Source: Escherichia coli (GTDB lineage: Bacteria > Pseudomonadota > Gammaproteobacteria > Enterobacterales > Enterobacteriaceae). Taken from it: a stretch of DNA of 64,000 bases. The DNA lies in the NCBI RefSeq assembly GCF_050320075.1, contig NZ_CP190022.1. One strand, 5' to 3'. Both the position numbers and the translations under genes were made by a program. Of the stretch, positions 1 through 64,000 are shown one piece after another (within the stretch, counting starts at the first letter, position 1; each line of letters starts with the position of its first letter). The notes beneath the pieces were generated by a model. The model was not told the origin of the DNA. It did no database searches and saw nothing but the letters and a program-made list of their open reading frames with translations.

Positions 1-873
1 GTGGCGGCCCTGAACCAGACCTCATTTACTGAAAGCACATACCGTCAGGTAAAGAACCCGAATCCGGTATTCACACCCCGTGAAGGTGCCGGGACGCTGA
101 AGTTCTGCGAAAAACTGATGGAAAAGGCCGTGGGCTTCACCTCCCGTTTTGATTTTGCCGCGCATGTGGCGTATGCCCGTTCGCGCGGCCTGCGCCGGCG
201 TATGCCGCCGGTGCTGCGCCGCCGGGCGATTGATGCGCTGCTGCAGGGGCTGTGTTTCCACTATGACCCGCTGGCCAACCGCGTGCAGTGCTCCATCACC
301 ACGCTGGCCATTGAGTGCGGACTGGCGACGGAGTCTGAGGCCGGGAAACTCTCCATCACCCGTGCCACCCGTGCCCTGAAGTTCCTGGCTGAGCTGGGGC
401 TGATAACCTACCAGACGGAATACGACCCGACAATTGGCTGTAATATCCCGACCGACATCACGTTCACGCCGGCACTGTTTGCCTCACTCGATATCTCAGA
501 AGAGGCAGTGGCTTCCGCACGCCGCAGCCGCGTGGAATGGGAAAACAGGCTGCGCAAAAAGCAGGGGCTGGATGCGCTGGGTATGGATGAACTGATAGCG
601 AAAGCCTGGCGTTTTGTGCGCGAGCGTTTCCGCAGTTATCAGGCAGAGCTTAAGTCCCACGGCATGAAACGTGCCCGTGCGCGCCGCGATGCAGGCAGGA
701 CCCGTCAGGACATTGTCACCCTGGTGAAACGGCAGCTGACACGTGAAATCGCGGAAGGGCGTTTCCGGGGAAGCCTGGAGGCCGTGAAGCGCGAAATCGA
801 CCGTCGCGTGAAGGAACGCATGATAATGTCGCGGAACAACAACTACACACGGCTGGCCACAGCCTCACCCTGA
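1..873 (+). CDS. repA: Replication initiator RepA (IncFII-family RepA1/RepZ type), 5'-partial at window edge
   Basis: ORF runs from window start to TGA at 871-873; translation ([33 protein letters not shown]...[13 protein letters not shown]) matches the IncFII RepA family as I remember it; true start lies upstream of the window. Confidence 0.9.
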
Positions 874-949
874 GTTTGACCTCATCTGAATAATCCGGCC
901 TTCGCCGGAGGCTTCCGCACGTCTGAAGCCCGGTGACGCACAAAAAAGC

Positions 950-1300
950 AGCACAGCACACAAAAAACAGCCTCATTATCTGCCTTCCGGCTCGCCTTGC
1001 TCCCCCTGTTTTTCACGCAAAACAGGTATCACAGACGGGGAATTCTGTTTATCCACATTTAACTGCAAGGGACTTCTCCGTAAGGTTACAACCGTTCATG
1101 CTATAAAGCGCCAGCCGCAGGCGTTACAGGGTGCAATGTTTCTTTTAAACCCCAGTAATGTATTTCCTTTAAACTACTTAATTACTTCCATTTAAAAAAA
1201 AGACCTATTCAGTGCCTGTCCTGTGGACAGACAAATATGCACCTCCCACGCTAACGCGCGGGCCCCGAACCTCACCGTTCTGGAACCACAAAAAAAAGAC
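950..1300. other. Putative vegetative origin (oriR) downstream of repA
   Basis: Non-coding stretch after repA with a consensus DnaA box TTATCCACA at 1049-1057 followed by an AT-rich segment (about 1140-1200); position matches IncFII-type ori; boundaries approximate. Confidence 0.45.
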
Positions 1301-1776
1301 ATCAGGAATAAAAACACCACACAAACGCAGCACCGTGCCCACCCCTCATAACTGAAAAGCGAGGCCGCCCCCGCCCGAAGGGCGGGAACAACATCGCTTT
1401 TAATTATGAATGTTGTAACTAAACATCTTCATCGCTGTTAGTCTTCTGGCTGGAAGTCCTCAGTACACGCTCGTAAGCGGCCCTCACGGCCCGCTAACGC
1501 GGAGATACGCCCCGACTTCGGGTAAACCCTCGTCAGGACCACTCCGACCGCGCACAGAAGCTCTCTCATGGCTGAAAGCGGGTATGGTCTGGCAGGGCTG
1601 GGGATGGGTAAGGTGAAATCTATCAATCCGTACCGGCTGACGCCGGGCTTCGGCGGTTTTACTCCGTATATCATATGAAACAACGGAGTGCCGCCTTCCA
1701 TGCCGCTGACGCGGCATTAAAAAGATGCTAAAATTGCAACATTTTCTATATAAATTCAATTAATTACCTAAGCAAG

Positions 1777-2262
1777 GTGAGACTTTTGGAAGAAATGGGC
1801 GCGGAACCCCTTTATCTGACAAATATAATTGAAGCAATAAGTAGGCTAATTATCGTCGTTAACAACAAAGTTATTTTCTCTTTAGATTTCAACATAACGA
1901 TAAAATTCAAAATAGCGAGAGCCACCACCCCCCACTCAAAAAAATTATCTGTTATCAGTTCCACATTAAATCCCTTCTATAATCAAATAAACTTCACAAT
2001 CACCGCACATCAGATTAGCGCCCCATATAACGATTACGTAAAAATATTTATCATTCCAACAGCCAGCATAATGGGGTTCCAAGCCGGAAACCTAGATTTT
2101 TCCGCGACCAGTAACGGCGTGGGTTGTCACATAAAGGGCTGCGTTTGGGAAACGTACAATATTGTACGGTTGCGCTATTGCGGTAGGGTATACTCTATTG
2201 CGATAGGCAATCCTGTTCAAAAAATAGGCTTGCCGTACAATAATTATCTATATCCAAACTGA
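1777..2262 (+). CDS. Hypothetical protein (AT-rich, Ile/Asn-rich; GTG start in track, ATG at 1795)
   Basis: 161-codon ORF in an AT-rich block with no competing ORF on the other strand; no recognisable family; weak RBS. Confidence 0.3.
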   Translation: MRLLEEMGAEPLYLTNIIEAISRLIIVVNNKVIFSLDFNITIKFKIARATTPHSKKLSVISSTLNPFYNQINFTITAHQISAPYNDYVKIFIIPTASIMGFQAGNLDFSATSNGVGCHIKGCVWETYNIVRLRYCGRVYSIAIGNPVQKIGLPYNNYLYPN

Positions 2263-2272
2263 CCCCTTTATA

Positions 2273-2569
2273 TCAATTTCCTCCCCCCTGGATGAGCGTG
2301 ACGATTACTGACGGACCCTTGACGCTCCAGCAAATTCCCCTGTTCCACATAGGTTTCCAGATATGACCGGTTATTTTCACATTCGGTGTACGAGTTACAG
2401 ATGCAAATAATACAGGTGCATTATCAATATCATCAGGGATGAAATGGTAAGATCGTGGAAAATGTTTATTCATAGCCCGGATGATGGCTGTCTGTGCATC
2501 CTTTGTTCGGGCGCGGTGTGTCCATTCACGCCAGCTATTCATCTCAGAAATAATAACAGTAATCATCAA
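2273..2569 (-). CDS. Hypothetical protein, 98 aa; second gene of a two-gene minus-strand operon
   Basis: ORF with GAGG about 7 nt upstream of the ATG at 2569; starts 26 bp after the stop of the upstream ORF (2596); no family recognised. Confidence 0.5.
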   Translation of the reverse strand: MMITVIISEMNSWREWTHRARTKDAQTAIIRAMNKHFPRSYHFIPDDIDNAPVLFASVTRTPNVKITGHIWKPMWNRGICWSVKGPSVIVTLIQGGGN

Positions 2570-2595
2570 AACCTCGTGCCGTTACCGGGGTCAGT

Positions 2596-3210
2596 CTATC
2601 GATGGTTGATTGCGGCGAGCACATCCTCTGTCTCTTTCATCCTGGCGTTATAACGCTGCGTGTGTTTTTCAAGTTTTGCCTGCGCATGCAGCGCTTCTTC
2701 TTCCGTTACAGTTCCATGAACTTTGCCATCCAGACCATAACGCGGCGTACCTGCGACTGATATACGCTGCAGATATTTGTAACCGCCAGTAATCATTCTT
2801 ACAGCACAATTCCATTCTTTTACAGTTAGTCCACACTCAGGACTGGCCGAAATAAAAGCCATGACATCCTTTGAGATGCCTATTTTAAATGCATGATATC
2901 CCCCCTCTTCAGCCCGTAACTGAGGGAATGTTTTTTTAACACAGTCCAGACTGTGTCGGATAAACTCATGATTCCATCTATTGTTCTTCTTTTTTTTCTT
3001 CTTCTTACGTCCTGTTTTTTTCTGTTGTTCCGGGGAACCGGCCACTGTGGCTGGTATTTCAGGAGGTAATGAGTCGGTTTTAAATTCCATTACTGGCGCT
3101 GGTTTTATATCATCAGGAACAGCCTGTACGGCATCATCCTGGTGAAAAAGAATTCGTCTTTTTTTCTTAATAATAACAACAGGTGACGGTTTCTTTGTGA
3201 CACTGCCCAT
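2596..3210 (-). CDS. Hypothetical protein with an internal poly-lysine tract (about 204 aa from ATG at 3210; track ORF extends to GTG at 3246)
   Basis: ORF 2596-3246 in track; ATG at 3210 preferred because GAGGTG sits 6-7 nt upstream; product has a K-rich run encoded by a poly-purine tract and a C-terminal globular part I cannot place. Confidence 0.5.
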   Translation of the reverse strand: MGSVTKKPSPVVIIKKKRRILFHQDDAVQAVPDDIKPAPVMEFKTDSLPPEIPATVAGSPEQQKKTGRKKKKKKKNNRWNHEFIRHSLDCVKKTFPQLRAEEGGYHAFKIGISKDVMAFISASPECGLTVKEWNCAVRMITGGYKYLQRISVAGTPRYGLDGKVHGTVTEEEALHAQAKLEKHTQRYNARMKETEDVLAAINHR

Positions 3211-3309
3211 ATACACACCTCTGCGTATCGTTAATCTGTAATTCACGACATACAGATAGTATATATCTAAGTCAGCAAAGTCACCAACAGAATAATGATG
3301 ATATTTATT

Positions 3310-4020
3310 TCATGACTGTTCACGAATTATCACTCTGGATTCCTTCCTGGTGACATAAGTACAGTTATCAGGTACATCTTCCATAATAAAAGACATGGCT
3401 CCAATTTTTACATTACTGCCTATTTTTACGTTAAGCCCGATAATACACGTATGGGCACCTACATCGACATTATCACCAATAACGATATAATTCTCTCTGC
3501 TGTCAGATTCCTTTTCGCCAATGGTCGTATTCTGCCGTATAATCACATTCTCACCGATCTTTACATTTCCGTGAATGACGACACCTGAATGGTGGGGCAG
3601 CACGAGGCCTTTACCAATCTGCGCCCCCAAACCAATATCACATCCATACTTTGCCATAAGCGCATTTTTTATCTTGATCGCACATTTTCGTTGTTTTTTA
3701 TTCCCCGATATATACATTTCATTAGCCAGACGCCACCACAGAAGAAAACCTCTCTGCCTCTGCATACCGTTCCTGATAAGCCGGTGAAAAACAATCTTAT
3801 CCCGCATGATAACTTCTGCTTTCCAGTATTCCAGAAGATGACGTTTTTTTCCTGATAATAAAAATGTGCCAATATGGAAATAAGAAATAGGATTTTTTAT
3901 CAGCATACGCAAATTTTCAGATAACAATGAATACAGATGTATTTTATATACACAGATAAAACCGCGCAACAGACATAAATATGACAGTAGCCATGAAAAA
4001 GCAGAGTGTCCTTGACCCAC
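3310..4020 (-). CDS. Hexapeptide-repeat acyl/acetyltransferase (serine O-acetyltransferase-like left-handed beta-helix); start uncertain (internal ATG at 3906 would give about 198 aa)
   Basis: C-terminal half is a classic hexapeptide repeat run (GCDIGLGAQIGKGLVLPHHSGVVIHGNVKIGENVIIRQNTTIG...IGDNVDVGAHTCIIGLNVKIGSNVKIG); track ORF start at 4020 abuts the miniature transposable element. Confidence 0.6.
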   Translation of the reverse strand: MGQGHSAFSWLLSYLCLLRGFICVYKIHLYSLLSENLRMLIKNPISYFHIGTFLLSGKKRHLLEYWKAEVIMRDKIVFHRLIRNGMQRQRGFLLWWRLANEMYISGNKKQRKCAIKIKNALMAKYGCDIGLGAQIGKGLVLPHHSGVVIHGNVKIGENVIIRQNTTIGEKESDSRENYIVIGDNVDVGAHTCIIGLNVKIGSNVKIGAMSFIMEDVPDNCTYVTRKESRVIIREQS

Positions 4021-4026
4021 GATATT

Positions 4027-4312
4027 GGGGTCCGCTTGGAATTCGGAAATTTTCCCACGCTAAGAGAATTGAGTTGAACGAGTGGTTACATCCAGGCCAG
4101 CTAACTCACTGAACGTAAAGGCTGTACGAAATGTTCTGACCGTCCGATAACCGTTTGGCTTACTTCCGTACATTCCCTTGCGTGGATGTACAGAATTGTA
4201 CGATTTCGGACACCAAAACCGCTGTTGTCCCGCCATTCTGGCGATTCCTGAAAGTTATTTGACTAAAAAACAGTCTTAACGTGGTTTATTTTCCGAATTC
4301 CAAGCGGACCCC
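4027..4312. mobile_element. Tn3-family-derived miniature inverted-repeat element (TIME-like), 286 bp, no transposase
   Basis: 38-bp terminal inverted repeats beginning GGGG and ending ACGCTAAG / ACGTTAAG (4027-4064 and 4275-4312, outer 23 bp identical), the hallmark of Tn3-family ends; interior too small to encode a protein; no 5-bp target duplication visible. Confidence 0.6.
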
Positions 4313-4675
4313 TGTACACGCCCCGATACTGAACTGGTCAACACTATGCTGGATAGCTCTGTCGAAACGTTAAATGCTGGCGAACGACCGGTGATACACA
4401 GTGACAGAGGTGGGCATTATCGCTGGCCAGGCTGGCTGGAAAGAGTGAATGCAGCAGGTCTTATTCGCTCAATGTCCCGTAAAGGATGTTCACCTGATAA
4501 TGCCGCATGCGAAGGCTTTTTCGGCAGACTGAAAACGGAAATGTATTATGGGCGTAAATGGTCGGGCATCACGCCAGAAAAGTTCATGCAGCAAGTGGAT
4601 GCTTACATCAGATGGTATAACGAGCGGCGTATAAAATTCTCGCTGGGTGCCGTCAGCCCCAAAATGTACCGCTAA
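4313..4675 (+). pseudogene. IS3-family transposase (OrfB) C-terminal fragment, 5'-truncated at the miniature element
   Basis: In-frame translation from 4313 (CTRPDTELVNTMLDSSVETLNAGERPVIHSDRGGHY...SMSRKGCSPDNAACEGFFGRLKTEMYYGRKW...YIRWYNERRIKFSLG) carries the DDE-domain C-terminal motifs of IS3/IS150-group transposases; the N-terminal two thirds are absent. Confidence 0.7.
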
Positions 4676-5139
4676 CAATGCGGGCTGGAATGATAAAGCA
4701 GTCCAGGAAATCGTCCGCATCCCCAAAACGGCCAATAATCTTGGCGTTGACACCACCGCCAGATCAGTGGCAGAAGTGCCGTCTGCGGGCAGACCTGCGG
4801 CCGGGACCAGCGGCAGTACGACGACTTCTGCCGCACGCTGTTCTGCCCGGAGGCGGTCCTGTTCTGCCAGCAGCAGAGGCTGTGCCACGGCCCGGCCGGC
4901 GTCCGTCAGCTCCACTGCCTGCTGCAGGTTCAGTTTTTTTCTGAATTTTAACTGTATTTGTCCTTTATTGTTCTTGTTTGTTCCCTGGTGTGCTATTTGA
5001 GTCGGTTTTTGTCTTCATTTTTCTTTATTTTTCTGTTTGTGGACGATATCAGGTCTTTACTGATGCGTGTTTTTAGGTGATAATCTTTTTCGGCGCCATA
5101 TTTTTCTAAAAAAATCCATTTTATTCTGTGAGGTTCTGG

Positions 5140-6120
5140 ATGCGTATCTTTGTAGATGACGGTTCTACCAACATCAAACTGGCCTGGGTTGAAGACGGTG
5201 CAGTGAAAACGTTAATTAGTCCGAATAGTTTTAAACCGGAATGGTCTATGACGCTGCAGGGACTGACTGATGCCACTATACCCGCTTCCGCAAACTATGA
5301 GATTGATGGAGAGAAATACAGCTTTGATCAATTGAGTCCGGATGCAGTGCGCACCACAGAAACGCGTTATCAGTACAGCGACGTTAATGTGGTTGCTATT
5401 CATCATGCGTTGATGCAGTCAGGTATTGCTCCGCAACCTGTTGATATTGTTGTGACTTTACCTTTAGGTGAGTATCTGGATGAGAACGATCAGCCAAATC
5501 TGGCTAATATCGAACGTAAGAAAAATAATGTCAGACGAGCTGTAACAGTTCAGGGGCGTGAAAACTTTACCATTCGTAAAGTCAGTGTCTTGCCTGAGTC
5601 CGTGCCTGCCGGTTTTGACGTGCTGAAAGATCTGAATGATCTGGAGTCGCTGTTGATCGTTGATATCGGTGGAACGACCCTTGATATTGCACATGTCCGC
5701 AGCAAAATGTCCGGTTTCACAAAAACTTATTGTGACCCCAAGACAGGCGTTTCCATCATTACTGAAGCAGTTAAGCATGCGATGGATGTGAATGTGAGTA
5801 CACGAACCAGTTCTTATTTTGCAGATCGTCTAATCCAGGGCCGGGATGACAATGAATTCCTGACTCGTTATATCCCGAATGCAGAACAGCGTGAGCAGAT
5901 CCTGACAGTATTATGTGACCGGGAAAAAAAACTGCAGCATCGTGTGGCGGATTCAGTAGGACGCTTTGCTGGTTTTACTCATGTTATGGTTGTTGGCGGT
6001 GGTGCCAGCCTTGTGGCTGGGGCAGTAAAAAAAGCGACAGGAGTGGGTGATAACCGTTTCTTTGTCAGTGACAATCCTCAGTTCGATCTGGTGTTGGGAA
6101 TGATGGCAATGAAGGGATGA
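5140..6120 (+). CDS. parM: Actin-like partition ATPase ParM/StbA
   Basis: Translation MRIFVDDGSTNIKL...DIGGTTLDI...VMVVGGGA matches ParM/StbA actin-fold motifs; GAGG RBS 8 nt upstream of ATG 5140 (track ORF begins at GTG 5128). Confidence 0.9.
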   Translation: MRIFVDDGSTNIKLAWVEDGAVKTLISPNSFKPEWSMTLQGLTDATIPASANYEIDGEKYSFDQLSPDAVRTTETRYQYSDVNVVAIHHALMQSGIAPQPVDIVVTLPLGEYLDENDQPNLANIERKKNNVRRAVTVQGRENFTIRKVSVLPESVPAGFDVLKDLNDLESLLIVDIGGTTLDIAHVRSKMSGFTKTYCDPKTGVSIITEAVKHAMDVNVSTRTSSYFADRLIQGRDDNEFLTRYIPNAEQREQILTVLCDREKKLQHRVADSVGRFAGFTHVMVVGGGASLVAGAVKKATGVGDNRFFVSDNPQFDLVLGMMAMKG

Positions 6121-6545
6121 GTATGGCTGATAATCGTAAGTGCTCTTTTTATATTTATCCGGAACGAAATGCAGCTGATCGGGTGGCTGACAGGTTTCTT
6201 GAAAAATTGCCTCAGAAAGAACGTGGTCGGGCAATGCGGGCCATGATGTTGTGTGGTGCTGCATTGATGAAACAGGATGAACGATTGCCGTTCCTGATAG
6301 CTGAATTCCTGACAGACAGCACGTCTATGCAGGATATTCAACGAATTATCAGTAGTACGCTACCACAACAGGAAAATGGTGAAGTTGTTCGTTTGCTGGA
6401 GGCATTTCTGCAGTCTGCCGGTAATAATGCAAAAACGATCCTGCCTGCGGTTGATTCTGCTTCGCAAGAAATATCTGCTCCAGTCGATCAGAATCTCCTG
6501 GAAACAAGAAACAACATTAAGAACTTGTTTCCGGATGATGAATAA
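6117..6545 (+). CDS. parR: Partition adaptor ParR/StbB (ribbon-helix-helix centromere-binding protein)
   Basis: ATG overlaps parM stop (ATGA at 6117-6120); product resembles ParR/StbB and sits in the expected position downstream of parM. Confidence 0.8.
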   Translation: MSMADNRKCSFYIYPERNAADRVADRFLEKLPQKERGRAMRAMMLCGAALMKQDERLPFLIAEFLTDSTSMQDIQRIISSTLPQQENGEVVRLLEAFLQSAGNNAKTILPAVDSASQEISAPVDQNLLETRNNIKNLFPDDE

Positions 6546-6560
6546 GAACTGAACTCTGTT

Positions 6561-6590
6561 AAAGGACGCTGTTGCGTCCTTTTTTCTTTT
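6561..6590 (+). terminator. Rho-independent terminator of the parMR operon
   Basis: GGACGC-TGTT-GCGTCC hairpin followed by a T-run immediately after the parR stop. Confidence 0.6.
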
Positions 6591-6944
6591 CCGACAAAGG
6601 ATGTCGCCGGGCTCCTCTTTTTACTGCGCCGGCTGACGCGGCGCGGCAGAAACGCTGCCTGTGGTCAGTGTCCCGCGTCCGGCGGGCACGGGACGGGCGC
6701 TTTTACCGCTCCCGGCTGGCGTCGGTGACAGTGTACGCCAGCCAGTCGCCCTTTTCTGATGAACGCCCTTCAAGCCGCTTTCGCGGCATAACCTTGCCGT
6801 CAAAAAGACGACGGCTGCGGTATTCCACGGTCGGCCTGACCCGTTACCGGACGCGGTGAACAGCCCACAGGCAGCGGGGAACGGGCGCTACAGGGGCGCC
6901 CTCCCGGTGCTCTCTGCTGAAGCAGAAGTGAGAGGAAAATTCCC

Positions 6945-7250
6945 ATGCCAAACTGGTGCTCGAATCGTATGTATTTTTCTGGTGAACCGGCACAGATCGC
7001 TGAGATTAAACGACTGGCCAGCGGCGCAGTCACACCGTTTTATCGCCGCGCCACAAATGAAGGTATTCAGCTGTTTCTGGCCGGAAGTGCCGGACTTCTG
7101 CAGACCACTGAAGATGTGCGGTTTGAACCATGTCCCGGACTGACGCCTGCCGGAAACGCGGGGTGCAGCGCCTGCGGCGCTGCCGGCCCGGCTTTCCGGT
7201 CAGAAGGTAGTGTATGGCTGTATGCCAGGAACAGGTGTGATATTCCGTGA
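6945..7250 (+). CDS. Hypothetical leading-region protein (about 100 aa), possibly 3'-truncated by the Frpo-like repeat
   Basis: AGAGGAAA RBS 8 nt upstream of ATG 6945; ORF runs to within about 40 bp of repeat copy 1 (7288). Confidence 0.35.
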   Translation: MPNWCSNRMYFSGEPAQIAEIKRLASGAVTPFYRRATNEGIQLFLAGSAGLLQTTEDVRFEPCPGLTPAGNAGCSACGAAGPAFRSEGSVWLYARNRCDIP

Positions 7251-7287
7251 CACTGTCACCGTTTCTGGCTGTTTTTTGTTGCGCCCA

Positions 7288-7790
7288 CTTCGGCTCCCGG
7301 CTGCCTGGCGGCATCCGGTCGTCAGGCCCGACTACGACAGGCAGCTGCTGGCGCACCCGCCAGTCTCCGCCGAACCCGCTGGCGCGGTTTCGGGCTGTCG
7401 CTACGGTCCGATGCGTGAAAACCCGGGCTTGCAGCGACCGTTCCGGTCGCGCCGCCCCTGTCGCGCCGTGACCTGCGCTCCCTGCACACCTGACGGTGTG
7501 TGAGGAAACTGCGCCTGATGGCGCAGCAGTCTTCCCTCCTGCCGCCACCTCTGCGGCCTGTTTCCCGCTGTGGACTTTCCGGGGGGCAGACGTAACCCCC
7601 TCCCGTTCCATCTGTCCAGGGTGAGATGCACCGGCCACAAAATTTTTAGCCATGAACCCGGCTAAAAATTTTGCGTCCGCCCCCGGACAGCTGTCCCGTG
7701 AGGCGGTAAACGGGCCCCCATCGGAAAGGTCCACTGCGGGGAGAAACCCCTGTGAAGTGGACGGCAGGAGGAGCTTTCGCTCCTCTGAAG
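7288..7790 (+). repeat. Frpo/ssi-like single-strand promoter repeat, copy 1 (upstream of ssb)
   Basis: About 500 bp GC-rich non-coding block shared near-identically with 13641-14140 and (3' half) 16717-17045; contains long imperfect palindromes; ends about 60 bp before the ssb RBS. Confidence 0.7.
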
Positions 7791-7854
7791 GGGCACATGA
7801 ACGTCCCGTCGCCGGTATCCGGTTTATCTCACATCTTTCAGTCAGGAGGTTCTT

Positions 7855-8382
7855 ATGAGTGCACGTGGTATCAACAAGGTCATCCTCGTCGGGCGTCTGG
7901 GCAATGATCCGGAAGTCCGTTACATCCCCAACGGGGGCGCAGTGGCAAACCTGCAGGTGGCCACGTCAGAAAGCTGGCGCGACAAACAGACGGGGGAGAT
8001 GCGGGAGCAGACGGAATGGCACCGCGTGGTGCTGTTCGGCAAGCTCGCGGAAGTGGCAGGTGAATATCTGCGCAAGGGCGCGCAGGTCTACATCGAGGGG
8101 CAACTCCGTACCCGTAGCTGGGAAGATAACGGTATCACCCGTTACGTCACTGAAATTCTTGTTAAGACCACGGGCACCATGCAGATGCTGGGGAGTGCAC
8201 CACAGCAGAACGCTCAGGCGCAACCGAAGCCTCAGCAGAATGGGCAGCCACAGAGTGCTGACGCGACGAAAAAAGGTGGCGCGAAAACGAAAGGCCGTGG
8301 ACGTAAGGCCGCGCAGCCCGAGTCTCAGCCGCAACCGCCGGAGGGGGAGGATTACGGGTTTTCAGACGATATCCCGTTCTGA
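7855..8382 (+). CDS. ssb: Plasmid single-stranded DNA-binding protein
   Basis: OB-fold SSB N-terminus ([24 protein letters not shown]), Gly/Gln/Pro-rich linker and acidic C-terminal tail DDIPF; AGGAGG RBS. Confidence 0.95.
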
Positions 8383-8400
8383 CTGGCCTGACTGTGATAA

Positions 8401-8673
<273 letters not shown>

Positions 8674-8736
8674 GAGAGGTGCCGGACGGGAACGCGTCCG
8701 GCAGACATACAACCATCCCGGTCAAAGGAGAAATAT

Positions 8737-10695
8737 ATGTCAGTTACAGAGTCTAAGACAAAAACGGAGCGTAAATCCAGCCGTAAACCTGCAAAAACGC
8801 AGGAAACTGCACTGTCTGCCCTGCTGGCGCAGACGGAGGAAGTGAGCGTGCCGCTGGATTCACTGATTAAATCACCGCTGAATGTGCGCACGGTGCCGTA
8901 TTCTGCGGAGTCCGTCAGTGAACTGGCTGATTCCATTAAGGGAGTCGGCCTGCTGCAGAATCTGGTTGTTCATGCCCTGCCAGGTGACCGTTACGGTGTC
9001 GCCGCAGGTGGTCGCCGACTGGCAGCACTCAACATGCTGGCAGAGCGTGACATCATTCAGGCTGACTGGCCTGTCCGCGTGAAAATTATTCCGCAGGAGC
9101 TGGCGACGGCTGCATCGATGACCGAGAACGGTCATCGTCGGGATATGCACCCTGCCGAACAGATTGCCGGATTCCGCGCAATGGCGCAGGAAGGCAAAAC
9201 ACCTGCGCAAATCGGTGATTTGCTGGGTTATTCGCCTCGCCACGTTCAGCGAATGCTGAAACTGGCAGACCTTGCGCCTGTCATTCTCGATGCGCTGGCA
9301 GAAGACCGCATCACCACCGAACACTGTCAGGCGCTGGCGCTGGAGAACGACACCGCGCGTCAGGTGCAGGTGTTTGAAGCCGCCTGCCAGTCAGGATGGG
9401 GCGGTAAACCGGATGTGCGGGTTATCCGCAACCTGATTACCGAAAGTGAAGTGGCGGTGGCGGGGAACAGTAAATTCCGCTTCGTGGGGGCTGATGCCTT
9501 CTCGCCAGACGAACTGCGCACCGATTTGTTCAGCGATGACGGGGACGGTTATGTCGACCGCGTGGCGCTCGATGCCGCCCTGCTGGAAAAACTCCAGGCT
9601 GTCGCTGAACACCTTCGGGAAGCCGAAGGCTGGGAATGGTGCACCGGACGTATGGAGCCTGTCGGTGAGTGCCGTGAGGATGCCGGAACATACCGCAGCC
9701 TGCCGGAGCCGGAAGCGGTGCTGACGGAGGCGGAAGAAGAACGCCTGAACGAACTGATGGCACGTTACGACGCGCCGGAAAATCAGTGTGAGGAATCCGA
9801 CCTGCTGGAAGCAGAAATGAAGCTGATGCGCTGCATGGCGAAGGTCAGGGCGTGGACGCCGGAGATGCGTGCCGGAAGTGGCGTGGTGGTGTCCTGGCGT
9901 TATGGAAACGTATGTGTCCAGCGTGGTGTGCAGTTGCGCAGTGAGGATGACGTGGCTGACGACGCTGACCGCACGGAACAGGTGCAGGAGAAAGCGTCAG
10001 TGGAGGAAATCAGTCTGCCACTGCTGACGAAAATGTCTTCCGAACGCACGCTGGCAGTCCAGGCGGCACTGATGCAGCAACCGGACAAATCCCTGACACT
10101 GCTGGCATGGACGCTCTGCCTGAATGTGTTTGGCAGCGGAGCGTACAGTAAACCAGCACAAATCAGCCTGGAATGTAAACATTATTCGCTGACCAGCGAT
10201 GCGCCGTCAGGGAAGGAAGGTGCCGCATTCATGGCGCTGATTGCAGAAAAAGCCCGTCTTGCGGCCCTGTTACCGGAGGGATGGTCACGGGACATGACGA
10301 CATTCCTTTCACTCAGTCAGGAGGTGCTGTTATCCCTGCTCAGTTTCTGCACCGCGTGCAGCATCCACGGCGTTCAGACCCGCGAGTGTGGTCACACGTC
10401 ACGCAGCCCGCTGGACACGCTGGAGAGCGCCATCGGTTTTCACATGCGCGACTGGTGGCAGCCGACAAAAGCAAACTTCTTCGGACACCTGAAAAAGCCG
10501 CAGATTATCGCAGCCCTGAATGAGGCAGGATTGTCCGGTGCCGCACGGGACGCGGAGAAGATGAAGAAAGGCGATGCGGCTGAACATGCAGAGTTCCATA
10601 TGAAAGACAACCGCTGGGTGCCTGGCTGGATGTGTGCACCACGTCCACAGACGGATACCACTGAACGCACTGATAACCTGGCTGATGCCGCCTGA
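8737..10695 (+). CDS. ParB-like nuclease-domain protein of the leading region (652 aa)
   Basis: N-terminal ParB/Srx-type domain (VPLDSLIKSPLNVRTV...LLQNLVVHALPGDRYGVAAGGRRLAAL) with a helix-turn-helix segment; AAAGGAGA RBS; conserved position between ssb and psiB. Confidence 0.8.
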   Translation: MSVTESKTKTERKSSRKPAKTQETALSALLAQTEEVSVPLDSLIKSPLNVRTVPYSAESVSELADSIKGVGLLQNLVVHALPGDRYGVAAGGRRLAALNMLAERDIIQADWPVRVKIIPQELATAASMTENGHRRDMHPAEQIAGFRAMAQEGKTPAQIGDLLGYSPRHVQRMLKLADLAPVILDALAEDRITTEHCQALALENDTARQVQVFEAACQSGWGGKPDVRVIRNLITESEVAVAGNSKFRFVGADAFSPDELRTDLFSDDGDGYVDRVALDAALLEKLQAVAEHLREAEGWEWCTGRMEPVGECREDAGTYRSLPEPEAVLTEAEEERLNELMARYDAPENQCEESDLLEAEMKLMRCMAKVRAWTPEMRAGSGVVVSWRYGNVCVQRGVQLRSEDDVADDADRTEQVQEKASVEEISLPLLTKMSSERTLAVQAALMQQPDKSLTLLAWTLCLNVFGSGAYSKPAQISLECKHYSLTSDAPSGKEGAAFMALIAEKARLAALLPEGWSRDMTTFLSLSQEVLLSLLSFCTACSIHGVQTRECGHTSRSPLDTLESAIGFHMRDWWQPTKANFFGHLKKPQIIAALNEAGLSGAARDAEKMKKGDAAEHAEFHMKDNRWVPGWMCAPRPQTDTTERTDNLADAA

Positions 10696-10749
10696 TGAAC
10701 AACCACACCGCCCCGCCGGAGACGGGGCGGCAGCAAGGGAGATACCGTG

Positions 10750-11184
10750 ATGAAAACTGAACTGACCCTGAATGTCCTGCAGACCATGAACGCACAGGAA
10801 TATGAAGATATCCGTGCTGCGGGAAGCGATATGCGCCGTAATCTCACTCACGAGGTGATGCGTAAAGTGGACGCACCGGCTAACTGGATGATGAATGGCG
10901 AGTATGGCAGTGAGTTCGGGGGCTTTTTCCCCGTCCAGGTTCGTTTCACGCCAGCCCACGAACGTTTCCACCTGGCATTATGTTCGCCGGGAGACGTCTC
11001 TCAGCTCTGGATGCTGGTTCTGGTGAATGCCGGTGGTGAGCCGTTTGCGGTGGTTCAGGTACAGCGGCGGTTTGCACCGGAAGCCGTCAGCCATTCACTG
11101 GCACTGGCGGCGTCACTGGATACGCAGGGGTACAGCGTTAACGACATCATCCATATCCTGATGGCGGAAGGAGGTCAGGCATGA
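10750..11184 (+). CDS. psiB: Plasmid SOS-inhibition protein PsiB
   Basis: Translation [25 protein letters not shown]...[14 protein letters not shown] is PsiB as I remember it; AAGGGAGA RBS; track ORF starts at the adjacent GTG 10747. Confidence 0.9.
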
Positions 11185-11900
11185 GCGCACGTTCACGGGC
11201 ACTGATCCCCCTCAGCGCAGAGCAACAGGCCGCCATGCAGGCTGTGGCTGTCACCGAACAACGTCGTCGTCAGGGACGCACACTTTCAGCATGGCCTTAT
11301 GCCAGCGCTTTCTTTCGCTGCCTGAATGGCAGTCGCCGGATTTCGCTGACCGATCTCCGCTTTTTTGCCCCTGCGCTGACGAAGGAGGAATTTCATGGCA
11401 ACCGTCTCCTGTGGCTGGCTGCCGTGGATAAACTGATTGAAAGTTTTGGTGAAGTCTGTGTTCTTCCCCTGCCATCCGATGCGGGGCATCGTCTGTTCCC
11501 GTCCGTTCCTTTTCGTGAAGGTGAGCGTCGTCGTCAGAAAACCACGCTGACAGAGCAGAAATACAGCCGCCAGCGGGAACGTGAGGCAGAACGACGGGAA
11601 CTGGAATACCAGACATGTTTTGCTCAGGCGCAGATTGACCTTGCGTTTCATACTCCCGCCACGGTCGGAAGCTGGTTGTCCCGCTGGTCTGGTGTTGTTG
11701 AGGAGCATGATCTGGAAACGATTTTCTGGGGGTGGTGCGGGCGTTTTCCGTCACTGTCATCATTTGACCGGTTTTTCTGGCAGGAGGAACCACTCTGGCG
11801 GCTGATTTTTGAAGCCGGTGAGGCCGGTCGTGGTGCACCGGTACAGGTACGTGCACTTGAGCAGTGGATGATCCCGAACAAGCTGGAGAACGTAATATGA
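11181..11900 (+). CDS. psiA: Plasmid SOS-inhibition protein PsiA
   Basis: 239-aa product immediately downstream of and overlapping psiB stop (ATGA); sequence and position typical of PsiA. Confidence 0.85.
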
Positions 11901-12493
11901 TGAAATCAGACGAAAAATATCAGGTTCCCGTGTGGATGCGACCTCTGTTGCCGTTGCTCTGCAACACCGGGGGGAACGATCCGGAAGAACTGCTGAATGA
12001 TACAGCAACCACTGTCAGTGCGAATGTTGTCCGTTATGTTCTGATAGTTGCTGTGCGGTCGCAGGTTGATCTGCTGCAGATTCTGTACAGGAAAGGGCTG
12101 TTGCGCACAGAGATACCAGGTGGCTTTTCACCGGAAGAAGCGCAGGCACTCCTGGATAATCTGGTGCGCAGCCATATCAGCAGGGCGCTGTCGGGTGAGC
12201 GAATGGCAGCCCGTGACAGAAATGCCGATCTGGCCTGGATTCGACAGCAACTGGTCGATGCCGCCTGGTTTGTCCGTGCCACACTGGAGGCGCATGGGAT
12301 GGGCGTCGGAAATGAGAGTCCCCCTGCTCAGCCGGAGACAATGCCGGACATACAGACACGGGAACTGGTGATGTTGATCAAGCGACTGGCATCATCGCTG
12401 AAAGCGGTGAAACCGGACAGTTGTGTGGTGCGTGAAGCGCAGGACTGGCTGCGCGACAGAAAACTTGTGGGCATCACGGATGTTCTTCGGTGA
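11897..12493 (+). CDS. Hypothetical leading-region protein (198 aa), translationally coupled to psiA
   Basis: ATG 11897 overlaps the psiA stop (ATGA) with GGAGAA RBS inside psiA; no family recognised. Confidence 0.55.
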   Translation: MMKSDEKYQVPVWMRPLLPLLCNTGGNDPEELLNDTATTVSANVVRYVLIVAVRSQVDLLQILYRKGLLRTEIPGGFSPEEAQALLDNLVRSHISRALSGERMAARDRNADLAWIRQQLVDAAWFVRATLEAHGMGVGNESPPAQPETMPDIQTRELVMLIKRLASSLKAVKPDSCVVREAQDWLRDRKLVGITDVLR

Positions 12494-12957
12494 ACCAGTG
12501 GAGGTATGCTTGAGGGGCAGGGACATGCCGGTCATGATCGTTTCGTTCCAGGGGTGGTCTGGAGATCATGCGGCGTGTCCTCTGCTCTCGCCGGAATAAG
12601 GACGTCGCCGGCGGCTCCGCTTTTACCCGGCCATGCGGGGCATGGCCTTGTGGGTTTTCAGGTATGAAGCCATCGTGTCGTGTGCGGGCTGTGCCGTGCC
12701 TCCATCGTAGCCGGGCTTCTGTGGGCGGGATGCAAGGTAAGATGAACCGCTGCGGTCACCCGGTCCCTCCTTCCCGTCTGCCGTGATTTTCCGGTCGTTC
12801 ACCCGCTCAGATTTCGCGGTCTCACCCTCCAACTCCCGTCAGCCGTGCGCGTCGGGCTGCGGCTTTCCTTGCGCCCTTGCATCCCTGCAGGCCCGGCAAA
12901 GATGGAGGCACGGCACCGCCCGGTGTCGCAGAACATGTGACTATGGAGGATTCGGGA

Positions 12958-13458
12958 ATGTCTGTTGTTGCACCTGCTGTATACGTTGGAACCTGGCACA
13001 AATATAACTGCGGAAGCATCGCCGGCCGCTGGTTTGACCTGACCACGTTTGATGATGAACGCGATTTTTTCGCCGCCTGCCGTGCCCTTCACCAGGATGA
13101 AACCGATCCGGAACTGATGTTTCAGGATTATGAGGGATTCCCGGGGAATATGGCCTCTGAATGTCATATCAACTGGGCCTGGGTTGAAGGCTTCCGCCGG
13201 GCACGGGATGAAGGCTGCGAAGAGGCTTATCGTCTCTGGGTGGATGATACCGGTGAGACGGATTTTGACAGCTTCCGCGATGCCTGGTGGGGCGAGGCTG
13301 ACAGTGAGGAGGCTTTTGCGGTTGAGTTCGTCAGTGATACCGGCCTGCTGGCTGACGTGCCGGAGACGGTGGCGCTCTATTTTGACTATGAGGCGTATGC
13401 GCGGGATTTATTCCTGGACTCCTTCACCTTTATTGACGGTCATGTGTTCCGTCGGTGA
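12958..13458 (+). CDS. ardA: Antirestriction protein ArdA (DNA mimic inhibiting type I restriction-modification)
   Basis: Translation MSVVAPAVYVGTWHKYNCGSIAGRWFDLTTFDDERDFFAACRALHQDE...DSFTFIDGHVFRR matches ArdA; very acidic; GGAGG RBS; track ORF extends upstream to 12877. Confidence 0.9.
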   Translation: MSVVAPAVYVGTWHKYNCGSIAGRWFDLTTFDDERDFFAACRALHQDETDPELMFQDYEGFPGNMASECHINWAWVEGFRRARDEGCEEAYRLWVDDTGETDFDSFRDAWWGEADSEEAFAVEFVSDTGLLADVPETVALYFDYEAYARDLFLDSFTFIDGHVFRR

Positions 13459-13640
13459 TTTACTCCCCCGCTCCGGCGGGGGTATGGCCTGCCGGGCCGC
13501 CGGAAAACCCTGGCAGGCTTACGCCTGCCTGAAATACAGGAGGGCCGCGCCTGCGGCGCTGCCCTTCCTGCCCGTCATGGTGTGAGGCATTTTTCTGTTT
13601 TGTCGTTTCTGTTGTTCTGATGCCCGGAGGCGGGGACACC

Positions 13641-14140
13641 CTTCGGCTCCCGGCTGCCTGGCGGCATCCGGTCGTCGGCCCGACTCCGACAGGCAGCTGC
13701 TGGCGCACCCGCCAGTCTCCGCCGAACCCGCTGGCGCGGTTTCGGGCTGCCGCTACGGTCCGATGTCTGAAAAACCAGGCCTGCAGCGACCGTTCCGGTC
13801 GCGCCGCCCCTGTCGCGCCGGAAACGGCGCTCCCTGCACACCTGACGGTGTGTAAGGCCACTGCGCCTGATGGCGCAGTTGTCTGCCCTTCCGCCGCCAC
13901 CCCTGCGGCCTGTTTCCCGCTGTGGACTTTCCGGGGGCTGAAGCGGCCACAACACGTCTCAGCCGTCCAGGGGAAGATGTACCAGCCACAAAACTTTTTG
14001 CCGCAGGCGTCAAAAACTTTTGCGTCTGCCCCCGGACAACTGCCCCGTGCCGTGGCAGTCGCTGCCCCATCGGAAAGGTCCACTGCGGGGAGAAACCCCG
14101 AAGAAGTGGACGGCAGAAGGGGCTTTCGCCCCTCCGGGGA
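13641..14140 (+). repeat. Frpo/ssi-like single-strand promoter repeat, copy 2 (upstream of the 14188 ORF)
   Basis: Near-identical to copy 1 over about 500 bp; ends about 50 bp before ATG 14188. Confidence 0.7.
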
Positions 14141-14187
14141 ATAACCGGTCGGCCCGGCGACCTGATTCAGCAGAAGGAGACGTTTTC

Positions 14188-14622
14188 ATGACAGTCAGCA
14201 GCACGATTTCCGTTTTTTGCCGAGACGGGGTGTTCCGTACCGTTTACTGCCACCTGCACGGTGAGCCGACCTGGAACGGTCGCATCCTGCATACCCACTA
14301 TGCCACCGGTCAGCTGGCCGAAGCCCTGGTTGAACACGGAGATATCCGTTGCCTCGGTCCCCGTTGCGACAAACCCGCCGGGCATACGCTTCAGAACCCG
14401 GTGGACGGTGTGACGGCTTATTACGGACGTGACAGTGGTTTCCGGATGGACAGTGAAGCGCGTGAGTACCGCTCTTTCAGGGAGGCTATTGCCACTGAAA
14501 GCACAGAAGAGGTGCGCTTCCATTATGTGTTCATCGACGGCTACTGGAAGGTGATGTACCGCACGCCGGAAGGCTGGAAGATGAAAGCGCTCGCGCTGGC
14601 ACTGCGTCGCTGTCCGGAATGA
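14188..14622 (+). CDS. Hypothetical leading-region protein (144 aa), first gene after repeat copy 2
   Basis: GAAGGAGA RBS 7 nt upstream of ATG 14188; Cys/His-rich (CHLHGEP...CLGPRCDKPAGH); no family recognised. Confidence 0.6.
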   Translation: MTVSSTISVFCRDGVFRTVYCHLHGEPTWNGRILHTHYATGQLAEALVEHGDIRCLGPRCDKPAGHTLQNPVDGVTAYYGRDSGFRMDSEAREYRSFREAIATESTEEVRFHYVFIDGYWKVMYRTPEGWKMKALALALRRCPE

Positions 14623-14625
14623 AAA

Positions 14626-14653
14626 AAAGCAGGGCGATAAACCCTGCCTTTCT
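14626..14653 (+). terminator. Hairpin terminator between the 14188 and 14715 ORFs
   Basis: GCAGGGC-GATAAA-CCCTGC stem-loop followed by CTTTCT. Confidence 0.4.
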
Positions 14654-14714
14654 CCGCCGGCGCTTCCCCGTACGGAAGTCCGGCATCTCATTCACTAACT
14701 ATGGAGATTATGCT

Positions 14715-14981
14715 ATGAGGCCATCAATTATCTTCGCAACCGCCGAGTATGTAAAGCGTCTGCGTGAAGAGTGCCGGCGGGAGAACAAACCCCTGCACCG
14801 CCATACCCGCTTCAGACGCCAGGAACTGGCACCGGATGAGATTAACCCGGACGTCCTGGCGATGGGCGGTCATATCGCCAGACGCTGCAGTGAGCGGAAG
14901 CGGGTGCGTATCCCCGCCATGAAAGTCAGCGAATGGGGCCACCTGCTCCGCGCGCTTGAAATTGAGCGGGTCTGCCACTGA
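14715..14981 (+). CDS. Hypothetical small basic protein (88 aa)
   Basis: ATG 14715 with GGAG 8 nt upstream (track ORF 14619-14981 includes an unlikely upstream extension); Arg/Lys-rich. Confidence 0.45.
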   Translation: MRPSIIFATAEYVKRLREECRRENKPLHRHTRFRRQELAPDEINPDVLAMGGHIARRCSERKRVRIPAMKVSEWGHLLRALEIERVCH

Positions 14982-15045
14982 TTAACCCTTGCCGTCTGCC
15001 TGTGCAGGCGGCAGGATACGTTCAGACATCTCACCAGGAGGAACC

Positions 15046-15984
15046 GTGAGTAAGAAGAAAACCACCACGACGCCCACGCCGCATGATGCCGCGTTCCGGT
15101 CGTTCCTGGCGAACCCCGACGTCGCCAGAGATTTTCTGGAACTGCATCTTCCGGCGGAGTACCGGCAGTTGTGCGACCTGTCCACGCTGAAGCTGGAACC
15201 CGCCACCTTTGTTGAGCCGGACCTGCATCAGTACGCCAGCGATATCCTCTGGAGTGTGAAAACCACCGGGGGTGAAGACGGCTATATTTATACGCTCATC
15301 GAGCACCAGAGCACCGAAAATCTGTACATGCCTTTCCGCATGTTACGTTACAGTGTGGCGGCGATGCAGAGACATCTGGAGCAGCACAAAACATTGCCAC
15401 TGGTGATTCCGGTGCTGTTCTATCATGGTGAGCGCAGCCCGTACCCGTACAGCATGAACTGGCTGGACTGTTTTGAGGATCCGGCGCTTGCGGCTAAAAT
15501 ATACACAAAGCCGTTTCCGCTGGTTGATATCACTGTCGTTGATGACAATGAAATCATGAACCATCGCCGGATGGCCGCACTGACGCTGCTGATGAAGCAT
15601 ATCCGCCATCGTGACATGATGGAGCTGCTGGACAAACTCCCGCAGGTCATGGTGGAAATTTCAGACGAGCAGGTGCGTGTTCTGATTCATTACATCGTTA
15701 ACGCAGGGGACTCTGTATCACCGGAATTTATGCGGGCGCTGGCTGAGCGTCTGCCGCAGCATGAGGATAAACTGATGACTATTGCCGAACGTCTTGAGCA
15801 GCAAGGAATACAGAAAGGAATACAGCAGGGAATACAGCAGGGAATACAGCAGGGAATACAGAAAGGCCGCATGGAGGAGAAGCAGGATATTGCGCGTCAG
15901 CTTCAGAAAACGGGAATGCCATCTGCACAAATCTGTCAGATCACCGGACTTTCCGAAGCTGAACTGAAGAACATCACTCACTGA
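15046..15984 (+). CDS. Rpn-family (YhgA-like, PD-(D/E)xK) recombination-promoting nuclease with C-terminal QGIQ-repeat tail
   Basis: N-terminal TPTPHDAAFRSFLANPDVARDFLELHLP...YIYTLIEHQS is the Rpn/YhgA signature; AGGAGG RBS 6 nt upstream of GTG 15046 (track ORF starts at 14989). Confidence 0.8.
   Translation: MSKKKTTTTPTPHDAAFRSFLANPDVARDFLELHLPAEYRQLCDLSTLKLEPATFVEPDLHQYASDILWSVKTTGGEDGYIYTLIEHQSTENLYMPFRMLRYSVAAMQRHLEQHKTLPLVIPVLFYHGERSPYPYSMNWLDCFEDPALAAKIYTKPFPLVDITVVDDNEIMNHRRMAALTLLMKHIRHRDMMELLDKLPQVMVEISDEQVRVLIHYIVNAGDSVSPEFMRALAERLPQHEDKLMTIAERLEQQGIQKGIQQGIQQGIQQGIQKGRMEEKQDIARQLQKTGMPSAQICQITGLSEAELKNITH
15805..15864 (+). repeat. Five tandem 12-bp units (GGAATACAG + AAA/CAG) inside rpn encoding (QGIQ)n
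   Basis: Perfect tandem 12-mers 15805-15816, 15817-15828, 15829-15840, 15841-15852, 15853-15864. Confidence 0.9.
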
Positions 15985-15993
15985 TGAGAACCA

Positions 15994-16023
15994 CAAAGCC
16001 CGGCAAAATGCCGGGTTTTTTTG
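15994..16023 (+). terminator. Rho-independent terminator after rpn
   Basis: AAAGCCCGGCA-AAA-TGCCGGGTTTTTTTT hairpin plus T-run right after the rpn stop (15982-15984). Confidence 0.65.
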
Positions 16024-16046
16024 TCAGCAGGAGCAGAGCAAACAGC

Positions 16047-16229
16047 ATGACGATTGCAGAACGTCTTATACAGAAAGGTTTCGACGAAGGTTTTAAGAAA
16101 GGTGCGCTTGAAGTGGCGCGGGAAATAGCCTGCCGGCTTCGGGATATAGGCTGGTCGCCGGAACGGATTCAGGAGGTCACGGGACTTTCCGGTGAAGAAC
16201 TGAAAAAACTGTTTCCTGATGAGCTGTAG
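16047..16229 (+). CDS. Small stand-alone protein (60 aa) paralogous to the Rpn C-terminal tail
   Basis: Own AGGAG RBS after the rpn terminator; MTIAERLIQKGFDEGFKKG...EVTGLSGEELKKL parallels the tail of the upstream Rpn (MTIAERLEQQGIQKG...QITGLSEAELKNI). Confidence 0.55.
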   Translation: MTIAERLIQKGFDEGFKKGALEVAREIACRLRDIGWSPERIQEVTGLSGEELKKLFPDEL

Positions 16230-16259
16230 CCTGGCATTCTGCCAGGCTGTGAATCACGC

Positions 16260-16511
16260 TCACACATCCTCTGCCGTTTCCCCCAGTTCATTTTCCAGTC
16301 GCCTGATGATATCTGCCTTACGCATCCCCTGCATGTGAGGCAGCAGGTCACGGACTGAAAGAGCCTGGGTGGTCCTCCAGACGGTGACGTCCACCTGTTC
16401 CGCATTTTCCCAGGCGTGCCATGTTCTCTGCGTCACGCCAAATTCTCTGGCCGCTTTTTCGCGTGACCAGAGCATGCTTTTTCGCCAGATTCGCAGTTCC
16501 CAGCCGGTCAT
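16260..16511 (-). CDS. Small helix-turn-helix transcriptional regulator (83 aa)
   Basis: Product contains an HTH-like segment (AAREFGVTQRTWHAWEN); sits directly next to two palindromic operator-like sites. Confidence 0.55.
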   Translation of the reverse strand: MTGWELRIWRKSMLWSREKAAREFGVTQRTWHAWENAEQVDVTVWRTTQALSVRDLLPHMQGMRKADIIRRLENELGETAEDV

Positions 16512-16527
16512 AAAACACCTTTGAAAA

Positions 16528-16611
16528 AGTGAAAAAACTTCACTTTATTTTATCATCATAATCATCAAATCAGCGCGATAAATAAGTGTGAAAAAGTGAA
16601 GAAATTTCACT
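16528..16611. promoter_or_regulatory. Two operator-like palindromes (AGTGAA-N5-TTCACT) in an AT-rich promoter region
   Basis: AGTGAAAAAACTTCACT at 16528-16544 and AGTGAAGAAATTTCACT at 16595-16611, each embedded in AAAAGTGAA...TTCACTTTT; immediately upstream of the minus-strand HTH gene start (16511). Confidence 0.45.
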
Positions 16612-16716
16612 TTTTTTTGATTGTGGGTGTCGTGCTGTTTTCTCTGTTTTCACCTGTGCGGGAGTGGTGTGCCAGTGACCACCACATGCCATTGTTGTGC
16701 CGTCGTTTTTCTTCAG

Positions 16717-17045
16717 TCGCGCCGGATGCGGCGCTCCCTGCACACCTGACGGTGTGTAAGGCCACTGCGCCTGATGGCGCAGCTGTCTCTGCCTGTCTGC
16801 CGCCGCACTGCGGCCCGTTTTCCGCAGACGGACTTTCCGGGGGTACATACACGACCACATCCCGTTTCAGTCGTCCAGGGGAGAGATGTACCAGCCACAA
16901 AACTTTTTGCCGCAGGCGTCAAAAACTTTTGCGTCTGCCCCCGGACAACTGCCCCGTGACGTGGTGAGCGTCCCCCGTCGGAAAGGTCCACTGCGGGGAA
17001 ATCCCCGAAGACCCGGACGGCAGAAGGAGCTTCGCTCCTCCGGGA
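16717..17045 (+). repeat. Frpo/ssi-like single-strand promoter repeat, copy 3 (5'-truncated; upstream of the 17089 ORF)
   Basis: Matches the 3' 330 bp of copies 1 and 2; ends about 45 bp before the 17089 start. Confidence 0.7.
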
Positions 17046-17088
17046 AATGACCTGGCTGACCCGGCAGTCGTGACGATGAGGAGACAAT

Positions 17089-17940
17089 GTGATGAATCAG
17101 ACTTTACCCACTGCTGACCTGAATACTGCCGGCACGACAGATGTTATTCCGTCTGTGGCTATCGACCGCATCATCGCGCAGCGTAACGAAGGTATTGCAC
17201 TGTTCATGCAGGCGATGGAATGCCTGGCGACAGCGCGCAGGATTCTGCTCGATGCTTCCGGTGACATTTTTCTCTACGGGTTTGAAGACTGCGTGACTGA
17301 TTCCGTTCGTCGCATGGATAAACCGGAAGAAGCGAAAAGGAATATCACCCGTCTTGCCGACCGGAAAATCTGGGACCGCCTGATGACAGATACGGGCATG
17401 TACACCTTCATGAGTTCATGCCAGCGTGATGAGTGGAACAGCCAGCTGATGAGCGACACCTGTCCTGAAATCATCCTGGACAATGTACTGGCAACATTCC
17501 GCCATCTGAATGCCAGCAAAATGCAGACATTTGAACAGGGACTGATTGATGTCTACCGGAAATTGTCATGGGATTACAGAACCAATAATCCCTGCCGTCT
17601 GGGCAAGAGAATCATTATTGAAAACCTGCTGTACCGCTGGAGTAACGGGCGTGTGACGCTGGACTGCAGCGGGCGGGAGGCACTGGATGACCTGGTACGT
17701 CCGTTTTATCTGCTGGATGGGCGCAACATTCCTGACTTCCGGAGCAGCATCGGGGCGCAGTATGGTGAATTTCTCGGGAACGGCGACAATGTCGGTAAGC
17801 TGTTAGAAGGGGAATATTTTACGGTGCGTGGCTACCAGAAAGGGACCGTACACATTGTCTTTAAGCGTTCTGACCTTGTTGAAAAACTGAATGATATTAT
17901 TGCACGGCATTATCCTGGTGCATTGCCGCCACGAGTCTGA
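17089..17940 (+). CDS. Hypothetical leading-region protein (283 aa)
   Basis: GAGGAG RBS; followed by a clean terminator; no family recognised. Confidence 0.6.
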   Translation: MMNQTLPTADLNTAGTTDVIPSVAIDRIIAQRNEGIALFMQAMECLATARRILLDASGDIFLYGFEDCVTDSVRRMDKPEEAKRNITRLADRKIWDRLMTDTGMYTFMSSCQRDEWNSQLMSDTCPEIILDNVLATFRHLNASKMQTFEQGLIDVYRKLSWDYRTNNPCRLGKRIIIENLLYRWSNGRVTLDCSGREALDDLVRPFYLLDGRNIPDFRSSIGAQYGEFLGNGDNVGKLLEGEYFTVRGYQKGTVHIVFKRSDLVEKLNDIIARHYPGALPPRV

Positions 17941-17948
17941 TTAAAAAG

Positions 17949-17984
17949 AAAAGCCCTGGTATTTATGCCGGGGCTTTTTTTTCT
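17949..17984 (+). terminator. Rho-independent terminator after the 17089 ORF
   Basis: AAAAGCCCTGG...CCGGGGCTTTTTTTT hairpin with T-run. Confidence 0.6.
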
Positions 17985-18025
17985 GTAATCATCATAATCT
18001 CAGAACATGATGTGACATTGTCACA

Positions 18026-18361
18026 TCAATTGTTGTTCATATCGATGCCATCTTTTCTGCCTGAATCTGTCTTTTTAGGTGCTGTTTTAGAGGAAGAACG
18101 GCGGGATGGTTTTTTCGATTCTGCTTCCCGAATAATGTCACGAAGTGCCTTCTCTCCTACTTCATACCCTGCATTTTTGAGCGTGTCACGAACATCTGCC
18201 AGTGTATAACCCTTTGTCCTTACCAGGACAATGATGTCATCACGAATGGCATCAAGAAAATCACGCAATGTTTTCCGTTGAGCGGTGAGGTCCGGCAATT
18301 CCGATAAGGCAGATTTTGCCAGCTGGATGTCATCATCTGAGTAAAATTTTTTAGAAGCCAT
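18026..18361 (-). CDS. Hypothetical small protein with basic C-terminal tail (111 aa), divergent from oriT
   Basis: ATG at 18361 with GGAGAG about 10 nt upstream (track ORF starts at GTG 18367); C-terminus KKPSRRSSSKTAPKKTDSGRK suggests nucleic-acid binding. Confidence 0.5.
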   Translation of the reverse strand: MASKKFYSDDDIQLAKSALSELPDLTAQRKTLRDFLDAIRDDIIVLVRTKGYTLADVRDTLKNAGYEVGEKALRDIIREAESKKPSRRSSSKTAPKKTDSGRKDGIDMNNN

Positions 18362-18399
18362 TAGCACTTTCTCTCCGTTTCATGTTGAAGTCTGATTTT

Positions 18400-18590
18400 A
18401 TCATCAAAAACTGACTCCTGGCAGGGCTGCGCCCTGCCTCTGCCGTCTGCATAAGACTATGATGCACAAAAATAACAGGCTATAATGGCCTGAAAAACGG
18501 GACAGGATGTGGGAATGTCGGACCGCGCACGCGCACTCAGACATTCCCCACCTGGTCAGGGCTTTGCCCCGACACCCCGGTAAGGAGCAG
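18400..18590 (-). other. Origin of transfer (oriT), IncI/IncP-like, with predicted nick core on the minus strand
   Basis: Immediately upstream of nikA; minus-strand reads ...GGGGAATGTCTGAGTGCGCGTGCGCGGTCCGACATTCCCACATCCTG/TCCCG with the ATCCTG nick-core motif (plus 18503-18508) and a 12-bp-arm inverted repeat (18511-18522 / 18537-18548). Confidence 0.75.
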
Positions 18591-18593
18591 ACC

Positions 18594-18926
18594 ATGAGTG
18601 AGAAGAAAACCCGAACGGGCAGTGAGAACAGGAAGAGAATTGTAAAATTCACGGCGAGATTCACGGAGGATGAGGCTGAAATCGTAAGAGAAAAAGCGGA
18701 GTCAAGTGGACAGACGGTTTCAACATTTATACGAAGCTCTTCACTGGATAAGGTGGTTAACTGCCGTACTGACGACCGTATGATTGATGAGATTATGCGT
18801 CTTGGCCGCCTTCAGAAGCATCTGTTTGTGGAGGGAAAACGCACTGGTGATAAGGAGTATGCAGAGGTTCTTGTTGCCATTACTGAATATGTCAATGCTC
18901 TGCGAAGAGACTTAATGGGACGCTGA
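18594..18926 (+). CDS. nikA: Relaxosome accessory protein NikA (ribbon-helix-helix, oriT-binding)
   Basis: AAGGAG RBS; product (MSEKKTRTGSENRKRIVKFTARFTEDEAEIVREKAESSGQTVSTFIRSS...RLGRLQKHLFVEGKRTGDKEYAEVLVAITEY) matches NikA. Confidence 0.85.
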   Translation: MSEKKTRTGSENRKRIVKFTARFTEDEAEIVREKAESSGQTVSTFIRSSSLDKVVNCRTDDRMIDEIMRLGRLQKHLFVEGKRTGDKEYAEVLVAITEYVNALRRDLMGR

Positions 18927-18937
18927 GATAACTGCTG

Positions 18938-21658
18938 ATGAATGCCATTATTCCGCACAAAAGACGTGACGGCAGGTCTTCCTTTGAAGACCTGATTGCG
19001 TACACGTCTGTGCGGGATGATGTGCAGGAAAATGAGCTCACAGAAGACAGCGAAATCAAGAGTGATGTCCCTCACCGCAACCGTTTCAGACGGCTTGTTG
19101 ATTATGCAACACGCCTGCGTAACGAAAAATTTGTCTCCCTGATTGATGTGATGAAAGACGGCAGTCAGTGGGTAAATTTCTATGGCGTAACCTGTTTCCA
19201 TAACTGCAATTCACTGGAAACAGCTGCTGAAGAGATGCAGTACAAGGCGGACAAAGCTGTTTTTTCCCGTAATGATACAGACCCCGTTTTCCACTACATT
19301 CTTTCCTGGCCTGCGCATGAAAGCCCGCGTCCTGAGCAGCTTTTTGACTGTGTGCGTCACACACTGAAATCTCTTGAACTCTCAAAACATCAGTACGTGG
19401 CTGCCGTTCATACGGACACGGATAATCTGCATGTGCATGTTGCCGTGAATCGTGTACATCCTGAAACTGGTTATATTAACTGGCTTTCCTGGAGCCAGGA
19501 AAAACTCAGTCGTGCATGCCGTGAACTTGAACTTAAGCACGGATTTGCGCCGGATAATGGCTGCTTTGTGCATGCACCCGGCAACCGTATTGTGCGCAAA
19601 ACAGCGCTGGTACGTGAGCGCCGTAATGCCTGGCGACGCGGGAAAAAGCAGACGTTCAGGGAATATATTGCGCAGATGTCGATTGCCGGGCTGCGTGAAG
19701 AGCCCGCACAGGACTGGTTATCTTTGCATAAACGGCTGGCCAGTGATGGTCTGTATATCACGATGCAGGAAGGGGAACTGGTGGTGAAGGATGGCTGGGA
19801 CAGAGCGCGGGAAGGTGTTGCACTCAGTTCGTTCGGACCGTCATGGACAGCTGAAAAACTGGGGCGGAAACTGGGGGAATATCAGCCTGTACCGACAGAT
19901 ATTTTCAGTCAGGTGGGGACACCCGGTCGTTATGATCCGGAAGCCATAAACGTGGATATCCGGCCGGAAAAAGTGGCAGAAACGGAGAGTCTGAAACAGT
20001 ACGCCTGTCGTCACTTTGCTGAACGCTTACCGGAAATGGCGCGAAATGGTGAACTGAAAAGTTGCCTGGCTGTACACCGTACTCTGGCAGAGGCGGGATT
20101 ATGGATGGGGATTCAGCACGGGCATCTGGTACTGCATGATGGATTTGATAAACAACAGACACCAGTACGTGCAGACAGTGTGTGGCCGTTAATGACGCTG
20201 GATTATATGCAGGATCTGGATGGTGGATGGCACTCTGTACCGAAGGATATTTTTACTCAGGTTATACCCGAAGAACGATTCCGGGGACACAGTATTGGCA
20301 CTCAGGCTGTCAGCGATTACGAATGGTATCGCATGAGGATGGGCACTGGTCCACAGGGTGCCATAAAGCGTGAACTGTTTTCCGATAAGGAAAGTCTGTG
20401 GGGATACGCTCTTATTCAGTGCAGGAGCCAGATTGAAGAGATGATAGCTGGCGGGGATTTCAGCTGGCAGGCATGTCATGAGATGTTTGCGCGTAAAGGG
20501 CTTATGCTGCAGAAACAGCATCATGGTCTCGTGATTGTGGATGCGTTTAATCATGAACTGACACCGGTGAAGGCCAGCAGTATCCACCCGGATTTGACGT
20601 TATCCCGGGCCGAGCCTCAGGCCGGGCCATTTGAAATTGCGGCTGCAGATATTTTCGAACGGGTGAAGCCTGAATGTCGCTACAATCCGGAACTTGCTGC
20701 CAGTGATGAAGTGGAGCCCGGCTTCCGGCGCGATCCTGAGCTGCGTCGTGAGCGCCGTGAAGCCCGTGCAGCTGCGCGGGAAGATTTGCGTGCGCGTTAT
20801 CTTGCATGGAAGGAACACTGGCGTAAACCCGATTTACGTTACGGCGAACGGTTGCGGGAAATTCATGCTGCCTGCCGTCGTCGCAAGGCTCATATCCGCG
20901 TGCAGTTCCGGGATCCACAATTGCGTAAACTGCATTACCATATTGCAGAAGTGCAACGTATGCAGGCGCTGATCAGACTGAAGGAAAATGTCAGGGAAGA
21001 GCGACTGGCGCTGATGGCGGAGGGTAAGTGGTATCCGTTGTCCTACCGGCAGTGGGTGGAACAACAGGCGGCGCAAGGCGACAGAGCTGCAGTGTCACAG
21101 CTCCGAGGCTGGGATTATCGCGATCGTCGCTCGCGTAATAAGGATAAAAGACGCACAACTAATGCTGATCGTTGTGTCGTTCTCTGCGAACCCGGAGGAA
21201 CGCCACTTTTTAATAATGTTGCAAAACTTGAAGCTCGTCTTCAGAAAAATGGAAGTGTTCATTTCAGGGATACGCGGACAGGAAAAAATGTCTGTACGGA
21301 TTACGGAGATCGGGTTGTGTTCTACCATCACACGGACCGAAATGAACTGGCAGAGAAGCTTGATTTAATTGCGCCAGTTCTGTTCAGCCGCAACGGAAAG
21401 CTTGGTTTTGAGCCGGAAGGTTCATACCAGCAGTTTAATGATGTGTTTGCAGAAATGGTGGCCTGGCACAATGCAGCGGGAATAACCGGAAACGGACACT
21501 TCACCATTACTCGTCCGGACGTGGATTTGCACCGTCAACGCAGTGAGCAGTATTACCGGGAATATATCAGACAGCAGACCCGTTTATCGGAGAGCCATGA
21601 TGATAATTATACGTTACGGCAGGAGAAAACATGGGAGCCACCATCACCTGGAATGTAA
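18938..21658 (+). CDS. nikB: Relaxase NikB (MOBP family)
   Basis: 906-aa product with the MOBP metal-binding motif HTDTDNLHVHVAVNRVH near the N-terminus; directly downstream of nikA. Confidence 0.9.
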   Translation: MNAIIPHKRRDGRSSFEDLIAYTSVRDDVQENELTEDSEIKSDVPHRNRFRRLVDYATRLRNEKFVSLIDVMKDGSQWVNFYGVTCFHNCNSLETAAEEMQYKADKAVFSRNDTDPVFHYILSWPAHESPRPEQLFDCVRHTLKSLELSKHQYVAAVHTDTDNLHVHVAVNRVHPETGYINWLSWSQEKLSRACRELELKHGFAPDNGCFVHAPGNRIVRKTALVRERRNAWRRGKKQTFREYIAQMSIAGLREEPAQDWLSLHKRLASDGLYITMQEGELVVKDGWDRAREGVALSSFGPSWTAEKLGRKLGEYQPVPTDIFSQVGTPGRYDPEAINVDIRPEKVAETESLKQYACRHFAERLPEMARNGELKSCLAVHRTLAEAGLWMGIQHGHLVLHDGFDKQQTPVRADSVWPLMTLDYMQDLDGGWHSVPKDIFTQVIPEERFRGHSIGTQAVSDYEWYRMRMGTGPQGAIKRELFSDKESLWGYALIQCRSQIEEMIAGGDFSWQACHEMFARKGLMLQKQHHGLVIVDAFNHELTPVKASSIHPDLTLSRAEPQAGPFEIAAADIFERVKPECRYNPELAASDEVEPGFRRDPELRRERREARAAAREDLRARYLAWKEHWRKPDLRYGERLREIHAACRRRKAHIRVQFRDPQLRKLHYHIAEVQRMQALIRLKENVREERLALMAEGKWYPLSYRQWVEQQAAQGDRAAVSQLRGWDYRDRRSRNKDKRRTTNADRCVVLCEPGGTPLFNNVAKLEARLQKNGSVHFRDTRTGKNVCTDYGDRVVFYHHTDRNELAEKLDLIAPVLFSRNGKLGFEPEGSYQQFNDVFAEMVAWHNAAGITGNGHFTITRPDVDLHRQRSEQYYREYIRQQTRLSESHDDNYTLRQEKTWEPPSPGM

Positions 21659-21877
21659 GCCCGGATAAGTGATGGTGCAAAGATTCAGCCCAAAAACGGC
21701 AGGAACCTTCGTCAATAAGGGCGGGAGTAGTCACTGAATTGAGTTTATACCCGGTTAACTCTGAATTAAGGGCCGTGTCTGCGGCCCTTATCCAGTGCGC
21801 CGTAAACCCCGGACTTAGTGAACAGGGTTTTACAGTCTGATTGACAGATATGGTCACCAGAAAATATTTGTATTCCT

Positions 21878-24178
21878 TCAGTATTTTTCGTCAGTTGTTG
21901 GTTGTGCTCCACATGATTTCTGGGGATGATCATTATTTATTGTCTGCGATTTATTATTTTCAGCGACCGGTAACAGTATCTCCAGGGGGAGCAGGGTATT
22001 CAGAATCGCCTTCACTGAAGGTATATCTTCAGGACCGGAGTGTTCCTCTTCCGGACGATTCAGTGTGATATAACATACCCGGCGTTCTTCCCTGGTTGTG
22101 TTATTGATAGTGTGCACAGCCTTTTTCCACAGTTCGTTTGCCCGGGATTCGATATCTGTATCATATTGCGGAAGCAGATCCAGTGATGTCTGCGCTGTTG
22201 CCAACCGGCGCTGGAATGTATCAATGATACGGTAAGGCTCTGTACGGTTTTTACGACGTTTACGGGATGGTTTTGCTGTCAGTACACCAATAATGCTGCT
22301 GACATGCTCCGGTGTGGGAAAACGGCGCTGCACTGTCCTGGGGACAAGACGGCGGAGACGTTCCAGTCGGGGGGCTTCAACAGAGATATAACGGTTGATG
22401 ACCACTGGATCACTGTCGCAACTTTTTTCGCTGTCCGGAATATACACAGAGGCTGACGGCACCACATCCCCCTGGAAAACGGTAAAGAATTCACCGGCAT
22501 TCAGTTTGATTAAATCCTGCACGTTGATTTTGCTTTCCATCTGGATTGTGATCTGGTTACCGTCCACCCAGGACTCTCCCATCACACCATCGTGGCGCTG
22601 CAGGCTGCCCATTCTGGCGCGGGCCTCTTCACCGGCGGCATTTTTCACCGTCCTTGCTGTTTTGTCGTCACTGACAATGCGTCCGGCGAATTTGGTGCCG
22701 GCGTTCTGCATCAGCGTGGCGGTGTTGGTGGCAGAAGTCTGCCCTTCGATTCGCTCCTGATCCTGCGCCGTCATTATCAGGGAGAACTCCAGTGAACGTA
22801 CCTGGGTGGCCTCCACTGCAATGCGGTCCGTGTAGTAGGCACCGACTTCGTCAAGGATACAGATATAGGGGAAGCGGCCTTTGTATTTTTTGACTTCCAG
22901 GGTCTGTGCATCTGTGCCTTCCAGGCGGTAGCCCAGGTCACGGGCGAGGATCATGCTCTGCTGGGTGATGAACATACGACCGAGTGCCGACGTGGTATGG
23001 GCTGATGTGTCCAGTGCGGGGATCATCACAATCAGAATTCGGTCGCTGTGGATACTGTCGCGAATATCGATGTCGCCGGCATCTGCCGCAAAGACGTCCC
23101 CGAAGGTTTCGGCAAAGGTTGTGAACGTTTCCGAGAACTGACCGGAGAGATAAGCATGCTGTTTACGGGGCTCCTCAGTCCAGGCTGACGGCGTTCTCAC
23201 CAGTGACATATCGAATCCCGGGACATCCTGCAGGTAGTTTCGCAGTGGTGCGATAGCTTCTTCCGGCCACTGGTCATCAAGGCCACGGCAATAGAGTTTT
23301 GCCATCCCTTCCAGCGTCATATGTTCCCGTAACATATGCAGGGACATGGTTTTACCTTCCCGGACGCACCAGAATTTTGTGCCAAAGACCAGGGCCTTGT
23401 TCATGGCTATCGCCCGTGACTGCCATTCTCCCCCCTGAACGTTCTGGGGCAGCATGGACTGCATGGTTTCGGCGGTGAAGGCTTCGGTGCTGAATGCGAA
23501 CGGGTTCCAGGTGTTTGACTGTGGGCGGGATTTATCGCCACTCTGAATGACTTCACTGCGGGATTTTCCGCCGTTCATGAAGTTGATGACCTCGATATCA
23601 TCCTCCCGGCCAAAACGTCGGGAGAGATACCAGATTGTCCTCGTGGTATCGTTCTGTGCCTTTCCGTCAACAAAGGTAAAGCCTCTTCCCCAGCAGAGCG
23701 GGTTGAGCAGCCAGGCAAAGGTGGTTTCTGTTTTACCGCCACCGGTGGTGGAAAAAAATATGATATGCCGGGTGAGGTCATCCATGCTCAGCCAGAGCTC
23801 ACGACCGATATCGTTGATACGGCGGTAACCGACATAAAAAATCCCCCGTGCGGGGGATGTTTCATCTGCTTCATACTGAAACAGGGTAGGCCAGAAGCTG
23901 AAGAGGCTTCGCCTGACCTTTCTGTCCTGGGAGGGGTCATCAAGGCTGAGCGTCATGGGCATACGCAGGGGGCATCGCCAGCGTTGCAGCGTGAATATCA
24001 CGGAGGTGACCAGGGTGAACAGCAGACAGACAGGAAGGGCCAGTGGCCATATCAGGGCCGTAATGATACTGCCAGCCAGACACAGACCAATGATGTTCAG
24101 GTTGTGCAGTGCATTCCACAGCGGGTTTCCCCAGGCCGTGCGGTGTATGAGGTCAGGATTAACGTGATGCTGGCTCAT
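21878..24178 (-). CDS. trbC: Type IV coupling protein (DotL/IcmO-like; TrbC of IncI-type systems)
   Basis: 766-aa product with N-terminal transmembrane segments and Walker A FFSTTGGGKTE; convergent with nikB; last gene of a three-gene minus-strand operon. Confidence 0.7.
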   Translation of the reverse strand: MSQHHVNPDLIHRTAWGNPLWNALHNLNIIGLCLAGSIITALIWPLALPVCLLFTLVTSVIFTLQRWRCPLRMPMTLSLDDPSQDRKVRRSLFSFWPTLFQYEADETSPARGIFYVGYRRINDIGRELWLSMDDLTRHIIFFSTTGGGKTETTFAWLLNPLCWGRGFTFVDGKAQNDTTRTIWYLSRRFGREDDIEVINFMNGGKSRSEVIQSGDKSRPQSNTWNPFAFSTEAFTAETMQSMLPQNVQGGEWQSRAIAMNKALVFGTKFWCVREGKTMSLHMLREHMTLEGMAKLYCRGLDDQWPEEAIAPLRNYLQDVPGFDMSLVRTPSAWTEEPRKQHAYLSGQFSETFTTFAETFGDVFAADAGDIDIRDSIHSDRILIVMIPALDTSAHTTSALGRMFITQQSMILARDLGYRLEGTDAQTLEVKKYKGRFPYICILDEVGAYYTDRIAVEATQVRSLEFSLIMTAQDQERIEGQTSATNTATLMQNAGTKFAGRIVSDDKTARTVKNAAGEEARARMGSLQRHDGVMGESWVDGNQITIQMESKINVQDLIKLNAGEFFTVFQGDVVPSASVYIPDSEKSCDSDPVVINRYISVEAPRLERLRRLVPRTVQRRFPTPEHVSSIIGVLTAKPSRKRRKNRTEPYRIIDTFQRRLATAQTSLDLLPQYDTDIESRANELWKKAVHTINNTTREERRVCYITLNRPEEEHSGPEDIPSVKAILNTLLPLEILLPVAENNKSQTINNDHPQKSCGAQPTTDEKY

Positions 24179-25283
24179 TGTGATTATCCTCGGTATCTGT
24201 GGCTTTCAGGAACAGGCTGACGGTAGTGGCGTCTTTCAGGATGCCGGACGGCAGGTGCCAGCCGGTATCGGATAACACCCATGGGGTACCGCCAAAACCG
24301 AACTGGCGGAAAGCCTGGTTATTGACATCGATGGCAGCACGAGCAGCGGTCAGACACTTTTCATCCGGTGCAGCCGGTGCATCGACGGTGGGTGCCATAC
24401 CACCGTCTGCGGAATACAGCTGATGCCATCCGGTCGCCCGTTTTTGTGCGTCCGGTTCACACAGCAGTGGCGCAGTCCGGTTTGTGCTGGCCTCTCCGCC
24501 GATTACGGAGACCGGATAAATCACCACGCTGAATTCCCGGGCCAGTTGCTTAAGCGCGGGCTCCAGAAGACGGCAGTTGATGCATGCGGGGTCAAGGAAG
24601 GCGTAGAGTGTGCGTTCATGACCAGTGGAGAGATTAATGGTGAACATACCCCGGTCCGCGTTGCGTTTAAGTACTGTGGACAGATTACGGCGGGCCTCAG
24701 CGGCCTGAACGTGTTGTTCTTCCGTCACTGCCGTCGGGGCGGGGGCAGAAGAAGGTTCCTGCTGTGTGGGAGCCGGGCGGGCCGGGATGCTGTTAACATG
24801 ATGTTCCGTATGTGGGCGTGGTGTCTCTGTGTCGGTTACTGGTTCAGCTCTCCATTCCTGAGATGTAGGGTAAGCCAGCGTGGAAGGGGGCTCTGCCTTC
24901 ATCCAGTGGTAACCTGCAACTGTCGCCGGCAGAGCAATTCCGGCGATAAAGCCACACATCAGTGTCCGCCAGAAGCCATATTTCCGGGAGGGATGTTTTC
25001 CTTTTCCGGCATATTCGGCATCCAGGCAGGCATCAATCGCTGAGAGCATTCTGCCGATGTGATGTCCGGGACGTTCTGCATCAACGGTATCAACAAGCAC
25101 CGTTTCGGTTATTTCGCGAAAAGGGGAACTGAAGGACAGGTGCATCAGCCTGTTATTACGGTTAATCAGTGCGCCCAGTTCTGTTACCGGCAGGATGGCA
25201 ATCACCTCCCGATTACCGTCAGGGTACAGGGCGGTCAGGGACAGGTGTTTATTATTCAGGGTTGCAGTGTAGCGGATGGTCAT
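24159..25283 (-). CDS. trbB: TrbB-like membrane-anchored thioredoxin-fold protein (CxxC motif)
   Basis: Product has a TM segment and a C-terminal thioredoxin-like region with C-I-N-C; sits between trbA and trbC with overlapping stops and starts. Confidence 0.5.
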   Translation of the reverse strand: MTIRYTATLNNKHLSLTALYPDGNREVIAILPVTELGALINRNNRLMHLSFSSPFREITETVLVDTVDAERPGHHIGRMLSAIDACLDAEYAGKGKHPSRKYGFWRTLMCGFIAGIALPATVAGYHWMKAEPPSTLAYPTSQEWRAEPVTDTETPRPHTEHHVNSIPARPAPTQQEPSSAPAPTAVTEEQHVQAAEARRNLSTVLKRNADRGMFTINLSTGHERTLYAFLDPACINCRLLEPALKQLAREFSVVIYPVSVIGGEASTNRTAPLLCEPDAQKRATGWHQLYSADGGMAPTVDAPAAPDEKCLTAARAAIDVNNQAFRQFGFGGTPWVLSDTGWHLPSGILKDATTVSLFLKATDTEDNHNEPASR

Positions 25284-26542
25284 TGTGCTTTTTCCTTGTC
25301 TGCGGGATGCCGGGTTTCGGTGGTTTCACCAGTGTCAGTGTCTTCGTCGTTATCATGGCGGCGGGGTATCACGTCATCCGTGAGTGACCAGCGGGTCCTG
25401 ATCTGACGTTTACGATCGCGATCTGGCTGAGGTTCGTCCCATATCAGGCCCAGCCCCAGCATGTCCCGTCGAAGCCCTTCAATGGCCTCTTCCACACAGG
25501 GTTCCGGGCAGGGGAGGCCGAGACGGCTGGCTTCATTTTCTGCCCGGGCAACGGCCACCACGCCGGCCCCTTCGATGAAGCCTTTTGTGGTGTTTGCCCG
25601 GTGAAGGGCATAGAAGAGCGTCCGGTCAACGCCCTTGAGCCACAGCCAGTTCGGAGGCGTCAGGCGCAAATCATGTGCGTAAAGCCAGACCAGACCGCTG
25701 CGAACGTAACGGTGCTGCCTGAGCCACTTTTGTGCGCCTTCTGTTTTGATGACCCGGATAAAGGCGTTTCTGGCCAGTGAATACACCGGCGTGCTGAAAC
25801 GCCCCTGGTCCCGTTTACTTTTGAGCCTGCAGGAGAGATTGAGGTTGTTCATCAGGGCTACCGCTGCTTTCCGGTCACCGAGGAAGAACTGCAGGCCAAA
25901 GATGGCAAAGAGCGCTTTTTCATGTGGGGCCATGTCTTTCCAGCTGGTCAGTGGTTGCCCCAGTTGCGCCATGAAGCACTGGCGTGTGGACGCAACATCG
26001 AGCTGCATGTTGCGGATAAGGTTGTTCTGCTCCACAAAGGCTTCGGGGGTTAGTGCGACACGGCGCTCGGGACGTTTTTGTCCGTGGAAGAGTCTGTTGT
26101 TGTCTCCATCAGCCAGAACGGGGGCGATCGCCGGTGACAGAGCTGAAAAAATATGGGGCAGTGTGTGGATATTCAGTGGCCTGCGGGTAAAACGGGGCTG
26201 GGCCGGATGGTGAAACCACATCCACAGAAAGCCGAATGTCATGGGAAGCAGAATCAACCAGAGGATCCCCACTGTCCGGGACATAACATCCAGCCACTGG
26301 CTGAAAGTGATGGTTGCCGCGTTGTTAGCAGTGATGGCCAGCAGGTTGTAACGGGGGGCGGCAAAGTTGTGAAAGGGCCCCCAGTCAATCATGCCCCACA
26401 GTGTGTGCAGGATCAGGCAGGAGGCGAAGACGATTTCAGGTAAAAAGCGCCAGATGATAATCGCAAAGAGCAGGCATATGGCACCGACGATATACCATAT
26501 AGCCATTGGATCTTCGGCGGCAGACGTCTGTTGGTAAGACAC
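25280..26542 (-). CDS. trbA: TrbA-like inner-membrane protein (DotM/IcmP-like partner of the coupling protein)
   Basis: 420-aa product with several N-terminal TM helices; first gene of the trbABC-like operon. Confidence 0.5.
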   Translation of the reverse strand: MSYQQTSAAEDPMAIWYIVGAICLLFAIIIWRFLPEIVFASCLILHTLWGMIDWGPFHNFAAPRYNLLAITANNAATITFSQWLDVMSRTVGILWLILLPMTFGFLWMWFHHPAQPRFTRRPLNIHTLPHIFSALSPAIAPVLADGDNNRLFHGQKRPERRVALTPEAFVEQNNLIRNMQLDVASTRQCFMAQLGQPLTSWKDMAPHEKALFAIFGLQFFLGDRKAAVALMNNLNLSCRLKSKRDQGRFSTPVYSLARNAFIRVIKTEGAQKWLRQHRYVRSGLVWLYAHDLRLTPPNWLWLKGVDRTLFYALHRANTTKGFIEGAGVVAVARAENEASRLGLPCPEPCVEEAIEGLRRDMLGLGLIWDEPQPDRDRKRQIRTRWSLTDDVIPRRHDNDEDTDTGETTETRHPADKEKAQ

Positions 26543-26734
26543 GGGGATTCCTCCATAGATGAATGGATAAATTTCGGGATTAAGTCGGGTGGCATGAATG
26601 CGAATCAGCGCCGGTAATAACCGGACAGGAATGAGTTCAACAGGACATTTTCACAGAGAAGAGCGTGGGAGACAGGTACAAAAAAACCGACTGGTGAGGC
26701 CGGTTTTTTTGCGATTCCGGGGTGGAGTTGGTGG

Positions 26735-26766
26735 CTCTGACCGGAGGAAGTCTCTTTTCAACTAAC
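26735..26766 (+). repeat. Direct repeat A (about 32 bp, CTCTG-CCGGAGGAAGTCTCTTTTCA-CTAAC)
   Basis: Repeated with two mismatches at 26969-27000, 234 bp downstream. Confidence 0.8.
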
Positions 26767-26968
26767 GTTACCAGAATAGCGTTATATTCACCTGATCGCA
26801 ATCTGTCAGTTACAATCTATTATTCTGGGAGTAGCGATATCGCCTGAAACAAGTATAATCAGTAAGTTAGCCTTGTCTGGAGACTTACCTTCGCATCAAT
26901 CCATCGGGACTATGGATCTGTGCTATTCAAAGACCTGGCCGGACAAACAGGTGGTGCTGTGTCTGGTG

Positions 26969-27000
26969 CTCTGGCCGGAGGAAGTCTCTTTTCAGCTAAC
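26969..27000 (+). repeat. Direct repeat B (copy of 26735-26766), 70 bp upstream of the small toxin-like ORF
   Basis: See repeat A. Confidence 0.8.
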
Positions 27001-27071
27001 AATGAGAGAGCTGTTGTGACAGGCAATGTAAGAGTAAGCAGCAGTGATTTCCTCCATTGACGGAGAAACGG

Positions 27072-27167
27072 ATGATTAACCTGTTAATCATCGTTCTCAG
27101 GGCAGTTGTTGCTGTGGTCAATGCAGTGATAGCAATCCTGGAACTGATCCGGGAGCTTATTGACTGA
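27072..27167 (+). CDS. Small hydrophobic peptide (31 aa, MINLLIIVLRAVVAVVNAVIAILELIRELID), TisB/DinQ/ZorO-like type I toxin candidate
   Basis: Not in the 60-aa ORF track; found by reading the intergenic DNA: GGAG 6 nt upstream of ATG 27072, single predicted TM helix, C-terminal ELIR motif as in DinQ; an upstream TTTCCTCC (27048-27055) can pair with the SD. Confidence 0.4.
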   Translation: MINLLIIVLRAVVAVVNAVIAILELIRELID

Positions 27168-27556
27168 TAATCCCGGAAACGTACTTAAGGGCAGCGGGTA
27201 ACCGCCCTCTGCCCTTTAACAAAATATGCTCAGGTTAAAAATCGAAAACCTTCCTGCACTTCCTGCGCCTGTTCCCGTGAGTCAAACATGAGCCGGCTTT
27301 TCCCCGGAACTCCCCAGGAAATATATTCTACATCCACCCACCATTTTCCGTATTCTTCATACGGTCCGGATATCACTTTAGTGACAAATGCATCAACCAG
27401 GTTCATTTTTACACCTTTCTGTTATTCTGCTTATTACGGCCAGCAAACAGCAAATATTAAAAATAACGCGGCGGTAAAAATGGCAATTTTTTCCCATACT
27501 GTATTTTTTCCATTTATTTGCTTTGAAATGTTTTTTTGCTTCATATCAGTAAATGA

Positions 27557-28024
27557 TTATTTTTTATTCTGTTTCCTCCAGGCCCATGGTGGCACCGGAT
27601 TTTCATCTGCCCATAATCCCCGTTTAAGGGCACGGGCATCGCGCTGGAGAGCCGGGAGAGTATAGTCCTTGTTGTAGTCCGGGTATACCCAGGCCGCTCC
27701 CTTCCTGATTTGCTCACGATTCGCTTCAGTGCCGTCAGCGGTATAGACTCTGCCGAGAATACGGTTATATCTGTCGGTCTGTAAGTATTGTACGGTTACA
27801 GGCTTACCGGCCACCAGGTCTTTTAACTGAGAGGCAGACCAGCGTCCAAAGGGCTGTTTCTTTTCCGGTGCATCAATATTTGCCAGGCGGACCCTGACAG
27901 TTTTTTTATCCTGTAATATTTCCAGTGTATCACCATCAAGAACGCGGATAACGTTTCCCTGAATCTGTGCAGCGCAGAGGGAACCTGAAAAAATAATAGC
28001 GAGAGAGAATATATATTTTATCAT
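27557..28024 (-). CDS. nuc: Secreted thermonuclease (staphylococcal-nuclease fold), plasmid Nuc
   Basis: Signal peptide then SNase motifs (VIRVLDGDTL...VRVRLANIDAPE...GRVYTADG...GLWAD). Confidence 0.85.
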   Translation of the reverse strand: MIKYIFSLAIIFSGSLCAAQIQGNVIRVLDGDTLEILQDKKTVRVRLANIDAPEKKQPFGRWSASQLKDLVAGKPVTVQYLQTDRYNRILGRVYTADGTEANREQIRKGAAWVYPDYNKDYTLPALQRDARALKRGLWADENPVPPWAWRKQNKK

Positions 28025-28187
28025 TTTATTACATCCTTTTTATTCATGAAAAACAGGCGGCGTTTATATTATGGAATAATATCGTTAAGTTGAGTTTATG
28101 TTTCCGGTAATGTAATGCTTCACGCAGCGCATGAATTCCAGTAGGCTAATATTCATGATGATATAGTAACAGATATCCGGTGACAGT

Positions 28188-28811
28188 ATGCAGGAACATA
28201 TTGATTATCAGATTGAGAAATATCAGTTCAGGGCCAGGAATGAGTCTCCGCGACTGATGCGCCAGTGGGCAGATGTCATGCGTGAATGCCGTGATACCGG
28301 AGCAGGAGCCAGGGAGCGGCTGCGGATTGCCTTACTTAATGTTGATTATGTGACCAGTTTTGAGCTGCCGTTTCGTCTGCTGTTAACCCGGACACCGCAG
28401 ATGATTGACAGCATGCGGCGGGAATGGCAGCTCAGCCAGAAAAAAGTCGTCTTCAATGAGCGGCAGCGGGGATGTGTATACAGTCTGCAGAATGACTTAT
28501 CCGGCGTGCCGGATAGCTTCAGTTACAGTCTTGCGACGCGAATACGGCGGATGGACTGCTATGGCATGACGACGCGTTGTTTTACTGATATCGCCGGGCA
28601 GGTTAAAGCCCCGACGGCACGGCTGAAACTAGCGCTGGAAAGCGGGTTGCTGGTAACGGCACTGGATGGCCTGTTCTGGCTGGGAACTCAGCGAATTGCA
28701 GCTGATGTGCAGAGACTGCGTCAGTCAGGTATGGTTATAGTCACCCGGGAAGTTGAGGTATCAGACTCCCTGACCGGAACCACCAGACTGGTTTCTGCCT
28801 ACACACTTTAA
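28188..28811 (+). CDS. Hypothetical protein (207 aa)
   Basis: First of three same-strand ORFs in an AT-rich block; no family recognised. Confidence 0.5.
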   Translation: MQEHIDYQIEKYQFRARNESPRLMRQWADVMRECRDTGAGARERLRIALLNVDYVTSFELPFRLLLTRTPQMIDSMRREWQLSQKKVVFNERQRGCVYSLQNDLSGVPDSFSYSLATRIRRMDCYGMTTRCFTDIAGQVKAPTARLKLALESGLLVTALDGLFWLGTQRIAADVQRLRQSGMVIVTREVEVSDSLTGTTRLVSAYTL

Positions 28812-28898
28812 AGCACAGGAGGAATCTTTGTTACCGTATTCGCACTGATTCTGAAATTTACCATTGTTTACCGGGACAGATTACAGACAGGATATTTT

Positions 28899-29354
28899 AT
28901 GCGAGATAAATCAGAAGTATTAACCGGAGCGCAGAAAAACAGATTTGGTCTGATTCTTTATATTATACTATTATCAGTTGTTTATATATTGATAACAAGA
29001 CTTAATCTCACAACCACATATTATTCGCTGTATTCATCTCTGGATGAGAATTCACAGGTGACGGAGTATTTTATAATATCCATAGCTACCTTTCTTTTTC
29101 TGGCGGCTTTATGTTTGTTCTTCATTTATTCTTTCTTTAAACGGAAAAGAGTTGTCGGGAAATTACTTCTGTGTATTTATATTCTTTATATATCACACTA
29201 TGCTATCACTTTTGTTTATTGTCTTTATGTTGTCGGTGCTGAGTGTATGGCAACCGGAAAGATTGAGCATATTTTGATTGATATTATTATAGCCATGCTT
29301 TCTCTTTCGTATGTTTGCCTTTCCGGGAGGGCAAGACATATTTTTGTTAACTAA
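28899..29354 (+). CDS. Hypothetical small integral membrane protein (151 aa, about 4 TM helices)
   Basis: Strongly hydrophobic, AT-rich codon usage; directly upstream of the transferase-like gene. Confidence 0.5.
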   Translation: MRDKSEVLTGAQKNRFGLILYIILLSVVYILITRLNLTTTYYSLYSSLDENSQVTEYFIISIATFLFLAALCLFFIYSFFKRKRVVGKLLLCIYILYISHYAITFVYCLYVVGAECMATGKIEHILIDIIIAMLSLSYVCLSGRARHIFVN

Positions 29355-29532
29355 ATGTATTCTGAGTGTTTTATGGTTATGAGGCCTTCATCGGGTTATG
29401 CGAATAATCTGGTTCGGGGAGCAGTTGCTGTAAGCACAGAACCTGATAATATGTAAATCCTGCTGGACAGGGTAGGGTATTTTTGTGAACTGTTTCATAT
29501 AAATATCCATGCGTTGAAATGATCGTCTGTGT

Positions 29533-31089
29533 TTGTACAGGAAAATGACTGGCGTGTCTTGTATTAAAGAAAAATCAAAATATACTTTTGAGAGAGCAAA
29601 ACAGTTTTATTTTATGTTGTGGTGTAAAGAGTCACTGATTTATCTGTTGTTTTCTGTGCTTGTTACATGGTGTTGCGGATATACAGTGAAAAACACCCTG
29701 GGGAATGTGCTTATATTGTTCCTGATGTTGTTGTTGGGGCGGCAGAATGTTATTTCAGCAACGTGTGTCTGTATCTTTCTTTTGTTAAGTGCATTCTATG
29801 CTCCGGTTGGGATGATTTACGGAAAAATAAACAACAGTTTTATTGCGTCTGTAATGCAGACAAATCTAAATGAGGCAGGTGAATTTATCACAGGCATACC
29901 TGTTCTTTATTTTATTGTTTCACTGATTATTGCTGCTTTTACATTCTGGTTCTGGCGTAAGCGTGATAAAAGCCACCAGGGATTTATCTTTCTGTTGTTC
30001 TTTATCGTATTGTCAGTAAATGCATGGCCAAAACGTATGGTTACGAATGTAATGACAGGGATAGCTGAAACCAGAGAAGAAATGATGCGATATGAATCGC
30101 TGAAACACAATCAGAAAGATTCATGGGATATTGTGAATGTGGAGAAGAAATATAAAACCATAATTATCGTAATTGGTGAAAGTGTCAGACGGGATTATCT
30201 TTCTGTTTATGGGTATCCTTTGCCGACAACACCATGGTTGAATTCTGCTCCGGGTATATTTATTAATGGGTATTTCTCCGCAGCTCCGAATACGATAGGT
30301 TCACTCAGCAGAACACTGACTCTTGATTACACTGAAACAGGTAATCCGGGTAATAATATTGTTACGCTTGCCAGAAAAGCCGGATATGAGACGTGGTGGA
30401 TATCAAATCAGGGCTCTTTAGGGCGACATGATACGCTGATTTCTGTCATCGCCGCCAATGCGGATAAGAAATATTTTCTTAAGGAAGGGAGCTCTTCTTC
30501 CCGTCGCATTGATGATGAAGATATGCTTCAGTATGTCAGGGAAGCTGTTAATTCGTCTTCTCCAAAAGTGATTTTCATTCATATGCTGGGGTCCCATCCT
30601 AATCCCTGTGACAGACTTTTTAATGATGCACAGCCGTTCAGGGAATTATTCGGAAATAAAGTATCCTGTTATTTATCAACATTGCTTAAGCTGGATCGGT
30701 TTCTTCAGGCAATTTATAACATGACGACAGAGCATGGCGATGATTTTGCCATGCTGTATTTTTCTGATCATGGGCAATCCGTCACTTCAGACAGCACCCC
30801 TGTGCATCATGCGCCAGGTTTGCGTTCGGGATACGATGTACCTCTCATGATGATGGCCAGTGATATTACTGAGCACCACCTCAATCATGTGCATATCAGT
30901 GCACGTCGTTTTCCCGAGATTTTTCAATGGATCACAGGGATACAAACCAAAAATCTGCCGTTAAGTTTTTCTTTGTTACAGAATGATTTCGCTGAAAGTG
31001 TTTCTGTATTCAATGGTGAACGTGACGTTCCGGTAATGTCTTTGCCAGAAGAGCCGATACTGACCGGAAATGCTGAATCAGAAAAATAA
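29533..31089 (+). CDS. Phosphoethanolamine-transferase-like membrane protein (N-terminal multi-TM domain + sulfatase/alkaline-phosphatase-type catalytic domain, EptA/MCR-like architecture)
   Basis: Five predicted N-terminal TM helices then sulfatase-type motifs (IIVIGESVRRDY, HMLGSHPNP, YFSDHGQS); alternative start at ATG 29545. Confidence 0.65.
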   Translation: MYRKMTGVSCIKEKSKYTFERAKQFYFMLWCKESLIYLLFSVLVTWCCGYTVKNTLGNVLILFLMLLLGRQNVISATCVCIFLLLSAFYAPVGMIYGKINNSFIASVMQTNLNEAGEFITGIPVLYFIVSLIIAAFTFWFWRKRDKSHQGFIFLLFFIVLSVNAWPKRMVTNVMTGIAETREEMMRYESLKHNQKDSWDIVNVEKKYKTIIIVIGESVRRDYLSVYGYPLPTTPWLNSAPGIFINGYFSAAPNTIGSLSRTLTLDYTETGNPGNNIVTLARKAGYETWWISNQGSLGRHDTLISVIAANADKKYFLKEGSSSSRRIDDEDMLQYVREAVNSSSPKVIFIHMLGSHPNPCDRLFNDAQPFRELFGNKVSCYLSTLLKLDRFLQAIYNMTTEHGDDFAMLYFSDHGQSVTSDSTPVHHAPGLRSGYDVPLMMMASDITEHHLNHVHISARRFPEIFQWITGIQTKNLPLSFSLLQNDFAESVSVFNGERDVPVMSLPEEPILTGNAESEK

Positions 31090-31110
31090 TAAAGATTATT
31101 TATGACCGAG

Positions 31111-31140
31111 CTCAATGCCTCATGTGTATGAGGCATTGAG
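31111..31140. terminator. Bidirectional hairpin terminator between the transferase-like gene and the convergent 80-aa ORF
   Basis: Perfect 13-bp stem CTCAATGCCTCAT-GTGT-ATGAGGCATTGAG followed by CGTTTATTT. Confidence 0.6.
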
Positions 31141-31181
31141 CGTTTATTTCAGGCTGACACTGTTTTCAGCCCATACCTGGA

Positions 31182-31424
31182 TCAGTGAATATGCTGACCT
31201 GTTTTTTCGCGAATATCAGCCCCCTGTAATTGTATCAATATACCCTCTCCGTTGAGCATCAGGCTGTCCAGTGAATGGATCCCACTCCTCCTCATCAGTT
31301 CGTAGCAGAGTGTACTCAGCATGGCAAGTGCAGCTTCTGATGATTTACAGTGTGTATTCAGGAGGGTAAAAAATTGTTCAAAAACATCCGGGTTTATACT
31401 GGTGCTTTGATATTCGTTACTCAT
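31182..31424 (-). CDS. Hypothetical small protein (80 aa from ATG 31424)
   Basis: GGAAGGAAA RBS 7 nt upstream of ATG 31424 (track ORF 31182-31544 has an unlikely N-terminal extension); no family recognised. Confidence 0.45.
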   Translation of the reverse strand: MSNEYQSTSINPDVFEQFFTLLNTHCKSSEAALAMLSTLCYELMRRSGIHSLDSLMLNGEGILIQLQGADIREKTGQHIH

Positions 31425-31608
31425 AGTATTTCCTTCCAGGTCATTATTACTTCCAGATTTAACATGATGTCTGTAACCATAAAATAATGAACGTGTTCCG
31501 GGAATCCTTGCCGTGTAGTTTCCCGTAAAAATACTGTTGTGCATTACATGTCATTAGGTGGAAACCGATTGTGGCAGACTGAAAATCGATTAGAATAGCG
31601 GCGGGCGC

Positions 31609-31902
31609 TTGAGGCTGTATGCTGAAAGCGTTTTGTGGACGGCATGCAGCAGAAAGCCCCAGGCGATTTTTTTATCAATCAACCCAGGGCCCACTGTAAT
31701 GCCTCAACAACATTATAGTAGCCCGATGACGGCCGAAAGGCAATGGAGGGGCTGCGATGCCACAACGAACGTTTTTAATAATGTTAATCGTCGTCTGTGT
31801 GACGATACTGTGTTTTGTCTGGATGGTGAGGGATTCGCTTTGCGGATTTCGTATCGAGCAGGGAAATACAGTGCTTGTGGCAACGTTAGCCTACGAAGTT
31901 AA
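31609..31902 (+). CDS. pndC: Overlapping translational-coupling reading frame of the hok-family module (mok/PndC-like)
   Basis: 97-codon ORF overlapping the toxin ORF in another frame, as in hok/mok and pndA/pndC. Confidence 0.55.
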   Translation: MRLYAESVLWTACSRKPQAIFLSINPGPTVMPQQHYSSPMTAERQWRGCDATTNVFNNVNRRLCDDTVFCLDGEGFALRISYRAGKYSACGNVSLRS

Positions 31903-31909
31903 ACGTTAA
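31757..31909 (+). CDS. pndA: Hok/Gef-family type I membrane toxin (50 aa, MPQRTFLIMLIVVCVTILCFVWMVRDSLCGFRIEQGNTVLVATLAYEVKR)
   Basis: Not in the 60-aa track; found by reading: GGAGGGG RBS, ATG 31757, TM helix followed by the conserved hok-family C-terminal segment; downstream GGCGGCAGG-AAAT-CTGCCGCC hairpin. Confidence 0.85.
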   Translation: MPQRTFLIMLIVVCVTILCFVWMVRDSLCGFRIEQGNTVLVATLAYEVKR

Positions 31910-32067
31910 CGGGCAACATGGCGGCAGGAAATCTGCCGCCGGATTGTTGCGAAAGCAAACCTCAATGCGCCCTTTTTTACCTGGATTTCTGCAGCGCGTT
32001 TCAGCATAGCATGCAGTTCTGTGCTGATCCTTGCTTCCAGTCGGGCAGTTTGTGTTGCTGATGGCAT
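31906..32067 (-). CDS. Small ORF (53 aa, MPSATQTARLEARISTELHAMLKRAAEIQ...), ribbon-helix-helix-like N-terminus
   Basis: Not in track; AGGAAG 9 nt upstream of ATG 32067; stop overlaps the pndA stop on the opposite strand; downstream of the excA terminator; N-terminus resembles RHH / DUF1778-type antitoxins but no partner gene present. Confidence 0.3.
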   Translation of the reverse strand: MPSATQTARLEARISTELHAMLKRAAEIQVKKGALRFAFATIRRQISCRHVAR

Positions 32068-32222
32068 GATTTGTACTTCCTGAATACACTGAACGTCAAA
32101 TTGCCGTATTGTGCTAATTACAGTCTGATACAGGGACGGCAGACAGGCATTCTGCCTGAAAAGAAAAAGCCGGTTCAGAGAAAACCGGCTGACGGATTAT
32201 CGTCTAACAGTTGGTCGCTACC

Positions 32223-32873
32223 TTAAAATACTTCTGCAACAGGAACACCGGCAACTTTTTCCCACTCTTTAACCCGATACCGAATCATCTGCGGGAAACG
32301 TTCCTTGTACTCATATCCACGTGCAGCCATGGTGTGCATGGTGTTGGCCAGCGTCCTTGATGAGATGCCGGAGATTTCCAGTGGGATCATCGGCAGACTC
32401 ACATATGTAGTGTGGATTTCCAGCTTGCCGTCTTCAGCAACCGTGCGGGTAAAGTTGTGAATATCCAGACCAATCACATCCATCACATTGTTTGGGTAAA
32501 TGCGCACATACAGCATGGTGCCGTTTTTAATGTCGATCCCGAAATAACAACTCTTCGAGAATGACAGTTGCTCGTAATCGCTGGTCGGCGCAAAGAGACA
32601 GCTTTCTTTTATCTGCTTAACAACCTGCTGGATTTTCTTTTTCTTCGCTCTGGTTCTCAGATATAGCCAGAGTGGGGGAATAAAAAGAAGAAAATAACAT
32701 CCATATGCCAGAATAAAAAGGCTTGTTGAATTCGTTAGTTTATCATCTAATAAATATGATGTATAAGCTGTTGCGTATAAAGCTAAGCACGGAATGCCTA
32801 ATAAAAAATAAGCGTTGCGGGCCAAGTGGTAATATGCCCACCAGGAAGGATATCTGCTTTTTGTTTTGTTCAT
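32223..32873 (-). CDS. excA: Inner-membrane protein in the entry-exclusion position (ExcA-like)
   Basis: 216-aa protein with two N-terminal TM helices immediately downstream of traY; followed by a hairpin terminator (about 32165-32200). Confidence 0.5.
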   Translation of the reverse strand: MNKTKSRYPSWWAYYHLARNAYFLLGIPCLALYATAYTSYLLDDKLTNSTSLFILAYGCYFLLFIPPLWLYLRTRAKKKKIQQVVKQIKESCLFAPTSDYEQLSFSKSCYFGIDIKNGTMLYVRIYPNNVMDVIGLDIHNFTRTVAEDGKLEIHTTYVSLPMIPLEISGISSRTLANTMHTMAARGYEYKERFPQMIRYRVKEWEKVAGVPVAEVF

Positions 32874-32961
32874 AATAAACCTCCATATTCACCTGAATAT
32901 ATTTTAAACTCTTCAGGTGAATATGGCAATGCTGTTTTATTGGTTTTTCTATGTTTTCATT

Positions 32962-35127
32962 TTATTGTTTTATTCCGTCTTTATCATCTCTATTAATATT
33001 TTTCAGTTTTTCTTCACGAACGCCAGGTGTTCTGCGCATATTGGTATTACCTCCGGCAATAATATCTTTGACTGAAGAAACCATATTCCCCAGCATATTA
33101 ACACCGTCACGCCCGCCCAGAAAATTAATTACATGGTCAGGCAGATAAGCCTGAAGTGCAAAAATGGCCGCAACCAGCGTGGTACAGGCTCGGGCATAAA
33201 TCATCAAAAATCCCGCCATGCTGAACACGCCCGTCACAGAATTTATCTGGACATTCATCAGCGCAGCAGCAAACAGCGCATTCAGGATTGTGCCGCCGGC
33301 CACGATGGCGACCGATGCAAAAAAGAATCCGAACACCATCAGCAGCGGTCTGATCATGCTGTCTATCAGGTAGATGTAACCGTAAGCGGCCCGGCTTCCC
33401 CGGTCCTGACTTGTTCCCAGATGGGTGGCGGCCCACAGGGGGCCAGCAGCACATCCAATCAGTACGCTGAGTATCCAGTTGCCGATGCCGGTCATCCAGA
33501 AGATAAACGGAATAAACGGCAGGTAAATGGATAACGAAAAACCGGCACAGAACAGCAAAAACAGCAGGAAGTAGAGCGGTGGTGCGGATGCTTCCAGAAA
33601 AGCCTTTGCGGCGTCAGATAAGCCGCTGACGGCATTGACCAGTCGGCCAAAAACGGAGTTGCTGCCGGCAGTTGAAAGCACCCTGACGGTGGTATAACCC
33701 GCCCAGATGGTTTCGGTTGTGACCATGGTGTAATCACCAATGTTTTTCATTTTTATTAGCGGATTTAGTTGGTCCGAGGTGGTTCCAGTTCCTGAATGTA
33801 TGGTTGCAATTTGATTGGTAAATAACGTCAGGTCATTCCCTAGGAGTTTTAACAGGGCTGATTGAGGATTCTGTGTATTAGATGCCTGGTATTCACTGGC
33901 TGAGGTGGCTGTTCCCAGTGCAGGTGTATATGGTGAGTTTTGCAACTGTGCCTGGTAAGCCCCCTTGACTTCCTTCAGGAACTCCGTATCCCCGGCTTCG
34001 CCCAGTGACGAGACGCCACTCACAGTAGGAGCGCGGTTGGCCAGGTCTTCCAGTCGCTGGTTGGCGGTGGCAAAGGTCTGGTACCAGGCGCCCAGGGCAA
34101 CCCAGCCGTAGGTGGTCAGGTAGGATTTCAGCTGCTCCCTGCGCTCAGTTTCTGCGTTATCTGCCGGCAACGCCTTCTGCACCGTTTCTTCATACCGGTT
34201 GGCAGCCTTCTGAATACGGCTTTCAATATCCGGCAGGTTGCCGTTACCCGTGTCGCGTCGGGTCCGGTACGCTGACACAAATTCCTGCGCCGCGCTGTCC
34301 AGGTCACGGAGCATGGTATCCATGGCGGAGCGCTGTGCCGTCAGAACCCCCTGATATTCCGTTTCAATGAAGGGATTGAAAAAATGGGCCAGCGCGGACT
34401 GCTTGTTACTGCCGTTTCCTTTCACGGAGAGACTCACACTCCCGCAGGTGGCGCTGCCATTTGAGACGGTGACGGTATATCTGCCATTCTCTGTCCGTGA
34501 GGATTCGCTCATGGGCGGCGTTGATGAACGTGCGGTACGGTTAAAGTCATCGAGGCCCGTATTCATGGCGTGTTTGCACAGTTCCATCTCCAGTATTCCC
34601 CGTGCTGCCGTGCGGGTGGAGACATGTACTGGCTGTACGGTCATTGAATAGCCTTCAGCGATGTTTTCTGCCGCTGTCTGAACCATGATATTGGCGGAAC
34701 CGATGCCCATGATGGATGCGCCCCACAGCATGACCAGTTGTGCCAGACTCCAGCCGGAAGCGGTGGGCACAATCATCATAAAACCGCTCACAATACTGAG
34801 CATTCCGACGACGTCCCGTCCGTTGTTAAAGACATTGCCCTGGTGTCCCGTGCGGACAGCATGACGGATACCAATAAACAGAAACCAGACTATCCCCATC
34901 GTGGCGATAATTGCGTTAAACACCATGAACAGGTTGCCAATGATGGTGTTGCTGCTGGCTGTCAGGGGATTTGTGACCACATCACCAAAAATGGTGACCA
35001 GTGCCTGGCGCGACAGGTCATCCGGATTGGTGGCGGCACTCACAATGTCCTGATAGGTGACGAAAGCCTGTGCAGGTACGGCAGCCAGCGCCAGACCTGC
35101 ACTCAGTGCTCTGGGTATGATTTTCAC
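32962..35127 (-). CDS. traY: Polytopic inner-membrane transfer protein TraY (DotA-like)
   Basis: 721-aa protein with signal-like N-terminus, central soluble region and many C-terminal TM helices; position before excA as in IncI-type transfer regions. Confidence 0.7.
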   Translation of the reverse strand: MKIIPRALSAGLALAAVPAQAFVTYQDIVSAATNPDDLSRQALVTIFGDVVTNPLTASSNTIIGNLFMVFNAIIATMGIVWFLFIGIRHAVRTGHQGNVFNNGRDVVGMLSIVSGFMMIVPTASGWSLAQLVMLWGASIMGIGSANIMVQTAAENIAEGYSMTVQPVHVSTRTAARGILEMELCKHAMNTGLDDFNRTARSSTPPMSESSRTENGRYTVTVSNGSATCGSVSLSVKGNGSNKQSALAHFFNPFIETEYQGVLTAQRSAMDTMLRDLDSAAQEFVSAYRTRRDTGNGNLPDIESRIQKAANRYEETVQKALPADNAETERREQLKSYLTTYGWVALGAWYQTFATANQRLEDLANRAPTVSGVSSLGEAGDTEFLKEVKGAYQAQLQNSPYTPALGTATSASEYQASNTQNPQSALLKLLGNDLTLFTNQIATIHSGTGTTSDQLNPLIKMKNIGDYTMVTTETIWAGYTTVRVLSTAGSNSVFGRLVNAVSGLSDAAKAFLEASAPPLYFLLFLLFCAGFSLSIYLPFIPFIFWMTGIGNWILSVLIGCAAGPLWAATHLGTSQDRGSRAAYGYIYLIDSMIRPLLMVFGFFFASVAIVAGGTILNALFAAALMNVQINSVTGVFSMAGFLMIYARACTTLVAAIFALQAYLPDHVINFLGGRDGVNMLGNMVSSVKDIIAGGNTNMRRTPGVREEKLKNINRDDKDGIKQ

Positions 35128-35199
35128 GATAACTCCGGAACCGAAGGGATGCAGGGCATCAGCCTCCGGAATGAGGAAAAGAAATTGCAGACCGGACGG

Positions 35200-35769
35200 T
35201 CAGTACTGCCGGTGGGTAATGGCCAGCCATGTGGCCTGTTTCCAGCCGTGCCGGGCCTGCAGGTAATCGGGGAAGGTGCCCTGTTCGTCCTCGCTGACCC
35301 GCCGTTCATTCAGTTGCCAGAGGCGGTATGACACAATCAGGGTTTTTGAGGCACACAGTGCTGCAATGGCACTCATCAGTAACAGGCAGGCCAGTATACG
35401 TATCAGGGTGATGGCCGGAAGCGCTGTGGCAGCAAGGGCCATGCCGCACAGCAGAAGTACCGGTATCATCATCAGCCAGAATCCTGTCCGCCAGAACATC
35501 CTGCGACGTCGCAGACGCCGATCCAGTTCGTTGACCGTAAGGCCGCTGGCCCTGACGGCTTCTTCCCAGGTCATACAGACCGGAATCTCCGGTTGCCGGT
35601 CGGGCATGAGGCGCTTCAGGCGCGTTTTATGCTGGCCCAGCATATGGCGGCAGCTGCGCAGCATCCACCGGGTTTCGGCCAGTGGTGCGAACAGGTTTAT
35701 CCCGATGTCACCGATGCGGCGGAGACGGGGGGCCGGTTTTTTTTTGTCGGTGCTGTTGTCGTCTTTCAT
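35200..35769 (-). CDS. Transfer-region membrane protein (position of traX)
   Basis: 189-aa, two TM segments; gene order only. Confidence 0.5.
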   Translation of the reverse strand: MKDDNSTDKKKPAPRLRRIGDIGINLFAPLAETRWMLRSCRHMLGQHKTRLKRLMPDRQPEIPVCMTWEEAVRASGLTVNELDRRLRRRRMFWRTGFWLMMIPVLLLCGMALAATALPAITLIRILACLLLMSAIAALCASKTLIVSYRLWQLNERRVSEDEQGTFPDYLQARHGWKQATWLAITHRQY

Positions 35770-36971
35770 CTTACGCTCCCCTGGCTCATGGCCTGTGACA
35801 GTTCACCGAGACGCTGTCCGTAATACTGTCGTGCCGCCAGTGCCAGCTGCTGCCCGGCGATAACATTACCCTGGCGTATCTGCTCTTTCAGGTCGTTCAT
35901 CTGCCAGTTCAGCAGGGCGGTAGTGCGCAGCAGTTCACGGAGAAGGTTATCGCCTTCCATGCCCTGCAGATCCTGCTGCCAGTCGGTGTTTGCATAGCGT
36001 CTGCCGGCTTCAAAGGCCTCAAACTCCCGCTGGCTCATGTGACCACGGGTGCGGGCCTCTGATGATGCGGTCCGGTCAAAATATGCCGCAGCGGATGGTG
36101 ACTGCAGGGCTTCAGTCAGTGCTCCACGGGTGGCCTCATTAGGGGTACTGTCAGCTATCAGTGACAGTTGCGGATGAGAGGCGGCATCGATGATGCCGTT
36201 GTATTCATTCTGCAGGCCCACATACGTGCGCCCGGTCTGTGTTCCCACTTCACCTTTCCCCGGGGCACGACCCGCTGACGGTCTGGCGGTGTTTTTCATG
36301 TAAGCCGTGGCAGCATCAATCTGTTTCTGATCCCAGGTGAGGGCGGCAGGGGTATCAGCTGTGCCTGCACCCTGATAGAGCGATCGCACCTGGCTGTCTC
36401 CGCCCGGCAGCTCGCCCACGGCAGGGCAGACATCGGTTCCGCCAAAGCGGGCATATTCAGCTTCCGTGCAGTAACCGGCATGAATGCCTGCACTGTCATA
36501 TGCCTCGCGGGTTGGTGAGTCTGCTGCCCGGGAGAGACGTTCACGGATGGGTTTACTGCTGACGCCTCCTCCCTGACTCAGACGTGCAGCCGCAGACGCT
36601 GCTGCACGGCGACTTTCAGCTGCAACTCCGGAGGCGGATTCACTGCAGATGGAGTCCGGCACGCTGAAGCTTTTCCTGGCCTCCTCAAGCCGGCGGGTTT
36701 CATTACTGAATATCATCTGCTGACGGGTGGCCTGCCCGTCCTGTGCGATGACAGAGGCCAGCTTCTCTGAACTCTGGTTGATGGCTGTGCCGGTGGCTGT
36801 CTGCATACGGACCATCTCTGCCATCACGCCCTGAATGGCGGCCAGCTCCGGCATGATTTGTGTGGTGACAGGCTGGCTGGCCACTACGGTCACAGAATAG
36901 GCATGGGTGGCAGGAATAACCGCACAGCCTATCAGGAGTGCAAGCAGTGTGGTTGCAGATTGTCTTTGCAT
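35766..36971 (-). CDS. Transfer-region exported protein (position of traW); start at ATG 36971
   Basis: GGAGAAAA RBS before ATG 36971 gives a signal-peptide N-terminus (MQRQSATTLLALLIGCAVIPATHA); track ORF extends to 37076. Confidence 0.5.
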   Translation of the reverse strand: MQRQSATTLLALLIGCAVIPATHAYSVTVVASQPVTTQIMPELAAIQGVMAEMVRMQTATGTAINQSSEKLASVIAQDGQATRQQMIFSNETRRLEEARKSFSVPDSICSESASGVAAESRRAAASAAARLSQGGGVSSKPIRERLSRAADSPTREAYDSAGIHAGYCTEAEYARFGGTDVCPAVGELPGGDSQVRSLYQGAGTADTPAALTWDQKQIDAATAYMKNTARPSAGRAPGKGEVGTQTGRTYVGLQNEYNGIIDAASHPQLSLIADSTPNEATRGALTEALQSPSAAAYFDRTASSEARTRGHMSQREFEAFEAGRRYANTDWQQDLQGMEGDNLLRELLRTTALLNWQMNDLKEQIRQGNVIAGQQLALAARQYYGQRLGELSQAMSQGSVR

Positions 36972-37549
36972 TCTTTTTTCTCCGTTTTCGGGGGATACAG
37001 GATGTCTGGTACGCGATGACTGAGTGATTCCGGCAGCGGAGCCAGCGGGAAACACTGGAAGCGGCGCGTGATCCATCCCTGACGGTTACGGTTATCGATG
37101 AGCGTGAAGGTACGACGCTTCACGCGTTTCAGTGTCGGGGTGTCGCTTTCCATGACCGGCCAGTCTCCGGCTGTGAGTGCCGGTGTGCCGGGGACATCCG
37201 GCCACAGCCAGGTGTTGTCAGACATCAGCGCCGTGAGAGGCGAGGGCAGAAGCCAGTGAATGACATGCTGTATATCAAAAGGCGGTCGCTCCGGCACGTT
37301 AACCTGCCAGGTGGCCGTTGTTATCAGCGTGCCTGTCTCTCCGGGCAGGGCCAGGCGAATACCACTCATCTCCCCGTCAGCCCGTCTGTCACTGGCAAAA
37401 ATGACCCGGGGATTGGGGGACGGTCGCAGTGTGAAGCAGGCGGACGGCAGGGTGAAGCTGAAACTGTCACCGTCCACGCGCAGCGTTTTCAGGAAGACCT
37501 GTCCCCGTGCAGGACGCCGGCAGCGGGGAGTGATGTGTATGCTGTACAT
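36932..37549 (-). CDS. Transfer-region protein (position of traV)
   Basis: 205-aa ORF between the traU-like and traW-like genes; gene order only. Confidence 0.45.
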   Translation of the reverse strand: MYSIHITPRCRRPARGQVFLKTLRVDGDSFSFTLPSACFTLRPSPNPRVIFASDRRADGEMSGIRLALPGETGTLITTATWQVNVPERPPFDIQHVIHWLLPSPLTALMSDNTWLWPDVPGTPALTAGDWPVMESDTPTLKRVKRRTFTLIDNRNRQGWITRRFQCFPLAPLPESLSHRVPDILYPPKTEKKECKDNLQPHCLHS

Positions 37550-40500
37550 CAGAGGTGATATCCCTGCTTACGGATGAGTTCCGCAGCCAGATCATGGATG
37601 ACGTTTTCACTGTCATGTGTACGGGCGCGGTGTTCTATCAGTGAGGTGGCTGAACCACGGGGAAAGTTTTCTGCCAGGATCTGGCGTGCCCGCAGTGACC
37701 CGAGCTCCTGCGTCAGCGCACGTCTCAGGGCGCTGTCTTTGGGTGAGGAATTCAGAGCCCACAGCTCCAGTGGACCGAGAGTGAATTTCAGGATCCGGGC
37801 CAGCGTACCGTTTTTTACACGGAACACAGCCAGTACCGGGACACCGCTGCCATCCGGTGCAGCCCCTTCCGGCATTTTCAGAAAGCGCCGCAGGGTGACT
37901 TCAGGGACACCAAAATTATCCCGCAGAAACGGAATTTCGTCAGGGCGGTAACGCAGCAACCAGAGGGTGTTGGCGGATTTGAGAACTGCCGGTGGATAGT
38001 CCTGCAGTAGCTGGGTGCTCAGCACTGTGCGTATCCCGAACTTACGCTGCTCCAGCTCCTGGGTGTCCAGGGCTTCCCAGATGAAGTTGATCCCTTTTGC
38101 ATTGTGCAGTTCGTCATAGACTTTGGTCTTGACCTCCTGATCAAGCTGTTCAATGCGGCGGAAAATCACCTCATGGTAGCGTGGGTCGAGATTTTTCCGT
38201 ATTTCCTCCTGATACTGCGGCAGGACAAAATCCCCGCCGGCGATTTGTCCTGCCAGCAGGTACATGATGCCGGTGCGCAGACGCCCGGCAGGTGTCTTGT
38301 CACCGGCCACATTGTTCAGATCAACGGCCACAACGCGGGTGTCGGGGCTGAGCATAAACCGGGTACAGCCGGACATCATCGGGTAGTCACTGTGTCCCTG
38401 ATCGAGGGCACGGCGGATGTAGTCCAGTAACAATTCTGCTGAGTTATCGCGCTGAACTGTGCCGAACACATCCCGGATGGATGGCTGTCCCAGCAGGGCG
38501 GACATTTCAGCCAGCAGGGGCATGGCCTGGTAGTGTGCCCGCTGGGCTGCGGGGATATTGCCAGCCATATGCAGCATGTCCCTGATTTCAAACCAGGTGG
38601 CAGCATTCCACCATCCAGCGTCATGTTGTTCTGCGATGCCACTCTCTTCCAGGGCGAGATCCACAAGGGGCTCTGTTCCTGCACGGTACAGTCTGGGGTT
38701 GTTTTCGCCATACTCCCTGAAGGCCAGATCCACCAGGTTGCTTATGATTTGCCGGGTGTCACCGGGATTACAGGGCTGACCGGTGCCGGTATCCACGCAC
38801 AGTGCGCAGAGTACAGATACCATGAAGTTCTTTTCCGGGGTGGCGGGTTTTTTAGCACCGTACATCACATCAAACAGGTTACGGGTGTGTTCCGGATCAT
38901 TGCTCAGAATGATCCCCACGGCTTCGTCCTTTCTCTGCTCCGGCAGGCTGTCACGGATAAGCTGTACCAGTCCCTGTGCACTGAATCCCTTGTCGATATA
39001 GGCAATGAAAGGCAGGTTCTTCTGGGCTGAGGCTATCTGGATCTCCGACAGTGCGTTGATGAGTACCGATTTGCCCAGACCGGGTGCGCCGGGCGTCAGT
39101 TCCGTGTGCTTGTTCTGTTGTGACGATGCCAGTGCGACCTCCCATGCAGAGCCGTCCTCGGTGTGCATCATCAGATTTCCCTGTCCCCGCCAGACAGAGC
39201 CTGCCCTGTTCAGGGGAAACAGGGAAAGGGCGTGTGAAAGGGGCGGGTAAAGGGGGACTGGACCGGAACCGTGGGAGGCTGCCAGAACCGTGTTCACCCA
39301 GGCACGTCTCGGATCACCGAAGGTGGTGGTGGTGCCGCATACCCCCCAGCCTTCCAGCGCAGATTTCAGGAGAGCCTGGTTACGGGTACAGACTTCCCGG
39401 CTGTTTCCCCATGTGGTGGCAACAATGGTCATGATACAGACCGGATCATGTTTGTTGATGTCATTCAGCATCATCACCGAGTCATACATGGGCCGGAGAG
39501 GGGAAATAAAGCTGCTGTAGGTCAGCAGGGTTTTCTTGACCCCAAGCGCCTTCATGCCGCCGGGCATCAGATCCATCCGGATACGCCAGGGGATTGCGCG
39601 GGGCACATCCCTGACCAGCTGGTTGAATGTCCGCAGATTCTGGGGGGGCAGGGTAATGGCGACCATACCGTGCCAGAGGTCACCGGCCTTTATCAGGCTG
39701 CCGTGTGTTTCAGGCTGTGTGGTGAATAACTGCAGATTCAGCGACGGTGCGTGGAATACAGAGGTATCCTCGCCCTGTCGCCAGCCGGCAGGACGGGCAT
39801 CTTCAGGCAGATGAGGCTGCCATACTGCAGGTGTGCTGTTGCGCTCCAGTTGACGGCGGATTTCCCGTCCCACTTCATGAATATCTATCAGGCGAACCAG
39901 CAGACCATCAGAATCATGTGTCAGGGCCTGCTCCAGCGTGTCCAGAAAGGCGTCATGCCGTATTTTGAGTGCGGAAAGTGTCCAGCGCCATGGATCCTGC
40001 GCAAATCGGGCTGGCGGAGCGTGTTCAGCGAGTTTCCTGATACGGGTCTGGTGGTCCTTGCGATCGGTCCGGCTCAGCAGTTCTTCAGAGCTCCAGACGG
40101 TCAGCCAGCAGCGTTCCCGGACAAGCCAGGGGGTGAGCGTGGTGACTTTTTCATCCAGAACGTCCTGAAGCAGGATCCCCGTGCGTGCGATGGATTTTCG
40201 CTGGGGTAAGAGCATGGCTTCGATTTCATCCCTTCCACGCTCCGGATCGCGTTCGAAAACAAAACTGATTTTGTGACCGATGTTTTTCCAGGCAGTGTTC
40301 ATTCGCTCTGCCAGCGCTGTAATCAGTGATTCCAGTGTGCCGGGGGCTGTCAGGTCCGGGTTTTCATCCATTTCTTTCAGGGCACCGCTGATTTCAAAGA
40401 CGGAAAGGTAATACCCCTGTTTGGTGGTGGCAATGTAGGGGGCTTTCAGCCAGGGGCGGCGTTCGCGGTCCTGCTGGTCCAGACCGATGACGGTGTGCAG

Positions 40501-40605
40501 ATCACAGTAATCGGGGAAGAATGCGGAAACGGAATACCGTGACAGGGTACTGATACAGTCTTCAATGGCAAAAATAATGCGGTTGATATTCATGGCATGG
40601 AGCAC
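37549..40605 (-). CDS. traU: Large transfer ATPase TraU (DotO/IcmB-like, VirB4-class)
   Basis: 1018-aa product with Walker A GAPGLGKS and size/position typical of the IncI-type TraU / DotO ATPase. Confidence 0.75.
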   Translation of the reverse strand: MLHAMNINRIIFAIEDCISTLSRYSVSAFFPDYCDLHTVIGLDQQDRERRPWLKAPYIATTKQGYYLSVFEISGALKEMDENPDLTAPGTLESLITALAERMNTAWKNIGHKISFVFERDPERGRDEIEAMLLPQRKSIARTGILLQDVLDEKVTTLTPWLVRERCWLTVWSSEELLSRTDRKDHQTRIRKLAEHAPPARFAQDPWRWTLSALKIRHDAFLDTLEQALTHDSDGLLVRLIDIHEVGREIRRQLERNSTPAVWQPHLPEDARPAGWRQGEDTSVFHAPSLNLQLFTTQPETHGSLIKAGDLWHGMVAITLPPQNLRTFNQLVRDVPRAIPWRIRMDLMPGGMKALGVKKTLLTYSSFISPLRPMYDSVMMLNDINKHDPVCIMTIVATTWGNSREVCTRNQALLKSALEGWGVCGTTTTFGDPRRAWVNTVLAASHGSGPVPLYPPLSHALSLFPLNRAGSVWRGQGNLMMHTEDGSAWEVALASSQQNKHTELTPGAPGLGKSVLINALSEIQIASAQKNLPFIAYIDKGFSAQGLVQLIRDSLPEQRKDEAVGIILSNDPEHTRNLFDVMYGAKKPATPEKNFMVSVLCALCVDTGTGQPCNPGDTRQIISNLVDLAFREYGENNPRLYRAGTEPLVDLALEESGIAEQHDAGWWNAATWFEIRDMLHMAGNIPAAQRAHYQAMPLLAEMSALLGQPSIRDVFGTVQRDNSAELLLDYIRRALDQGHSDYPMMSGCTRFMLSPDTRVVAVDLNNVAGDKTPAGRLRTGIMYLLAGQIAGGDFVLPQYQEEIRKNLDPRYHEVIFRRIEQLDQEVKTKVYDELHNAKGINFIWEALDTQELEQRKFGIRTVLSTQLLQDYPPAVLKSANTLWLLRYRPDEIPFLRDNFGVPEVTLRRFLKMPEGAAPDGSGVPVLAVFRVKNGTLARILKFTLGPLELWALNSSPKDSALRRALTQELGSLRARQILAENFPRGSATSLIEHRARTHDSENVIHDLAAELIRKQGYHL

Positions 40606-40768
40606 TCCGGTAAGGATGAATCATCACGGTCTGATATTTTTTGATGCCACAGCAGGGGATGTGGCATGAAAAAACAGCAGAGAAAATAAATAATCTGTTG
40701 AGGGGCAGGTGCGTATTTCTGTGTGATTACAGTAAATAATAAAAATGTAATAAGGTGGAAACACGCTG

Positions 40769-41152
40769 TCAGCGTAGTGAATTTACTGGCGGATAAGTGA
40801 TTTTATTAATATGTACAACAATAGATTTTCTTCTTTTATTTTGTATAAATACCGGTGGGACATAAAAGAAACGGAGACTGCAGAGACAGAGATGCAGTTG
40901 TTTTCCCCGTTTCCTTAATGAAAATTCAGTCAGGGGTGTGGCCGGATAATTATGCCGGGCGCTTAATTCCCTGTTGAACTGAAGTATTCCGGCAATATTC
41001 AGCAGTATGCCGGCCAGCCTGCCGTCATCATCCCGAAGGAACCGACGGAGTAGCCGGTGCTCTTCTTTGGCGGTACTGTCAGCTTTTCCGGCCAGGTGTG
41101 CGAGGATGAGTGTTATAAGCGTCTCCGGGGATATGCGGTGAATTTTCATCAT
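40769..41152 (-). CDS. Transfer-region small protein (127 aa)
   Basis: ORF with overlapping stop/start to the upstream gene; no family recognised. Confidence 0.4.
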   Translation of the reverse strand: MMKIHRISPETLITLILAHLAGKADSTAKEEHRLLRRFLRDDDGRLAGILLNIAGILQFNRELSARHNYPATPLTEFSLRKRGKQLHLCLCSLRFFYVPPVFIQNKRRKSIVVHINKITYPPVNSLR

Positions 41153-41508
41153 TCTTCTCCTGATTTTGTCGGGGGTACACCCGGATAAATAAACTGCTGG
41201 CGGCGAATGAAAAAATCACAGAAGGGCATATCCGGTAATTCCGGGAGACCGGATACGGCAATATCCATCCATGAGAGATAGTTATCGACACTCACTGTGA
41301 CGGTGATGCTGTTATGGGTACGGGATCTTTCATGAATTTCTGCAGCCAGAAAGAGCAGCCAGCCGCCGTTAAATGCCGGGTGGCGGAGAATGAACCGGGC
41401 AATTTCTTTTTCATCTCCGTCAGGCGGAATATTGTCAGTCAGCGTCCGTATAATAAAACGCCGGAATGAATCTGCAGTGAACTGATATCCGGCAGAGTGT
41501 GTATCCAT
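41149..41508 (-). CDS. Transfer-region small protein (119 aa)
   Basis: ORF in operon context. Confidence 0.4.
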   Translation of the reverse strand: MDTHSAGYQFTADSFRRFIIRTLTDNIPPDGDEKEIARFILRHPAFNGGWLLFLAAEIHERSRTHNSITVTVSVDNYLSWMDIAVSGLPELPDMPFCDFFIRRQQFIYPGVPPTKSGEE

Positions 41509-41575
41509 TTTTGTTCCTCTGTAAGTTGAATGTGTGCCGGCAGAATGTCATCGGTACCGGTGTGGGAGGGCTGCA

Positions 41576-42394
41576 TCACCAGACGAACTCCCTGTCAGGA
41601 AACGAATCCGGCAGCAGAATGAGCGCCACCCCGTCCATTTTCTCCCTCAACGTTTTACGCTGTGCCGGCGGCCAGCGGCGCAGTGCATCAGCAAAATCCG
41701 CCGGACGCCAGGTGCGAAATTTCTCCTCAACGGCCAGGCGGTTCTGTACCAGGGCATTCAGTACGGCCCGTCCCTGTCTGACTCGCTTACGCTCATCGCT
41801 GAAAATTTCCTTCAGTGCCCGTGCATTGAGAGCAACTACCGAGGCCGGATGCAAATCAGGGAGCCAGACCATCACCCCCTGTGCGGCAGCGTAGCCGTTC
41901 AGGCAGTGCCAGGCGTGGCAGAAGACACAGAGATGAAAGGGCGGGCCTTCCGGCTGCAGCAGTTCACTTTCATTTTCGCTGAGTGCATCTGTTGTGACGA
42001 TTTGTGACTTTTCCACATGACGCAGGGCCAGTCGCCTGGCCGACAGGCGGGCCTGTGCCAGGGACCGCTCCGCATCCTGCAGGGTTCGGGTGTGTTTCTT
42101 TTTTTCGTCAGCGTTTTCCGGTACCGGATGTTTTTTCAGGCGCATCACCCGGGTGAGGTTTTTTTCCAGCAGGACGACCGTATCCCGGCAGGTGTCAGCC
42201 ATCTGCTGTAATGGCCATGAATCCTCCAGAATGAAGCGGTGAGTGACGGTCCTGCGACAGCAGGGACAGCGTCCGGGTGTTGAGAGCACGGGTGGTGGCA
42301 GCAGGGATTCACCGCTGAATACCGTGTCCGGTTGCGGGAGCGGGAAAAGCCAGCGTTCCCGGGCCGGGGCGATGAGTGGCGGTGTTTTGTTCAT
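41576..42394 (-). CDS. Transfer-region protein (272 aa, Cys-rich)
   Basis: ORF in operon context; several CxxC-like pairs. Confidence 0.45.
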   Translation of the reverse strand: MNKTPPLIAPARERWLFPLPQPDTVFSGESLLPPPVLSTPGRCPCCRRTVTHRFILEDSWPLQQMADTCRDTVVLLEKNLTRVMRLKKHPVPENADEKKKHTRTLQDAERSLAQARLSARRLALRHVEKSQIVTTDALSENESELLQPEGPPFHLCVFCHAWHCLNGYAAAQGVMVWLPDLHPASVVALNARALKEIFSDERKRVRQGRAVLNALVQNRLAVEEKFRTWRPADFADALRRWPPAQRKTLREKMDGVALILLPDSFPDREFVW

Positions 42395-42616
42395 ACGTTT
42401 TTCTCTCTGTATACAGGGTGACGGCAGCCAGAATCAGTGCTGCGATGGCGGTGGAATAACATTCTGCAAACACAAACTCCTGATTATCCCGGTTGTCGCG
42501 GGCAATCACGTTGCCGTGCTCTGTTCTGAGCAGGGTGAAAGGGGGCAGCTCACAGGACATGGTCTGGTCCTCTTCATTGTGTGAAGACGGCACCGGGAAA
42601 CCGGTGCCGTTGTGGA

Positions 42617-43015
42617 TTAACTGATGGAGACCGGAGAAAGACCGAGCGTTTTCTGTCCACTGCTCATCATTTCCGGTACGACGGCAAGACAGGCACCGAC
42701 CACAATGGACAGTATGCAGGCCACCCCTGCTCCGGGTTTTTTACCGATTTGTTTGAGGCCAAGCAGGCCGGCAATAAAGAGCACCAGACCAATAACCTGA
42801 GCGATGGTCACAAATGAACTGCTGGAGCCTTTTGCACCATCGCCAACGGTTTTGATCATATCGAATAGGGTGTTTGCCATCGCTGTGTGGGGCAGCAGTA
42901 TCACGGGAAGCAGAAGTAACAGGCGTATCAGCCGATCACGGCAGGCCACCAGGCATAACTGAACATAAATAAATGCAGCGCACAGACGCGCCGCCATGGC
43001 ACGGAATCGTGACAT
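42617..43015 (-). CDS. Small polytopic membrane protein (position of traR)
   Basis: Hydrophobic 132-aa ORF; likely start at internal ATG (MANTLFDMIK...). Confidence 0.45.
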   Translation of the reverse strand: MSRFRAMAARLCAAFIYVQLCLVACRDRLIRLLLLLPVILLPHTAMANTLFDMIKTVGDGAKGSSSSFVTIAQVIGLVLFIAGLLGLKQIGKKPGAGVACILSIVVGACLAVVPEMMSSGQKTLGLSPVSIS

Positions 43016-43061
43016 ATAGTCTCCTTAACTAACAGACTGAATTACTGAAAATGAATGTGGA

Positions 43062-43592
43062 TCAGAAGGCGAGACCAAGACTCGCCAGAGAGGCATCGAT
43101 GACGCGATCGATAAAAACCAGCAGAACGCCGGCAACAAACTTGACGTTTCCTTTGCTGATGGACTCACTGCTGCTCAGGGCGGTATGCCCGTCCAGCAGG
43201 GATTTACGCCAGATGGAAATGCCGTTCATGGCAAACCCCACTCCGGCCAGTTTTACCAGTGAGAGCATGGCATTGGCGGCACCGGCAGCGGCACCAAAGG
43301 TGGTTGGTTGTACATAAGCGATAGGGCCGAAGGAATCTGCCCTGAATCCCATCTGGGTACCCCCGGCATTGATGAAGGATGGCAGGGCGACCAGCATGCC
43401 GCAGATGACGATACCGGCGATAAATTTTCCCGGTCCCATACTGTGACGCCCTTCAGCCCGGGCACGCATCAGATGACCAATCAGGCCGATAATCCCCAGC
43501 AGCTCTCCCCAGGTGAAGAGAAACTCCATGCCTGCACTGAATATACCGCTGGCAAAGTTCTCTATGGCTGTCAGGGCATCAATGCTCATCAT
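43062..43592 (-). CDS. Polytopic inner-membrane protein (position of traQ)
   Basis: 176-aa, 4-5 TM helices. Confidence 0.5.
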   Translation of the reverse strand: MMSIDALTAIENFASGIFSAGMEFLFTWGELLGIIGLIGHLMRARAEGRHSMGPGKFIAGIVICGMLVALPSFINAGGTQMGFRADSFGPIAYVQPTTFGAAAGAANAMLSLVKLAGVGFAMNGISIWRKSLLDGHTALSSSESISKGNVKFVAGVLLVFIDRVIDASLASLGLAF

Positions 43593-44302
43593 CGTAATGT
43601 ACCGGCAGAGGTGATGACTGAGCGGCTGGACGGTTCAATCCGGGTGATGGTGATATTCCCCAGCCTGTCACCTTCCCGTACTGCCCAGGCGCTACCCTGC
43701 CAGCGGATCCAGGCCATTCCTTTTTCCACCGACATGATTTGCATGCCCTGCAGGCGGGAAGGCGGGGTTTTCGTTGACTGGCCGTTATTCCCGGTCGGGA
43801 TTTGCAGTGGTCCCTGCATCTGCAGGGCATGCACCTGCTTACGGGTTTCATCAAGCAACTGACGGGTTTCCTGTGCCCAGGCCTCATCTTTCCGTATGGT
43901 GTCGCCAAGGGTTGTGATGCTCTCTTTCAGCATGGTCAGGGTACGTCGGATTTCCTCATCCCGCCTGTCCAGCTCTGCTTTCAGGTCACGGGCAAGCTGC
44001 TGCATGTCTGCCTGTGGGGTGACAGGAGGCGCGGACATGGTGTTTCCGCTCCCGGTCTCCGTTATGGGCATGGGCTCTGCCCAGCTTTCGGCTGCGGGCG
44101 GTGTGACATCGAAGCCTGCATCTGCAGGGGGCTCTGAGGGTGTCCGCAGAAACTTGTACCAGATGGCGGCCAGGATGATGAGGGCACAGCCGGCCCAGAC
44201 CGGCAGGCTGTATCCCATATACTGGCGTTTCAGGAAGGATTTGCCGGATGCCGGTGCCGGCGTTTCGCCAAAGCTGCCGGGATCTTCATGTTCGTTTTTC
44301 AT
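43589..44302 (-). CDS. Bitopic membrane protein with coiled-coil periplasmic part (position of traP, DotF-like)
   Basis: 237-aa, one TM helix then helical region; overlapping stop/start with neighbours. Confidence 0.5.
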   Translation of the reverse strand: MKNEHEDPGSFGETPAPASGKSFLKRQYMGYSLPVWAGCALIILAAIWYKFLRTPSEPPADAGFDVTPPAAESWAEPMPITETGSGNTMSAPPVTPQADMQQLARDLKAELDRRDEEIRRTLTMLKESITTLGDTIRKDEAWAQETRQLLDETRKQVHALQMQGPLQIPTGNNGQSTKTPPSRLQGMQIMSVEKGMAWIRWQGSAWAVREGDRLGNITITRIEPSSRSVITSAGTLR

Positions 44303-45630
44303 GGATAACTTTCCTGTTGTATGCCGTAGCGTTGCCGCATTTCATTCTGTTTACGGAGGACAGCTGCCTGGATTCTGTCAGAGGCCTGGTGCTCGGCCTC
44401 CGCCTGGGTGAGCGGACGTCCTGAGGATGGTGGCACTGAAGGGATACTCCCGGAGGAGGTGGGACTGATATCGTTGCTCATGACCGGCTCAACAAACAGA
44501 ATTGAGACGACCTCGCCCCGTGATACTGTCACCTGACGGTAAGGTTCGCTCTCCGCCTGGCGGGTCAGCAGCTCGCTGCCCCGTTCGGCCATGCCGCCTG
44601 CCATGACGCCGGCCAGCGCCCTGCCATCAGGCATTCCCACCCTGCCGGTAAGACTGCCGTAGTTTCCCTGAAGGATCTGTGTGTTGGCGTCTTTGTAAAG
44701 ACTCCCTCCCTTTCCCGCACCGCCAAGTATGGACGGCAGAACAATGTGCTTAAACCAGCGGTGGTTCACGTCGCTGGCCACGGTTGACATTCCTGTTCGT
44801 TCATTCAGGGCATATGCATTGACCTTCAGAAACATGCCCCGCCACATCATCCGGTCAAAGTGGATATCCATTCCCTTGCCGGCGAGTCTGGCGTCCTGGC
44901 TGTAGAGAACGGCTCCGGCCCATGGCCCGGCAGGTACGGAGGCCACCACGCGGGAGACAGCATTGTCAGAGTCCACTTCCGTATCAATGAAGGCAGGTAC
45001 GCGGGTCAGTGCCGGTATCAGCTGGATCCCCTGACGTGTAGCCGGTGTTGCCAGACTCGTCTCCTGCAGACGGGGATGCTGTGATGTAACGGTACCGGAC
45101 GGTGACGCATGAGGGGCTGTCCCGGGCGCGCCGGTGGTGCTCCACATGGCAGCTGCCACTACCGGTGGCCGGGCATCCTGATGCTGTGTGTTGATACGGG
45201 CAAGCAGTTTCTGTAATGCCTCACGCCGTTTTTCCCGGGCCGTCTGATCTTCCTGAGGAGGGGATGCGTTTTGCCCGGAAGTGCCTGACTGATCATCGGG
45301 GGGATTATCCCTTTTCTGATCGTTTCCGGTATCGGTATCCAGTCCCCGGGGCAGACTGGCGATAAACGTCTCGTTATTACGTAACGCTTCTGCAGCACCA
45401 CGTTCATTGTCAGCCCGCAGTAAATCCCGGTAGTGCTGTGTCTCCATCACGGTCCGCCCGCTGCCTGTTGTCGTGCTGTTGATATTGACTGACGAGAGCG
45501 ATGCGCTGTTTTCGGGGGAAAGCCAGGTGAGCAGCAGGTATCCGCCCCCGATGATAATCACGCCCCCGAGAACCAGCAGGGCTGACAGTTTTTTGCCGGA
45601 CTTTGCGGCTGTGTCCTGTTCTGCGCTCAT
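44299..45630 (-). CDS. traO: Core-complex inner-membrane protein TraO (DotG/IcmE-like)
   Basis: 443-aa, single N-terminal TM helix, Pro/Gln-rich linker, conserved C-terminal domain; GGAG RBS; gene order. Confidence 0.55.
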   Translation of the reverse strand: MSAEQDTAAKSGKKLSALLVLGGVIIIGGGYLLLTWLSPENSASLSSVNINSTTTGSGRTVMETQHYRDLLRADNERGAAEALRNNETFIASLPRGLDTDTGNDQKRDNPPDDQSGTSGQNASPPQEDQTAREKRREALQKLLARINTQHQDARPPVVAAAMWSTTGAPGTAPHASPSGTVTSQHPRLQETSLATPATRQGIQLIPALTRVPAFIDTEVDSDNAVSRVVASVPAGPWAGAVLYSQDARLAGKGMDIHFDRMMWRGMFLKVNAYALNERTGMSTVASDVNHRWFKHIVLPSILGGAGKGGSLYKDANTQILQGNYGSLTGRVGMPDGRALAGVMAGGMAERGSELLTRQAESEPYRQVTVSRGEVVSILFVEPVMSNDISPTSSGSIPSVPPSSGRPLTQAEAEHQASDRIQAAVLRKQNEMRQRYGIQQESYP

Positions 45631-45633
45631 GAT

Positions 45634-46608
45634 TTACTCCAGTTCAGGGGTGACGTGAATGGACTGACCATTCACGGAGAAGGTGAGTAAGGGAGTCACC
45701 GGCAGTTTCCACAGACGCGTACCGTCAGCAGATGCCAGCGTCTGTTCAAATTCATCCCGCAGCATGGCCCGCGATCGCACGAGCAGATCATCGCCGTGCT
45801 GCCAGATGGTGGTGTCCGGAACATTTCCGGAGAATTTCAGCCGACGCACGGTGGGATCATCGGGAGGAACACCGTCCAGAAAGGCCTGCAGGGTGGCATC
45901 ATGCAGGGCAATCTTCTCTGATGGTACGGCTACCACAGGACTGGCAGGTCCCTGACGGGGAATGCGCAGATCCAGACGGCTGTCGATCTCCTGACTCAGG
46001 GTATTGGTGTCGGTTTCACCACTGGTGATATTCAGAATGACCGGTACAGACAGTCCTTTGAGGTAGACCGTTACATTCCCTGCAGCCCAGGCGCGCAGGG
46101 GGGTGACGGAGACCATATTGCCGTTGAACTGCACATCAAAGTGACCGGGTGCCGCGTTATAAGGCGGATCCGACTGAGGCCACGGGGAGCCGTTGATGTC
46201 CGTGAACGTTACCACGCTGACGTTATGCAGTGCGGTTCGGACAAGCGGCAGACTGGCCCCGGGTGACAGATTTACCGTGAGGGAGCTGATACGGGGCACC
46301 ACACTGGTGACAGGTGCGCTGATGGCCCGTTCGTTATCGGCCATTCGTCCCCGCAGTTCCCGAATTTCACCTGCATTCAGGGGGGAATCCAGTGATGCGG
46401 CTTCCTGAACAAGAGGAGAGGCAGGTGGCGGCAGGGGGCCTGTGAGTTGTGTGGCTGGCGGGGGGCCGCCTGCGGGGGCGCTCCCGGGAGTCTGTCCTGT
46501 CTTTCCGCCAGCCTGTGGGGTTCGTGCGTTCTGCCAGCCCGGGTTATCTGCAGCCGTGACAGTGCCGCACACAATAAGCAGTGCGCCAAGAAGATGATGT
46601 ATTTGCAT
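45634..46608 (-). CDS. traN: Outer-membrane core protein TraN (DotH/IcmK-like); start at ATG 46608
   Basis: From ATG 46608 the product begins with a signal peptide (MQIHHLLGALLIVCGTVTAADNPGW); track ORF extends to 46713 across the upstream gene stop. Confidence 0.55.
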   Translation of the reverse strand: MQIHHLLGALLIVCGTVTAADNPGWQNARTPQAGGKTGQTPGSAPAGGPPPATQLTGPLPPPASPLVQEAASLDSPLNAGEIRELRGRMADNERAISAPVTSVVPRISSLTVNLSPGASLPLVRTALHNVSVVTFTDINGSPWPQSDPPYNAAPGHFDVQFNGNMVSVTPLRAWAAGNVTVYLKGLSVPVILNITSGETDTNTLSQEIDSRLDLRIPRQGPASPVVAVPSEKIALHDATLQAFLDGVPPDDPTVRRLKFSGNVPDTTIWQHGDDLLVRSRAMLRDEFEQTLASADGTRLWKLPVTPLLTFSVNGQSIHVTPELE

Positions 46609-46618
46609 GATATGAGTC

Positions 46619-47314
46619 TCAGATTCCTGCTGCGGCGTTACGGGAAACCATCTGGCTGATTTCCATGCCGCCGGGTTTGATTCGTGGGTCCACGCGCCGG
46701 ACAGTGATTTCAAAGGTGAAGGCCTGCTCGGGGCGGGTGCTGGTCTGACCGACCAGACGCATCCTGACCGGATACTGGAATTTCCAGAACCAGATGCCGT
46801 TTTCCATCTGCCCCTGATTCACCAGCGTGCCGGCCCCGATAGTGGTTGTGAGGTTAAATTTCTCCTTTTTAATGGTGTCCAGAATGTTGGAGGCCTGAAG
46901 AGCATTCACATAGCCGGCAAAACCGGCTTCGGAAAAGCGTGGAGCCAGTGTCGTGATTTGTTTCCTGTAGTGGACAAAATCCAGATTAAAAGCTTCGCTC
47001 AGCGTCATGCTGCCAAACGTCATGACGTCGCTCTGACTCCAGGCTGGCTGACTGGTGGGGGCCAGGCGGACCAGCCGGCCATTGTCGGTGGCAAAGTATT
47101 CGCGCGTCACGTCGGTGGCATGCCAGTACTGTATGATATTGCCGGTCAGACTGATGACGAGAGCTGCGCTGCTACACAGCAAGGCCCTGACCAGTCCGGG
47201 AACCAGTGCGGCCCGTTGTTCTGACTGTGCGATGGTTCTGAGCACGGGGTTATAAATATCTCCGCTGTTATCCGCTTCCGGTGAGACAGGGGAGGTGGGT
47301 TGTGCTTCGCTCAT
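46619..47314 (-). CDS. traM: Bitopic inner-membrane protein TraM (DotI/IcmL-like)
   Basis: 231-aa, one TM helix then periplasmic domain; AGGAG RBS. Confidence 0.55.
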   Translation of the reverse strand: MSEAQPTSPVSPEADNSGDIYNPVLRTIAQSEQRAALVPGLVRALLCSSAALVISLTGNIIQYWHATDVTREYFATDNGRLVRLAPTSQPAWSQSDVMTFGSMTLSEAFNLDFVHYRKQITTLAPRFSEAGFAGYVNALQASNILDTIKKEKFNLTTTIGAGTLVNQGQMENGIWFWKFQYPVRMRLVGQTSTRPEQAFTFEITVRRVDPRIKPGGMEISQMVSRNAAAGI

Positions 47315-47325
47315 GGTGCTCCTGT

Positions 47326-47676
47326 TCAGAGGTTATAGTCTTTCCAGGGGTCGATATTCCCCGGCAGATGTTCATTCACCCGATCCACGACGGCATCACA
47401 GACCTGGTTTTCCAGGTCGCGGAGGAGTTTGTCCAGGCTGGGGAACTGCGGAAGAGTGATGCTGACGTCCTTGATGCGGGACAGGCAGGACTGCAGGGAA
47501 GAGGCGACGTCATTCTCCCGCTGTGACCATGCCTGGCTGGCTGTGCGCGCCCGCTCCCAGGCGGCTCTGCTGCCGGCTTCGGCAGCGGCCCCCGCCCGGC
47601 AGGTGGCGGCACCTGCCACCGGTGATGCCAGGGTGATGCCGGTCAGTATGACCAGCAGCGTTTTTTTCATGTTCAT
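47326..47676 (-). CDS. Small secreted/lipoprotein-like protein (position of traL); start at ATG 47676
   Basis: AAGGA RBS; signal peptide MNMKKTLLVILTGITLASPVAGAA; track ORF 47326-47847 overlaps the end of the primase gene. Confidence 0.5.
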   Translation of the reverse strand: MNMKKTLLVILTGITLASPVAGAATCRAGAAAEAGSRAAWERARTASQAWSQRENDVASSLQSCLSRIKDVSITLPQFPSLDKLLRDLENQVCDAVVDRVNEHLPGNIDPWKDYNL

Positions 47677-47692
47677 GGTCGTCCTTACCGGC

Positions 47693-50600
47693 TCATCGGC
47701 CGGGGCTGTGAGATTGTGCCTGTTGCAGAGTTTTTTCCTGCCTGTCCTCCGCCTTTTGGCTGTCAGACCACTCTTTCCAGGTCTGCTCAAAACCCAGAGA
47801 GCGGAAAAGCTTGTCCGGCTGCTCTTCCGGTTTATGGATGGCGGCAAACAACGGCGTATCCTGTTGCTTCAGGTGAAACTGCATCATTTGTGGGGCCGGA
47901 CGCTGATGAGTATTCTCATCGTGGTTGACAGCTTCACCGTAGCCGGCAAACTGCAGACCGTTATCCGTCAGTGCATTGATGACCAGCTGACGGTTGTTTG
48001 TTGTCGGGGTGGCCAGTGCCGGGTAGAGGGTGCCGTTCAGACGGACCACTCCCTGCAGATGCTCATCTGCGCTGTGGACCAGCAGAAGATTCAACTGACG
48101 ATTGTCCTTATCGGCGGAGGCGACGGCAGGAATCAGTTCATCGGGGGCTTTACCAGCGAGGGGGAGTCGCATTGATTGATCCTGAGGTTCTGATGCCGGT
48201 TGTCTGTCCTCACCAATGTACAGATTATTGGGAGGATTTTTGGGGGAACGAACTTCCTGCATTATCTGTGGCCAGTGTTGCTGCATTTGTGACATTACCT
48301 GACTGAATGTTTTCATCGGAAATTCCAGGATATGCTGACCAGCATGAGGAAGGTCATTATCGACGGTAATGCCGTTACTGACAGGAGTCATGGCCCAGAT
48401 ATTTCGCACCCATTCCGGTTTGCCCGGTGATGAAGGTAATCTCTCCCGGGCCTGCAATGTCAGCGTGACGGGGTCGCCTTTCTGGTGGTTTTTGACCAGT
48501 TCTTCCAGGCCTTTTCCCCAGTATTCCCGTTTGCCACTGCGGTTGGTGAGCTCCACAAAAAAGCAGCGCCCTTTTCCGGGCGCATACTCTTTTTCTCCGT
48601 AGTTTGTCAGGACGGCAGTCACACTTTCACCGGGGCTGAGCTTGCCGGGCGGCTCTTCCTCCGGTGTGTCGGGTTGCTGCGGCTGTGCACTGACAGGGGC
48701 TTTTTCTGGCGCTGACGACGGGGCGGCTGGTTGTTCCGGTCTGTCGGCCCGGGGGGCTTCAGCTTTTGCCGTGACCGGCGCTTCCGGATGCGGTGTTTCA
48801 GCCGTACTGCCTGCTGTTTGTTCAGCCTCTGCCTTCGGTGACACAGGGGGTTCCGGTTGTGCCATTGTTGTTTCTTCCGGTGACTGGCGGTTGAGTTCCG
48901 GCGTGGGTCTGTGGGTGACAATGGCATCATGCACCATCTCTTTTTCCTTGCGGAGTTTTTCCAGTGCTGCCCTCTGGGCCGGGAGTTTCATGCGAACCTT
49001 GATGTCGTATTCGACAATCAGCTGCATGGCTTTTTGTTTAAAGGCATCACTGCCGGTCAGCTCGATAACGCCGCCATAGAAGTTGGTGGCCACAGCAAGG
49101 GCAGCCAGAACCTTTTTGTCATCCGCGCTGGCACCATCCACCATTTCGAGACAATAGAGTCTGTCCAGGAAGGCTGGTTCGCCGTCAACACGGAAGAGCG
49201 CTGTCCTGTCGGGAAACTCTTCGTGCTCAAGATTTTTAATAATCTCGTCCAGGTTGTGCCGCTGCGGACTGTCGGGACGGCGGGGCGCAAAGATAATCGT
49301 GTCCGGTTCCGCTGACGATGTGTCTTCCGGGCTGTTTTCCGGTGGTGATGGTGGTGCGACCTCCTCTGTTGCTGTTTCAGCCTCCGTGGGCTTTTTCTCC
49401 TGAATAACGGAAGGTTCTGAGGTACGTGATTTCCCACCGGTCAGAAAACGGCGCAGACGGCTGAAAAGCGATGGCGTTTCAGGGTGGGCTGCTTCATTCG
49501 CTGTGCTGGTCTCAGTGGCAGACACAGGACGCTCTTCCTGCAGTTTATCTTCAGCCGTCGGTTCAGCGGTGGCCTGCCGGACTGGCTGAGTTTCTGCAGG
49601 TTCAGAAGGTGAGGCTGTTTCTGCTGTGCCGGTGTTGTGAACAGCAACCGTGGCATCGGCATTGAGCTCCTCAGCGGGTGCGTTCCTGTTGTCATCGGTG
49701 ATGTCAGAGGAGTTCTCTGCGCCGGTCTCAGCGGCAGACGCAACGCTCTTTTCCTGTGCTTTATCTTCTGCCGTCAGTTCAGTGGTCACCTGCTGAACTG
49801 GCCGCATCCCGGCCGGTTCAGAAACTGTGTTTGTCTCCGCGTTGTCGGTGTTGTGAACAGTGGGGGCCCCCGGAGTGTCAGCGTTGAGATCTTCCGCAAA
49901 TGCGCTCCAGTCGTCAGCGGTGGCCATGGAGACCTGCACTTGTTCTTCAGACTGCGTTGTGGTGGAGTGCTGTATCCCGGCCGCGTCGGAGAGGGAGGTT
50001 TCCGGTGTGTCTTCACTCCGGGGATGTTCTTCTGCCTGCGTGCTCTGGTTGTCAGCGGTGGTGGCAGAGGCTTTTTCTTCACCGGTATCAGCGGTAGCCA
50101 CAGAGGCATTTTCTTCCCTGGTATCGGCAGCGGAAACAACGTTCTCGTGTGGTTTATCTTCTGCGGTCGGTTCAGTGGTTGCCTGCTGCACGGACTGCAT
50201 CCCGGCAGGTTCAGGAAGCGTTCCTGTTTCTGCTGTGTTGGTGTTGTGAGCGGTGTCTGTACCTGTGGCGTCTGTATTGAGGTCTTCCTGGTCGCCAGCG
50301 GTAGCCGCAGAGGTATTCTCTGTGCCGGTATCAGCGGCAGACGCAATATTCTCCAGTGGTTTATCCGGGGATAACGTCTCCGTAGTTACTGACTGCAGGG
50401 ATGCATAGGCGGCATAGTCATCTTCATATGCCTGGTTTTCTGTCTCTTCAGTGTGGATGTCATAAGGCGTATCCGGTGTCGCCAGCACCGTTTCCGGGGC
50501 TGTGCTCTGTTTGTTTTCAGGGGACATTTGTGGCTTCTCATCTTTTACCGGTGTGAATATCAGGTTGCCGATCACGACAGCTTCACGGTGGTCGGCAGTG

Positions 50601-51754
50601 TCACTGTTGGGTGTGGGGATACCGATATGTTTTAACTGTGCGTTCATGACATGCTGAAAGTCGTCCCGTCCCCGGCTGGCGTCCAGGTCATTGAAATCGG
50701 TCAGTCCCTGTGCTTTTTCCTCCTCCGTAAAGGCCGGAATAATGACTTCGCCATTCGTGACTTCTGCGGCTTTTGTTGCACTAAAAACCCCCTTGTTAAT
50801 TTCCCGTTGATGATCGTTGTCGGCACAGAAGACAAAGGGGCTGTCAGTCCAGATTTGGCGGGCATTTTCTGCCACGGCAATCATATTGCCGGCATCAACT
50901 GTCATCAGAACCGGAAGGCCGGTGGCTTCGTGCAGGGAGGCGGCAGTAGCGTAACCTTCCGCAAATAACAGGGGACGGCCATTTTCCGGGGTTCCGAAGG
51001 TGAACCAGTTGCCGGTTTTCTCGGAGTCTTTCAGAATGCGGGCATCCTTCCCGCCGGTGACCGGAATACGCTGGTACGAACGTATTTCCCCCCGGCCGTT
51101 GCTGAAGGGAATAACCAGCTCATTTTTATTGTTCAGCCGCACGCCAGGCGCGGCCCGGATGCCCTTGCGCGTCAGGTATTCATGTGCTGTTGCCTGTGGC
51201 AACCCGTTAATATAGGAGCGGGCATACCGGGCCTGTTTGTTGTACTGTTGCTGCAGTTTACGTGCGTTATCATCGCGCTGTTGCTGAGCGAATGCCCGCA
51301 GATGCAGTCTGGCCAGAGGATCGTGTTGTTCTCCGCCGGAAAATACCCAGTTTGTGGGACTGTCATCGGCGCTCCGGTAGTCGCGGTACCAGCCAGCGGG
51401 GCGCCCATCAAGATAGGCTTTGTATGCGCCACTTTTGGCCCCTTTTTTGTCATCCCGGGTGGCGACTCTGTGTATGGCGCCATCCATCTGTGGCAATCCC
51501 TGAATAACCAGCCCGGCGTTTTCCAGGACCTGAGCAAATTCGGTGACCGGATCGCCGGCATCCATCGACAGTTCCTGCGGCCGGGGTAACCAGCGCTCCA
51601 GCAGAGAAAGTTCGGTACCTGCCCGGGCATACCAGAGTTTTTTTTCTGGATCCCATGCGACAGCTTTGCGGCCATTTAACGGGGGTACTGCATTTTTTAC
51701 GGCTTCTGTCTCCTCAGGCGGGACAGCAAGCCAGGTACGATATCTGGACTTCAT
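47693..51754 (-). CDS. sog: Conjugative DNA primase Sog (Toprim-type primase N-domain, repetitive acidic linker, C-terminal domain)
   Basis: 1353-aa product; N-terminal region has primase/Toprim motifs (EGYATAASL ... FCADNDH); lies between the traK-like and traL-like genes as in IncI-type systems. Confidence 0.75.
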   Translation of the reverse strand: MKSRYRTWLAVPPEETEAVKNAVPPLNGRKAVAWDPEKKLWYARAGTELSLLERWLPRPQELSMDAGDPVTEFAQVLENAGLVIQGLPQMDGAIHRVATRDDKKGAKSGAYKAYLDGRPAGWYRDYRSADDSPTNWVFSGGEQHDPLARLHLRAFAQQQRDDNARKLQQQYNKQARYARSYINGLPQATAHEYLTRKGIRAAPGVRLNNKNELVIPFSNGRGEIRSYQRIPVTGGKDARILKDSEKTGNWFTFGTPENGRPLLFAEGYATAASLHEATGLPVLMTVDAGNMIAVAENARQIWTDSPFVFCADNDHQREINKGVFSATKAAEVTNGEVIIPAFTEEEKAQGLTDFNDLDASRGRDDFQHVMNAQLKHIGIPTPNSDTADHREAVVIGNLIFTPVKDEKPQMSPENKQSTAPETVLATPDTPYDIHTEETENQAYEDDYAAYASLQSVTTETLSPDKPLENIASAADTGTENTSAATAGDQEDLNTDATGTDTAHNTNTAETGTLPEPAGMQSVQQATTEPTAEDKPHENVVSAADTREENASVATADTGEEKASATTADNQSTQAEEHPRSEDTPETSLSDAAGIQHSTTTQSEEQVQVSMATADDWSAFAEDLNADTPGAPTVHNTDNAETNTVSEPAGMRPVQQVTTELTAEDKAQEKSVASAAETGAENSSDITDDNRNAPAEELNADATVAVHNTGTAETASPSEPAETQPVRQATAEPTAEDKLQEERPVSATETSTANEAAHPETPSLFSRLRRFLTGGKSRTSEPSVIQEKKPTEAETATEEVAPPSPPENSPEDTSSAEPDTIIFAPRRPDSPQRHNLDEIIKNLEHEEFPDRTALFRVDGEPAFLDRLYCLEMVDGASADDKKVLAALAVATNFYGGVIELTGSDAFKQKAMQLIVEYDIKVRMKLPAQRAALEKLRKEKEMVHDAIVTHRPTPELNRQSPEETTMAQPEPPVSPKAEAEQTAGSTAETPHPEAPVTAKAEAPRADRPEQPAAPSSAPEKAPVSAQPQQPDTPEEEPPGKLSPGESVTAVLTNYGEKEYAPGKGRCFFVELTNRSGKREYWGKGLEELVKNHQKGDPVTLTLQARERLPSSPGKPEWVRNIWAMTPVSNGITVDNDLPHAGQHILEFPMKTFSQVMSQMQQHWPQIMQEVRSPKNPPNNLYIGEDRQPASEPQDQSMRLPLAGKAPDELIPAVASADKDNRQLNLLLVHSADEHLQGVVRLNGTLYPALATPTTNNRQLVINALTDNGLQFAGYGEAVNHDENTHQRPAPQMMQFHLKQQDTPLFAAIHKPEEQPDKLFRSLGFEQTWKEWSDSQKAEDRQEKTLQQAQSHSPGR
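49480..50390 (-). repeat. Imperfect long tandem repeats inside sog (acidic Thr/Ala/Glu-rich linker)
   Basis: At least three copies of a block encoding AETxTxxEPAxxxPVxQxTTEPTAEDKxxE visible in DNA and protein; boundaries approximate. Confidence 0.6.
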
Positions 51755-51817
51755 GTCGTTCTCCGGGGATTAAAGATGAGGGCGTTGTGATACGCCGGGA
51801 TGATGGACAAAAGAGGG

Positions 51818-52108
51818 CTATTCTGGTCCGTGCCATTCACGGGGTAATTCTGTGCGGTGTCGGTACCACCAGGGACGTCCTGATGCCTGCTTACCCTGAA
51901 GCAGGCTGTACAGACGTATACAGAGGGTGCGGACTGTCCAGCCGGAATATCCCAGGAGCATAAAAAACAGCAGAATGCCGCTGCACACCCAGAATGTCGT
52001 TTTTGACGGATACGGAAACAACAGCAGGTAAATCATGGTAAACGGCAGGGGGACACCATAAATGTTGAGCGGTGGAGTTACATCCCGCCAGAAGCCTTCG
52101 CGTTTCAT
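51818..52108 (-). CDS. Small membrane protein (position of traK, IcmT-like)
   Basis: 96-aa hydrophobic ORF downstream of the ATPase gene. Confidence 0.5.
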   Translation of the reverse strand: MKREGFWRDVTPPLNIYGVPLPFTMIYLLLFPYPSKTTFWVCSGILLFFMLLGYSGWTVRTLCIRLYSLLQGKQASGRPWWYRHRTELPREWHGPE

Positions 52109-53253
52109 CGGGGGAACTCTCCGGCCGGGATGAAGAGCGCTGCTTCTGATTTCTCAATGCGGTCGTTCTGATACATGGTCAGAACCTGATCCCTTATCCG
52201 CCGTTTTTCCTGACGAATGATTTCGTCAATGTAATGTCCCCATGTTGCATGGGATTGTCCGGAGAGCGTATTGCGCAGTTCGTCAGTCATGACGATGTAT
52301 TCCCGGACAGCCTGCCTGCCGCCGTCATTTGTTCTGACCAGTACCTGCACCAGAATGAACTGTACGAGGGAAAGCGTGGCTGCAGCCATCGAATCCCTGA
52401 TTTCAGGAGGAAACAATCCCAGCAGGCGGGCAAAGGTTTCTCCGGGTGATTTTGTGTGCATGGTGCCGATACAAAAGTGTCCGGTATTACCCGCCTGGAC
52501 TGCGGCATCTGCTGTTTCATAATCCCTGATTTCACCGATACCAATGATGTCCGGATTACGGCGAACGGCAGAGCGAAGTCCTGCAGCAAAACTTTCCACA
52601 TCGCGCCCGATTTCGGCCTGATGGGGAGGCAGAAGGTCATTCTCTCCGCCCAGAATGTATTCCACCGGATCTTCATAGGTCACTATTTTGCGATCGTGGA
52701 AATTTTTCAGAATGTGGCGATACAGTGCCGCCGCCAGTGTGGATTTCCCGGAGCCGGTTTCTCCGCAGATGAATCCCAGGCCGGTTTTTCTGAGCATGGC
52801 ATCCAGCAGATCCGGTTCAATATTCATAGTGAGGATGTCCGGAATATCTGACGGGATCACCCGCATGGTGACGGAAATGGCTTTTTCTTCTGTTGCCGAT
52901 GTTCCCTGTATCAGGTGGCAGCGCAGGCGAACACGCTGACCTCGTTGCAGGCCATAGCGACCGGAGGCATCTCCGCTGACCTGAATGGTACGATCCACGG
53001 GATGACCTGACAGAACCCGGGGAAGAACCTCCCGCCCAAACAGCTCATCACTCAGTGCCATCATGATGGAGGACGGAAGGGGATTTACGGATGAGCGAAC
53101 CCGCCGTCCAAAGCGACTGACGGATACCGGTGAACCGCCGGTCAGATCAATATCACTGACGCGGTGGCGGGCACACCAGGCAAAAAAATGGCGAAACTCT
53201 TCTGCCGTAAAACGGGAGAAGGGGAAGGTACCGAAGTCATCTGGTGATATCAT
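52105..53253 (-). CDS. traJ: Secretion ATPase TraJ (DotB / PilT / VirB11 family)
   Basis: Walker A GETGSGKST plus downstream Asp/His boxes; ATG 53253 (MISPDDF...) preferred over track start 53316. Confidence 0.8.
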   Translation of the reverse strand: MISPDDFGTFPFSRFTAEEFRHFFAWCARHRVSDIDLTGGSPVSVSRFGRRVRSSVNPLPSSIMMALSDELFGREVLPRVLSGHPVDRTIQVSGDASGRYGLQRGQRVRLRCHLIQGTSATEEKAISVTMRVIPSDIPDILTMNIEPDLLDAMLRKTGLGFICGETGSGKSTLAAALYRHILKNFHDRKIVTYEDPVEYILGGENDLLPPHQAEIGRDVESFAAGLRSAVRRNPDIIGIGEIRDYETADAAVQAGNTGHFCIGTMHTKSPGETFARLLGLFPPEIRDSMAAATLSLVQFILVQVLVRTNDGGRQAVREYIVMTDELRNTLSGQSHATWGHYIDEIIRQEKRRIRDQVLTMYQNDRIEKSEAALFIPAGEFPR

Positions 53254-54073
53254 TTTTCTCTCCTTCGGTGCTGACAAGAGGGCGCCAGCGCGATTTCTGC
53301 AGCGTAAATTCAGCATGTGTTTTCAGGCGGCGGACGCGATCGCCAGTGATGAGTTTTTGCCCGTTGCCGGTAACCGTCTGCATCTGCTCTGTGACATCTG
53401 GACGTGTGATCATGCCCTGACGCCACAGAAGGGCGTAAAGCATCATGCCCCGGTAATCACGGGTCAGGCGCTTCTGATTAGCTTCCAGTGTGAGATCTGC
53501 GTTGAGGCGCCCTTCCTGCCATCCCTGACGTAAGGCGTTTTCCCATAGTCTGCGTTGTGCCCGGTCTTCCGGCACAACCCGGCCTTCAGTGCCTGGTGTG
53601 GCGGTGGTTGAGAGTCCTTTCAGCAGCCAGTCACGCCATCCAGGAGGATTACTGACAAAGCGTTCCGGGCGGAGGATAGTCCAGACACGGGAGGCTGTTC
53701 TTATCTGGTCCGGTCTGATGTGTGCAACATCCTGCGCTTCATCGATAACAGGAGGCAGCCAGCCTTCCTTGCTGATGAGAGGCCGGAAATCATACAGGGC
53801 ATTCAGGGTACTTTCCCGGGCATTCAGTGCCTGAATCAGTTCCCATGAGCGCTGTGCTTTTCCACCACGGAATCCCAGCGTTCTGCCGGCATCCGTGAGC
53901 ATCTGACGACGGGTATCTGAAATACCATCATCCTGGTTGCCGGAGGGCGTCAGCCATGCACGGATATCCGGGGGCGGTGCGTTTTCTGTCATGACGGCAG
54001 AAGAACGGTGATGCTGTCCGGCACAGCCTGTAAGCAGGAGAGCAGACAGCAGGAGACACAGGTGTGTTTTCAT
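53237..54073 (-). CDS. traI: Outer-membrane lipoprotein TraI (DotC-like)
   Basis: Lipoprotein signal MKTHLCLLLSALLLTGC; size and position as DotC-like TraI. Confidence 0.65.
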   Translation of the reverse strand: MKTHLCLLLSALLLTGCAGQHHRSSAVMTENAPPPDIRAWLTPSGNQDDGISDTRRQMLTDAGRTLGFRGGKAQRSWELIQALNARESTLNALYDFRPLISKEGWLPPVIDEAQDVAHIRPDQIRTASRVWTILRPERFVSNPPGWRDWLLKGLSTTATPGTEGRVVPEDRAQRRLWENALRQGWQEGRLNADLTLEANQKRLTRDYRGMMLYALLWRQGMITRPDVTEQMQTVTGNGQKLITGDRVRRLKTHAEFTLQKSRWRPLVSTEGEKNDITR

Positions 54074-54522
54074 TTTTTCTCCGGCGTCATAAAAGACAGA
54101 TGTAAACGCCCGGCTGACTGCGAGAGTGTTGCCCGCCAGGCAGTCTGGGCTTCAGTGAGACGAAGGACATCAGCAAAGGTCATGTCGCGGACGTGCAGTG
54201 AGACGGGTAAGGGGAGACGGACGCCGCTGTAGCTGAACTGCTGGCCGCGCAGACGGGCCAGTTCGTTGAGCAATTCCAGGGCATCGCCTTCCCAGTCAAA
54301 GGAAACACGGTCGCTGTGAGCCTTCAGACTGCCGCCGGACTGACGCTCCGGAAGGGCTGCAGAGTAAATTCCCTGCCCCCATAGCTGATACTGCGCATGC
54401 CGGGCGACGGCGACATCAGAGGCAGCACCATACTTTCTGGTCGGAGCTGTATTATCCGGGGGGAGATGGCAGCCGTTCAGGCAGAGTACGGCGAGACATC
54501 CCGCAGGTATCATACGGTTCAT
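54070..54522 (-). CDS. traH: Lipoprotein TraH (DotD-like)
   Basis: Lipoprotein signal (LAVLCLNGC), 150 aa, overlapping stop/start with the downstream gene. Confidence 0.6.
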   Translation of the reverse strand: MNRMIPAGCLAVLCLNGCHLPPDNTAPTRKYGAASDVAVARHAQYQLWGQGIYSAALPERQSGGSLKAHSDRVSFDWEGDALELLNELARLRGQQFSYSGVRLPLPVSLHVRDMTFADVLRLTEAQTAWRATLSQSAGRLHLSFMTPEKK

Positions 54523-54880
54523 GGTGTATTTTTCCTGAGCAGTGAAAGAAGAAAGCGTTGTGGGGAGGATTTACTGGTTCGTGTTTTTGCTGAATGGCTG
54601 GAACACCTCAGAGGGTGACAGTGCTACCCGGATACAAATATCGTTTGCTATCACGATATTACATTCGTTAGCTGTCGGATCCCGGAACGGTTCCACCATA
54701 AAGGCTTTGTTTTCGATATGCGTTTTATTTTTGTTAAACATGCATTTCCTCATGCGAAAATGATATGTCAGATAACAGCCAGATCAGAGGCAGCACTACA
54801 GGTCTGGCTGTGTCGTTTGATGGTCGGAAAACGCGAGGATGCAGGTCTGGATACCCCGGTCAGTACCGGGGCAGAGATGA

Positions 54881-56083
54881 TCAGAATGTGAACTGCAGTT
54901 GTGCAACGGCACCGTAGTTGTTGTCTGTGCCTGCTATACCCGCCACATCAATATGGACGACATCAAATGGTGAGATACCCAGCCCGGCGGTGAACGCACT
55001 GTCATCATTGCTGGCCAGATTCTGGCGGTAGCCTGCACGTAACTGTGCCCATTTCCAGGCATTAAATTCAGCACCAATGGCAGCAAACTGACGTTTACTG
55101 TCTGATGTGAAGCCACTGGCCGGGGTCAGGTCAACATCCAGTGCTGTAGTGAACATGTCGTTGTGCCAGGAGACACCGGCAGTCACCTGCGGGCGGATCC
55201 TGAAAGTTTCAGTGACACCATGTACCTCTTTGGTCTCAATGCTGCGTGGGATCAGGTTCTGTGCGACCAGACCCAGCGTCCAGTTGTCATCCAGGTCCAT
55301 GCTGGCACCGATATCAGCGTTAATACCGTTTTGGGTGTTGTGGTAACGGTTACCTTTGAATGCGCTGCTGTCATAGTTTTTGATCAGCGTATTGTAGTTA
55401 AACAGGTCAACACGCTGGAATTTTGGTGTGAAGCCCAGTGACCATTTTTGTCCGGCCGTTTCCAGTTCAGTGGCCAGCGCAACGCCCACATCGGTGATCA
55501 GTGCGGCACGGGCAAAAGCCTGTGAGGTCAGTCTGTTTTTATCCACATCCTGGCTGCCACTGTCTGCAATGCTTTCCAGATAGTTCAGGTCGGCATCGCT
55601 GACTTTACCGTCGACGCTGACAGTCCCGAACGTTTTCAGCATCAGTGCAGCAGCGAGGGTATCACCGGGAAGGGCCGCCACAGCAGATGTTCCCACCTGT
55701 GCGTCAGCATGCGTGTGACGGAAGTCCTGAAGTCGCGTCTTCAGACGTGCAGCAGTCTGCGACACGTTGCTCTGACTGTCGATGGCACGATCAAAGGCTT
55801 TCCAGTCATCGCTGATTTTGTCGGCGTTGTCGGCGATATTACCCGGATCGGACAGCTGCGCACCCACGGACGGAAGCAGAAGACTGAAGTCATCTTTTGC
55901 ACCGGATTTTGTCAGCAGTGCCGGGTTTGCCAGTGGGGCCACACCATAGTGAGAGGAGGCTACCCCGGTTCCCCCCATTGCATCATTGCGGGCTTCAAAA
56001 TATGAAGTTGCGGCTGTTGAATTAAAGGAAAATAAAACAGCAGATGCGATGAGAGTTCGGGTAATGTGCATATTCATCATCAT
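54881..56083 (-). CDS. Secreted outer-membrane beta-barrel-like protein of the transfer region (start at ATG 56083)
   Basis: AGGAAA RBS; signal peptide MMMNMHITRTLIASAVLFSFNSTAA; Gly/Ala/Thr-rich with C-terminal aromatic residue (QLQFTF) typical of OMPs; hairpin terminator just downstream (about 54853-54875). Confidence 0.55.
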   Translation of the reverse strand: MMMNMHITRTLIASAVLFSFNSTAATSYFEARNDAMGGTGVASSHYGVAPLANPALLTKSGAKDDFSLLLPSVGAQLSDPGNIADNADKISDDWKAFDRAIDSQSNVSQTAARLKTRLQDFRHTHADAQVGTSAVAALPGDTLAAALMLKTFGTVSVDGKVSDADLNYLESIADSGSQDVDKNRLTSQAFARAALITDVGVALATELETAGQKWSLGFTPKFQRVDLFNYNTLIKNYDSSAFKGNRYHNTQNGINADIGASMDLDDNWTLGLVAQNLIPRSIETKEVHGVTETFRIRPQVTAGVSWHNDMFTTALDVDLTPASGFTSDSKRQFAAIGAEFNAWKWAQLRAGYRQNLASNDDSAFTAGLGISPFDVVHIDVAGIAGTDNNYGAVAQLQFTF

Positions 56084-56172
56084 TTCAGTTTCCTGGTTTG
56101 AGGTGTTTTGGGTACAGCAACGGTATGACACGACTGTGCCATTAAAAATTTACTGGTTTTTTCTCTGCGTTA

Positions 56173-56994
56173 TTACCAGGGTAATAACGGTATACTGAAT
56201 AACTCAGCAGGTAATATTTTTCCTGTCATCAGATATTCTGCCTGTGCCGGACGAAGCGTTACGGTCCGGACGGATGTCTTTGCATATAAATTGCGGGCAG
56301 TGTGAAACCAGTTTTCTTTTTCCTTATTCATTCTTACAGGTGATAAAGAAAGTACAGGATAAATGATGGCTTTATTAATTTCTTTTTTCTTGCGGAACAG
56401 TACACCGCAATATTCCTGTGAATGAACACCGGCAAAAGGAAAACTGTGCCAGATAATAATATCCACATTATCGCTGGCTGAAATAAGCTGGCAGAACGCA
56501 TCCTGTGTTGCTGGCCACTCACCGGCACGGCTTAAAGGATAACGTACCCTGCCGTTCAGCCATTCCGGGTTGAGATAAAACCAGTCAGCCAGAGCAGTCA
56601 GAATCTCTCCTGTCAGATAATCTGCGAGTTTGTCCGGGTCACGGAAAACGGCAGGACGGATATTCCAGGGAGCCAGTAACGTTGTCATCGTTGTTACGCA
56701 GACATCATGTGCCTGCATGATGTGTTCTGTCCGGCAGATAAGACGGTGAACGATGTTTTCAGCCGGGAGAAACATTTCAGTTAATGCATCTTCGACCAGG
56801 ATACGCGTCAGGTCGGATACAGAAAGGGAGAGTTGCTCGCTCATTATTCCGAGTGCTTCTCTGACGCCCTGCGGATAACGGATCTGCAGGGGAGTGGACT
56901 GCAACTGGCGGTTATTGAGCAGAGCTTCGCTAATCCGGGCCCTGTCAATGGAGAGCATCATGCGGGCAGCAATGCCTGTGCTGTTTGGTTTCAT
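56173..56994 (-). CDS. Transfer-region protein of unknown function (273 aa)
   Basis: ORF in operon context between the rci side and the OMP gene. Confidence 0.45.
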   Translation of the reverse strand: MKPNSTGIAARMMLSIDRARISEALLNNRQLQSTPLQIRYPQGVREALGIMSEQLSLSVSDLTRILVEDALTEMFLPAENIVHRLICRTEHIMQAHDVCVTTMTTLLAPWNIRPAVFRDPDKLADYLTGEILTALADWFYLNPEWLNGRVRYPLSRAGEWPATQDAFCQLISASDNVDIIIWHSFPFAGVHSQEYCGVLFRKKKEINKAIIYPVLSLSPVRMNKEKENWFHTARNLYAKTSVRTVTLRPAQAEYLMTGKILPAELFSIPLLPW

Positions 56995-57244
56995 TTCACC
57001 TCCGTGCGGTTCATATGTTAAGTCTAAAGAGCGTGTTTACTGAACGGAAACGAGTTATTTCGATCGTTATGATCGAGTGTGTTTCAAGAGTGCTTTTAAC
57101 TCTGTTTTAAGCGTGAATGAAAAGGATTCGGACAGGACGTGATTTAGCATGCCGCTGGTCTGGCATTATGCTGCAGAGCAGACGGAGTCAGGAGATTGAA
57201 GGGCGGTACAGTCTGCGAAGACTGGACACGGGGTGTGTCGGGAA

Positions 57245-57790
57245 TTAACGCACGTGAGGCGTAATGAGAACGACGCGTTTTTCGCTAGCTCCACCTCCGG
57301 CGAATCCATTCATGACAAGGGACTGTTCCGGTCTGAGAGAAATGCTCTGCTCAACAGTCTGGTTTCGTTTCTGGTCTGTGGTCGAGAGTCGCAGAGTGAT
57401 ATTGCCCCCCTTAATATCCGGCGATATCTGCATTCTGACATCGGGGGATACATCAGCAGTAAAGGCATCCGGACCTACGGATGTTACCTGTGATTCAACA
57501 CAGGACGTATTCTGCATCATCCCGTGGAGCGTTTCAGGTGTCAGCGTCAGGCTGTCATTAAAAAAAGCACTGTGTGAAATGACCCCCTGAGCATCGGCAA
57601 ACAGGTCCGGATGGCGCTCATTAAGAAGGCTTCCGTATTTTTCCGCCAGGCAGATTGGGTTGCTGGCCGTTGTGTCTGTTCGCACGGTATCGACCGTGAA
57701 TGTCACCTGCGGGTGATGTTCCCTGTGGCCTGTGCAGCCGGACAGCAGTGCGGCGGCTATCGTCATCCAGAGTAGTGGTTGTTTTTTCAT
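57245..57790 (-). CDS. Lipoprotein of unknown function (181 aa)
   Basis: Lipobox MKKQPLLWMTIAAALLSGC. Confidence 0.5.
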   Translation of the reverse strand: MKKQPLLWMTIAAALLSGCTGHREHHPQVTFTVDTVRTDTTASNPICLAEKYGSLLNERHPDLFADAQGVISHSAFFNDSLTLTPETLHGMMQNTSCVESQVTSVGPDAFTADVSPDVRMQISPDIKGGNITLRLSTTDQKRNQTVEQSISLRPEQSLVMNGFAGGGASEKRVVLITPHVR

Positions 57791-57908
57791 GCTGTTAATT
57801 TCCTCTCAGGGTAAAAAGAAAGACTCGCACCGTCATGTCAATGGTAAGCGTACAGCCTGAACCGTCTGGTCAGAATCTGACGAATTAGACATAGGGGCAA
57901 ATCCATGT

Positions 57909-58190
57909 TTATTTTGCATCCATCATCTCGCCCATCAGCAGTCGGATACGCTGCCAGGTGTCATGATCCAGTACAGGTGATGGTATTACCATGCAAGCAC
58001 TGTGCCCGGTAGCGGCGGCAGAAAGCATGGCTTTAACTTCGTAGGCATTGCCAGTAAGGATAACCCTCCCCGTCAACCCCAACACTGAGTTGGCGTGAAT
58101 TGGTGGTGTGAATTCGATTTCGTTAATGTCCCGGCCAGTTAGGATGCGATTATTATCCGCATTGGCAGCACGGGAGGATACGTGTTTCAT
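57909..58190 (-). CDS. Hypothetical small protein (93 aa from ATG 58190)
   Basis: GAGG RBS 8 nt upstream of ATG 58190; no family recognised. Confidence 0.4.
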   Translation of the reverse strand: MKHVSSRAANADNNRILTGRDINEIEFTPPIHANSVLGLTGRVILTGNAYEVKAMLSAAATGHSACMVIPSPVLDHDTWQRIRLLMGEMMDAK

Positions 58191-58230
58191 AAAGAACCTC
58201 ATTGCGTTAATTTTGAACAAAATTGTTTGC

Positions 58231-59400
58231 TCAGCAAGGGGATGTGAGAATAGTGGTTGATTTTGTCATAAGCTGGTCGTTTGTTAACGGACAAATCATT
58301 ACCCGTTCATCAATGTTTGTAGGAAGTTCGCCAGGAGTTGGGACACGCTCTCCTCGCTGGGCGGCTTGTGCCAGTGTTCGTAGCAGCAACACGCTGGCAT
58401 GAAATATGGCCTGTTCTTTTGTGGCTGCGCTTGTTTCCAGGTCGAAATCACTCAGAGTCACAACGACTTGCCCGTTTCTGTTCTCGACCGTTGCCGGGTA
58501 GGGAACAAAATAGGGAGCGATTTTGCTGGTTTGCTTGCGTCGGGCATCGAGTTTACTGACAAGTTGATAAGCCCGAAGGTGTGTGTATCGTTTCAACATG
58601 TTCAGGGAGCGATGGCCTGAAATAGCGGCAACTTCAATGACGTTCAATGTACCAAGTTCGAAAAATCGGCTGATAGCCTCATGACGGAGGTCATGAAAAT
58701 GCAAGTTTTCTATATTCAGTTCCTGAAGTGCTGTTCGCCAGGCACTTTTGAATCCCGAAGATGTATAAGAAAAAATATTACCGTTAAGCTGTATTGGCAG
58801 CATTTGCAGGTAACTACGGGCTTTCCTGGATAGCGGAACATCGCGTGGAGCACCATTTTTGGTTGTTGGAAGATGAGCTACCCCATGTTGCAGATCGACG
58901 TGTTCCCAACGCAATGACAAGATTTCACCTTGTCGCATTGCTGTTTCCAGCGCCAGATGAAAAATGACGTAAAGAGCCTGATTTTTTTCTTTGAAATACC
59001 GCGAAAGTCGGCGTTCTTCTCCTGAAGTCAGGCGACGATCGCGCCCGCTACTGATTTTGGGTTTTCTGACCAGTTCGACAGGATTCATACGGCATGTTCC
59101 CCATTCCACACGGGCGATATTGAATAATGATGATAAAAGGGCAAGTTCAAGACGGACGGTATTTCCGGTGATTTGACGCCCTGTTCGTGGGTTAATTTGA
59201 GCTAAACGCTGATCCCGGTAACCGGCGATATCAATGGTAGTGATTTCATCCATATAGCGCTCGGCCATAGGGTGACGTTTAATCACATTGACGCGATAAA
59301 ACTCCTGCAGATGACCTTTTTTATGGACGGAAACGGTTTTCAGGTATTTGTCCAGCGCCCGGTTGAGAGTCATTTTGCGAATTTTGATTTTTCGAAACAT
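58231..59400 (-). CDS. rci: Shufflon-specific tyrosine recombinase Rci
   Basis: From ATG 59400: [34 protein letters not shown]... with integrase-family catalytic residues (R...HDLRH...Y); directly beside the shufflon repeats; track ORF has a 59-codon upstream extension. Confidence 0.9.
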
Positions 59401-59462
59401 ATCTGCCTTCCACGATAAAAACGGGGAAGGTAGGAATAGTGAAACGGAAATGCAATATCGCC

Positions 59463-61836
59463 GTGCCAATCCGGTATCTGGACAACGACAAAAATGAACT
59501 TCACTACCAGTACATACAATATCGGGAAAAATACCGTAATCTGAGCATTGGCGTACATGCGTACTGCTCGTGGACATACCTTAATGGCTCGCCTTTTGGT
59601 GGTTTTCAGCAGATATACGCCGACCAAAACAAGGTTTGGTATGTGAATAATTATGCGTGGGGAAATTATGAGTCCGGTGGCACAATTACAGTGACATGCC
59701 TCAACCTTCCTGGTGCCGGAATCTAACCAAAAGGGCAACAGTAAGCATCGACGTGCTCTTCATCAACACCATCTCCGATGCCGTACATTCTTGTACCTGT
59801 CATGACGTACCCGGCAGGGCACTGAATCGGCTTGTAATAAATAGAACCTCCACTTCTGCCACCGATAAAATGTGCGGAGGTCGCTTCATACCATTTACAG
59901 GCAGAATAGTTCACTTTATTGCCTCCAAGCCACAAACCGGATTGGCACTGGCCTCCGTGCCAATCCGGTTCGTGGACAAGTAGCCAAAAGAAAGAACGTT
60001 TCACGGTATACGGAATAAGTGGATGTGGGCATACACCGTCCTATGCGGTATGTCCTGATGGCAGTGATTTAGTTTCTGGTGGGTATCAGTTAACGGCTTG
60101 GTCCCAGGATAACCGGAACCCGTTTAACTCACCAGACTCAAGTTACCCAGACTGGAATAATAAACGTTGGGTTGTCGGAGGTACCGGAACTATCACGAGC
60201 TGTTTCCGCTCAGTAGCTGTATGTGCCAGATAATGTGCGACAGAGCTTTCAACGGAAACAGTGAACAGTGATGTAATAGCTGCTATACAATGTGCCATTG
60301 TACGCACTCCAATTCATCTCGCCGTTTACATCTGGATTATCTGTCGGCCAGACTCTTGTCATTGCAGTTTCCTTTCCGTCTATACGATATGTATTAACGC
60401 AAAGTTTGAATTTTCCCAGAGCCTTCGTTGTGGTTGGGTACAAGGTGAAGGATGTTACTGATGTCCACGGCGCAGCAGAACCGATTGATTTCCACGAACC
60501 GGATTGGCACTGGCCTCCGTGCCAATCCGGTTCGTGGAAAAATGCAGGAAAAGGCGATATTGAAATCGTCAAAGTAACAGCATCAAAACTCCGCTGGCCT
60601 GGTGCTACTGCCACCTGCCCAATGGGTAAGAAGGTGATCGGGGGTGGTGCAGAATGCAGCTCTGGAATTGGCTTTATCTGGCTTGTCCGTTCAATACCTG
60701 TAAACAATAATGCCTGGTATGGCTATTGCGATACGACAGAACACATCATTGGAAAAATAACTGTACATGCCATTTGCCAATGACAAAGTGATTTACTGGC
60801 AAACCACAATGTAACTACATTTCCCCGTCAGGTCGTTCCTGTTTGTACCGCCGTGAAAATTGTATTCATCGTAGTAACCACACTTCACAATCCTGTTCGA
60901 ATCATATGTCGCAACAGAACCTGCGAAGTAATTTGGCTTCCAGCCATGCGGGTTTTCAGCATTGCTGACGCTCCAGGTACACTGGCTGGCAGAAAAACCA
61001 GACGGCAAAGGTAGTCGTTCTCCATTTGCGATTTTTCCTGTCAGAACAGTGCTACCTGATACCCTAATCCACGAACCGGATTGGCACTGGCCTCCGTGCC
61101 AATCCGGTGTGTGGGTTGGCTTTGAATCGGACCCTGTGGGAAGCCCTATCCCGTGGCCATCTGCCACTCCTCCACAAGGCTATCTGTTGATGAACGGCCA
61201 GTCGTTTTCCTGTTCCCGGTATCCTCAGCTTGCCCGTGCTTATCCTGGCTGTAAATTGCCCGATCTGCGCGGTGTTTTTATCCGTGGCTGGGATAACGGG
61301 AAGGGACTTGCATGGTGATCCACAGACAACTCCTGGTTATCAGGCCGATCAATCAGGCGTCTATCACGAACGTGGCGGATGGCTGAAAGGGCATCATAGT
61401 TATGCCATACTGGGCACAGGGGAGTACCACATGTGAAATGCGTCCCAAAAATATTGCATTCAACTACATTGTTAAAGCCAGCTAGGGACTCACATCTGAT
61501 AGGCATACACAGATAACACCGTTACCACAGGCGTAAATTTTGTGTTGGTCTGGAGATGATTTGATATGACGCTCCCACTGGCACGGCAAATGAAATAAAT
61601 GCTGTCTTTCCGTAGGAGGGGTTATTGCTGGCATTCATACCAATGAAAGCGCCGTTCACATAGCCCTGAAGATTTGATGTGTTGGCGCAATCACCGCCAC
61701 CGGCACCATTTCCACCGGAAGCGTACACAAACAAAGCCTGCCGTTATTTCTCCCGTTAAATGTTCCCCGGTGAGAACCCAGATTGCTGTAACTTCCGTCA
61801 GGTGCACCAATCGTTCGCCACACACCGGATTGGCAC
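59463..61836. other. Shufflon: four invertible segments bounded by 19-bp sfx repeats, carrying alternative pilV C-terminal exons on both strands
   Basis: Repeat GTGCCAATCCGGT(a/t)(t/c)(c/g)TGG at 59463-59481, 59957-59975, 60519-60537, 61096-61114 and inverse copies at 59931-59948, 60493-60510, 61070-61087, 61821-61836; inner pairs separated by TGGCCTCC; eight short ORFs start at repeats and converge within segments. Confidence 0.85.
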
Positions 61837-62819
61837 GAAAGTATTGCCCCTTTACTGTCGCGGCCTACAAGTCCGTCCGGTGAGCAGGAAGTACCTGCGG
61901 TGGCTGTTTTTTCCAGCTGTAAATACTCACCTGTGGAAAGACGACCGTCAGACCGGACAGTTCCACCACTGACTTTTCCTCCTTTGAGCTCTCCTTCGGT
62001 TGTGATCCCTTTGTTGTTAACAGCACGTATCCATTCGCTGTCCGTCATGGTGAAACCGCCTCCGTGCGTCGTGTTCATCCACCCCTTGTTGTTTCTGGTG
62101 ATAAACCAGCCGTCTTCGCTGGTTATATCGCCTTTCACCGTGGCTTTCTGACCATTGAGGTTACCGGCGTTATTGATGTCATTTCCGCCCATGTTGATAG
62201 CTGTGTGCATCTGGTTCAGCTCTGGTCTCTCCGGGACCTGGAAACGATACAACCTGTCGCTTTCCTGCAGATCATCACCCGTCATGACGACGGCAATGTG
62301 ACCTGCCGAACAGGTGAGTCCGTAATCCCCCGGTTTGTCTGTCCAGGCGCCGAATGCGCCGGTTGCTGTTCCGTTTTTACCAATATAACCACCCAGCCCG
62401 GGAAGCTGTCCTGCCACACTGCGCAGACCATCTTCTTTGATATTCTGCCCCCCTGTTGAGCAGGTCAGGGCTTCAAGACGTCCTGTAGTCTGGTTACGGC
62501 GGATACCCGTGATATAACTCTGCCCAAACGGAGAATGATTAAATCCCTGTTTCAGGTATCCCTTGCGAATCAAATCATCGGCTGTAAAGTTTGCCGGAAG
62601 GCTGCCGTTGTGCAGAGTGGCATTGTTATCGGCAATGTAATTTCTGGCTGCGGTATTGTAGGCATCTGCATGAGAAGCAGCACTCTGGTAAAGCTGTTCA
62701 TTCAGCCAGTTTTCTATTTCGGAATAAATCAGCGGCGTGGCGATACCAATCACTATCAGTCCCGCCAGTATTTCAAGCAGAATAAAACCTTTGTCGTCAT
62801 CGTGTCTGAACTTTTTCAC
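61656..62819 (-). CDS. pilV: Thin-pilus minor pilin/adhesin PilV (constant N-terminal region fused to the currently adjacent shufflon exon)
   Basis: Type IV prepilin-like N-terminus (MKKFRHDDDKGFILLEILAGLIVIGIA); ORF crosses the outermost sfx repeat (61821-61836) into the shufflon. Confidence 0.85.
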   Translation of the reverse strand: MKKFRHDDDKGFILLEILAGLIVIGIATPLIYSEIENWLNEQLYQSAASHADAYNTAARNYIADNNATLHNGSLPANFTADDLIRKGYLKQGFNHSPFGQSYITGIRRNQTTGRLEALTCSTGGQNIKEDGLRSVAGQLPGLGGYIGKNGTATGAFGAWTDKPGDYGLTCSAGHIAVVMTGDDLQESDRLYRFQVPERPELNQMHTAINMGGNDINNAGNLNGQKATVKGDITSEDGWFITRNNKGWMNTTHGGGFTMTDSEWIRAVNNKGITTEGELKGGKVSGGTVRSDGRLSTGEYLQLEKTATAGTSCSPDGLVGRDSKGAILSCQSGVWRTIGAPDGSYSNLGSHRGTFNGRNNGRLCLCTLPVEMVPVAVIAPTHQIFRAM

Positions 62820-63523
62820 GTGAATATCTCCGAAGTGCGGAAAACGGAATCAGGGAGGAGGGTTAGTGCATACAGTGATGCGCAGAGAAACGGGGCGAAC
62901 GGCAGTGCCTGCTGATGTCTGTGACGGCAGAAGAGGAGGATAAACAGAAATGCCCCGGAAGCTGCGGCGGTGATTAGCAGCGGCGTGTGTTGTGGCTGTG
63001 TCCACATTGCAATTCCTGCTATCAGGAATACATCACCAAGGCCGAGTGCTTCTGTTCCTTTTGCCGTTATGAAAAACTGCCGTAGCAGGTATGTCATGCC
63101 GAACCAGAGTGATGCGTTGAGGAGGCTGTATGTGAGCTCCTCCAGGCTGTACCTGAACGCTGCCCCCAGAACAATCAGTGAAAGCGTGAATATCCGGGGA
63201 AGCCGACAGACGGCGATGTCCGTCAGCGTCATTACAGTTAATAATCCCGTCAGAATGGAAAGGAATAACAGCCCCGTGGCTTCAACACCATATGCGCCGT
63301 TGAGGCTGACACTCACTATGGCCAGAAGGCAACACACGTACACCACCGGCCTGGGCGGCCGGGTGTCGTGTACTGCTGACAGGTAGAGAGCGGCGGTGAT
63401 GTATGCAAGATAAAGAATAACCGCCAGGATGATGATTATTATTGTCATGCTCAGTAATGCGCTCACCGTCACCTCGTATTTATTAATATTGTCTGAAATA
63501 CCGGTTGTGGATTTTTCGGGCAT
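62816..63523 (-). CDS. pilU: Prepilin peptidase PilU (A24 family)
   Basis: Polytopic membrane protein with prepilin-peptidase-like organisation; immediately upstream of pilV. Confidence 0.7.
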   Translation of the reverse strand: MPEKSTTGISDNINKYEVTVSALLSMTIIIIILAVILYLAYITAALYLSAVHDTRPPRPVVYVCCLLAIVSVSLNGAYGVEATGLLFLSILTGLLTVMTLTDIAVCRLPRIFTLSLIVLGAAFRYSLEELTYSLLNASLWFGMTYLLRQFFITAKGTEALGLGDVFLIAGIAMWTQPQHTPLLITAAASGAFLFILLFCRHRHQQALPFAPFLCASLYALTLLPDSVFRTSEIFT

Positions 63524-63959
63524 ATATCATGCGCCGGGCTGTGTTATTTTTGCTGAAACCGGCGTTATAGCTGCCCAGGCATTCCCAGTTAACGCCGCAG
63601 CGTTGAAAATGGCGGGCCAGTATCCAGGCACCGGTATGAATATTCAGGCAGGGCTTTTTAAGCAGTTCATCCTTGTTTTTAATGACGCCCAGTTTTTTCA
63701 GTTCAGGAATATGCACTGAATTAATCTGCATTATTCCGTAATCCGTACTGATGATTTTTCCGGATTTGTTTTTATTGTGATTTATCGCAGTGGCGACCAG
63801 GCCGCTTTCCTGCTGTGCAATGGTTTTCAGAAGCTCAGGGGCAATCAGGTAACGTTTTCCGGCCTGAATAAAACAGGAATCGAGATGATTATTATTCATC
63901 ACAGATGCGATTGATGTGTTACTGAATAAAAGCAGGACAGAGAGATATAACCATTTCAT
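63483..63959 (-). CDS. pilT: Lytic transglycosylase PilT (Slt-domain)
   Basis: Signal peptide plus transglycosylase motif region (ESGLVATAINHNKN...DYGIMQINS...AGAWIL...YNAG). Confidence 0.75.
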   Translation of the reverse strand: MKWLYLSVLLLFSNTSIASVMNNNHLDSCFIQAGKRYLIAPELLKTIAQQESGLVATAINHNKNKSGKIISTDYGIMQINSVHIPELKKLGVIKNKDELLKKPCLNIHTGAWILARHFQRCGVNWECLGSYNAGFSKNNTARRMIYARKIHNRYFRQY

Positions 63960-64000
63960 TATGATAATCCCGGCAGTGACAGCATCCTCTGGTATTTAAG

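Follow-up and report, generated by a model that had tools for sequence, protein, structure and literature searches.

What is the function of the hairpin-dense block that lies just beyond the replication origin of this Escherichia coli plasmid? The original prediction, made on a 64 000-nucleotide stretch of DNA (hereafter the window), had offered two possibilities: a site of primosome assembly or single-strand initiation (ssi) at which the lagging strand is primed, or a replication terminus. We consider that positions 1241–1717 very probably form a replication module, consisting of a Ter site and a G-site, located 3' of oriR in IncFII-type and I-complex plasmids. Such an arrangement is already known from plasmids R1 and R100, and is in this respect ordinary though strongly conserved.

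The structured module downstream of oriR

The left edge of the window is occupied by repA (1–873, plus strand), a 290-amino-acid open reading frame encoding an IncFII-family initiator with 88% amino acid identity to RepA1 of R100, and bearing the annotation 'incFII family plasmid replication initiator RepA' in the closest plasmid. It is followed by oriR, placed approximately at 1040–1228 from the sequence, the GC profile and the minimal oriR of R1, which Masai et al. reportedly delimited in 1983 to 188 bp. This interval contains a DnaA box (TTATCCACA, 1049–1057) and an AT-rich region (~1140–1205), and the oriR region is 87.6% identical to the origin region of R100. The module itself (1241–1717, ~475 bp) comes next, giving the same order of repA, oriR, Ter, structured block and leading-strand start as in R1 and R100/NR1.

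Folding of 1330–1720 as single-stranded DNA gave −79.3 kcal/mol for the plus strand (shuffles −60.4 ± 3.9; z −4.8; 0/100 as good) and −82.3 kcal/mol for the minus strand (shuffles −62.5; z −4.2; none as good), with hairpins at 1476–1495, 1500–1546 (enclosing 1511–1537), 1633–1646, 1652–1695 and 1700–1717. A hairpin-dense block directly 3' of the origin had been predicted, and is what we observed: the palindromes are present at these positions, and both strands fold beyond their shuffles. Of the two checks that had been suggested, single-strand structure prediction thus returned z-scores well below zero on either strand, and comparison with IncFII-type replicons identified both a Ter site and a G4-type signal. 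The description of the block as GC-rich holds relative to its flanks (GC 0.49–0.64 vs 0.36–0.38 to the left, in the AT-rich origin, and 0.32–0.36 to the right) but not in absolute terms, and the conserved unit (1241–1717) is wider than the proposed 1330–1700.

The region had also been said to hold no plausible gene, with which the coding analysis agrees. No Pfam family was found for the mechanically called open reading frames (87 and 91 amino acids on the minus strand; 36 amino acids on the plus strand), and R100 carries a 1-nt deletion within both of the minus-strand frames, i.e. a frameshifting indel with respect to the window. Rfam gave no match in the region, either at the gathering threshold on the whole window or at E ≤ 1 on 1200–1800. 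Some database records nevertheless annotate a 'hypothetical protein' over it. Elsewhere in the window, Rfam matched the sok antitoxin RNA (31603–31759, plus strand, 123.7 bits) and the AgrB antisense RNA (26678–26765, minus strand, 52.8 bits), both typical plasmid maintenance or leading-region features.

The module is widely distributed, with 1200–1717 common to more than 5000 plasmid records and similarity stopping sharply at 1717, where homology with R100 likewise ends. In the alignment with R100, a diverged segment spans approximately 1255–1345, while 1441–1570 and 1571–1717 are 96–97% identical. Module positions 1241–1717 (477 nt) are also 93.9% identical to 1857–2330 of the IncI1 plasmid ColIb-P9, despite the fact that RepZ of ColIb-P9 shares only 24% local identity with the RepA of the window and that the two origin cores are unrelated. 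This near-identity in spite of unrelated initiators and origins indicates a ~475-bp cassette present on two replicon families, and by sequence comparison the module appears to be a cassette that moves between replicon families with nearly unrelated initiators; beyond the equivalent of 1717, ColIb-P9 continues like R100 and the window diverges. Being near-identical in IncFII-type and I-complex replicons, the cassette is of little use for telling replicon types apart. The closest database plasmid is typed as IncK2/Z and has an I-type transfer system, fitting IncZ replicons, which we take to join I-complex features to an IncFII-like RepA, and we regard the carrier of the module as an IncFII-family, IncZ-like replicon.

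Conservation was followed further in 31 loci encoding RepA relatives, taken from one-genome-per-species assemblies. Where oriR is only ~70–75% identical, block A (1466–1556, described below) retains 84–90% identity, and the segment comprising a terminator-like hairpin and the Ter site 80–93%. L004, L007 and L010 are enterobacterial IncFII replicons on contigs of assemblies labelled Streptomyces morookaense, Lachnospiraceae and Candidatus Nanosynbacter, and over block A the identity of L004 to the window and to R100 is ~98%; their occurrence in these assemblies is probably due to contamination or mis-binning.

The structure, and not just the sequence, is maintained. In an alignment of 29 sequences (A2), which are related to one another but come from diverged replicons, 85.1% of cells were paired over the whole structure vs ~38% when partners were slid by 1–3 columns, and 29 pairs changed on both sides vs 12.8 ± 2.1 in shuffles (0/500 reached the observed number). 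Compensatory changes were found in helices H1, H2 and the inner helix of block A, and in helices B2 (CG 19/TA 3; CG 15/GC 5) and B3 (several pair types) of block B (1633–1717). Wobble pairs gave too few informative cells to assign the strand of the two blocks. A lack of conserved structure and variability among close relatives had been named beforehand as grounds for abandoning the prediction; instead, compensatory changes run across the 29 diverged replicons.

Immediately after the module, 1718–2270 is AT-rich (GC ~0.33) and common only to the closest relative. Within it lie a 161-amino-acid open reading frame with a GTG start (1777–2262), for which Pfam gave no family, and a terminator-like hairpin on the minus strand (1936–1914).

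The Ter site and the adjacent hairpin

The proposal of a replication terminus found a counterpart in a perfect Tus-type Ter site, ATTATGAATGTTGTAACTAAACA (1403–1425, plus strand), which matches the consensus exactly, corresponds to terRR of R1 and is a predicted site for Tus. Its core GTTGTAACTA (positions 10–19 of the site) lies at 1412–1421 and the wider consensus GNRNGTTGTAACKA is matched exactly at 1408–1421, the sole exact match in the 64 kb (0.02 expected). G6 and positions 8–21 are identical to those of TerA and TerB, and the G–C pair at position 6 is present (G at 1408); C6 reportedly flips into Tus and locks the complex, as described by Mulcair et al. in 2006. The site thus has the same 23 bp and the same polarity logic as TerA–J of E. 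coli. On the chromosome, two opposed groups of Ter sites trap two converging forks, whereas in the window a single Ter, ~180 bp from the plasmid origin, would end a unidirectional round.

Polarity was calibrated on TerB of MG1655, which lies in plus orientation just upstream of tus and arrests the clockwise fork, i.e. that moving toward increasing coordinates. Since the Ter of the window has the same strand sense as TerB, it is predicted to arrest forks travelling from left to right, arriving from repA and oriR. The window and 26 of 28 fetched loci have a plus-oriented Ter ~60–65 bp before block A, with no such site in L018 and L029 and a larger distance in L006; R100 and the window agree in the orientation of the right Ter and in its spacing to block A. 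As a recent review describes for R1, terRL and terRR are situated after the minimal origin and before the point where the leading strand starts; terRL halts the counter-clockwise fork almost at once, the clockwise fork circles until it meets terRR, and rolling circles and multimers build up when Tus is missing (PMC10331603).

Ter scans of 29 loci detected a minus-oriented Ter ~190 bp upstream of block A (~130 bp to the left of the right Ter) in nearly all of them, R100 included. Over these scans and ColIb-P9, this left Ter was absent from the window, from its closest relative (L001, plasmid pA16EC0070-1), from L013 and from ColIb-P9. The corresponding position in the window (1278–1300, minus strand), when compared with L002:45040–45100, holds only a degenerate remnant of terRL with ~5/10 core bases by eye. 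R100 therefore differs from the window in having terRL, and 1255–1345 is of a different sequence type in the two plasmids, whereas ColIb-P9 shares with the window both the single plus-oriented Ter and the missing left one. With no left Ter, Tus would not stand in the way of any short leftward synthesis, so that the window plasmid would stop a returning fork but not a short counter-clockwise one. The presence of the right Ter alone in the lineage of the window and in ColIb-P9 suggests that plasmids can do without a block to the short counter-clockwise fork.

A further Ter-like sequence within oriR (1079–1101, minus strand; GGTTGTAACCTTA) agrees at 8/10 core bases but was rejected, its position 6 being A and not G. 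Every IncFII-type locus anchored on an exact DnaA box carries this sequence unchanged in the core of its origin, and it is probably part of the origin or of a RepA-binding region rather than a Ter site.

The palindrome put forward as an example of the clustered palindromes, CGCCCGAAGGGCG (1372–1384), turned out to belong to neither the Ter site nor the priming signal. It forms the tip of a separate GC-rich inverted repeat with 22-nt arms (1355–1376/1380–1401) flanked by an A-run and a T-run. As RNA, the minus strand of 1355–1401 folds at −42.1 kcal/mol (z −7.3) into a near-perfect stem with a three-base UUC loop and a U-run, whereas the plus strand reaches −28.8 kcal/mol with a large internal loop. 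Mid-stem cells carrying C·A on the plus strand (equivalent to G·U or G·T on the minus strand) number 91 vs 21 of the opposite kind, and the inner stem shows compensatory changes between GC and CG (17/8 and 13/12). A terminator scan flagged the minus strand, with 13 pairs (9 GC) followed by CTCGCTTTTC; the GC stem with a T/U run close by that marks Rho-independent terminators is thus present on this strand, while the plus strand has no clean U-tract straight after the GC stem, which counts against the terminator reading. In R100-type plasmids the hairpin has a Ter site on either side; here it directly abuts the Ter. Genes to the right of the module, including a ProQ/FinO-family gene (2596–3246), are transcribed leftward toward the origin, and we regard the hairpin as a putative intrinsic terminator that probably halts mainly leftward transcription before the origin, shielding the origin and Ter region.

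A candidate primase signal on the minus strand

The rest of the module resembles the complementary-strand origins of the phages G4, alpha3 and St-1. Primase of E. coli starts at 5'-CTG-3', and the minus strand carries this triplet at 1595–1593, its G being conserved in 29/29 sequences and its C and T each in 28/29, with variable flanks. From sequence logic, the primer is predicted to start with A at 1594 on the minus strand and to grow rightward. Around the triplet, the minus strand presents a pyrimidine-rich run, then CTGC[C/T/A]A[G/A][A/G]CC and then an A-run, a flank that resembles CTGCAAAGCC of G4, at the annotated G4 primer start, and CTGCTAAGCC of alpha3 and St-1 (the fuller primer-start sequences compared were CCCTACTGCAAAGCCAAAA for G4 and CCCTCCTGCTAAGCCCAAAAA for alpha3 and St-1). 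Identity with alpha3 reaches 10/10 in L001 and 16/16 in L033, that of the window with G4 is 8/10, and L005, L016 and L020 carry the very CTGCAAAGC found in G4. A similarity search against phages with the whole of 1330–1720 gave chance matches only, which confines the likeness to G4-type origins to short motifs.

The position of the triplet is consistent with that of the R1 start, and the signal is likely to coincide with the mapped G-site of R100. Some 366 bp separate the triplet from the inferred right end of oriR, close to the distance of 380–400 bp downstream of oriR at which Masai and Arai in 1989 and Bernander et al. in 1992 reportedly placed the R1 G-site. The order of oriR, Ter and CTG also fits the R1 layout, with the leading-strand template assigned from Ter polarity. 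On this assignment the predicted lagging-strand priming is not upheld, as the signal would sit on the leading-strand template of a single rightward fork. Two other triplets were considered as starts and rejected: a minus-strand CTG at 1463–1461 (TACTG, as in G4) is not conserved in the family, and neither is a plus-strand CTG at 1572–1574, which is CTT in most relatives.

On the template, the CTG is preceded on its 5' side by a pyrimidine-rich unstructured spacer of 37 nt (1596–1632, minus strand) and then by block B (1633–1717, minus strand), for which folds and covariation delineate three hairpins: B1 (1633–1646, with an alternative CGCCG/CGGCG pairing at 1641–1655), B2 (1652–1656/1691–1695, with an inner helix at 1661–1667/1683–1689) and B3 (1700–1717). 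Stable hairpins 5' of the start are thereby present on the template, as in G4, where stem-loops III, II and I are followed by CTG; the layout of block B matches this. The spacer includes GTACGGATTGATAG (1633–1620), which bears a modest likeness, judged by eye, to the phage-conserved GTACGGAGATAC. Block B shows no strand asymmetry in folding, which counts against the strand assignment.

On the template, block A (1466–1556, minus strand) follows the primer start on its 3' side. With CTAACGCGGAGATACGCC and CCACTCCGA invariant, it is conserved better than any other part of the module and better than oriR. It consists of H1 (1476–1495, with a conserved C·C mismatch), H3 (1500–1504/1542–1546) and H2 (1511–1516/1532–1537, with an inner helix at 1520–1522/1527–1529). 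Its minus strand folds more stably than the plus strand in 29/29 loci, by a mean of 5.6 kcal/mol, although these loci are related and the bias is largely inherited; in the window, z was −2.19 for the minus strand vs −0.48 for the plus strand. This asymmetry places block A on the same strand as the CTG, and we treat it as part of the G-site region. We consider it doubtful, if conceivable, that block A is instead a distinct single-stranded element of the leading-strand template that goes beyond the classical G-site, a reading suggested by its being more conserved than origin and initiator, lacking a phage counterpart and being exchanged as a cassette. Block A could dock or position primase or keep SSB off the start site, and it could also help the initiating helicase past the adjacent Tus–Ter complex.

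Among the alternatives, the one that survives best assigns block A to the plus strand, as a second primase signal priming leftward synthesis, whether of the first lagging strand or of a counter-clockwise fork; two back-to-back initiation signals would result, like ssiA and ssiB of RSF1010. The plus strand of block A does contain at 1500–1509 an invariant CGGAGATAC that matches a motif of the G4, alpha3 and St-1 origins (identical in the comparisons at L003:3945–3955, L036 and L037), although the conserved CTG start is on the other strand. It is followed after ~62 nt, in the window (at 1572), R100 and ColIb-P9, by CTGAAAGC, which resembles CTGCAAAGC of G4, and a counter-clockwise fork has been described for R1 (PMC10331603). 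The CTG of this second motif is, however, not conserved in position, being mostly CTT and absent from at least two members (L016 and L020), and folding of block A on the plus strand does not exceed that of shuffles in the window (z −0.48) and is less stable than that of the complement in 29/29 loci. We judge such a signal, and with it the back-to-back arrangement, to be unlikely.

Far less probable is a phiX174-type primosome assembly site, i.e. a hairpin recognized by PriA (n') that loads DnaB for lagging-strand priming; a primosome-assembly site was the first alternative of the original prediction. Hairpin-rich single strands beside an origin do have this appearance, PriA sites have to our knowledge no sequence consensus, and the likeness found here is to the primase-only G4 class, in the CTG, the G4/alpha3-like flank and the hairpins 5' of it. 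R1 is also said to be primed by primase alone, according to Masai and Arai in 1989. R1-derived vector replicons are annotated with an 'ssiA' element, glossed in the R1 vector paper as 'primosome assembly site' (PMC10989972). On account of the resemblance to the phage G4 oric and of the R1/R100 literature, we favour a G-site over a PriA primosome site; the ssi part of the prediction thus stands, as a probable G4-type signal at ~1466–1717, and its primosome part does not. Equally improbable is that the hairpins are only terminators, generic palindromes, structured RNA or a small gene, with no role in replication: 1355–1401 does look like a terminator and a 'hypothetical protein' is annotated in some records, but no T-run follows H1, H2 or B3, Rfam (E ≤ 1) and Pfam gave no match, R100 has its frameshifting indel, the module stands at a constant place and in a constant orientation behind the origin in two families of replicons whose initiators are nearly unrelated, and a perfect Ter site lies within the module.

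Read as a Ter site followed by a G-site, the region can confidently receive the annotation 'Ter site + G-type ssi (leading-strand start)'; in genome records it has no annotation or appears as a 'hypothetical protein'.

Proposed replication round and related systems

In R1, RepA and host DnaA open oriR and the helicase is loaded. For the window plasmid, we propose that duplex opening would proceed rightward from oriR until the minus strand folds into blocks A and B, with the CTG exposed between them. Host DnaG, needing no PriA primosome, could then prime at the CTG (A1594), and the primer would be extended rightward by DNA polymerase III as the leading strand, which is the direction of the single productive fork implied by the polarity of Ter. 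After circling the plasmid, this fork would re-enter through repA and oriR and be arrested by Tus at 1403–1425, ~170 bp before it meets the 5' end of the strand that it began, and in this way strand displacement, rolling-circle over-replication and multimers would be avoided. One point against the scheme is that the helicase, on its way from oriR to the G-site, would have to cross the Ter in its blocking orientation; the same is true of R1.

In ColIb-P9, the initiator (RepZ) and origin core differ and the ori has no similarity to that of the window, and an origin-proximal ssi signal of ColIb-P9 was reportedly described by Tanaka et al. in 1991 (in Plasmid, volume 25, page 125). In the phages G4, alpha3 and St-1, oric is read by primase alone, and the same is predicted for the plasmid signal. 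The phage and plasmid templates have in common the hairpins, a pyrimidine-rich run, the 5'-CTG-3' and a flank of the form CTGC[A/T]AAGCC. They share no overall similarity, however: the 37-nt spacer of the plasmid stands in place of stem-loop I, and the phage origins have nothing comparable to the large block A 3' of the start.

The ssiA and ssiB signals of the IncQ plasmid RSF1010 are also hairpin priming signals at a plasmid origin, but they are two inverted signals of 40 nt, read by the plasmid's own primase RepB' and not by DnaG, and have no sequence relation to the module. Their CCGAAGG mini-hairpin motif (PMC13037366) occurs in the window at 1375–1381, within the terminator-like hairpin and not in the priming signal.

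A comparison with the F plasmid (L039) found no similarity between the module and the ssiA of F located upstream of repE. Near 40.69 kb, F does retain a degenerate remnant of block A (39 nt, 85% identical). Positions 10611–10728 of L039 correspond to 2193–2269 and 1464–1502 of the window, a 77-nt piece 82% identical to 2193–2269 immediately preceding the remnant, so that two pieces lying ~700 nt apart in the window (2193–2269 and block A) are adjacent in F.

Follow-up and report, generated by a model that had tools for sequence, protein, structure and literature searches.

How does a short segment without genes, bearing the ends of a Tn3-family transposon, come to lie in a plasmid without a target-site duplication, and what kind of element is it? 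The question is raised by positions 4027-4312 of the window, by which is meant the whole 64-kb stretch of DNA that was analysed. The window belongs to an IncK2/Z-type plasmid and is about 99% identical in this region to two other plasmids, CP088867.1 and NZ_JBUXMJ010000003.1, the latter a sister plasmid from the E. coli genome set. A sequence-only reading of the same DNA had described the segment as a Tn3-derived miniature element that abuts an IS3 remnant and lacks the duplication.

The extent of the element follows from a repeat finder, which returns a single inverted repeat with arms at 4027-4065 and 4274-4312 that are 87% complementary and bound exactly 286 bp, in agreement with the size and bounds first read from the letters. 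Read from the outside in, the left end (IRL) is GGGGTCCGCTTGGAATTCGGAAATTTTCCCACGCTAAG and the right end (IRR) is GGGGTCCGCTTGGAATTCGGAAAATAAACCACGTTAAG. The two ends share the form GGGG...ACGYTAAG and match at 33 of 38 positions (87%), only the first 23 nucleotides being identical throughout, so that the earlier description of the terminal repeats as perfect was wrong. The comparison with Tn3-family ends that had been proposed as a check yields a match of 35 of 38 positions between IRL and the tnpA-proximal end of a Tn3-family transposon, and this upholds both the designation of the segment as a Tn3-derived miniature element (TIME) and that of its termini as canonical 38-bp ends of the family. 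IRR is the best-conserved part of the element across divergent homologues (0.93). The segment at 4027-4312 is a TIME: its 286 bp lie within the size range of such elements (about 50-500 bp), its 38-bp ends are related to those of Tn3-family transposons, and it has no transposase gene. The absence of any internal gene had been recognised from the start and holds good, the sole open reading frame being one of 58 aa on the minus strand without a match in Pfam. That frame (58-64 aa, with its stop within IRL) was considered as a C-terminal remnant of TnpA and set aside, given the lack of a Pfam match and its dissimilarity to the C-terminus of the partner TnpA. A search of Rfam with positions 3000-6000 gave no match, and a sigma-70 scan of the element found no outward promoters. 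Folded as RNA, the element forms a long hairpin of -105.6 kcal/mol (z = -7.15); a long hairpin is typical of TIMEs, with reported energies of -70 to -115 kcal/mol (PMC4133298). The features of the locus are collected in Table 1.

Table 1. Features at and near the miniature element in the window, with the basis on which each was placed
Feature	Start	End	Strand	Basis
Empty target site TTTAT	1811	1815	+	Window counterpart of the insertion site of the second copy in NZ_JBUXMJ010000003.1
Serine/colanic-acid-type acetyltransferase gene	3310	3906	-	PGAP start in two near-identical plasmids
Orphan 20 bp TGTCCTTGACCCACGATATT, terminus of an IS3-family element (IS-X)	4007	4026	+	Exact matches elsewhere; outer IS end in L117 and L118
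Tn3-derived miniature element (TIME), complete non-autonomous copy	4027	4312	+	Inverted repeat; 286 bp; unit recurrent in PLSDB
IRL, 38 bp, GGGG...ACGCTAAG	4027	4064	+	35/38 against the tnpA-proximal IR of autonomous transposons (L025, L081)
res site III-like segment, including half-site TGTACGAAA	4103	4140	+	Alignment with the tnpR-proximal part of the L106 tnpR-tnpA intergenic region; half-site spacing
res site II-like segment, 32 bp, CGTCCGATA...TTCCGTACA	4141	4172	+	Length and inverted half-sites as in L106, TGTACGAAAT...TTTCGGACA
res site I-like segment, 26 bp, TGTACAGAA...TTTCGGACA, putative crossover	4187	4212	+	Colinear with TGTACGAAACCGACCGGTTTCGGTCA adjoining tnpA in L106, L107, L025 and L102
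IRR, 38 bp, GGGG...ACGTTAAG (minus-strand reading)	4275	4312	-	33/38 against IRL
Remnant of a second IS3-family element (IS-Y), 3' third of the transposase gene and intact right terminal repeat	4314	4752	+	Profile match

The 286-bp unit matches 2193 plasmid records in PLSDB, mainly from Escherichia, Klebsiella, Shigella and Salmonella, 565 of them over at least 80% of its length, and a unit that recurs so often is not a product of chance. Among complete E. coli genomes, a match is present in 1510 of 5426 (28%) and a near-full copy (at least 80% of the length) in 523 (9.6%), with 1799 matches on plasmids and 227 on chromosomes. Among the matches listed, no annotated feature was found on the element, the features there being overlapping neighbouring genes. 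Homologues at 70-77% identity in other genera have the same architecture of 275-287 bp. Many plasmids carry copies truncated, for instance, to positions 1-206 or 1-88, which lack part or all of the res-like interior described below. Truncation at position 206 is seen in many IncF plasmids, and a full copy with the same left junction occurs in L112. In both L005 (2950-3206) and L112 (1950-2001), IRL is preceded by a MITESen1-like 38-bp inverted repeat (GGGGGCAGTTTGGATATCGAAAATTATTGTACTATAAG) and then by GGGTCCGCTTGA, nested end debris which suggests that Tn3-type ends have repeatedly been inserted into one another. A derivative of about 100 bp (L010, 4008-4108) consists of positions 1-88 and, in variant form, the final 12 nt of IRR, CAAGCGGCCCCC, and fragments of 1-88 are common, for example in pCT (L008), with a yagA segment in place of the remainder.

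The nature of the interior escaped the sequence-only reading and emerged from alignment with the tnpR-tnpA intergenic region of autonomous transposons, in which TGTMCGAAA half-sites are repeated. The alignment is colinear and is obtained in one orientation only. Its z is 4.0-6.4 when the window copy is used and 7.1-9.0 with L068, a homologue at 77% identity, and 0-1 of 300 dinucleotide shuffles attain its score. The half-site spacing of 18-23-23-17 nt is identical in the element and in the transposon res. Across five divergent homologues (alignment A1) the three subsites are conserved at 0.71-0.77 (0.76 for site II) and the 14-nt spacer between sites II and I at 0.26, a pattern resembling a footprint. 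By BLAST, the similarity of the window copy to the transposon res is moderate (E about 1.5), so the putative res of the window copy is assigned from its architecture and from the more similar homologue. The subsite names III, II and I, and the position of the crossover in site I, are given by analogy with the known organisation of Tn3-family res sites, which we take to apply here; on that analogy the crossover would fall in the site I-like segment. The interior is thus homologous to the res of the autonomous transposon (z 4.0-9.0 over the colinear alignment), with a putative function in resolution, and res-bearing TIMEs are expected to have such a site related to the res of their parent. Ends and res together place the element with the IS101/TIME244 type.

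The autonomous relatives were sought by scanning one genome per species for GGGGNCCGCTTGGAANNCGGAAA, which returned 93 loci in Enterobacterales, Vibrio and Shewanella. In five of these (L025, L064, L074, L081 and L092) an ORF of about 1000 aa, TnpA, terminates 36 bp inward of the outermost base of the repeat, and its stop codon lies within the IR; in Tn21-type transposons, likewise, the stop codon of tnpA is inside the IR. The tnpA-proximal IR of the autonomous family is GGGGTCCGCTTGGAAAACGGAAATTATCCCACGCTAAG. The partner TnpA is present at 99% identity or more in 159 PLSDB records, E. coli plasmids among them, where it adjoins a divergently transcribed serine recombinase gene and is annotated merely as 'Tn3 family transposase'. 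Autonomous tnpR-res-tnpA transposons of this kind (e.g., CP063712.1 127702-130686, AP022059.1 and Vibrio furnissii CP040989.1) resemble the element in the IR, which agrees with IRL at 35/38, and in the TGTMCGAAA half-sites and their equal spacing, but differ in encoding TnpA (about 994-1008 aa), TnpR (QOX20828.1 being the TnpR cognate to the candidate helper) and passenger genes. The IR-proximal segments of the element are not derived from the autonomous transposon. Positions 4065-4102, which adjoin IRL, have no homology to the 3' end of tnpA, so that a simple deletion within one of the sampled autonomous transposons does not account for the element. Within the 64-kb window no homologue of tnpA or tnpR was found, so that the element is non-autonomous here, and the tnpR-res-tnpA family with its matching ends and res is the likely source of transposase in trans, a candidate helper by virtue of IR identity. 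In one member (L107, 8064-9345) IS4321, of the IS110 family, sits in the tnpA-proximal IR. IS4321 is known to target Tn21-type ends, and this insertion fits the Tn21-like nature of the ends. In a single genome of Photorhabdus cinerea at least 12 contig ends (L013-L024) finish in a related IR, GGGGTCCGCTTGGAAAACGGAAAATATCCTACGCTAAG, which indicates a large expansion of a related element.

That the element has moved recently, a point missed in the earlier reading, is seen in the sister plasmid NZ_JBUXMJ010000003.1 (L109), from strain CFIAFB20190157. Its resident copy is identical to that of the window at 286/286 positions, and a second, inverted copy at 1812-2097 (285/286) is flanked on both sides by TTTAT. 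The window holds the uninterrupted site, CCCTTTATCTGAC, and is colinear with the stretch that separates the two copies, which identifies the second copy as a simple insertion. The duplication, together with its empty counterpart in the window, shows the element to have been mobile recently. The 5-bp duplications typical of TIMEs, in which 6 bp also occur at times, are thus present at this second copy and also at a Xenorhabdus homologue (L060, ATTTA/ATTTA), and are missing at the window copy. The two inverted copies of the sister plasmid bracket a hypothetical gene, a ProQ/FinO gene and the acetyltransferase gene (1812-4599), and the bracketed segment is a TIME-COMP-like composite that arose from the fresh insertion.

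The flanks of the window copy tell of a more complex history. The left flank ends ...CCCACGATATT (GATATT) and the right flank begins TGTACACGCC... (TGTAC); re-inspection of the pentamers, ATATT against TGTAC, leaves the reported absence of a 5-bp duplication unchanged. On the left, the element had been said to abut the start of the acetyltransferase ORF, which is the case for the longest ORF (GTG at 4020) and not for the PGAP start at 3906. The DNA upstream of the acetyltransferase gene is homologous to that of related, pCT-like plasmids as far as 4006-4009, and the junction consists, in order, of this upstream DNA, the terminal 20 bp of an IS3-family element, and the miniature element. These orphan 20 bp have an exact match of 21-22 nt in 262 plasmid records and form the outer end of an IS3-family element, IS-X, in L117 and L118. 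In L116 (2440-2525) an IS2 copy is inserted precisely at the outer edge of the IS-X terminus, and this boundary is the same as that at which the acetyltransferase region meets the orphan in the window. The element lies 20 bp inside the IS-X end, directly after CGATATT, and in L010 it lies 67 bp inside a variant IS-X-like end, after a second CGATATT. Since IS-X-type ends contain two CGATATT motifs, several copies have the left flank GATATT in common, and these insertions hint at a target preference. Most of the 93 IR flanks are AT-rich pentamers, and a G or C often stands before them. The possibility that GATATT is part of the element itself was dismissed, as in the window and in L010 the flank stems from the CGATATT motifs of IS-X-type ends and other copies have other AT-rich pentamers.

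On the right, IRR is followed by a single T and then by IS-Y, which begins at about IS position 1222 and extends to an intact right end at 4752. The claim that this end cuts an IS3-family transposase gene is confirmed by the translation from 4313, which covers positions 253-369 of 369 of the NCBIfam IS3 profile, and by PGAP, which annotates a partial IS3-family pseudogene in the sister record ('incomplete, missing N-terminus'). The IS-Y remnant is 96-98.7% identical to full copies, some of its relatives are labelled 'IS150 ORF B' by depositors, and its termini are TGTCAACGCC... as in L108. IS-Y sits in a conserved backbone ORF upstream of parM, and positions 4753-4931 beyond it are common to 2240 records. 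In comparison with L007, L008 and L002, the 700-bp acetyltransferase segment (3310-4009) is inverted relative to repA with respect to pCT-type I-complex plasmids, and the neighbouring ProQ/FinO gene (2596-3246) is dissimilar at the nucleotide level to its counterpart in pCT-type plasmids. The whole interval from rep to par is a mosaic.

The reading favoured here, which we hold with considerable confidence, is that of a TIME with ends and a three-subsite res whose duplication was lost through a secondary event in IS debris. In the scheme that we infer for its transposase, its resolvase, the function of res and the type of event, the element would consist of two 38-bp transposase-binding ends and the three-subsite res, without genes, and would transpose only with a Tn3-family transposase supplied in trans, likely by the tnpR-res-tnpA family. 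Replicative transposition would yield a cointegrate, and its resolution at res or by RecA would leave the element within a 5-bp duplication. The window copy would originally have been inserted 20 bp inside the end of IS-X, upstream of the acetyltransferase gene. A later event, either an adjacent deletion by intramolecular replicative transposition or a recombination between two copies (by resolvase at res or homologous), would have fused its right end to the interior of IS-Y at about 1222, upstream of parM, and removed the rest of IS-X, the intervening DNA and one copy of the duplication. A search for the element and its flanks in related plasmids, as had been suggested, finds both junctions in PLSDB in CP088867.1 only and, in addition, in the sister NZ_JBUXMJ010000003.1. 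Since the junctions are confined to one plasmid lineage, a secondary rearrangement is the right kind of explanation. The earlier proposal that a recombination or deletion joined cargo to backbone is sound in invoking such a rearrangement and too simple for the nested IS and TIME debris upstream of parM. Within PLSDB, no record holds the hypothetical ancestral right junction (IRR followed by ATATTCAGACTG...), and neither the reciprocal junction nor the presumed ancestral simple insertion in IS-X was found.

Which event took place can be weighed from the flanks of this and other copies. Intramolecular replicative transposition into IS-Y at (A/T)GTAC, deleting the DNA from the right end to the target so that the left flank is original and the right flank new, is a plausible course to which we give slightly less than an even chance. 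Adjacent deletion is established for Tn3-family elements, the left flank forms one coherent IS terminus and runs up to an AT-rich pentamer typical of the targets of the family, the right flank starts inside an IS without a matching pentamer on the left, and the window has one copy only and PLSDB no reciprocal junction; yet this course requires a transposase in trans at the time, of which the window holds none, and the deleted circle is not observable. Recombination between a copy in IS-X and a copy in IS-Y, by resolvase at res or by RecA over 286 bp, would swap the flanks and delete the DNA between, and we regard it as a serious candidate falling a little short of an even bet. The element has a res-like site, a plasmid with two copies exists (L109), and the duplication is kept in only 2 of the 16 distinct full-length contexts examined, which suggests that such elements act as recombination hotspots. 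In L002, L111 and L113 one junction is common and the other side different: the left junction, beside the ParA-side backbone, is essentially the same (the L113 flank is one base shorter), and the right flanks are of three kinds, leading to FinO/acetyltransferase or, by two distinct junctions, into a colicin Ia module, a pattern to be expected from recombination at a portable res or from repeated deletions on one side. Gomi and Yano likewise inferred a resolvase-mediated inversion between copies of TIME244 (PMC13367494). Against an exchange between copies, its parental junctions were not found in PLSDB, and the polymorphism does not place the exchange at site I: among six close copies (alignment A1) four-gamete violations are found among pairs of sites that span the putative crossover and also among pairs outside it, so the exchange point is not localised to res.

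Other origins for the segment fare less well. Its ends and res derive from full-length Tn3-family transposons, and it might be the wreck of one whose interior was deleted on the spot, but the same 286 bp recur unchanged in many unrelated settings, and the homologues at 70-77% in other genera keep the 275-287 bp architecture. This origin is extremely improbable, being refuted by the fresh insertion in L109, which has both its duplication and a corresponding empty site. Domestication as a site of plasmid multimer resolution or maintenance would account for the location among rep, par and toxin-antitoxin modules, and the element has a res-like interior and recurs beside parM, parA, RelE/ParE, Phd/Doc and repA. 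The window, however, encodes no serine recombinase related to the candidate TnpR, many plasmids have only truncated copies without part or all of res, and the position of the element differs between relatives, so that domestication is unlikely. The window copy is a scar of nested mobile elements and not a new system, and the element is of an ordinary kind.

Other copies lie at the edges of plasmid modules (L003, L004, L110, L111, L113 and L114, and also L006, L009, L010 and L011). The bacteriocin modules concerned are those of colicins E2/E3, Ia, V and B/M and of a lasso-peptide microcin, and the others are toxin-antitoxin (RelE/ParE, Phd/Doc), partition (parA, parM) and repA modules. One copy, in L003, connects a complete ColE2 operon with an E3-type colicin gene that is truncated, an arrangement resembling the 'degenerate transposon-like structure' reportedly described in ColE9-J by Lau and Condie in 1989. 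The left flank of L012 and the right flank of L003 (both ATAAA) were considered as two halves of one colicin E3 target, an idea abandoned because the flank in L012 does not belong to a colicin coding sequence. Beside cvi in L110 lies a variant of the element of 282 bp. The widely used APEC/ExPEC 'cva/cvi' forward primer, TCCAAGCGGACCCCTTATAG (PMC8581539 and four other papers), consists of the last 14 nt of the element (the terminus at window 4298-4312) and 6 nt of flank, from which it follows that the ColV locus used for primer design abuts a copy. For typing, this means that a common cva/cvi PCR primer anneals to the terminus of the element.

The element matters mainly because it is so prevalent and because it is likely to serve as a hotspot of recombination. 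It marks junctions between colicin/microcin, toxin-antitoxin, partition and replication modules, and offers a mechanism, open to testing, by which modules could be exchanged and cointegrates formed. Annotation pipelines do not see miniature Tn3-derived elements, and recognising this one explains puzzling breakpoints in plasmid comparisons. A wider and more speculative proposal, which we offer tentatively as possible and rather doubtful, is that the element is the principal portable res of the F-type and I-complex plasmids of E. coli, where resolvase recombination between copies, and not transposition, repeatedly swaps modules between plasmids. If true, it would extend to bacteriocin, toxin-antitoxin, partition and FinO/acetyltransferase modules, and would account for the lack of duplications at about 7/8 of the copies and for the frequent combination of one conserved and one variable flank.

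Among known systems, the element was compared with IS101, IMU, MITESen1 and TIME244, whose reference sequences are those of Table S2 of Gomi and Yano 2026 (PMC13367494). Its ends agree with theirs at 18-31 of 38 positions, the nearest being IMU (31/38), TIME244 (30/38) and MITESen1 (30/38), and it is not identical to any of the four across its full length. A match of the interior to one of these elements was rejected, as local alignment scores are 14-18 against a shuffle mean of 16.5. The element is also absent from the lists of TIMEs in Gomi and Yano 2026 (PMC13367494) and Szuplewska et al. 2014 (PMC4133298), and the published description of pO26-CRL-125, which carries a full copy (L111), makes no mention of it. 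Judged by these comparisons, it is an unnamed, or at least uncatalogued, TIME distinct from IS101, IMU, MITESen1 and TIME244. IMU, the integron mobilization unit, is of nearly equal length (288 bp) and has the closest named end, its IRL matching the IRR of the window, but its interior is unrelated; it is mobilised in trans by a transposase of the Tn21 subgroup, and similarity to res is not reported for it (PMC13367494). MITESen1 (256 bp, ISFinder) is likewise a TIME of enterobacterial plasmids whose IRR matches the IRL of the window, some copies of the element (L006) have a MITESen1-like outer end, GGGGTCAGTTTGG, and copies of MITESen1 without duplications have also been reported (PMC13367494, Fig. 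S4 legend), although its interior is unrelated and similarity to res is not reported. IS101 of pSC101 is similarly a gene-less Tn3-family miniature with both ends and a res, but is 209 bp long, has ends of the Tn3/Tn1000 type (18-21/38) and has an interior that cannot be aligned. IS101 is mobilised and resolved by its helper Tn1000 and has a functional res (PMC4133298, PMC13367494), function being shown experimentally for IS101 and putative for the present element. TIME244 (244 bp) resembles the element as a TIME of the Tn21-subgroup type from enterobacterial plasmids, with 38-bp ends, an IRL that matches the IRR of the window and a putative internal res homologous to that of its parent transposons (PMC13367494), but its interior is unrelated and its parent res is of a different type. 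TIME244 occurs in 0.94% of Enterobacteriaceae genomes (PMC13367494), as against 28% (a fragment or more) and 9.6% (at least 80% of the length) of complete E. coli genomes for the element, figures with different denominators.

Follow-up and report, generated by a model that had tools for sequence, protein, structure and literature searches.

In the IncI1 plasmid pUA1135, RT-PCR placed ydfA, ydeA, ibfA, and proQ in one transcription unit within the hypervariable repA-par region (PMC12111858), and ydeA is a known point of rearrangement in IncI1 plasmids (PMC8004404). Intact copies of ydeA are found on other plasmids, typically beside a ProQ/FinO gene near repA (PMC12111858). Analysis of a 64,000-nucleotide stretch of Escherichia coli DNA (contig NZ_CP190022.1, referred to here as the window) revealed a short piece of the same gene between the remnant of an IS3-family insertion sequence (IS) and parM. 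We are highly confident that this piece, at 4753–4931, is a non-functional internal pseudogene fragment of the ydeA family, limited to codons 71–129 and left by two rearrangements. Records used for comparison are designated L001, L002, and so on.

Distribution and predicted structure of YdeA

The names YdeA protein and YdfA protein (the 85-aa upstream partner) were taken from UniRef entries and follow R64/IncI1 nomenclature. The parent gene, very common on enterobacterial plasmids, was found on at least 5,000 PLSDB plasmids, with at least 4,964 of the tblastn matches near full length, and those matches that were inspected were labelled 'hypothetical'. An exhaustive HMMER scan returned only 220 YdeA clusters at 50% identity, some of whose members carry C-terminal extensions of 100–230 aa. 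The intact parents of 196–198 aa are preceded by a ydfA gene of 85–89 aa, which is present in L002, L003, and L007 and is broken by a Tn3-type miniature element in L006. Across the family, intact YdeA proteins vary in length from 169 to 214 aa, and L002 holds two ydfA-ydeA pairs that are paralogous and lie 2.9 kb from each other. The slot between ydeA and proQ also varies, being occupied by an IbfA-like ATPase, a 350-aa unknown protein or, possibly, the acetyltransferase of this window; in L012 the variable gene encodes an IbfA-like AAA ATPase (PADLOC HEC-04 match, 9e-42). With this breadth, and with ibfA, an anti-phage gene, occupying the slot just downstream of ydeA in some plasmids, the parent family is of greater interest than the stump described below. 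A genome-wide association study of IncK2 plasmids (PMC12987596) found a 'ydeA' to be chicken-associated and identified it with the MFS L-arabinose exporter YdeA of the chromosome; should the gene in question be the R64-type plasmid gene, this is a collision of names.

YdeA was modelled with AlphaFold2 from a 33-sequence alignment (pLDDT 88). The model comprises a winged helix (residues 9–78), a long helix (80–104), a disordered Pro/Ala linker (105–126), and a small β-rich domain (127–190). YdeA is a predicted DNA-binding protein of the winged-helix type whose linker leads to a small C-terminal domain. The modelled fold is the winged helix-turn-helix of the MarR, HxlR, and PadR regulators, whereas the sequence falls outside the profiles of those families. 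Profile searches of Pfam, NCBIfam, and PADLOC with full-length YdeA and YdfA gave no match above threshold, with weak echoes of AbiEi_4, PaaX, and JetA-like winged helix-turn-helix domains. The best sub-threshold Pfam matches for YdeA were AbiEi_4 (15.3 bits against a cut-off of 25, E = 0.022) and PaaX (12.7 bits, E = 0.16); NCBIfam yielded nothing meaningful, and a sequence search of the PDB found no match.

An internal piece of ydeA and the ORF that crosses it

The G+C content over 4700–4940 is 62–68%, compared with ~45–50% in the IS DNA and 33% in the DNA upstream of parM, and the region is thus compositionally foreign to both neighbors. The fragment within it (Table 1) consists of codons 71–129 of a 196-aa protein with one additional nucleotide on either side. 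In-frame translation of 4754–4930 matches YdeA residues 71–129 encoded by L006 (pNMBU-W12E19_01; WP_001401589.1) at 58 of 59 positions (E = 3e-36), and the best nucleotide match is the intact gene of the same plasmid (177 bp, 98.9% identity, E = 1e-86), from which the fragment differs by one synonymous substitution and L74Q. On several IncF plasmids the matching region lies in a minus-strand gene of 196–198 aa annotated "hypothetical protein".

Table 1. Positions of the features at the ydeA fragment and of the intact parent genes (window positions unless a record is named)
Feature	Position	Strand	Description
repA	1..873		Start of the window
ProQ/FinO gene	2596-3246	minus	
Hexapeptide acetyltransferase gene	3310-3906	minus	
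Tn3-derived miniature element	4027..4312		286 bp, no ORF; 39-bp Tn3-family-type inverted repeats GGGGTCCGCTTGGAATTCGGAAA...CACGCTAAG
IS3-family IS, right-hand part	4314..4752	plus	439 of 1,661 bp; 98.6% identical to complete copies in L010 and L011; rve_2 and rve_3
Transposase C-terminus ORF	4346-4675	plus	rve_2 and rve_3 integrase-core matches
Minus-strand ORF	4490..4915	minus	From the ORF list; GTG start, 141 aa, begins MELTDAGRAVAQPLLLAEQDRLRAEQ
IS non-coding terminal sequence	4676..4752	plus	Defined by complete copies; inverted repeat ~4700-4752, ending GGCGTTGACA
ydeA-family internal pseudogene fragment	4753..4931	minus	179 bp, homologous to intact YdeA; encodes NLQQAVELTDAGRAVAQPLLLAEQDRLRAEQRAAEVVVLPLVPAAGLPADGTSATDLAV
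12-bp unit CTGCGGGCAGAC	4783..4794		1 copy in the window, 2 in CP088867 (L001 ~4184), 3 in NZ_JBUXMJ010000003 (L005 ~5070)
GTG of the minus-strand ORF	4913..4915	minus	Internal Val76 codon of ydeA by alignment (ORF residue 1 = V76)
Right breakpoint	4928..4931		4-bp microhomology GTTC, common to ydeA (L006) and the parM-upstream backbone (L008)
T-rich region upstream of parM, probable parC/promoter	4932..5139	plus	95-99% identity to many IncF plasmids; short direct repeats; promoter-like site 5056-5084
parM	5140..6120	plus	ParM annotated in L001, L004, L005
Intact parent ydeA genes	L006 2796-3386; L002 2285-2881, 5155-5778; L012 6001-6591		

Missing from the fragment are 70 N-terminal codons (residues 1–70) and 67 C-terminal codons (residues 130–196). 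On one side the homology ends at 4931, which leaves out the N-terminal winged helix-turn-helix (model residues ~9–78), and DNA upstream of parM is found where the overlapping or abutting ydfA partner of 85–89 aa would lie; on the other it ends at 4753, at the IS end, which leaves out the C-terminal β-rich domain (~127–190). When set against the AlphaFold2 model, the fragment retains one strand of the wing together with the long helix and linker, and contains no domain in full. As the remnant of a gene, it is significantly homologous to full-length YdeA. No Pfam match was obtained with any ORF across the fragment region, and profile searches of Pfam, NCBIfam, and PADLOC with the fragment itself gave nothing above threshold, as did an Rfam search of window positions 3800–5300 at E ≤ 1. 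Nothing points to a function for the fragment, there being no Rfam match and a sole terminator-like hairpin at chance level; it is ordinary plasmid debris and is presumably not expressed.

An earlier note on this DNA had proposed that a minus-strand ORF starting at 4915 and running into IS3-family sequence holds, in its first ~78 codons, the N terminus of a gene. Both the ORF and the remnant of a protein gene on that strand are real, the similarity to YdeA (53/54 and 58/59 aa; 98.9% at the nucleotide level) being far beyond chance, and the protein search suggested as a check finds clear YdeA homologues. The assignment to an N terminus fails, as the fragment aligns to the interior of a 196-aa protein. 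Codons 1–54 of the ORF correspond to YdeA residues 76–129 (53/54 identical, E = 3e-32), so that 54 of the ~78 codons are derived from the gene and codons 55–78 are the IS terminal repeat read backwards. The range given for the stump, 4676–4915, likewise includes IS terminal repeat over one third of its length (4676–4752) and stops 16 bp short of the end of the gene-derived part.

There is next to no probability that the ~78 codons are a true N terminus whose gene lost its 3′ part to the IS. The ORF does start with GTG and enter IS sequence, and the IS end is indeed one breakpoint, but every intact homologue has residues 1–70, which this fragment lacks, the homology continues above the GTG to 4931, and RefSeq describes the piece as 'missing N-terminus and C-terminus'. 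Moreover, no full-length homologue with a natural N terminus of the form MELTDAG... was found among the aligned full-length sequences or the listed alignment ranges. Upstream of the GTG, the reading frame as read from the sequence stays open to 5015 without a start codon, and past residue 129 the ORF is antisense IS sequence. The 141-aa ORF is an accident, in which 54 inherited ydeA codons, entered at an internal Val codon, are followed by 87 chance-open codons antisense to the IS.

The long helix that follows the winged helix-turn-helix forms the dimer interface in related winged-helix regulators. A chimeric peptide expressed from GTG-4915, with the helix and linker of YdeA and an antisense-IS tail, could in principle interfere with a co-resident YdeA through helix 80–104, which is retained and confidently modelled; the frame is open for 141 codons, and there are thousands of ydeA plasmids that could share a cell. 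This is nevertheless very unlikely, as no promoter-like site was found on the minus strand within 4300–5200, the GTG is preceded only by a weak AGG 4–6 nt away rather than a strong ribosome-binding site, the arrangement is rare (one of 72,556 PLSDB records and one of 5,426 complete E. coli genomes), and a repeat within it drifts in copy number. The chance that the coding strand is instead the plus strand, through ORFs 4647..5000 or 4678..4944, is negligible. Both frames are open in the stretch of 62–68% G+C, but neither matches a family, both span the IS end as well as the junction with the cassette, and the frame to which they are antisense encodes a protein 98% identical to that of a widespread gene. 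The earlier note's view that the plus strand looks less protein-like is borne out.

The same architecture, including the stump, is found in two other plasmids, CP088867 (typed IncK2/Z) and NZ_JBUXMJ010000003.1 (L005). In the latter, RefSeq already carries the fragment as a pseudo-CDS (MMP75_RS26865; 'hypothetical protein; incomplete; missing N-terminus and C-terminus'), and the fragment is thus known as a pseudogene from the public annotation of a near-identical plasmid. Among the three plasmids, which are otherwise 98–99% identical, a 12-bp unit located where ydeA encodes the linker varies in copy number. Such a change is typical of slippage, as expected in unconstrained DNA. The frame across the fragment is still open, as the 12-bp changes are in frame and there is a single non-synonymous change from the best parent allele. 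However, an open frame in only three near-identical plasmids would say little about selection.

The two breakpoints

The remnant on the left belongs to the IS3 family by its DDE/rve transposase and 5′-TG...CA-3′ inverted repeats, its right end ...GTTGACA being that of complete copies with left ends TGTCAGCG. Two such copies, one interrupting an SLT transglycosylase gene (L010) and one inside IS100 (L011), define an element of 1,661 bp that starts TGTCAGCGCC and ends GGCGTTGACA, with termini TGTCA.../...TGACA and 4-bp target duplications (ATAT and GCTG). These ends and duplications place the end of the window's IS at 4752, rather than at the transposase stop codon (4675) where the earlier note had drawn the boundary. 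In a megablast search of complete E. coli genomes, the matches between the window and hundreds of IS3-family copies end at 4752. At the junction, ydeA reads …gttcagctCCACCGCC… and the window reads …GGCGTTGACA/CCACCGCC…, with the IS end abutting the first base of codon 130.

In L002 and L003, an isoform of the IS with 93% identity lies in the same orientation 12–13 bp past the stop of an intact ydeA, and a deletion adjacent to such an IS is therefore conceivable. However, the IS and the ydeA allele of the window are each 98–99% identical to common alleles that occur apart, and only ~93% identical to the pair in L002, which on sequence grounds would favor an IS that inserted into ydeA independently. 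A simple deletion of 216 bp with respect to CP057226 was also considered and is ruled out by the true IS end at 4752, as the position of the IS differs and there is no internal deletion.

The left 1,222 bp of the IS copy are absent, and its truncated edge is abutted by a miniature element (4312/4314) that shows no target duplication in the window (ATATT vs TGTAC). Copies of the miniature element were found in L005 (two), L006, L007, and L009 (two). The flanks of five copies were compared; a single one (L005 1812–2103) has a clean 5-bp target duplication (TTTAT), and the others, the window's included, sit at rearrangement junctions. The acetyltransferase ORF extends up to GTG-4020 (236 aa, 3310–4020). 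Annotated orthologues are 198 aa long, with a start that corresponds to ATG-3906, and the miniature element accordingly lies ~120 bp, not 6 bp, upstream of the acetyltransferase start.

The earlier note attributed the truncation to the IS, which is correct for the 3′ breakpoint and overlooks a second one on the 5′ side. There, ydeA in L006 reads …CTGCAGGTTC/ggag, the IncFII backbone in L008 reads …cattGTTC/AGTTTTTT (also given as /AGTTTTTTCTGAATTTT), and the window joins them as …CTGCAGGTTC/AGTTTTTTTCTGAATTTT. From exactly 4928 onward, the window and the parM-parR module found on many IncF plasmids are 95–99% identical. The junction creates a terminator-like site on the plus strand, a hairpin at 4917–4929 followed by a T-run at 4934–4940, which might terminate or insulate read-through from the IS into parM. 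We regard this role as highly improbable: the stem is weak (five pairs, three of them G-C), one site was found where 0.9 is expected by chance, and the same T-run is present in other plasmids with unrelated left flanks.

The left edge of the parMRC cassette has the form GTTC(C)AG, then T6–7, then CT(G/T)AATTTTAACTG, and was located at 4928–4950 in the window, ~3001 in L004, ~2048 in L008, and ~2827 in L009. In the window it reads GTTCAG, T6–7, CTGAATTTTAACTG; TTCAG and CTGAA form a 5-bp inverted repeat flanking the T-run. At least four unrelated left flanks are joined to this edge: the ydeA fragment of the window, a TetR gene in pHN32wt, a fragment of the ISCro1 transposase (tnpC) in IncFII plasmids, and a Tn3-type miniature element plus 42 bp in pSTEC299_1. 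The GTTCAG/T-run edge could thus be a preferred recombination breakpoint by which parMRC moves between plasmid backbones, an unlikely proposal under which the ydeA stump would be one scar of cassette exchange. Alternatively, the junctions may be independent deletions from one ancestral arrangement with an IS66 fragment, their clustering being fortuitous.

As a further check, the earlier note proposed a search of related plasmids for an intact gene ahead of parM. None was found there in the records examined, the position being taken in other plasmids with this parM by TetR, the ISCro1 fragment, or the miniature element. A TetR-parM order was considered as the ancestral arrangement and rejected, as the TetR gene of pHN32wt is itself fused at the boundary, whereas in typical IncFII plasmids the same TetR sits at a distance of 1.4 kb. 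In pHN32wt (L004 2471–3031), the annotated ATA start of the TetR/AcrR gene falls inside the shared DNA upstream of parM. The gene appears to be a fusion that arose through loss of 1.4 kb present in typical IncFII plasmids, where it has its own start (L008).

Origin of the fragment and comparison with described systems

The order in the window is repA, ProQ/FinO, acetyltransferase, miniature element, IS remnant, ydeA stump, parM. In order and orientation, ydeA followed by one variable gene and proQ matches the arrangement of R64/pUA1135, L006, and L012, and by this analogy the stump fits an in situ relic of a ydeA gene that once stood upstream of the acetyltransferase-proQ pair. A relative with an intact ydeA-acetyltransferase-proQ order was looked for and not found, the relatives carrying a RelE/ParE-Phd pair or a GNAT gene at this position.

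The order of events that we infer begins with an intact ydeA near the replication region, probably within a ydfA-ydeA-(variable gene)-proQ transcription unit. On the 3′ side, the IS would most likely have inserted into ydeA at codon 129/130, insertion being the reading preferred here over an IS-promoted deletion. The left 1.2 kb of the IS would have been lost later, presumably together with the 3′ part of ydeA, at a junction that is now occupied by the Tn3-type miniature element lacking a target duplication. On the 5′ side, illegitimate recombination at GTTC would have joined codon 71 to an IncF-type parMRC upstream region and so removed the N-terminal winged helix and ydfA.

The main consequence is for annotation: the 141-aa ORF does not merit a gene call, the IS should be drawn to end at 4752, and 4753–4931 should be entered as a pseudogene fragment of ydeA. 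The fragment is also a small marker of the plasmid's assembly from an I-complex replicon (closest relative typed IncK2/Z) and an IncF-type parMRC cassette.

The fragment can be compared with several described systems. As regards the HxlR, MarR, and PadR regulators, the C-terminal domain of YdeA has no counterpart in the profile matches, and the fragment has no recognition helix. In NZ_JBUXMJ010000003.1, the fragment also lies between the same IS remnant and parM, with 98% identity over 1.2 kb, and differs in having three copies of the 12-bp unit rather than one. In IncI1 plasmids, ydeA is a recurrent breakpoint in the hypervariable repA-par region, as in a substitution that runs from 'within the ydeA gene' as far as rfsF (PMC8004404); as far as the text of that paper describes it, the breakpoints and the inserted DNA are different. 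With the intact ydeA of R64/pUA1135 (PMC12111858, PMC8004404) and the IncF orthologues WP_001401589.1, WP_033809052.1, and WP_000194568.1, the fragment shares 98% aa identity over residues 71–129. Unlike R64/pUA1135, the window keeps 59 of 196 codons, with the winged helix, the C-terminal domain, ydfA, and the operon promoter absent; as in R64/pUA1135, the fragment lies on the same strand relative to the downstream ProQ/FinO gene, with one variable gene between them.

Follow-up and report, generated by a model that had tools for sequence, protein, structure and literature searches.

In IncI1 plasmids, six leading-region operons are induced from single-stranded DNA (ssDNA) promoters at the start of conjugation, two of which are the methylase and KlcA units (PMC12672017). 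In that study a class 3 ssDNA promoter was placed on a hairpin 5' of M.EcoGIX in pESBL, with its transcription start site mapped by 5' RACE, and class 1 comprises the ssi1-3/Frpo elements (PMC12672017). For the class 1 Frpo/ssi promoters of IncI1 and IncF leading regions, the relevant passage of PMC11541004 cites Masai and Arai (1997).

A second described system is the DUF1281/Api92 protein family. Intact homologues have 308 amino acids (often annotated as 300 in RefSeq) and combine PF06924 (DUF1281) at residues 30-206 with PF18406 (DUF1281_C, ferredoxin-like) at 209-282, while PDB 2IJR (Api92 of Yersinia pseudotuberculosis) aligns from residue 3 to residue 274. In the AlphaFold model of the intact protein (pLDDT 92.8) the strand at 4-12 is the sole strand before residue 210, the chain being helical to about residue 200, and the other long strands lie at 210-295. 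A Foldseek comparison of this model with the PDB matched only 2IJR, a structural-genomics entry without function; PADLOC and NCBIfam gave no match for the parent protein, and a literature search on DUF1281 returned nothing relevant. Diverged full-length homologues (30-57% identity) have 301-319 residues, with conserved positions throughout and a C-terminal HYGG, and the conserved homologues overall have 300-320 amino acids. The gene is common in E. coli: matches to the intact gene comprise 3,970 records in 3,100 of 5,426 complete genomes, and at least 80% of the gene is present in 3,746 of these records (94%).

Here we analyse a 101-codon open reading frame (ORF) in a 64,000-nucleotide stretch of Escherichia coli DNA (assembly GCF_050320075.1, contig NZ_CP190022.1), hereafter the window. 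It covers the part of an IncI-complex (IncK/Z-like) conjugative plasmid that serves replication and partition, together with the leading region. We conclude that this ORF is very probably a non-functional gene remnant rather than a separate small gene. Judged from its sequence, it is chimeric, with codons 1-70 being a true DUF1281 N-terminus and codons 71-101 read-through.

The open reading frame and its setting

The ORF listing and the sequence place the ORF on the + strand at 6945-7250, with an ATG at 6945 and a TGA stop at 7248-7250. The features to which we refer are as follows.

1-873: RepA
5128-6120: ParM
6117-6545: StbB/ParR, with the gene end at 6545
6561-6582, + strand: terminator-like hairpin and T-run (9-bp stem, 4-nt loop, TTTCTTTTCC tail)
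6583-6932 (350 bp): putative class-3-type ssDNA promoter hairpin, a copy of the DNA 5' of an M.EcoGIX-type methylase, with transcription probably toward the + strand
6930-6936, + strand: Shine-Dalgarno GAGAGGA of the DUF1281 gene, from the sequence; intact homologues have GAGAGGA(A/G)AATTCCCATG upstream
6945-7154, + strand: codons 1-70 of a DUF1281/Api92-like gene, its genuine 5' part, by nucleotide, protein and Pfam homology
7140-7154: recombination joint, a 15-bp microhomology CTGACGCCTGCCGGA; homology on the left extends to 7154, and that on the right starts from 7140
7151-7200: GC-rich imperfect palindrome in the ORF tail, from the ssDNA fold, with core GCAGCGCC-TGC-GGCGCTGC
7155-7250, + strand: read-through tail (codons 71-101 and stop), which in relatives is non-coding DNA 5' of the ssb ssDNA promoter
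7288-7785, + strand: class-1 Frpo/ssi-type ssDNA promoter repeat, copy 1, by repeat families and homology
7855-8382, + strand: ssb, plasmid copy (Pfam SSB, E=2.3e-37)
Within 12877-13458: ardA

The hairpin at 6561-6582 stands directly 3' of stbB/parR and divides the parM-stbB operon from the downstream DNA, and ssb is the first intact gene 3' of the truncated gene (the stub). Past ssb the order is a DUF905 gene, a ParB-like gene, psiB and psiA, and beyond ardA come an Rpn/YhgA-like gene, a DUF4942 gene and then a 906-aa ORF (18938-21658), which is taken to be the putative NikB relaxase by its position and size relative to pESBL-EA11, together with the relaxase named under a match. An Rfam search of 5000-9000 gave no credible family.

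Upstream of the ORF, GAGAGGAAAA occupies 6930-6939 and its GAGG (6932-6935) lies 9 nt 5' of the ATG. The initial annotation had credited the ORF with 101 codons, a good ribosome-binding site (RBS) and an end about 40 bp before repeat copy 1, all of which we confirm, the distance from the ORF end to the start of the Frpo/ssi-like repeat at 7288 being 38 bp; its title had the ORF run into that repeat, whereas the ORF stops short of it. Length alone says little here, as an ORF of 101 codons is unremarkable in the GC-rich DNA of the window, and the listing for 8 kb holds 76 ORFs of at least 40 amino acids, many of them overlapping. The 5' two-thirds of the ORF nevertheless stand above chance because of their homology, namely a Pfam DUF1281 match and 97.8% nucleotide identity.

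The two parts of the reading frame

In a BLAST search of 72,556 plasmids, the sequence up to 7154 matched thousands, in which it begins a gene annotated as "DUF1281 domain-containing protein". Positions 6945-7154 share 97.8-98.9% nucleotide identity with intact genes, and 6928-7154 share 97.8% with the 5' ends of annotated DUF1281 genes. A profile search of the ORF matched PF06924 (DUF1281) at 35.5 bits, against a gathering cut-off of 27.3 (E=9e-9), with ORF residues 30-72 covering only profile positions 1-43 of 177. Compared with the 308-aa homologues, the ORF protein is the same up to G70 save for Q59R and A68P and diverges completely afterwards, and its homology to all DUF1281 homologues stops at about residue 70-76. 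The plasmid proteins WP_001134370.1 (pESBL-EA11, 308 aa) and WP_001438601.1 (annotated with 300 aa) share with the stub the RBS, the start and the first 70 residues with two substitutions, and, like intact plasmid DUF1281 genes, the stub follows the partition genes, at the leading region's distal end.

The N-terminal motif MPNWCSNR of the ORF follows the family pattern MPNWCxNR, in which M1 and N7 are invariant and N3, W4 and C5 nearly invariant among 18-20 diverse homologues and 2IJR. Conservation of MPNWCxNR throughout the family, together with the alignment of 2IJR from residue 3 on, shows that the ATG at 6945 is the native start. In RefSeq/PGAP records the DUF1281 start is usually set at Met9, giving 300 amino acids (window 6969 rather than 6945; in other loci, L002 6430, L003 9549 and L004 4426). 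Given the conserved N-terminus and the good RBS before Met1, the likely true product is the form with 308 amino acids that pESBL-EA11 has in its annotation.

The family positions L94, W138, P173, G182, G262, G269 and P296 and the C-terminal HYGG all lie past the breakpoint and are missing from the stub, which by alignment A2 lacks 14 of the 25 invariant and nearly invariant positions. It keeps 23% of the 308-aa protein. The DUF1281_C domain is gone, and the 101-aa ORF does not have the full DUF1281 plus DUF1281_C architecture of about 300-320 amino acids. When set against the model of the intact protein, the stub retains strand 1 and two or three helices of the two-domain fold and none of the other long strands; on this secondary structure, the 101-aa product would not be expected to fold or function. 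The ORF thus descends from the DUF1281/Api92 family as a fragment and is no functional member of it.

The remainder of the ORF has a different source. Positions 7155-7250 are 100% identical to pIFM3804 DNA upstream of ssb, in a match that starts at 4001 of that locus (L001), at least 55 bp downstream of a small hypothetical gene (L001 3755-3946), and codons 71-101 match nothing in any DUF1281 homologue compared. The tail peptide also ends four unrelated read-through ORFs of other plasmids (P0146, P0163, P0174 and P0207), which is why we regard the tail as a chance open frame in non-coding DNA. The palindrome at 7151-7200 lies about 90-120 bp 5' of Frpo copy 1, and a similar sequence (83%) at 13518-13563 precedes Frpo copy 2.

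The joint and the missing interval

From 7140 onwards the sequence is non-coding DNA upstream of ssb in thousands of plasmids (BLAST, 72,556 plasmids), so that the left and right matches overlap by 15 bp. In relatives, CTGACGGCTGCCGGA lies within DUF1281 codons 66-70 (14/15 identical) and CTGACGCCTGCCGGA is the pre-ssb copy (15/15), and the microhomology at 7140-7154 encodes codons 66-70 of the ORF. The chance of a 14/15 match in one alignment register is, by our own arithmetic, about 46/4^15 = 4e-8. The two copies are 4,836 bp apart in p1106, 4,843 in pIFM3804, 4,842 in pESBL-EA11 and 7,238 in pA16EC0070-1. A distance of 4.8 kb is found in related plasmids of the IncI complex and in many of IncF type. 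The right-hand copy in relatives forms the loop and 3' arm of a small hairpin, CTGGCAGGC-TGAC-GCCTGCCGG. Homologous recombination between Frpo copies was considered and rejected, the long repeat starting at 7288, away from the joint; at the joint itself there is only the 15-mer, present once in the window by a 15-mer search, and a weakly similar 45-bp block (7140-7184 versus 13518-13563).

The 221-bp junction probe found no record covering the junction among 72,556 plasmids or among 5,426 complete E. coli genomes. The junction was found in one sibling draft contig, JBRVYA010000064.1 (8,021 bp, GCA_053266775.1), which encodes the same chimera to the contig end and reads 98 bp through the joint. 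This contig is 99.71% identical to window 1-7238, with 21 differences, 20 of them in the repA region, and is identical over 5000-7238; its protein with the same tail has 98 amino acids and the NCBI name "DUF1281 domain-containing protein, partial". The junction is private to a small lineage. Its absence from the complete records of both large collections, and the dispersed hairpin and Frpo copies on either side that confuse assemblers, might suggest that two GC-rich repeat-bearing regions were mis-assembled and that the plasmid gene is really intact. We regard this as extremely improbable, as the joint is at a unique 15-mer and at none of the long repeats, and the independently assembled GCA_053266775.1, a distinct record by its 21 differences elsewhere, crosses it. 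That an independent draft contig carries the same chimera argues that the joint is not an assembly artefact.

The initial annotation had allowed for either a complete small gene or the 5' stump of a larger one, and had suggested aligning related leading regions for a longer homologue. Full-length 308-aa genes exist there, and the stump half of this reading stands, homology stopping at about residue 70-76 of 308. For the other half, a complete and functional early-expressed gene such as a stand-alone DUF1281 N-terminal module, one can cite the intact RBS and native start, the class-3-type ssDNA promoter copy directly upstream with no terminator before the ORF, the identical ORF in a second record, and the many short DUF1281 N-terminal proteins listed by a representative search. 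These short matches are, however, marked "partial" at source or, among the sequences fetched, are different chimeras, and a family of homologues of about 100 amino acids was rejected after word-indexed and exhaustive representative searches gave partials and chimeras. The diverged conserved homologues are all of about 300-320 amino acids, and the tail, common only to read-through ORFs of unrelated genes, runs over a palindrome in non-coding DNA in a product with those 14 conserved positions missing. The second record is a sibling plasmid, identical here, and lends no independent support for conservation. The initial annotation had held that homologues of the same size elsewhere would tell against a stump; the only one is the 98-aa partial, which is no independent small-protein family since its contig carries the very same junction. 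A complete small gene is therefore hardly credible. What is left here is the ordinary scar of a deletion in a gene of known family, and an identical 98-aa fragment already bears the DUF1281 name. The ORF is best labelled a DUF1281 pseudogene fragment rather than a new small protein; in itself it is of little importance.

How the gene came to be cut can be judged from relatives. The initial annotation had proposed that a repeat-ssb cassette was inserted and displaced the rest of the gene, and the ORF does break near the start of the Frpo repeat and ssb block. Yet the block is ancestral: in pESBL-EA11, pIFM3804, p1106, the FDAARGOS_1301 plasmid and pA16EC0070-1 an intact DUF1281 gene is already followed by it 4.8-7.2 kb further downstream, with its order and orientation relative to DUF1281 unchanged in every relative examined. 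Moreover, hairpin copies account for all additional matches of the 5' region in relatives, and 7140-7154 shows neither a target-site duplication nor the end of a mobile element, only the 15-bp microhomology. Insertion of a cassette, with the 3' part of the gene displaced elsewhere, is thus exceedingly unlikely.

We propose instead that the interval between the two copies was lost in one RecA-independent recombination event mediated by the microhomology, after which the fused reading frame would by chance have stayed open for 31 codons more, across the GC-rich palindrome. Window 1-7154 is collinear with the IncK2/Z plasmid pA16EC0070-1 at 98.7% identity (99-100% over 4900-7139), and this plasmid, with its intact DUF1281 gene, is the closest undeleted backbone. 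Over 7140-8900, on the right of the joint, identity is 99.8-100% to the IncK1 plasmid pIFM3804, as against 84-99% to pA16EC0070-1, so that the closest relative changes precisely at the joint, from pA16EC0070-1-like on the left to pIFM3804-like on the right. The F-plasmid allele shares two of the three substitutions present just left of the joint (7120, 7130 and 7133), indicating that the parental allele was itself mosaic. An IncFIA plasmid, too, matches the stretch 4928-7154 (parM-stbB-hairpin-truncated DUF1281), at 98.7% identity. Immediately left of the 4928 ancestry boundary, at 4346-4675, there is a fragment of an IS3-family transposase (rve_2/rve_3).

The deletion may have arisen by one of two routes. 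In the first, an earlier homologous exchange within the now-missing interval would have been followed by an intramolecular microhomology deletion; in the second, a pA16EC0070-1-like and a pIFM3804-like IncK plasmid would have been illegitimately joined at the microhomology. Both routes would fit the ancestry of the flanks, the leading region being mosaic everywhere, and both would leave the ORF in the same state.

The contents of the missing interval were read from the annotation of pESBL-EA11. They comprise DUF1281 codons 71-308, a hairpin-overlapping ORF, small hypothetical genes, two DUF1380 genes, a hypothetical gene of 256-258 amino acids, an M.EcoGIX-type DNA methylase (Pfam N6_N4_Mtase) and a 141-aa antirestriction protein (Pfam Antirestrict) of the KlcA-type operon. 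The interval absent at 7140-7154 corresponds to L003 9720-14577, L004 4597-9447 and L008 3667-8523. Among the leading-region genes, the plasmid has kept ssb, psiB, psiA and ardA. The result is a plasmid lineage without the M.EcoGIX-type methylase and KlcA-type operons, two of the six early leading-region operons described for IncI1, and this loss predicts weaker establishment in recipients whose restriction systems those genes counter.

Truncation of this gene is not peculiar to the window. In plasmid F (L009 5856-6781) a frameshift at about codon 163 leaves a 168-aa product identical to P0026. P0006 and P0122 are in-frame fusions of DUF1281 to the C-terminus of PsiB, P0132 runs out of frame into ssb, P0002 has an interruption near residue 82, and P0154 is a further truncated or chimeric DUF1281 protein among those listed. 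An internal deletion is seen in one truncated DUF1281 copy. These other truncations, that of plasmid F included, differ from the window's in breakpoints and partners and are independent losses. Repeated truncation of so widespread a gene, even in plasmid F, argues that DUF1281 can be dispensed with under many conditions, and the leading region seems prone to deletion.

The putative ssDNA promoters on either side of the stub

The hairpin at 6583-6932 is 95.1% identical to 54429-54774 (346 bp) of pESBL-EA11 (NC_018659.1), which ends 8 bp before the methylase start at 54782. When the transferred (-) strand of 6583-6932 is folded as ssDNA it forms a long stem-loop of -100 kcal/mol (z=-6.2), and 0 of 100 shuffled sequences were as stable. 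No sigma-70-like double-stranded promoter was found on the + strand in 6500-7900, and -35 and -10 elements sought by eye in the hairpin gave no convincing hexamers. A hairpin copy also lies directly 5' of DUF1281 in pA16EC0070-1 and in the IncF plasmid p103605_83, a placement that suggests early expression of DUF1281 as a leading gene in those lineages. Over the hairpin, RefSeq records carry a "hypothetical protein" of 95/96 amino acids (window ORF 6572-6859), which is probably spurious.

On the other side of the stub, Frpo copy 1 is composed of the repeat families D5 (7288-7328), D1 (7325-7585) and D3 (7659-7785). It is 86.5% identical to copy 2 (13641-14134) and 80.5% to copy 3 (16716-17040), and in pESBL-EA11 it matches the pre-ssb region at 98.6% and the second copy at 89.8%. 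Long ORFs cross the Frpo/ssi hairpin on both strands (7030-7734 on the - strand; 7210-7503 and 7247-7471 on the + strand), and some RefSeq records, such as that with L008 8468-8839, call such ORFs "hypothetical proteins"; most likely they are artefacts of structured GC-rich DNA.

Because its hairpin and RBS are intact, the stub is probably briefly transcribed and translated in new transconjugants. No terminator-like site was found on the + strand between the 6583-6932 hairpin and stub and the ssb class 1 promoter, and the stub transcript may run on into ssb. It is conceivable, though we consider it very unlikely, that the tandem ssDNA promoters and the 101-codon leader represent a selected rewiring that boosts or retimes ssb-psiB expression on entry, in a plasmid from which the methylase and KlcA operons have gone; the alternative is a neutral scar. 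In either case the arrangement differs from the described one: in pESBL-EA11 the class 3 and class 1 elements are 4 kb apart, each driving an operon of its own, whereas in the window the class-3-type and class 1 elements are only about 355 bp apart (6932 to 7288), with the stub alone between them.

Follow-up and report, generated by a model that had tools for sequence, protein, structure and literature searches.

The stretch of Escherichia coli DNA analysed here (64,000 nucleotides of contig NZ_CP190022.1; hereafter the window) contains, between 5 and 22 kb, the leading region of a conjugative plasmid of the I-complex, whose best matches are plasmids of the IncK2/Z and IncI1/B/O types. The genes follow one another on the plus strand in the order parM/stbB, ssb (7855–8382), a ParB-like gene encoding 652 residues (8737–10695), psiB, psiA, ygaA, ardA, an ORF of 144 residues, an Rpn-family gene, a DUF4942 gene, nikA (from 18507) and the relaxase gene nikB (from 18938), with oriT just 5' of nikA, at approximately 18.4 kb. 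With every leading-region gene, nikA and nikB encoded on the plus strand and oriT situated 5' of nikA, it is the minus strand that is transferred and that also serves as template. ygaA is located approximately 6 kb upstream of nikA and, judged by the criteria used for anti-defence islands (PMC11541004), is oriented as an early leading-region gene, with the transferred strand as its template.

ygaA spans positions 11897 to 12493 of the plus strand and encodes a protein of 198 residues (MMKSDEKYQ...DVLR), followed by a stop codon. These boundaries come from the ORF list, and the RefSeq CDS has the same start and length in most of the relatives that we fetched. The gene is the last of three cistrons joined by ATGA overlaps. 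The first, psiB (10750–11184, plus strand; Pfam PsiB, 2.4e-60; NCBIfam equivalog; coordinates as in RefSeq for the relatives), encodes an SOS inhibitor, and the second is psiA (11181–11900, plus strand; Pfam PsiA, 1.4e-41; NCBIfam, 4.5e-113). At the first junction the psiA ATG begins at 11181 and the psiB TGA occupies 11182–11184; at the second, the ygaA ATG (11897–11899) overlaps the psiA TGA (11898–11900), such that the two genes share 4 nt. Another in-frame ATG is found at 11900, and a GGAG Shine-Dalgarno sequence (11885–11888, plus strand) lies within psiA, 8 nt 5' of the first ATG. Given that there is an ATGA overlap at both junctions, we regard psiB-psiA-ygaA as a coupled chain.

The translational coupling of ygaA to psiA had already been read from this sequence in a preliminary description, and comparison with other plasmids bears it out. 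From seven related I-complex plasmid loci, representing the IncK2/Z, IncI1/B/O and IncI-gamma/K1 types, six have kept both the 4-nt psiA/ygaA overlap and the 597-nt length of ygaA. The layout psiA-ygaA-ardA is identical in L001, L009–L012 and L014; in the seventh locus (L013) the psiA call is longer and ygaA is shortened by a premature stop. The mean pairwise dN/dS of ygaA is 0.33, while the two other frames, when treated as coding, give 2.4 and 1.35. The neighbouring genes all have values lower than that of ygaA (0.13 for psiB, 0.12 for psiA and 0.19 for ardA). ygaA is a genuine gene under purifying selection, and its protein is evolving faster than those of its neighbours. No paralogue of ygaA was found within the window.

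The preliminary description had presented this ORF as an unknown gene. The ORF is real but not novel: it is ygaA (also Hp15, and O3K_25907 in pESBL), an already catalogued hypothetical gene of IncI-type plasmids. In the IncI1 plasmid pESBL, the gene annotated "YgaA/Hp15" lies at 63259–63855, directly 3' of psiA (PMC4288162). The RefSeq hypothetical proteins WP_045146526 and WP_000977995, together with YgaA of pESBL, are products of the same gene as that in the window, at 91–99% identity. The pESBL-type loci share with the window the length of 597 nt, the 4-nt overlap with psiA and a gap of approximately 461–464 nt to ardA; the allele in the window is IncK2/Z-like and otherwise shows no difference of substance. 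The name YgaA is carried by one database source (P0060), and the label in RefSeq is hypothetical protein. A tblastn search of PLSDB returned 1,692 plasmid records covering at least 80% of YgaA, most of them at 90–99% identity, and nearly all of these are conjugative plasmids from Enterobacteriaceae, of the IncI1, I-gamma, K, B/O and Z groups. One cluster of database proteins (P0002; 2,438 members) is 94% identical to YgaA. Truncated or frameshifted alleles of ygaA are common in databases. None of the papers covered by our literature search characterises YgaA, or the phage N15 proteins gp43 and gp45 to which, as described below, it is related.

Scanning of positions 11000–14400 for consensus sites revealed neither promoter-like nor terminator-like sequences on the plus strand between psiA and the stop codon of ygaA. 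Upstream of ssb, at 7288–7785 of the minus strand, we observed a dispersed repeat (repeat families D1–D5). Further copies of the repeat are present at 13641–14134 and 16716–16964. By position, and following the literature, all three fit class-1 promoters of the ssi1–3/Frpo type, and the copy at 7288–7785 is the likely candidate to drive ssb, the parB-like gene, psiB, psiA and ygaA. The co-expression with psiB and psiA that had been proposed from the sequence agrees with the published listing by Benz and Hall, who place ygaA among the distal cistrons of the ssi3 operon (bioRxiv 10.1101/2022.07.06.498992). For pESBL, induction at the level of leading-region operons has been reported to reach approximately 500-fold within 15 min, with six ssDNA promoters as its source (PMC12672017). 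A search of Rfam with the sequence between 8 and 20 kb returned nothing relevant.

ygaA is separated from ardA (12958–13458, plus strand; Pfam ArdA, 5.9e-30; coordinates as in RefSeq for the relatives), the antirestriction gene that begins the next transcription unit, by a gap of 464 nt (12494–12957) that is 93% conserved across I-complex plasmids. A long structured non-coding region had been noted here, and folding confirms it: as minus-strand ssDNA the gap has a predicted energy of −111.8 kcal/mol (z = −6.1 relative to shuffled sequences), and as RNA a z of −4.0. Three elements can be distinguished. The first, at 12514–12588 of the plus strand, is a hairpin 3' of ygaA (RNA fold of −45 kcal/mol, z of −4.6). 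The second, at 12629–12659 of the plus strand, is terminator-like, with a perfect GC-rich stem of 8 bp (GGCCATGC/GCATGGCC), a loop of GGG and then TTGTGGGTTTTC; it folds with −18.5 kcal/mol (z of −2.3), was not called by the consensus scan, and is near-invariant among seven plasmids, the single substitution being located in the T-rich tail. This element is a possible 3' end of the transcript that contains ygaA. The third is a long imperfect hairpin of approximately 240 nt, 5' of ardA on the minus strand (12685–12922), formed by an inverted repeat of 12685–12737 with 12875–12922 and, as minus-strand DNA, much more stable than shuffled sequences (z of −6.1). The hairpin 5' of ardA in pESBL, for which a start site has been mapped, was assigned to the class-2 ssDNA promoters (PMC12672017), and its homologue in the window probably serves ardA in the same capacity. 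The structured region is therefore probably one that the literature already explains. A search of the hairpin for exact −35 and −10 hexamers turned up TTGCAT and TACGAT on the minus strand; as these are spaced by 20 nt here and by 15 nt in the IncI-gamma alleles, we make no promoter claim for them.

In F and some related leading regions, psiA is followed by a hok-family gene. The preliminary description held that this slot is empty in the window, and we likewise find no hok-family ORF between psiA and the ORF of 144 residues. A tblastn search with six Hok-family query sequences, on whose accuracy the result depends, gave nothing significant between 11.9 and 14.2 kb, and the sole hok-family match in the window is pndA, in the transfer region (31757–31906), to which the PndA query aligned at 92% identity. 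Position alone, in the slot directly after psiA, would suggest that YgaA substitutes for the F-like killer, as a toxin or as part of an addiction module. However, YgaA shows no similarity to Hok, Gef, PndA or SrnB, nor, more specifically, to the hydrophobic Hok/Gef peptide of approximately 50 residues (PF01848), and its GRAVY of −0.16 is not what one would expect of a small, hydrophobic peptide of the membrane. In addition, no antisense RNA family was found by Rfam between 8 and 20 kb, the plasmid already has a pndA of its own, and insertions in ygaA are tolerated (PMC4288162). We consider the idea that ygaA replaces a killer gene close to refuted.

YgaA is a protein of 22 kDa with 25 acidic and 25 basic residues, and is thus neutral (pI 6.75). 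The whole sequence gave no match in Pfam (E up to 1), NCBIfam or the PDB in sequence and profile searches, and in PHROGs its C-terminus alone was matched, by families all of unknown function. The protein has no enzyme motif, and neither Pfam nor the fold searches detected a fold of the DNA-binding or regulator kind. The earlier statement that the protein has no recognisable family thus stands for the curated libraries. It does not stand for sequences at large: whereas a word-indexed search found only close relatives, an exhaustive HMMER search returned 247 relatives of YgaA, and when these are mapped onto the protein, it divides into three modules that occur independently of one another, with relatives in N15 gp43, in N15 gp45 and in the Ea22/DUF551 proteins of Stx phages. 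This dissection into modules and the phage relatives of YgaA are new in the present analysis.

The N module (residues 1–72; 11897–12112, plus strand) is predicted to consist of three helices. It is found alone or at the N-terminus of proteins of 70–240 residues, and has no entry in Pfam or PHROGs. Residues P11, W13, M14, T24, G25, G26, L32, N43 and L60 are invariant, and N23, N27, E30, D35, R46 and Q56 complete the set that is invariant or near-invariant; this polar motif is retained across relatives at just 35–60% identity. The M module (residues 73–135; 12113–12301, plus strand), a predicted helical hairpin with the pattern PGGFxxEEA...LVRSHISxALSGExM...DLxWI...AAWFVxAxLEA, is found in the middle or at the C-terminus of proteins of 100–585 residues, several of which also contain Ead_Ea22 and/or DUF551, and in an IncI2 ORF of 108 residues. 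The C module (residues 151–198; 12347–12490, plus strand) is helical and basic (pI 9.6), and occurs at the C-termini of its relatives, among them PHROG 660, 924 and 8171 and N15 gp45. One relative (P0097) has N joined directly to C, with M missing, and the complete N-M-C order is limited to the close I-complex group. An internal duplication, in which N would be related to M, was ruled out by hhalign (probability of 0.9% over 7 columns).

Because MAFFT, in both attempts, confused the GGN(D)xEE motif of N with the GGF(S)xEE motif of M and aligned the two, structures were predicted for the modules separately (N; M+C) and not for the full-length protein. The N module yields a confident model of three helices (pLDDT 89, pTM 0.76), in which the conserved residues fall mostly in two long inter-helix loops. 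The model suggests that these loops form a conserved binding surface. Fold searches with it found no structural neighbour beyond one nameless viral protein of 70 residues in BFVD. The M+C model, of intermediate quality (pLDDT 73), is a helical bundle, and the fold search returned only thousands of generic helical bundles. Together, the homology and fold searches gave no curated family, and as folds either generic helical bundles or nothing; they also gave no assignment to a leading-region family of established function, in keeping with the preliminary description.

Selection differs among the parts of the protein: the dN/dS is 0.21 for the N module and 0.24 for the C module, but 0.58 for the M module, with the linker also relaxed. 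One may ask whether YgaA is simply a passenger, that is, a phage-derived recombinational mosaic, translated yet with little function, if any, and in slow decay. Indeed, in the transposon-insertion screen of pESBL the protein was scored as unneeded for replication, maintenance and transfer, with a probability of 1.00 (PMC4288162), and the many truncated alleles, the relaxed dN/dS, chiefly in the M module and the linker, and the mosaic character of the protein all fit such a history. A passenger would not, however, be expected to be full length in approximately 1,700 plasmids of the IncI1, I-gamma, K, B/O and Z groups, to have a dN/dS well under 1 in its N and C modules, to have conserved its coupling signals and to have kept the polar motif of the N module at 35–60% identity. 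We therefore think it improbable that YgaA is mere cargo.

Close phage counterparts of the N and C modules are in N15, where the N-terminus of gp43 corresponds to the N module (57% identity) and the C-terminus of gp45 to the C module (45% identity). As with YgaA, these are early accessory genes without known function, located in the cro-Q early operon. They differ from YgaA in that N and C are in separate genes with other partner sequences, in that M is absent, and in having no link to psiA. The P0097 gene, with N and C fused, lies in an N15-like element, 3' of an exonuclease/Lar gene and 5' of orphan methyltransferases, and a Rac-like or lambdoid prophage has another N-module gene in its nin-type region, after replication genes of the lambda P type.

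The M module, of approximately 63 residues, occurs at 52–59% identity to YgaA in proteins annotated as Ea22 or DUF551; these are encoded in the exo-xis region, and were found in 115 phage records, most of which are from Stx-converting phages. YgaA itself lacks both the Ead_Ea22 coiled-coil (no Pfam match to PF13935, E up to 1) and DUF551 (no match to PF04448, which in the phage relatives comes after the M module), and the phage proteins in turn lack N and C; only M is common to YgaA and the PF13935 proteins. Ea22 variants of Stx phages have been reported to contain a segment of 63 residues that is missing from the Ea22 of lambda (PMC10834534), and the M module probably is that segment. Ea22 proteins are mosaic, their genes are among the earliest to be switched on once the DNA has entered, and their target in the host has yet to be identified (PMC10834534).

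YgaA might also modulate the plasmid's own behaviour after entry, such as the rate of transfer or the cost of the leading operon, instead of acting on host defences. Ea22 proteins, which have the M module in common with YgaA, bias a developmental decision of the phage (PMC10834534). A 2026 preprint describes evolved IncI1 plasmids in which the psiA/psiB region was deleted in parallel, which is compatible with such a role, and Benz and Hall observed that operon-disrupting mutants, polar on ygaA, transfer faster in one host only (bioRxiv 10.1101/2022.07.06.498992). Those mutants, however, lost several genes at once, such that no effect can be assigned to ygaA; the protein has no detectable DNA-binding or regulator fold; and insertions in ygaA were not classed as required for transfer (PMC4288162). 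We give this explanation little weight.

A further set of contexts comes from 39 viral loci of IMG/VR. Here the neighbours of the N-module gene include lambda O/P-type replication genes, RecT, a helicase, a MuB-like ATPase and an integrase, and the neighbours that are widely shared are confined to the N15-like subgroup, with no single conserved partner overall. An HTH_ParB neighbour, seen in one locus (L007), was considered as a general partner and rejected, being restricted to three near-identical loci. As far as gene neighbourhoods can tell, the viral neighbours of the N module mark an early accessory region and point to no specific partner.

These contexts bear on the possibility that YgaA works with PsiA and/or PsiB, in the suppression of SOS or in the handling of RecA or SSB on the incoming single strand. 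Such a partnership would explain the translational coupling of ygaA to psiA. It is consistent with the ATGA chain psiB-psiA-ygaA, conserved in six of the seven relatives, with the lack of an established role for PsiA, and with the presence of SSB among the products of the operon. It also accords with the distribution of the N module in PLSDB: the module is present in 1,714 records, and among the matches listed all but one adjoin psiA, the exception being one N15-like phage-plasmid. On the other hand, in none of the 39 viral loci is a PsiA or PsiB relative near the N module, modules that travel independently are a poor fit to a fixed partnership, and in some related leading regions psiA is followed by a hok-family gene and not by ygaA, as general knowledge of F and the preliminary description both indicate. 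We regard the partnership as unlikely. Because the phage homologues are not beside psiA or psiB relatives, their contexts are uninformative on the target of YgaA.

We tentatively favour, at slightly less than even confidence, the explanation that YgaA is a non-essential early establishment protein that is made in the recipient and acts via a protein target. YgaA is probably produced during entry of the plasmid into a new host. The analysis shows the gene itself, its coupling signals, its conservation, its modules and their genomic contexts; the early expression of the cistron, the binding of a protein and a role in establishment or anti-defence are what we infer. In the proposed sequence of events, the minus strand would enter the recipient first, from oriT, with ygaA arriving approximately 6 kb after the nick. 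Transcription on the single strand would then begin at the ssi/Frpo-type hairpin promoter 5' of ssb, giving an early operon of ssb, a DUF905 gene, the parB-like gene, psiB, psiA and, as its last cistron, ygaA. Ribosomes finishing psiA would restart at the overlapping ATGA, so that YgaA would be made with PsiB and PsiA minutes after entry. In pED208, PsiA and PsiB are themselves reported to be transferred via the type IV secretion system. The product, predicted to be soluble, neutral and all-helical with three separable modules, may then bind a protein of the recipient cell or another early plasmid protein and in this way ease establishment. Recognition would fall to the N module and its loops of invariant polar residues, and the helices of M and C would be a scaffold or a means of oligomerisation, a property that Ea22 proteins have; the gene as a whole would be accessory and not essential.

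Speaking for a role in establishment, the modules of YgaA recur in early accessory genes of temperate phages. Speaking against it, the pESBL screen scored YgaA as unneeded (PMC4288162), truncated alleles are common and the dN/dS exceeds that of the neighbouring genes, loss-of-function mutations or deletions in the ygaA operon are selected in some hosts, and the fold searches gave generic helical bundles or nothing. PsiB and ArdA offer a comparison: like YgaA, they are small and are encoded in the same region and in the same orientation relative to the transferred strand, and they belong to the class of genes induced on entry, in which ygaA is probably to be counted, although there is no relation in sequence or fold. 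ArdA is an acidic DNA mimic with a pI of 4.13, whereas YgaA, with its pI of 6.75, is neutral; neither an ArdA domain nor an acidic DNA-mimic character is found in it.

A more specific form of the proposal, which we consider doubtful but not far-fetched, is that YgaA is an anti-defence or host-modulating factor, and that its N module defines a new domain family targeting a conserved protein of the recipient cell. The proposed family has approximately 70 residues, three helices and the signature PxWM...NTGGN...E..L.ND...N..R...Q, and is found both in the leading regions of I-complex plasmids and in temperate phages of the N15-like, lambdoid and Mu-like kinds, within their early accessory regions. 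Among the carriers of ESBL genes, IncI1, IncK and IncB/O plasmids are prominent. Expression in the first minutes after entry helps to decide the success of transfer, and ygaA is a conserved early gene that shares a coupled unit with psiB, the gene of the SOS inhibitor. If YgaA is an anti-defence factor, the shared domain would link the leading regions of plasmids to the early regions of phages; if it is inert, it would be a documented case of phage-derived mosaic cargo in a leading region. The module dissection is a practical start, as it provides separable parts, residues to mutate and phage relatives in N15 gp43, gp45 and the Ea22 variants. Divergent N-module genes were also observed on short metagenome contigs.

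The real hok-family killer of the plasmid is pndA, at 31757-31906 on the plus strand (92% identity to the PndA query), which lies a long way from the leading region. Within the leading region, some RefSeq records give a 144-aa ORF (14188-14622, plus strand) the name "post-segregation killing protein PndC". A hok-family sequence search and a Pfam search of this ORF revealed no hok-family similarity, and it matches phrog_1987 and phrog_23089, two PHROGs without an assigned function. The label PndC appears to be a misannotation that was inherited. In the transposon-insertion screen of the IncI1 plasmid pESBL, the corresponding ORF, Hp16, was given a probability of 0.24 for a second category of the screen, which is unusual compared with its neighbours (PMC4288162).

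The 144-aa ORF lies downstream of one of three dispersed direct repeats, found by a repeat search within the window, segments of which are 83-97% identical: 7288-7785, upstream of ssb; 13641-14134, upstream of the 144-aa ORF itself; and 16716-16964, upstream of a DUF4942 gene. By their position, the three repeats fit class-1 single-strand promoters of the ssi/Frpo type. The ardA hairpin (12685-12922, minus strand), a probable class-2 single-strand DNA promoter, varies in its arms (12700-12740 and 12875-12915) between IncK/B/O-type and IncI-gamma-type alleles (columns 214-245 and 385-415 of A5, the alignment covering the ygaA-ardA gap). There is a 5-nt deletion in one arm, and the other carries a 3-4-nt insertion together with an AAAG-to-TTTT change; these differences alter the bubble around the -10-like TACGAT/TAAGAT on the minus strand.

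Truncated, frameshifted or recombinant alleles of ygaA are numerous in the databases (e.g. P0028, P0035, P0044). A 156-aa form has 187 members, a 196-aa form, divergent beyond residue 144, is found on 32 contigs, and a single plasmid (NZ_CP024887.1, 886-2152) combines a psiA frameshift with a premature ygaA stop. Part of this variation may be sequencing error. The related protein P0132 joins the N module (YgaA residues 1-72) to a C-terminal segment (…QQDDTYIGGELAAAAISYIEPMEAE…W…) that has no Pfam match and that recurs in another viral locus (L040, 4273-5004), where it forms the C-terminal end of a distinct gene directly upstream of that locus's N-module gene. The two arrangements are additional evidence for module shuffling.

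The M module (residues 73-135) is found in a 108-aa ORF of the IncI2 plasmid pHZ001 (5863-6189, 59% identity); the intergenic region between mobC and the relaxase gene is approximately 2 kb away. Because this ORF is oriented away from that region, its transcription from the incoming strand would be impossible, unlike that of ygaA. Approximately 520 records in the plasmid search match the YgaA query at below 60% identity, and the majority of such matches listed are IncI2-sized plasmids.

An Rpn-family (recombination-promoting nuclease/transposase-like) gene of the leading region (14989-15984, plus strand) contains a short tandem peptide repeat, QGIQKGIQQGIQQGIQQGIQKG, close to its C-terminus. 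Upstream of parM, an integrase-core (rve) transposase ORF fragment (4346-4675, plus strand) points to a possible IS remnant at the leading region's distal edge, a site occupied in related plasmids by klcA-type antirestriction and DUF1380 genes.
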